From Candidatus Sumerlaeia bacterium (GTDB lineage Bacteria; Sumerlaeota; Sumerlaeia; SLMS01), in the NCBI GenBank assembly GCA_038208905.1, contig JBBQYG010000113.1, forward strand, positions 1 through 13,194: 13,194 nucleotides of DNA, given 5' to 3'. Position 1 is the first letter of the stretch. Every line of letters begins with the position of its first letter. Positions 1-13,194 of the stretch are shown here, piece after piece. The notes beneath the pieces were generated by a model, which was not told the DNA's origin, made no database searches, and was given only the letters and a program-made list of their open reading frames with translations. Position numbers and translations under genes: made by a program.

Positions 1-1
1 G

Positions 2-2206
2 ACCCCGGTGATCACGGCAACGGCCACGCCGACGGCAACCACCGTGCCCCCGACAGCGACAGCAACGGCGACCAGCACACCGATCGCCACGCTTACGCCG
101 ACGGCCACTCCGATCCCGCCGACGGCAACCGCGACGGCCACTACTGTGCCGCCGACGGCAACCGCGACGGCCACGCCGATCATCACGGCCACGCCGACGG
201 CAACGCCGGATAACCGCGCTGTCATTCGCGCGACGATCCTAAGCGGACCAACAGACGTCCCCGACACCGAATTCGTCGTGCGCGTCGCGGTCCCGTCGAA
301 CAACACCGGAATCAACGTCCGCAACTTCGGCGTCCGCGTGACCTACCCGATCGACGCAGTCAGCTATGTCTCCGTCGCTCCGGGCACGCTCAACTCCGTT
401 GGCGATGGCACTGGCGAAGGCAACGCAGGCGGCAACCTCCGCTTCCATGACTTCTCCACGTTCAACGTCACCGGCGAGCAGCAGCTCCCCGTGCTGATGG
501 ACATCACCTTCCGCACGGTCGATCCAGGCACCTTCACCGTTCCGTTCGACATCATCCTGTCGTGGGATTCGTCGATCTCCGACTTCCCGCTATTCCGCGA
601 CTCGGCGACGGAAGTTCCGTCACGTTTCGAGAGCTTGTTTGGCCTGGGCCTGGCGCCGACGCCGACTCCGTCTCCGACGGTGTCTGCAACGCCGACGATC
701 TCAGCCACTCCGACCATCTCCGCCACGCCGACAACGGTCACGGCGACACTCACCGCGACTCCGACGGCGACCGTCTCGCTCACGCAGACGCCTACCCCGA
801 CGATCTCCATCACGCCGTCCGCAACAGCGCCGCCGACGACAACCACGTTGACGGCCACGCCAACGGCGACGGTGTCGTCCACACCGACCATCTCGGCAAC
901 TCCGACGATCTCTGCGACGCCGACCATCTCGGCCACGCCGACCATATCGGCCACTCCGACGATATCGGCAACGCCGACAGTGTCAGCGACGGCAACGACA
1001 GCAGTCTCGCCGACCGCGACGACAGCAGTCTCGCCGACGGCAACGACAGCAGTCTCGCCGACGGCCTCCGTTTCCCCGACGCCGACGTTGGCGCCGAGCA
1101 CGGTGGAGTTCACATTCGATACGGCTCAGGAAGGCTGGGAGTACTTCAACTTCGCACCGTTCGCGGTTGTCGAAGGCGAGTACAACGGCACATCCCAGTC
1201 GCTCGATGTGACAACGACGGAGAACACCAACTCCTTCGGCTTCTGGGAGTCCCCGCAGTTTATCGTGGGCGACACCGCTGTTGCGCCGAAGGACCTGCCG
1301 AGCGGCGCGGTTTACATCCGCGGCACCACGGGACCGGGCTCGCTGTATCGCTCGACCTTCTCGGTGCGCTCGAGCATCGCCGACCGTGCGCTTCAGCCCA
1401 CGTTCCGCGTCCGCTCCAGCTCGTTCAACTTCCAGCAGTCCGACGTCCTGGTTTCCACCTCTACGGGCGCGGGCGGCTTCTCGCCCACGACGGTCACCAG
1501 CAACTACATCCAGTACTTCAGCCAGCCGGAAGGCCAGAACAGCTTCCGTCTCGACTATGACGTGCTGAACTTCGATCCCGCCGATGCGGCCTCTGCCACG
1601 CTGTCTCTGGACAACGTGATCGTGGAATTCATCGGAACGGCAAACCTGAGCTCTGGCACCGACGTCGCCTCATTCGACTTCGTCGCCAACGGCTCGTCTG
1701 GCTGGACGGCGCGTACCGCCGCCCCGGCGCTCACCGCACCCGACCTGTTCACGGCCACCAACGGCCTGTTCATCGCCGGTTCCGCGACTCCGCCCGCCAC
1801 CATCCCGGGTACCCAGTTCGGATTCTGGGGAACCGAGACGTCGGTCACCTTCGAGGCCAACGCACTCTACCGCGTGCGCTGGATCGTTGGCAGCAACGCC
1901 ACTGCGGGCAACCGCGCGGCCCTGCCCACGTTCCGCCTCCGTGTGAACGACAGCTCGTTCAACTACGCGGCGCTGACCAACATCGACTCCGTCAATGCGG
2001 CAGCACGCGTGCCGTTCGATGGATCCCTTGAAGTCTACGACCTGTGGGTGCAGTCGCCCACCGCGATCGTCGGCAACTCGTGGATATTCTCGTTCGACTA
2101 CCTGTTTGTCGACAAGACCGGCGGAGCCGACGTCGATGACTCGACGCTTGGCGCCATCCTCAACTCGGTGCAGGTCACGCGCTACGCGGTGCCTGGCTCG
2201 AACTAA
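2..2206 (+). CDS. Large Thr/Pro-rich surface (S-layer-like) protein, 5'-partial: Thr/Pro linker, cohesin-like beta-sandwich (~209-640), Thr/Pro/Ser linker (~650-1095), duplicated C-terminal module (~1100-2200)
   Basis: The frame is open from base 2 (ACC CCG GTG...), so the GTG at 8 is probably internal and the true start lies upstream of the window. Ends TAA at 2204-2206, followed by two strong hairpins. Strong C/G third-position bias. The segment FVVRVAVP...NFGVRVTYP...VSYVSVAPG...LMDITFRT follows the cohesin-type strand pattern. The C-terminal ~365 aa align by eye with the C-terminus of 2884..4650. Confidence 0.85.
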   Translation, partial: TPVITATATPTATTVPPTATATATSTPIATLTPTATPIPPTATATATTVPPTATATATPIITATPTATPDNRAVIRATILSGPTDVPDTEFVVRVAVPSNNTGINVRNFGVRVTYPIDAVSYVSVAPGTLNSVGDGTGEGNAGGNLRFHDFSTFNVTGEQQLPVLMDITFRTVDPGTFTVPFDIILSWDSSISDFPLFRDSATEVPSRFESLFGLGLAPTPTPSPTVSATPTISATPTISATPTTVTATLTATPTATVSLTQTPTPTISITPSATAPPTTTTLTATPTATVSSTPTISATPTISATPTISATPTISATPTISATPTVSATATTAVSPTATTAVSPTATTAVSPTASVSPTPTLAPSTVEFTFDTAQEGWEYFNFAPFAVVEGEYNGTSQSLDVTTTENTNSFGFWESPQFIVGDTAVAPKDLPSGAVYIRGTTGPGSLYRSTFSVRSSIADRALQPTFRVRSSSFNFQQSDVLVSTSTGAGGFSPTTVTSNYIQYFSQPEGQNSFRLDYDVLNFDPADAASATLSLDNVIVEFIGTANLSSGTDVASFDFVANGSSGWTARTAAPALTAPDLFTATNGLFIAGSATPPATIPGTQFGFWGTETSVTFEANALYRVRWIVGSNATAGNRAALPTFRLRVNDSSFNYAALTNIDSVNAAARVPFDGSLEVYDLWVQSPTAIVGNSWIFSFDYLFVDKTGGADVDDSTLGAILNSVQVTRYAVPGSN
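116..174 (+). repeat. Two identical 26-bp copies (CCGCCGACGGCAACCGCGACGGCCAC) encoding PPTATATAT in the N-terminal linker
   Basis: Copies at 116-141 and 149-174. Confidence 0.85.
881..988 (+). repeat. Six 18-bp coding tandem repeats (TPTISA x5, TPTVSA x1)
   Basis: Units start at 881, 899, 917, 935, 953 and 971; they differ mostly at synonymous third positions. Confidence 0.9.
989..1060 (+). repeat. Three 24-bp coding tandem repeats (TATTAVSP)
   Basis: ACGGCAACGACAGCAGTCTCGCCG at 989 and 1037 (identical); the copy at 1013 differs at two synonymous positions. Confidence 0.92.
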
Positions 2207-2214
2207 TCACCAAA

Positions 2215-2239
2215 GCGGGGGCCCCACCGGGGCCCCCGC
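2215..2239. terminator. GC-rich hairpin just after the surface-protein stop (terminator or 3' stabilising stem)
   Basis: GCGGGGGCCCC (2215-2225) / ACC loop / GGGGCCCCCGC (2229-2239), a perfect 11-bp stem. AAA upstream gives a short U tail on the minus strand. Confidence 0.65.
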
Positions 2240-2257
2240 CAAAGTAACCCCATACTG

Positions 2258-2301
2258 CGATCCCCCCGGCACTCATCATGCCGGGGGGATCGTTTGCTTT
2301 C
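2258..2301 (+). terminator. Rho-independent terminator of the surface-protein gene
   Basis: CGATCCCCCCGGCA (2258-2271) / 7-nt loop / TGCCGGGGGGATCG (2279-2292), a 14-bp stem followed by TTTGCTTTC. Confidence 0.85.
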
Positions 2302-2329
2302 TGCAAGCTGCTACCCTGCTGATTGAGGC

Positions 2330-2689
2330 CTATTGGCCAAGAACGCTCTTAACCTTGAGGTCGGCCAACTGGCGCTCGGTGTCCTGCTGTCGTGTTTCAA
2401 TGTCCGCCATTTGTCGCTGGAGTTCGTCGCGCTGCCTTTCCGCATTCTCGGCACGTGTCGTCGCTGCCTTGGCGAGGTTCTTCAGACTGTCGGACGAGAG
2501 GTCTTGGGAAGACCTGTCCGCGACCAGCTTGCTCTCGAAGGGAAGCGGGAGCGGGAAGTAGGATCGGCATAGGTATCCACCCGCGAGGCCGAGCGAAATG
2601 AGACCACCCACGCCTGCGGCCTTCTTGAGTCCGCCCACGAAGCCACCACCGGCGGTGCCCTTCCTTCTTGCTGGTGCGCGACCTGCCAA
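2330..2689 (-). CDS. Small hypothetical membrane-anchored coiled-coil protein (~119 aa)
   Basis: 3' part of ORF 2330..2848. Proposed TTG start at 2689 preceded by AGGAAG at ~8 nt. Basic/Gly-rich N-terminus (MAGRAPARRKG...), a hydrophobic segment (AAGVGGLISLGLAGGYLC), then heptad-like LKNLAKAATTRAENAERQRDELQRQMADIETRQQDTERQLADLKVK. It fills the gap between two genes without overlap. Confidence 0.7.
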   Translation of the reverse strand: MAGRAPARRKGTAGGGFVGGLKKAAGVGGLISLGLAGGYLCRSYFPLPLPFESKLVADRSSQDLSSDSLKNLAKAATTRAENAERQRDELQRQMADIETRQQDTERQLADLKVKSVLGQ

Positions 2690-2883
2690 GGGATTCACTT
2701 CCTGCCGAGAGATATCACAGCTTGCTTCCCCCCAAGCGGCACTCTGTTGCCCCGACACTGTCAATTTCAACCTGTTGCCACGCGGGGACGCTCGTTTGCG
2801 GCAATGGCATTGCCTACTGGCGCGCAGTTGCGGCGATACTCCCCGCATAGCGCGCCGGAACCCCCACTCAGGAGCATCAGGCT

Positions 2884-4650
2884 ATGAACAGATCGTCGAT
2901 CAATTCGCGGGCCCTTGGGATTCTCTCATTGTTCCTCGGCGCCACTGCGGGCATCGCTCCGGCCGCCGACCGCGCCGTGGCCAATGTGCGCGTGTTGCAC
3001 CTGTGCCCTGATTCGGGGCGCGTGGACGTCTTCGTGAATGGCTCCGCGACGCCATTCGTCTCCAGCTTGGCCTTTCCACACGGAACGACTTTCGTGGAGG
3101 GACCGACGGGATCCTACAGCTTCGACATCGCCCGCGCGGGGGCGGGGATAGAAAACTCCGAACTTTCGGTTCCACCGACTCCGCTCGAGGGCGACGGCTT
3201 TTACACCGGAGTTGCGTTTGATCGCTTCGCTTCGATCAAGGGGATGATCTTGCAGGAGGACTTCACCGCGCCGCCCACCGGCGACTTTCGCACGCGGGTC
3301 TTCCACGCGGCCTCGGGCGTTGGTCCCGTTGATCTTCTCGCGCTCGATTCGGCGGGGAACACCATTCTGCTGAACGACGTATCGTTCGGCGCCCAGGGCA
3401 CGTTGACCCTCGTCGGCGGCAGCTATCGCGTGGGCCTCGACCTGAACAACAACCTGGAGCCAGAGTTGACGTTCGTGCTGCCCGTCATCGCTCCGGGTAC
3501 CGTGCTGAACCTTTTCGCCGTGGCCGATTCATTCGGGGCATTCCTACTGGCCCAGTTCCAGGATGGCACCACGCTGCGAATCAATCCCGAGGAGGCGGAT
3601 GTGCGATTCGCCTTCGACTTTGGCCTTGGTGTCGGCCAAGAGGGCTGGTCCTTCCTGACACCGCCACCCTTCGCCGGGAGCGCTGCGGTCGCGACCGCCG
3701 GAGGGATCACCATCCAGACGTCCAACAACACGAACTCCTTCGGCTTCTTCGACTCGCCGCTCCTGGAGTTGGAGAGCGGCGACTTTGGCACCTTCGAGGC
3801 TGAGGTCGTCGTGAGCACCGATATCGCAAATGCCGGCCTCGTACCCCAGATTCGCATTCGCGCCAGCGATGTGGACTACGCGCGGAGCACTGTGTTCGTG
3901 GTCTCGTCACAAGGGAATGCAAACCTCGCCCCGACCCCGGCCGGTCGGGCCTATCGCATTCCGTTCTCGCTATTGGCCGGTCGGGAGAGCGCTCGTCTCA
4001 GCTTTGACGTCCTCAACTTCGATGGTGATGCCGCGAATGCGAGGCTGACGCTCGAGCAGATCACGATTCGTAAGCTCTTTGGCGGGCTTGGCGTCGTTTC
4101 GCCGTCGGGCTTCGAGGTTGCTAATCTGGACTTCAGCGGTGGAGAGGCGAACGGTTTCACCGCGAGGACGGCGGCTCCGCTTCGCGCTCCCACGTTTCAG
4201 GCGACCGACGCCGGCCTGTGGATCGTGGGCGAGGCACCGGGGCAGTTCCGCTCTGGTGGGAGTGGCAACGACATCTTCGGCTTCTGGGGTCTCGAGACAA
4301 ACATCCCGTTGGCCGCCGGTCGCCTCTATCGAATCGCGGCCACCTTTGCCAGCGACTCGACGACCGACCAATCCAACCTGACCATCCCCGCCTACCGTTT
4401 CCGCGTGAACGATAGCTCGCTTCAGTCCTCCGTTTATCTAAACGCGGAATCCACGACCGATGCCCTGCCGTCCCCGACGACTACCGCAACCGTCACCCAG
4501 GCGCTCTGGTACCGCACGCCGCCGGGAATCGAGGGGAACACGTGGACGTTCAGCTTCGATTATCTCTATGCCCCCTCAACCGACAACGATGCTTCGATCG
4601 GCGTCTATCTTCAGGGGTTCACGGTTACGGAGTTCCCCGAGTTCGACTAG
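2884..4650 (+). CDS. Exported protein with two DUF4397-like repeats (~2980-3590) and the duplicated C-terminal module (~3600-4647)
   Basis: AGGAG upstream of the ATG; signal-peptide-like MNRSSINSRALGILSLFLGATAGIAPA. VRVLHLCPDSGRVDVFVNG and RTRVFHAASGVGPVDL resemble the DUF4397 'VRVxHxxPdapaVDvyvng' pattern. The C-terminus is homologous to that of the first CDS. Confidence 0.85.
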   Translation: MNRSSINSRALGILSLFLGATAGIAPAADRAVANVRVLHLCPDSGRVDVFVNGSATPFVSSLAFPHGTTFVEGPTGSYSFDIARAGAGIENSELSVPPTPLEGDGFYTGVAFDRFASIKGMILQEDFTAPPTGDFRTRVFHAASGVGPVDLLALDSAGNTILLNDVSFGAQGTLTLVGGSYRVGLDLNNNLEPELTFVLPVIAPGTVLNLFAVADSFGAFLLAQFQDGTTLRINPEEADVRFAFDFGLGVGQEGWSFLTPPPFAGSAAVATAGGITIQTSNNTNSFGFFDSPLLELESGDFGTFEAEVVVSTDIANAGLVPQIRIRASDVDYARSTVFVVSSQGNANLAPTPAGRAYRIPFSLLAGRESARLSFDVLNFDGDAANARLTLEQITIRKLFGGLGVVSPSGFEVANLDFSGGEANGFTARTAAPLRAPTFQATDAGLWIVGEAPGQFRSGGSGNDIFGFWGLETNIPLAAGRLYRIAATFASDSTTDQSNLTIPAYRFRVNDSSLQSSVYLNAESTTDALPSPTTTATVTQALWYRTPPGIEGNTWTFSFDYLYAPSTDNDASIGVYLQGFTVTEFPEFD

Positions 4651-4812
4651 GCTGTGTTTGATAAATGGCTTCGAGCTGGTCCGTTGAGCGAGAACGAGTC
4701 ATGACGATGGCGCCGATGACGAGGCGATGTAGTTCATCGTTGAGGATTCGCGACGCGTCAGCACGAAGGTTCGCAGCCATCGGAGAGCCGAATGCAATTG
4801 TCAAACTCAGCC
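4650..4812. mobile_element. 163-bp MITE-like non-autonomous element with ~17-bp terminal inverted repeats and TA target duplication
   Basis: Left end GGCTGTGTTTGATAAAT (4650-4666). Right end AATTGTCAAACTCAGCC (4796-4812), reverse complement GGCTGAGTTTGACAATT, 14/17 identical to the left end. TA at 4648-4649 and at 4813-4814. No transposase inside. Confidence 0.75.
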
Positions 4813-4827
4813 TAACTCCCTGCCGAC

Positions 4828-4867
4828 AAAAGGGACGCCCCATCGGATAGCTTGCCGATGGGGCGTC
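4828..4867 (-). terminator. Rho-independent (probably bidirectional) terminator between the convergent DUF4397-like gene and the PII gene
   Basis: GACGCCCCATCGG (4834-4846) / 8-nt loop / CCGATGGGGCGTC (4855-4867), a 13-bp stem. On the minus strand it is followed by CCTTTTG. Confidence 0.8.
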
Positions 4868-4941
4868 GTTACATAACGGGGTTCGCCCGATTCTAGGCAT
4901 TCTCAACGGTGGGGAACGCCCGGAATGAGTCCGGCCGCGAC

Positions 4942-5280
4942 TCAGAGCGCCTCTTCGTCGCGCTCGCCCGTGCGAATGCGGACGGCGCTGCCCACGTCGA
5001 GGACGAAGACCTTGCCGTCGCCGATGGTGCCGGTCTGGGCGCTCTCGACGATGGCCTTCACCACGTCGGCGACCTGCTCGTCGGGGACGACGATCTCCAG
5101 GCGGACCTTGGGCATAAAGTTCACCTGATACTCGCTGCCGCGATAGAGTTCCTGGTGCCCCTTCTGGCGTCCGAACCCGCGGACTTCCCAGGCGGTGAGG
5201 CCCATGATGCCGAGCGCGGCGAGCGCGGCGCGGACGTCTTCGATCTTGTGTGGCTTGATGACGGCTTCGATTTTCTTCAT
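4942..5280 (-). CDS. glnB: Nitrogen regulatory protein P-II (GlnB/GlnK family), 112 aa
   Basis: 3' part of ORF 4942..6210: MKKIEAVIKPHKIEDV...GFGRQKG...YRGSEY...PKV...TGTIGDGKVFV...VRIRTGE. Canonical 112-aa length, T-loop Tyr51 retained, AGGGAG upstream of the ATG at 5280. glnB and glnK cannot be told apart from sequence alone. Confidence 0.96.
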   Translation of the reverse strand: MKKIEAVIKPHKIEDVRAALAALGIMGLTAWEVRGFGRQKGHQELYRGSEYQVNFMPKVRLEIVVPDEQVADVVKAIVESAQTGTIGDGKVFVLDVGSAVRIRTGERDEEAL

Positions 5281-5547
5281 GGGCCTGACAGGCTCCCTTC
5301 GGGGGATGTCTTCCAGATGGCGCGATTGAGGAGAAATCGTCGGAGTGGCTGGCGCAACGCAAGCTTGAATTGCCCGACGGATTCTTCGGCGGAGCATTCC
5401 GACGCTCCAAAAATTCAACTGCTTTATACAGACAGGCGGCGGACCTCGCCAGCGAGTGGTCGGCATCGGTGATTGACGACTCCCCGGCGTCGCCCGTTGG
5501 CTTAAGCCGTCAGCCCATTGCCCAGACCTCCAAGGTTCCACCCACGC

Positions 5548-6360
5548 ATGTACGTGCGCCAGCGCATCCCCGTCCGCCCGTCGATTCGCGTGGATCGCGA
5601 ATTCGGGCTCCAGTGCGGAGGGGTTGTGGTGGCGGGTGTGGACGAGGCGGGGCGCGGCCCCCTTGCGGGACCGGTTGTCGCGGCGGCGGTGGTACTTTCG
5701 CTGGATGGGCGCCGCCCCCTGGGGCTTCGCGATTCCAAGCAGCTCAACGCCAAGGAGCGCGAACGCGCCTTCAGGCAGATCGTCCGCTTGGCCGTCGGCT
5801 ACGGAATCGGAGTATCGACGGCGCAGGAGATCGACCTGGTGAACATTCTGGAGGCGACACGACTGGCGGCCTCCCGGGCCCTTGCCCAGATCAGTCCGCC
5901 GCCGGGGGCGCTGGTGACGGACGCGCTGGATCTTCCCCGCGAGGCGGTGCCCCAGCTCCCTCTTGTGAAGGGCGATCAGATTTCCGCGAGCATCGCAGCC
6001 GCATCGATCCTCGCCAAGGTCACGCGCGACCGCATGATGCAGGCCTATGCGGAGGAGTTCCCGGAATACAACTGGGCCTCCAACAAGGGCTATCCCACGG
6101 AAGACCACTACGCGGCCATCGGCGAGCACGGGCCGTGTACGCTGCACCGGCTCTCGTTTCGCGGAGTTGACTTCTTCCACGCGGAGCCGCGTCGTTCGCC
6201 CTCCTTCCACCGGCTTTGCGCACGCATCGAATCGGGTTGTCCCCGGGAGGAGGCGCGGCTTGAAGTCGAGCCCTTCGCGGCCCGGTTGCCGCCGCCAGAC
6301 TACCAGGAGCTGATGCGCCTCCTCTCACTATCCCAACCCCGAGGTCAGGACACCCCATGA
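5548..6360 (+). CDS. rnhB: Ribonuclease HII with a C-terminal extension
   Basis: Motifs AGVDEAGRGPLAGPVVAAAV, LRDSKQL, EIDLVNILEAT, VKGD..SASIAAASILAKVTRDRMM, NKGYPT..H and HRLSF. The ATG at 5548 is preferred over the TTG at 5518, but the start is uncertain. Confidence 0.95.
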   Translation: MYVRQRIPVRPSIRVDREFGLQCGGVVVAGVDEAGRGPLAGPVVAAAVVLSLDGRRPLGLRDSKQLNAKERERAFRQIVRLAVGYGIGVSTAQEIDLVNILEATRLAASRALAQISPPPGALVTDALDLPREAVPQLPLVKGDQISASIAAASILAKVTRDRMMQAYAEEFPEYNWASNKGYPTEDHYAAIGEHGPCTLHRLSFRGVDFFHAEPRRSPSFHRLCARIESGCPREEARLEVEPFAARLPPPDYQELMRLLSLSQPRGQDTP

Positions 6361-6602
6361 CGTTCCGCGCCACGATTCACGTGATGTTGAAGCCCGATGT
6401 CGCCGACGTTCAGGGGATGGCGATCCAGCAGGCCCTCGCCAACCACAACTACGCGGTGTCGGGCGTTAAGGCCGGGAAGTTCTTCGAGCTGGAAGTCCGC
6501 GCGGAGAGCGAGTCGGAGGCGCGCGCCATGCTCGATGAACTGGCCAACGGCACCTTCAGCAATCCCACGATCGAGAGCTATCGGGTGGAACTGGCGCGCT
6601 AG
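6357..6602 (+). CDS. purS: Phosphoribosylformylglycinamidine synthase subunit PurS
   Basis: 81 aa; VMLKPDVADVQG.AI..AL, V..GKFFEL and NPTIESY match the PurS pattern. ATGA overlap with the rnhB stop; AGGA upstream. Confidence 0.9.
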   Translation: MTFRATIHVMLKPDVADVQGMAIQQALANHNYAVSGVKAGKFFELEVRAESESEARAMLDELANGTFSNPTIESYRVELAR

Positions 6603-8569
6603 CGCGCGATCCATCCCGTGACGGCGAATTCCGCGCGCGCCACGATCGCGAAGCCCTGGGGCCCATTGACGGGATCGACCTGGCGCGCCGCGACGCGGAG
6701 CGTATAGACACCGGGACCGAGGTCGCGCAGGAGCACCTGCTCCACGTTGTTCAGCGCGTCGGGAAAGCCACCCTCCACAGAGATACCGTCCGCGAATGCG
6801 TTGCCGGGGAAGATGACCTCGCTCGGAGTTTGCACTTCCAGATTGAGGTCATTGACGGCGACCACCGACGCGAGATGCGCGGCGGGCGGGTCCATCCAGG
6901 AGAGCGTCACGCGCAGCTCGCGGATAGGTGCCGTGACTGTGAACGCGTGCTCGAAAACGCCACCGCTGATGAGCGCGCCGCCTCCACTTCGCCGCGCATC
7001 GAGCAACCAGAGGCTGTGTGTGTCGCCGGCGAAAAACAGCGAGTCGTGGAGCACCAGCCGACCCCATCCTTCGCGGTCGCCGGGAAATCCGTCCAGCCCG
7101 GGCATATCGACGGTCGCGTTGAGCAAAAGCGCCTTGAGCAGCGCGCCCGACGGCGTGAATCCATTGGGTGCAACGCGGGATCCCGTGGGATACCAACCCT
7201 CCATGAAATATTGGCGCGCCAGCAGGCCGGCGCCCGCGACGGCGGGGCAGGCCATGCTGGTTCCGCTAAGCGCGCCGACGTTGCAACTGCCGCTGATTGC
7301 GCTGACGGTGCCTTGGCCGGGGGCGTAAATCTCCGGCTTGCGGCGTCCGTCCAGCGTGGGGCCCGTGCCGCCGCTGAAGAAGGATCCAATGTCGTCCCAT
7401 CGCCGAGTCGCCCCCACGGCGAGGACGTTCTTGGCGTTCTCCGGCGCGGCCAGCGTGGGGCCGTTGGTCGCGGCCACAACGACGAGGGCGTTCTCGTTCT
7501 CCCACGAGAATGTGTCGGCGGCGGTTGCCAGCCAGATATAGTCCGAGCGTGCATCGTCTCCCCACGAATTCGAGTGGATCGCTGCGCCGTCGTCCCGCGC
7601 CGCCTCAAGCATTGCCGAGAAGTCGACGAAGTTCCGCGCAACGTCGTCCATGTAATGGGGGATGAGGCTTGTATATACGCCGTGCGTCAGCCGGGCATCG
7701 GGCGCGACGCCCGCATTCGAATCCGATCCCGATACGTTGCGACCCACCGCCGTGGCGGCGGTGTGCGTTCCGTGATTGCTGACCGCCCCGATGCCGCGGA
7801 ATCCCTGAATCTTCCGATGCGCGGGACCGAAGGCATCGGATTCCGGATCGCTCAGATAGCACGTGGAGAAGTCCAGCGGCCCATCGATGTGGCCGAGCAT
7901 CTGGCCCTGCCCGCGCAGCCCGCGATCCCAGAGCGGACGACTCGTCGCCTGGCCCGACTGCACAACACCGGTTACGGTGTTGTTGCGAAGCGAGAGCATC
8001 GGCGCTCGTTCGATCCATTGGACGGATTCGATAGCGGCGACATCCTGTAGCCGCGCCACCGGAACGCGGGCGCCCATGATCGTGCATGCAGCGTTGGTGC
8101 TGCGTTTCGCCGCAATGGCGCCGCGGGCGAGGAGCTCGGCCTCAGCGGCGATGGAGTCCTCGCCCGGCCAAAGGATTACGATTGTGTCGACGAACTCCTC
8201 CAGTCCCTTGGGGGATTGCGTCAGCAGGGGGTCCAGCTTCCACTCCGGCGCGATGGCTCCCGCCCAGCGAACACCCTTGGGCGCGGGCCCGGCCGGCGAC
8301 CGCACGATGTAGCTTGTGGGCGGGATTGGCGCGACGAAATCCCAACCCTTGGCCGTCAACTCGCGATGTAGCTGATCCGACAACGGCCCCTCGAACTGGA
8401 CGATTCGATATCGGGAAGCTGATTGTTTCGGCGCGGCGGAAAAGGGGCTGGCCATGTCCAACGGATCCCCATGCACAGAACGGAGCGAAATGCCGCAATC
8501 GCCCCCATAGGCGACCGACGCCACGAGGACAATCCCGATCCAGACCAGTTGTCTCCGAGTCTCCCGCAA
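6599..8569 (-). CDS. Secreted subtilisin-like serine protease (S8) with propeptide and C-terminal beta-domain
   Basis: Catalytic triad motifs GHIDG (Asp), NHGTHTAATA (His) and SGTSMACPAVAG (Ser); also HSNSWG, PENAKNVLAVGA, DGRRKPEIYAPG, PSGALLKALLLN, EGWGR, LRVTLSWMDPP, VNDLNL and NNVEQV, typical of KP-43-like subtilases. Start re-assigned to the TTG at 8569 (GGAGG 5 nt upstream, followed by signal-like RETRRQLVWIGIVLVASVAYG). The longer start at 9007 would overlap the opposite-strand gene. Confidence 0.92.
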   Translation of the reverse strand: MRETRRQLVWIGIVLVASVAYGGDCGISLRSVHGDPLDMASPFSAAPKQSASRYRIVQFEGPLSDQLHRELTAKGWDFVAPIPPTSYIVRSPAGPAPKGVRWAGAIAPEWKLDPLLTQSPKGLEEFVDTIVILWPGEDSIAAEAELLARGAIAAKRSTNAACTIMGARVPVARLQDVAAIESVQWIERAPMLSLRNNTVTGVVQSGQATSRPLWDRGLRGQGQMLGHIDGPLDFSTCYLSDPESDAFGPAHRKIQGFRGIGAVSNHGTHTAATAVGRNVSGSDSNAGVAPDARLTHGVYTSLIPHYMDDVARNFVDFSAMLEAARDDGAAIHSNSWGDDARSDYIWLATAADTFSWENENALVVVAATNGPTLAAPENAKNVLAVGATRRWDDIGSFFSGGTGPTLDGRRKPEIYAPGQGTVSAISGSCNVGALSGTSMACPAVAGAGLLARQYFMEGWYPTGSRVAPNGFTPSGALLKALLLNATVDMPGLDGFPGDREGWGRLVLHDSLFFAGDTHSLWLLDARRSGGGALISGGVFEHAFTVTAPIRELRVTLSWMDPPAAHLASVVAVNDLNLEVQTPSEVIFPGNAFADGISVEGGFPDALNNVEQVLLRDLGPGVYTLRVAARQVDPVNGPQGFAIVARAEFAVTGWIAR

Positions 8570-8669
8570 GCGCTCCTCCGGCGTTATGGGCAATTCGCCG
8601 ACCCACGCGAGCACAATACCGGCGGGCCATCCCAAGGCAAACGGGAAGCGATCCCGCCCGACAATTCGC

Positions 8670-8697
8670 GTGACGCCCAATGGGGGCGCGATACGGT
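8670..8697 (+). promoter_or_regulatory. Candidate sigma70-type promoter for a leaderless glycosyltransferase transcript
   Basis: GTGACG (8670-8675), 16-nt spacer, TACGGT (8692-8697), then 7 nt to the ATG at 8705; no Shine-Dalgarno. Confidence 0.35.
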
Positions 8698-8704
8698 GCT
8701 CTTC

Positions 8705-10327
8705 ATGAGTAGGGACTCTGAAACTCCGTCGCCCGCGACTCCCTTCCAGCAGTGGGAGGTGGGGTTCCTCGCGGCCTGCATGACGTTTTTTGTGGCGCTG
8801 GCAGTCATCACGTCCTGGTGGAAATCGCCCGCCGCCGACTCGATGCTGCACTATCGCTTTGGCGAGTGGATCCTCGGCGCGCCGCTGGCCCTCGGCGACG
8901 CGCTTGCCTGGGACGGCACCATGCCAGTGTCGGCGATCTATGTGATGGCGGGACGGCTGCGCGAGGGACTTGCGCCGCTGATGGGCGAGCCGTCGGACCC
9001 GTGGCAATTTCCCATCTGCCGCATTCCCAGCCGGTCATGGGCCCAGTTTCCCGCGATCCTCATGGGGGCGGGGATCCTGTTGATCGTGTGGTGGCTGGCG
9101 CGGCGCATCGTCGGGCCCTCTGCGGCGGCGGGGGCGATGCTGGTGGGTCTCTTTGAGCCCAACCTGACGGGGCTCACGCGATTTGCGGGAACCGATGTTC
9201 CCAGCACTCTGGGATTCGTTGGCGGTATCGCGGCAATCACCTACTATATCGAGAGGCCGACCCGCAGGCGCGCCGCGCTGCTGGCGGCGGTTCTCGCGGT
9301 GGCTCAGATCACCAAGATCACCAATCTCCTCCTCTATCCCATCGCCGCGGTCTCGGTGCTCGCGGTGGAGTGGAGTGCCCTTCGGGACACCCTGCGACGC
9401 GGCGATGCGATCCGGCGGATCGGACTGATGGCGTTGCTGGTTCCCCTTCTCTTCATCGCAACACTGCATGTCGCCTACTCGGGATTGGACCCCGCAAGAA
9501 AGGCGCGCCTCGCGGGCGAGCGGGAGGTCGATACCGTCATTGCGAGCAAGCTCGCGGCGCCAATGTGGGCGCTCCGTCCGGTTATTCCGCCCGCGTATAT
9601 ACAGGCATACGCCCAGGCAAAGCTTCACAACCACCGCGGGCACGATGCCTACCTTCTGGGCGAATACCGAACGAAGGGGTGGTGGTACTACTTTCCGCTG
9701 GCGATTCTGTTTAAGTCCTCCACCTGGATGCTGATTTTGGCGGCCTGGGGCACGTGGATCGTTTTCCATGAGCGCCGGTGGCTGGCAGCGCCCCTCCTTC
9801 TCGGCTCACTGGCCTATCTGCTCTATTTCTGCTTCCTCGTTAGAGTGAACATCGGAGTGCGCCATGTGCTGCCGGTCTTTCCCATGCTCATCCTCCTCGC
9901 GGGTGTTTCCCTTGGGGCGATCGACTGGCGTGGGGTATTGCGTGGGCCGATTTCAGGCCGCGCGGTGACTGTGCTGGGGGCTCTGCTATTCCTCTGTCAC
10001 GCGATCGGGACGGTGTCGCTCTATCCCCATCACGAGCAGTACTTCTCGTCCATCCTGGCCAGAGGCCCGAATCTTGGATGGAAGTATCTCGGCGATTCCA
10101 ATCTTGATTTCGGCCAGGAAATCCTGACGGTCGAGCGATGGAAGGCGCGGCAAACCGTCCCCGTCCATATCGATCCCGCGGAGCCCGTGAAGGGGCTGAT
10201 CGCCATTCGAGCCGTGCTGCTCATCGGACTCGATCAGGAGATGGCCGACCGGATGGCGTGGCTGCGCGAAAACTATCAGCCCATTGACCAGCCGTCGCCC
10301 GCGATACTGATCTATCAGGTGGATTGA
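8705..10327 (+). CDS. Multi-pass membrane glycosyltransferase, ArnT/PMT-like (GT-C fold)
   Basis: Many hydrophobic segments; motifs FEPNLTG, GTD, AQITKIT, GHDAYLLGEY..KGWWYYFPLAILFKS, NIGVRHVLPVFP and LGDSNLDFGQ, as in bacterial GT39/GT83-like proteins. ATG 8705 chosen because the upstream in-frame extension overlaps the divergent protease gene. Confidence 0.85.
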   Translation: MSRDSETPSPATPFQQWEVGFLAACMTFFVALAVITSWWKSPAADSMLHYRFGEWILGAPLALGDALAWDGTMPVSAIYVMAGRLREGLAPLMGEPSDPWQFPICRIPSRSWAQFPAILMGAGILLIVWWLARRIVGPSAAAGAMLVGLFEPNLTGLTRFAGTDVPSTLGFVGGIAAITYYIERPTRRRAALLAAVLAVAQITKITNLLLYPIAAVSVLAVEWSALRDTLRRGDAIRRIGLMALLVPLLFIATLHVAYSGLDPARKARLAGEREVDTVIASKLAAPMWALRPVIPPAYIQAYAQAKLHNHRGHDAYLLGEYRTKGWWYYFPLAILFKSSTWMLILAAWGTWIVFHERRWLAAPLLLGSLAYLLYFCFLVRVNIGVRHVLPVFPMLILLAGVSLGAIDWRGVLRGPISGRAVTVLGALLFLCHAIGTVSLYPHHEQYFSSILARGPNLGWKYLGDSNLDFGQEILTVERWKARQTVPVHIDPAEPVKGLIAIRAVLLIGLDQEMADRMAWLRENYQPIDQPSPAILIYQVD

Positions 10328-11385
10328 ACGCGCAGCCGCCGGGACGCCAGCAACTCCTCCGCCGCGCGCGTCGCCATGTCGGATGTCACGCCCGTCATGC
10401 AGCGATGGTCGATGGGGCAATGGCGAAGGAGGCACGGTGCGCACGGCGTCTCCGCGCGCACGATGCGGCAGTGGTCGCCCAGCGGCGCTGTCGTAACCCA
10501 ATCGGTGCTGCCAAAGACCGCCAAAAGCGGAGTCCCCAGCGCCGCCGCGATGTGCATGGCGCCGCTGTCGTTGGTCAGGAACACATCCGCGCGGGCCAGG
10601 AACGCCATCAACTCGCGAAGCTTCATACGCCCCGCCGCGTTCACGAATCCCCCGCCGCCCGCGTCGCACACGGCCTGCGCAACGTCGCGTTCCTGGGGGA
10701 GCCCCGTAACCACCACGCGGCCACCGTGGGCGCTGGCGATGCGGCGGGCGGATTCGGCGAAGCGCTCCGGCAGCCAGCGCTTGGCGGTCCCAAAGAACGC
10801 CGCGGGGTTCACGCCGACGATCGGGGTGGTTGAAGTGATGCCCTCTGCGGCAAGCCATGCCGCCATCGCGTCGCGCTCGGCTTGGGTGATCGTCAGCTTC
10901 AGCGGGGGAGGCGGCCGCGATTCTTTCTCCCAGAAATGCAGCAGGCGCAGGTAGTACTTCACCTCATGCACGGCCAGATCCTCGGGCCGCAACTCCACGG
11001 GCATCGTCAGCAGCAATCGCCGCGCGTCGCGATTGTACCCGACGCGGTGCGGCACGCGCGCAGCAGCAAGGAGCGCCGCCGACTTGAGCGAGTTCGGAAG
11101 CAGGAACCCCAGATCGGCGCGCCACTCGCGCAGGCGGGCAGCGGTTTCGCGGAAGCTTCGCATCGACTTGTCATCGATGGGCCACACCTCGTCCACATCG
11201 GGGTGCGGCTGAAGCAAGCTCGCCACGTTGGACCGCCCGAGGCACAGGATCCGCGCATTTGGAAACATCTCCCGCACCCGGCCCAGAAACGGCGTATTCA
11301 TCACGCAATCGCCAACCCAATTCGTCAGGCGAATGGCGATGCGTTCGATGTTTCGCGGATCGGGGGCGGTTTTTGGCGTTGCCAT
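10315..11385 (-). CDS. waaF: ADP-heptose:LPS heptosyltransferase II (GT9)
   Basis: IRLTNWVGDCVM..P, LPNSLKSA, RVGY..DAR..LLT, HEV.YY, NPAAFFGTAKRW..ERF, TNDSGAMHIAAALGTP..AVFGST, and PCAPCLLRHCPIDHRCM. Start ATG 11385 (alternative 11400). The 3' end overlaps the convergent glycosyltransferase by 13 nt. Confidence 0.9.
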   Translation of the reverse strand: MATPKTAPDPRNIERIAIRLTNWVGDCVMNTPFLGRVREMFPNARILCLGRSNVASLLQPHPDVDEVWPIDDKSMRSFRETAARLREWRADLGFLLPNSLKSAALLAAARVPHRVGYNRDARRLLLTMPVELRPEDLAVHEVKYYLRLLHFWEKESRPPPPLKLTITQAERDAMAAWLAAEGITSTTPIVGVNPAAFFGTAKRWLPERFAESARRIASAHGGRVVVTGLPQERDVAQAVCDAGGGGFVNAAGRMKLRELMAFLARADVFLTNDSGAMHIAAALGTPLLAVFGSTDWVTTAPLGDHCRIVRAETPCAPCLLRHCPIDHRCMTGVTSDMATRAAEELLASRRLRVQST

Positions 11386-11464
11386 TGCTCTCTGTGGCAT
11401 CGGGTGCAAACATTCACCCGCTGGTCGAGACAATTCGACCCTATCCCCGGCGAAGGGCAAGGCG

Positions 11465-12571
11465 ATGACGAGCAGAACTGGCGAGATTCTAGACAAGGCG
11501 GCGCGCGGCGGGCGACTCTCCGACGAGGAGACGCTTGAACTTTTCGAGCACGCGGAACTCCCGGAGCTATCCGCCGCGGCCCATGCCGCGCGAAAGCGCC
11601 TGAACCCCGGCAATGTCGTCAGCTATATTATCGACCGGAACGTCAACTACACCAACATCTGCCTCGCGTCGTGCGACTTCTGCGCCTTCTACCGCAAGAT
11701 CGACGACCCTGAATCGTATGTCCTCACGCGCGACGAACTACGCCAGAAGATCGAGGAGACCCAGCAACTCGGCGGCAACCAACTCCTGCTGCAGGGCGGC
11801 ATGCACCCGCGCCTCAAGCTGGAGTGGTACGAGGACATGCTGCGCTGGATGAAGTCGGAATTCGGCATTCACCTCCACGCTTTCAGCGCGCCGGAGATTC
11901 ACGCGTTCTCCAAGATCAACAAGCTGAGCTATGAGGAAGTCCTCGGTCGCCTTAGCGCTGCGGGACTGGATTCGCTCCCCGGCGGGGGAGGGGAGATCCT
12001 TGTCGATCGCGTGCGCAAGGAGCTGACGCGCGGCAAGTGCCTGACGGAGGAATGGCTGGAGGTCCACCGCGTGTGGCACCGCCTTGGCGGGCGCTCCACG
12101 GCCACGATGATGTTTGGCCATGTGGAGACGCTGGCGGAACGCGTGGAAACCTTTCGCCGTTTCCGCGACCTGCAGGACGAGATGGGCGGCTTCACCGCGT
12201 TCATCGACTGGACGTTCCAGCCCGAACACACGGCCCTCGCCGCGCGCACCGACCTGCGCGAGGTGGGCTCGTGGGACTACCTGCGCACCACCGCCATCGC
12301 GCGTCTATACATCGACAACATCCAGCACATCCAATCGTCATGGGTCACCCAGGGCGGCCGCATCGGCCAGGTGTCGCTCTTCTACGGCTGCGACGACATG
12401 GGCTCGATCATGATCGAGGAGAACGTCGTTAAGGCCGCCGGCGCCAGCTTTCACATGAGCGAAATGGTCCTCCGCCGCCTGGTCTCCGAGGCGGGCTTTG
12501 TGCCGAGGCGGCGGAATTTCTTCTACGAATTGCTGCCCGAGCCTGAAATCGAAAGGATGGTGGAGGTGTAG
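11465..12571 (+). CDS. mqnC: Cyclic dehypoxanthinyl futalosine synthase (radical SAM, futalosine menaquinone pathway)
   Basis: VSYIIDRNVNYTNICLASCDFCAFYR (CX3CX2C), LLQGGMHP, SLPGGGGEILVDRVR, STATMMFGHVET, GGFTAFIDWTFQ, HIQSSWVTQG and DDMGSIMIEENVV..AGA, the MqnC-type variants within the CofH/MqnC/MqnE family. Start set at ATG 11465 to avoid overlap with waaF. Confidence 0.9.
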   Translation: MTSRTGEILDKAARGGRLSDEETLELFEHAELPELSAAAHAARKRLNPGNVVSYIIDRNVNYTNICLASCDFCAFYRKIDDPESYVLTRDELRQKIEETQQLGGNQLLLQGGMHPRLKLEWYEDMLRWMKSEFGIHLHAFSAPEIHAFSKINKLSYEEVLGRLSAAGLDSLPGGGGEILVDRVRKELTRGKCLTEEWLEVHRVWHRLGGRSTATMMFGHVETLAERVETFRRFRDLQDEMGGFTAFIDWTFQPEHTALAARTDLREVGSWDYLRTTAIARLYIDNIQHIQSSWVTQGGRIGQVSLFYGCDDMGSIMIEENVVKAAGASFHMSEMVLRRLVSEAGFVPRRRNFFYELLPEPEIERMVEV

Positions 12572-12586
12572 GCGAGGCTCTCGGTG

Positions 12587-12615
12587 TTGACTTCCACCCG
12601 CCATACCCGCATCCT
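12587..12615 (+). promoter_or_regulatory. Candidate sigma70-type promoter for the small-protein/nucleotidyltransferase operon (leaderless)
   Basis: TTGACT (12587-12592), 17-nt spacer, CATCCT (12610-12615), then 7 nt to the ATG at 12623; no Shine-Dalgarno. Confidence 0.5.
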
Positions 12616-12622
12616 TCGCCCC

Positions 12623-12832
12623 ATGGAGAAGCGAACAATCACCGCCCGACTCGTCCGCCAAGGCGAGGAAGAGAAGGAGTTTGACCGCGCGTTTTGGCGC
12701 GATGCGGGGCCCGAGGCTCGCCTTGATGCCGCATGGCAAATGGTCGTCGAGTACGCTCGCTTTCACGGAGTCGGAGAAGATGAACTCAGACTTCAAAGAT
12801 CTGTTCAGAACGTTATCCGAAGAAGGCGTTGA
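12623..12832 (+). CDS. Small helical protein (69 aa), putative antitoxin/partner of the downstream nucleotidyltransferase
   Basis: MEKRTITARLVRQGEEEKEFDRAFWRDAGPEARLDAAWQMVVEYARFHGVGEDELRLQRSVQNVIRRRR. The D..FW...P..RL.A.W pattern and basic tail resemble small genes found upstream of minimal nucleotidyltransferases. Overlaps the next gene by 53 nt. Confidence 0.7.
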   Translation: MEKRTITARLVRQGEEEKEFDRAFWRDAGPEARLDAAWQMVVEYARFHGVGEDELRLQRSVQNVIRRRR

Positions 12833-13194
12833 TTCCCTACTGGTGGGCGCCCATGCGGTGATGCTCTACTCGGAGCCCCGGTTCACCAAGGAGTTGGATA
12901 TCTGGGTTGGCACATCAGCTAAAAATTCCCGCCGGGTATATCGCGCGCTGGCTCGGTTCGGTTCACCACTGGACGAGATCGCTCCCGATACCTTCGTGGA
13001 GCCGCGCTTGATCTATCAGATTGGCGTGCCGCCCAATCGTATTGACGTGATCACCTCCATCGGCGGCGTCGAGTTCGTCGAGGCGTGGAGCCGACGTCAC
13101 CCCCTGCCATATATGGGAGAATCGGTGCCTGTGATCTCCAAGCAGGACCTCATTGTAAACAAGAGGGCAAGTGGCCGCCCCCAGGACCTGCTGG
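12780..13194 (+). CDS. Minimal Pol-beta-superfamily nucleotidyltransferase (DUF6036/MenT-like), 3'-partial; not in the ORF track
   Basis: Translated by hand from ATG 12780 (GGAG at 12773-12776): MNSDFKDLFRTLSEEGVDSLLVGAHAVMLYSEPRFTKELDIWV...IYQIGVPPNRIDVITSIGGVEF..AW...VPVISKQDLIVNKRASGRPQDLL, open to the window end. Motifs G.HA...Y..PR.T.xLD, RID and NK...GR.QD. Confidence 0.85.
   Translation, partial: MNSDFKDLFRTLSEEGVDSLLVGAHAVMLYSEPRFTKELDIWVGTSAKNSRRVYRALARFGSPLDEIAPDTFVEPRLIYQIGVPPNRIDVITSIGGVEFVEAWSRRHPLPYMGESVPVISKQDLIVNKRASGRPQDLL

Follow-up and report, generated by a model that had tools for sequence, protein, structure and literature searches.

A duplicated jelly-roll module at the C-terminus of exported Sumerlaeota proteins and its possible role in retention on a glycan coat

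Two neighbouring genes in a 13,194-nucleotide stretch of DNA from a Candidatus Sumerlaeia bacterium (the window, meaning the whole stretch that we analysed) encode proteins with different N-terminal parts and a common C-terminal part, which raises the question of what this common part is and what it does for such different proteins. The features of the locus are collected in Table 1. A single significant BLASTP alignment connected the two proteins (residues 368-728 of ORF A with residues 240-584 of ORF B; 131 of 372 positions identical, 35%; E 2e-47), and every motif block that the initial annotation had cited as evidence of a common module was found in both ORFs. The remaining segments aligned at E > 4 only, which agrees with its view that the N-terminal parts are unrelated outside a C-terminal unit of about 350 residues. 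The limits proposed at that time (1100-2203 and about 3600-4647) were correct, and module B is now set at 3595-4647. As had also been noted, ORF B begins with a signal-peptide-like segment, called here by an in-house heuristic, and continues with a domain that Pfam assigns to DUF4397; ORF A has Thr/Pro-rich stalks, which proved to be built from tandem DNA repeats of 18-54 bp; and neither ORF has a hydrophobic C-terminal helix.

Table 1. Features of the window, with positions counted from its first letter
Feature	Position	Strand	Remarks
ORF A	2-2206	+	734 aa, 5' end cut by contig end; Thr/Pro linker, cohesin-like domain, long Thr/Pro linker, C-terminal module
Cohesin-like domain of ORF A	200-655	+	residues 67-218
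Module A, domain 1 (jelly-roll, predicted)	1100-1642	+	P0003 residues 1-181
P-x-x-R-x-R strand, domain 1 (P100, R103, R105)	1397-1414	+	98-99% identical across 176 modules
Module A, domain 2 (jelly-roll, predicted)	1643-2203	+	P0003 residues 182-368; homologous to domain 1
P-x-x-R-x-R-x-N strand, domain 2 (P276, R279, R281, N283)	1925-1948	+	93-99% identical across 176 modules
Terminator-like hairpin 3' of ORF A	2257-2293	+	15-bp stem, 11 G-C pairs; consensus match only, shuffled control gave equally many matches
ORF B	2884-4650	+	complete, 588 aa; signal peptide, DUF4397, C-terminal module
DUF4397 domain of ORF B	2980-3336	+	residues 33-151; Pfam PF14344, E 1.1e-19
Module B, domain 1	3595-4092	+	aligned to module A; in-house HMM match extends to the final residue of ORF B
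Module B, domain 2	4093-4647	+	alignment to module A and in-house HMM
GT9 heptosyltransferase	10315-11613		

The cohesin-like domain that the initial annotation had read in ORF A matched no Pfam family at E <= 0.1, and a genome-wide search with PF00963 gave no match there. Its AlphaFold model (pLDDT 85.2) retrieved almost only cohesins as top Foldseek matches in the PDB (best E 1.7e-4, TMq <= 0.65). Additionally, the domain matched repeats of the protein P0157 (BLAST E 2.6e-8), in which the repeat at 616-755 overlaps a Pfam Cohesin match at 634-733. Model and alignment together point to a cohesin fold and to homology with Pfam-positive cohesins.

When the two halves of the module were compared with hhalign, they matched with a probability of 99.75% (E 2.2e-27), and both halves keep the same residue set (P-x-x-R-x-R, S, P, Y and D), conserved at 88-99% across 176 modules. 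This comparison shows that the module arose by tandem duplication of a single domain of about 180 residues. AlphaFold predicted two rigid beta-jelly-rolls (pLDDT 96.2, pTM 0.93). The closest fold to domain 1 was CBM4-2 (4bj0; Z 15.0, rmsd 2.4 over 143 residues), and other matches of the CBM4/22 type were 1gui (Z 12.7) and 4xuo and 4xun (Z 12.1-12.2). Domain 2 matched 6a8x (Z 14.9), CBM70 (4d0q; Z 12.8) and CBM15 (1gny; Z 12.6), and CBMs that recognise anionic glycans (hyaluronan, alginate and porphyran) matched it at Z 12.3-12.8. A tandem CBM22 was matched to the module model by Foldseek (E 1.4e-9), MAM domains appeared among the fold neighbours (Z 12.4-12.6), and an Atlas feature search returned CBM_4_9 and galactose-binding-like clusters with scores of 0.90-0.92. 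The predicted fold of the module is thus that of tandem CBM4/9/22-type beta-jelly-rolls, in which the Arg pairs of the P-x-x-R-x-R strands may be structural.

The likeness to these CBMs extends to the tandem arrangement (CBM22-1/CBM22-2 of Paenibacillus barcinonensis Xyn10C, 4xup; Z 11.9-12.2) and to the N-terminal 'F-x-F...EGW' strand and the closing strand, which resemble the CBM_4_9 pattern. However, the two domains are arranged differently relative to each other (whole-module TM 0.27-0.32), and the module matched none of the sequence models in Pfam, NCBIfam or PDB. Pfam gave no family at E <= 1 on ORF A and only DUF4397 on ORF B, and NCBIfam gave none on either. CBM_4_9 (PF02018) touched one of 38 module sequences, at E 0.041; membership by sequence in CBM_4_9 or in CAZy CBM4, 9 or 22 was rejected in the absence of a significant model match. 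CAZy defines a CBM as part of a carbohydrate-active enzyme, and a glycoside-hydrolase catalytic Pfam family was found in 0 of 88 scanned carriers, in which one BNR_2 propeller and one GH115_C-like sandwich came nearest, and in 0 of 14 other carriers in this genome. The initial annotation had stated that a match to a standard CBM would speak against its reading; such a match exists at the level of fold (CBM4/22 jelly-rolls) and not at the level of the sequence family. By sequence the module forms a new family, its fold is already known, and the use to which it is put is undescribed.

The familiar C-terminal anchors and sorting signals, none of which the initial annotation had recognised in the module, were not found there by dedicated searches either. 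The T9SS sorting domain (TIGR04183) matched neither ORF A nor ORF B, and its sole match in this genome, which is 94% complete, was weak (26 bits) and lay inside the C14 ORF, outside the module; SprA (PF14349) had no match in the genome, and 0 of 14 control genomes matched either. The SLH model PF00395 gave no match in the genome, whereas four controls were positive. LPXTG and PEP-CTERM were rejected by the lack of a hydrophobic C-terminal tail and by a genome search that found neither sortase nor exosortase. An autotransporter beta-barrel was rejected as well, since the confident model consists of two soluble sandwiches and no Pfam autotransporter family matched.

We carried out the HMM search that had been proposed as a check, and it returned what had been predicted: many paralogs, in which the module stands C-terminally on signal-peptide-bearing proteins with varied passengers, within one lineage. 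This genome holds 13 full and 3 half copies with mutual identities of 30-50%. Of the 16 carrying ORFs, 15 have no more than 15 residues after the module (the exception, the C14 ORF of 2037 aa, extends 28 residues past the last match), and the distance to the stop codon stays within the same limit in 158 of the 161 database proteins examined. All 10 carriers here with a complete 5' end start with ATG followed by a signal-peptide-like N-terminus, according to the in-house heuristic. A search of 1.8 billion proteins yielded 566 clusters at 50% identity. Every named match belongs to Sumerlaeota, where the module occurs in 39 of 75 genomes and reaches 33-43 matches in some of them; as far as seen in these searches, it appears to be specific to this lineage. 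At least 15 representative clusters consist of a signal peptide and the module with no passenger, a layout that the initial annotation had not foreseen.

The passengers of the 88 scanned carriers include S8 (24), FG-GAP (13), BACON (9), cohesin (7), VWA (4), HYR (4) and DUF4397 (4) families. NCBIfam 'choice-of-anchor' D, Q or X domains, families that are defined by interchangeable C-terminal anchors, scored above cut-off in 5 of 45 passengers. Only 28 of 124 proteins have a Thr/Pro/Ser-rich linker in front of the module. At least five genera have cohesin-like scaffolds with the module at their end, and three dockerin ORFs are present in this genome. The genome also encodes LpxC and Omp85, outside the window, which together with the GT9 heptosyltransferase support the earlier view of an LPS-making diderm host. 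Four secretins are encoded as well.

We favour the reading, at a probability of about 0.45, that the module is a non-covalent, lectin-like module for retention or anchoring on the glycan coat of the producer itself. The carriers would be exported by Sec and would then cross the outer membrane. The twin domains would bind an envelope or coat glycan of the producer (LPS O-chain or core, capsule, or EPS), with one equivalent site per domain around the near-invariant P-x-x-R-x-R strand, and binding would therefore be bivalent. Varied passengers, such as subtilases, adhesin-type repeats (FG-GAP, VWA, HYR, BACON), ice-binding-like domains and cohesin-like scaffolds, would thereby be kept at the cell surface. 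ORF A would be an anchored cohesin scaffold, on which the dockerin-bearing proteins of the genome could dock, and ORF B an anchored DUF4397 protein. Anchoring is suggested by the strict C-terminal position, the paralog expansion and the export signals, and by passengers of surface type, not CAZyme type, some with 'choice-of-anchor' domains. The lectin- or CBM-like predicted fold and the conservation of the same residues in both domains are consistent with it, as are the position at the end of cohesin-like scaffolds in a genome with dockerin ORFs, the presence of LPS, outer-membrane and secretin genes, and the failure to find another common anchor system in the searches for SLH, sortase, exosortase and, apart from the one weak match, T9SS-CTD.

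Several observations point the other way. LpxC is present in 71 of 75 Sumerlaeota genomes compared with 39 of 75 for the module, so the presence of the module does not track lipid A, and no dedicated or recurrent partner gene was found near the 16 carriers here. Proteins without a passenger are odd for a pure anchor, and linkers are infrequent. Module-less families with homologous subtilase cores have CARDB/PPC tails, FG-GAP tails or no tail, which indicates an accessory-domain slot and not necessarily an anchor slot. The carriers may also be periplasmic instead of surface-located.

A CBM fold suits the binding of an external substrate equally well. The module might thus target a glycan outside the producer (mat or biofilm EPS, walls of prey or neighbours, detrital glycans) and concentrate proteases and adhesins there, as classical CBMs do for enzymes. 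The fold matches are true CBMs (CBM61 among them, besides those named above), the feature clusters agree, secreted stand-alone modules exist, DNA matching the window occurs in metagenome runs from microbial mats, freshwater and sediment, none of the listed runs being of RNA, and ORF A has the Thr/Pro linkers that are typical of CBM-enzyme junctions. However, the lack of glycoside hydrolases and of sequence membership in any CBM Pfam family speaks against external targeting, and the terminal position with adhesin, scaffold and choice-of-anchor passengers resembles an anchor slot; we consider it unlikely, though still deserving of some weight. That the module is instead a T9SS-CTD analogue, read by outer-membrane machinery for export or attachment, or serves as a later-removed aid to secretion or folding like PPC-type protease extensions, appears improbable. 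Its C-terminal position on dozens of cargo-like paralogs per genome, the passenger types, which resemble the usual cargo of T9SS or PEP-CTERM systems, the PPC domains at the same place in module-less subtilase relatives and the secretins would fit such a role, but two jelly-rolls of about 350 residues are far larger than any known sorting signal. Moreover, no partner gene recurs beside the carriers, TIGR04183 fails to match the module, passenger-less modules would be tags without cargo, and the modules have diverged along with their passengers, down to 30-50% identity. The initial annotation had offered a lattice-forming or anchoring module; anchoring and display remain the part that we favour, whereas an S-layer-like array, into which the twin domains would polymerise to display passengers, seems very improbable. 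The module is common to many surface-type proteins, passenger-less copies could be lattice fillers, and the MAM domains among the fold neighbours are homophilic adhesion domains in animals. Nevertheless, paralogs that are 30-50% identical would not readily pack together in a single lattice, none of the paralogs stands out as dominant, and the fold is the one that monomeric lectin modules have.

It is possible, though less likely than not, that Sumerlaeota have a surface display of their own, in which a twin-lectin C-terminal anchor on a conserved envelope glycan of the LPS-bearing cell tethers dozens of exoproteins, including dockerin-recruiting cohesin scaffolds. This would be a diderm counterpart of SLH and CWB2 anchors and of anchored cellulosome-like complexes, made from a different fold. 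Among known systems, T9SS-CTDs of Bacteroidota (TIGR04183 / PF18962) are likewise strictly C-terminal beta-sandwiches, and each genome has them on dozens of secreted proteins (proteases, adhesins, BACON and ice-binding-like proteins), but they are Ig-like domains of 70-100 residues that are cleaved and replaced by A-LPS. The cleaved-adhesin domains K1-K3 of Porphyromonas gingipains (4itc; Z 12.7) are also tandem jelly-rolls in the C-terminal part of surface proteases; generic CBMs match at least as closely, the sequences are not similar, and K1-K3 are neither terminal nor cargo-universal. SLH triplets are multi-repeat, non-covalent glycan-binding anchors on many surface proteins of Gram-positive and deep-branching diderm bacteria; their binding motif holds conserved Arg residues, and anchoring scaffoldins of clostridia combine cohesins with C-terminal SLH. 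The module likewise ends the cohesin scaffolds of ORF A and its relatives, where it would act as the anchor, whereas SLH domains are helical and not homologous to it. The CWB2 triple motif of Clostridioides difficile, a unit of about 300 residues at either protein end, binds a Gram-positive wall polymer and is shared by about 30 paralogs that differ from one another in their functional domain. Although its fold differs from that of the module, both place one conserved repeat unit on many varied paralogs.

Only one significant BLASTP alignment linked ORF A and ORF B, the two neighbouring genes of the window: residues 368-728 of the former matched residues 240-584 of the latter (131/372 identical, E 2e-47), and everything outside this shared C-terminal module of approximately 350 residues gave E > 4. 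This bore out the initial annotation, which had described block-wise shared C-termini behind unrelated N-terminal parts and whose motif blocks and module coordinates were correct. It had also called the module unrecognised, and Pfam and NCBIfam indeed returned no family match for it in either ORF. A hairpin follows ORF A (terminator-like by consensus match, with equally many matches in a shuffled control); therefore, the two ORFs are probably separate transcription units.

Features in the window and on contigs C14 and C135 of the same genome
Feature	Contig	Positions	Strand	Locus	Description
ORF A	window	2-2206	+		734 aa; 5′ end lost at contig boundary
Cohesin-like domain of ORF A	window	200-655	+		homology to P0157 repeats; AlphaFold and structure search
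Module of ORF A (P0003)	window	1100-2203	+
Hairpin	window	2257-2293			3′ of ORF A; strong stem
ORF B	window	2884-4650	+		588 aa; complete
Module of ORF B	window	3595-4647	+
P-II (GlnB) frame	window	4942-6210	-		422-aa open frame
Subtilase	window	6599-9007	-		802 aa; Peptidase_S8, E 1.7e-30; no module
PMT_2-like ORF	window	8423-10327	+		weak PMT_2 match (ArnT / protein-mannosyltransferase-like)
Subtilase with half-modules	C14	28268-34378	+	L030	2037 aa
Cohesin-like ORF	C135	1-1323	-	L053	signal peptide, three cohesin-like repeats; runs off contig end
Dockerin protein	C135	2207-5026	-	L053	939 aa; bacterial TSP3 repeats, C-terminal type I dockerin

The profile of the first half of the module matched that of the second half (probability 99.75%, E 2.2e-27, 156 columns), and the module therefore arose by tandem duplication of a single domain of approximately 180 residues. 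Its AlphaFold2 model, built from a 38-sequence alignment, is all-beta and two-domain (mean pLDDT 96.2, pTM 0.93), and the prediction points to a fixed inter-domain arrangement. In a Foldseek-independent structural search, domain 1 was closest to CBM4-2 (4bj0; Z 15.0, rmsd 2.4, 143 residues), followed by many CBM4, 16, 22 and 61 modules, and domain 2 was closest to the CBM-fold cyclase 6a8x (Z 14.9), with additional matches to CBM70 (hyaluronan; Z 12.8), CBM15 (Z 12.6), a porphyran-binding CBM (Z 12.4) and an alginate-binding CBM (Z 12.3). The top Foldseek ranks were tandem CBM22 (4xup, E 1.4e-9), GH101 C-terminal domains, SGBP-B and tandem CBM51; the whole-module TM-score was low (~0.3) because the domain packing is unlike that of the matched structures. 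An ESM Atlas feature search agreed (GalBD-like and CBM_4_9 clusters, 0.90-0.92). No PDB sequence profile matched the module at E ≤ 10, and only one of the 38 aligned members touched Pfam CBM_4_9 (E 0.041). The module thus resembles CBM4/22-type modules in fold, but it has no sequence-family match to them and packs its domains differently. The initial annotation had set its uncharacterised module against a standard CBM; with AlphaFold and Foldseek run, that distinction held for the sequence family (Pfam, NCBIfam, PDB) and failed for the fold.

Across 176 modules, the best-conserved positions formed the same set in both domains. In module A numbering, these were P100-x-x-R103-x-R105 (98-99% conserved), S121, P129, Y136 and D154 in domain 1, and P276-x-x-R279-x-R281-x-N283 (93-99%), S297, P305, Y313 and D333 in domain 2. 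The two strand arginines of each domain, two residues apart along one beta-strand, should project from one face of the sheet.

We searched the source genome, G000 (4.24 Mb, 301 contigs, 93.9% complete), with an HMM of both modules and found the full module in 13 ORFs and one domain or rearranged halves in three. The match ended at most 15 residues from the stop codon in 15 of these 16 ORFs, and 28 residues before it in the C14 ORF. All ten carriers with a complete 5′ end began with ATG and a signal-peptide-like N-terminus, as called by a crude heuristic of our own. The many paralogs, C-terminal throughout and by this heuristic exported, were as the initial annotation had anticipated. Contig ends interrupt six of the 13 full-module genes (window 1-1100 and the starts of C43, C261, C155, C140 and C41), probably because of repetitive Thr/Pro linkers with DNA periods of 18-54 bp; therefore, the assembly underestimates the true number and length of carrier genes. 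The C14 subtilase bears rearranged half-modules in its C-terminal part, and the sole, weak T9SS-CTD-like match of the genome (26 bits) sits between them.

When 1.84 billion representatives were scanned in full with HMMER, 566 clusters matched at E ≤ 1e-3 and 432 of them at ≤ 1e-10, and the module ended at most 15 residues from the C-terminus in 158/161 retrieved proteins. It was present in 39 of the 75 Sumerlaeota genomes (21/43 high-quality ones) and in each of the 10 other member genomes of the window's family; another three families had 33-43 matches per genome, and three had none (0/13, 0/7 and 0/4 genomes). Wherever source names were attached to matches, all were Sumerlaeota or Sumerlaeia, in line with the expected restriction to one lineage. 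A pattern scan with a 12-sequence alignment over one genome per GTDB species, which reaches close relatives only, found 13 loci, 11 titled Candidatus Sumerlaeota and two only 'bacterium'; from a single protein, the same kind of scan gave 40 pattern matches and no relatives. Ten distant cluster matches were 'hypothetical protein' or had no annotation, the representative library carrying no names.

Passengers, the parts N-terminal to the module, were scanned with Pfam in 88 of the 124 retrieved proteins of at least 450 aa. Peptidase_S8 was the most frequent (24), followed by FG-GAP (13), BACON (9), cohesin (7), VWA, DUF4397 and HYR (4 each), and trypsin, ice-binding-like and beta-helix families (2 each); Kelch, LVIVD, M8 peptidase, Laminin_G_3, BNR_2, Exo_endo_phos and a GH115_C-like sandwich were seen once, and 11 proteins had no Pfam passenger family. 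None of the 88 contained a glycoside-hydrolase catalytic family. The source genome showed the same spectrum. NCBIfam 'choice-of-anchor' D, Q or X domains scored above cut-off in 5/45 proteins, and a Thr/Pro/Ser-rich linker directly preceded the module in 28/124 proteins and in six of the 13 full carriers of the source genome. At least 15 representative clusters were passenger-less, the module following the signal peptide either directly or after a short Thr/Pro linker; P0053 is a stand-alone homologue of this kind. In a tree of 62 modules, the members grouped by passenger type (15 label changes versus 33.8 in shuffles; 0/200 shuffles as low), and thus module and passenger mostly diverged together, with some swaps. 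In families without the module, homologues of one carrier's subtilase core ended in CARDB plus PPC, in FG-GAP repeats or in nothing; subtilases with CARDB occurred in G066, G054, G063, G057 and G059 (L046-L049, L052), genomes of such families, most with Pfam PPC or PPC-like C-terminal tails.

The N-terminal domain of ORF A had no Pfam match. It aligned with repeats of protein P0157 (best E 2.6e-8), one of which, at 616-755, overlaps a Pfam Cohesin match at 634-733, and its AlphaFold model (pLDDT 85.2) matched almost only cohesin structures (best E 1.7e-4, TMq up to 0.65). Related repeats occurred in long ORFs of five other genomes, four of these ORFs having the module at the 3′ end. The repeats of the C135 cohesin-like ORF are 53-58% identical to the ORF A domain, and this ORF may represent the lost 5′ portion of ORF A or of a close paralog. 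The C135 dockerin protein lies two genes upstream of it, and two more dockerin ORFs are present on C16 and C43. These data hint at a cohesin-dockerin system in Sumerlaeota.

A strictly C-terminal, heavily expanded, one-lineage module on signal-peptide proteins, with proteases, adhesin-type repeats, scaffolds and choice-of-anchor domains as passengers, is characteristic of a domain for surface retention or sorting. Among such roles, export or processing seems improbable, since the lectin-like CBM fold, the same conserved polar set in both domains and the passenger-less copies speak for non-covalent binding of a ligand rather than for a signal that is recognised and cleaved. Targeting of the carrier to an external glycan is less improbable and still unlikely, because the absence of glycoside hydrolases among carriers argues against classical substrate targeting. 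Lattice formation, the other role raised by the initial annotation, is very improbable. We therefore favour, with a probability of roughly 0.45, a bivalent anchor whose twin domains would bind, non-covalently, a glycan of the producer's own envelope or coat; the ligand, the location and the way in which the outer membrane is crossed are what we infer.

The source genome encodes LpxC, Omp85 and four secretins, and the window a GT9 heptosyltransferase. LpxC was found in 71/75 Sumerlaeota genomes and is hence not discriminating: the distribution of the module is not that of lipid A. In the 93.9% complete source genome, searches for SLH, sortase and exosortase found nothing, and SprA_N (T9SS) gave no match there, control genomes being equally silent. 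We rejected an SLH anchor (0 SLH matches), LPXTG or PEP-CTERM signals (no sortase or exosortase, no hydrophobic C-terminal tail) and an autotransporter barrel (two soluble sandwiches in the model, no Pfam autotransporter match). Around the 16 carrier genes, no recurrent neighbour family or partner gene was present. The 21 sequencing runs listed for the window included no RNA run.

Sumerlaeota, formerly named BRC1, are uncultured, and we know of no information about their cell surface. The module marks a large coherent exported set of proteases, adhesin-like repeats, ice-binding-like proteins and cohesin scaffolds, and thus offers a single handle on the Sumerlaeota surface proteome in metagenomes, a small domain with a high-confidence model that suits binding studies, and a candidate affinity probe to label or enrich these cells. 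Should the module prove to anchor proteins to an envelope glycan, an LPS-bearing bacterium would have a new means of displaying proteins non-covalently on its surface, and an anchored cohesin-dockerin system would be hinted at in Sumerlaeota for the first time. The fold is already known. In the Sumerlaeota/BRC1 literature reached by keyword, we found no description of the module, nor in the passages of PMC8092238 and PMC10866078 retrieved with S-layer, outer membrane, secretion, cohesin and adhesin; within these sources, the sequence family, its strictly terminal position on exported proteins other than CAZymes in an LPS-bearing phylum, and its occurrence on cohesin scaffolds appear not to have been described before.

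Elsewhere in the window, the P-II (GlnB) domain fills only the last ~105 residues of its frame, and the long N-terminal extension is therefore probably unreal. The module-less subtilase lies a few kb from both module genes. The PMT_2-like ORF lies close to genes that encode long Thr/Pro linkers, and its product could add sugars to lipid A or to these linkers.
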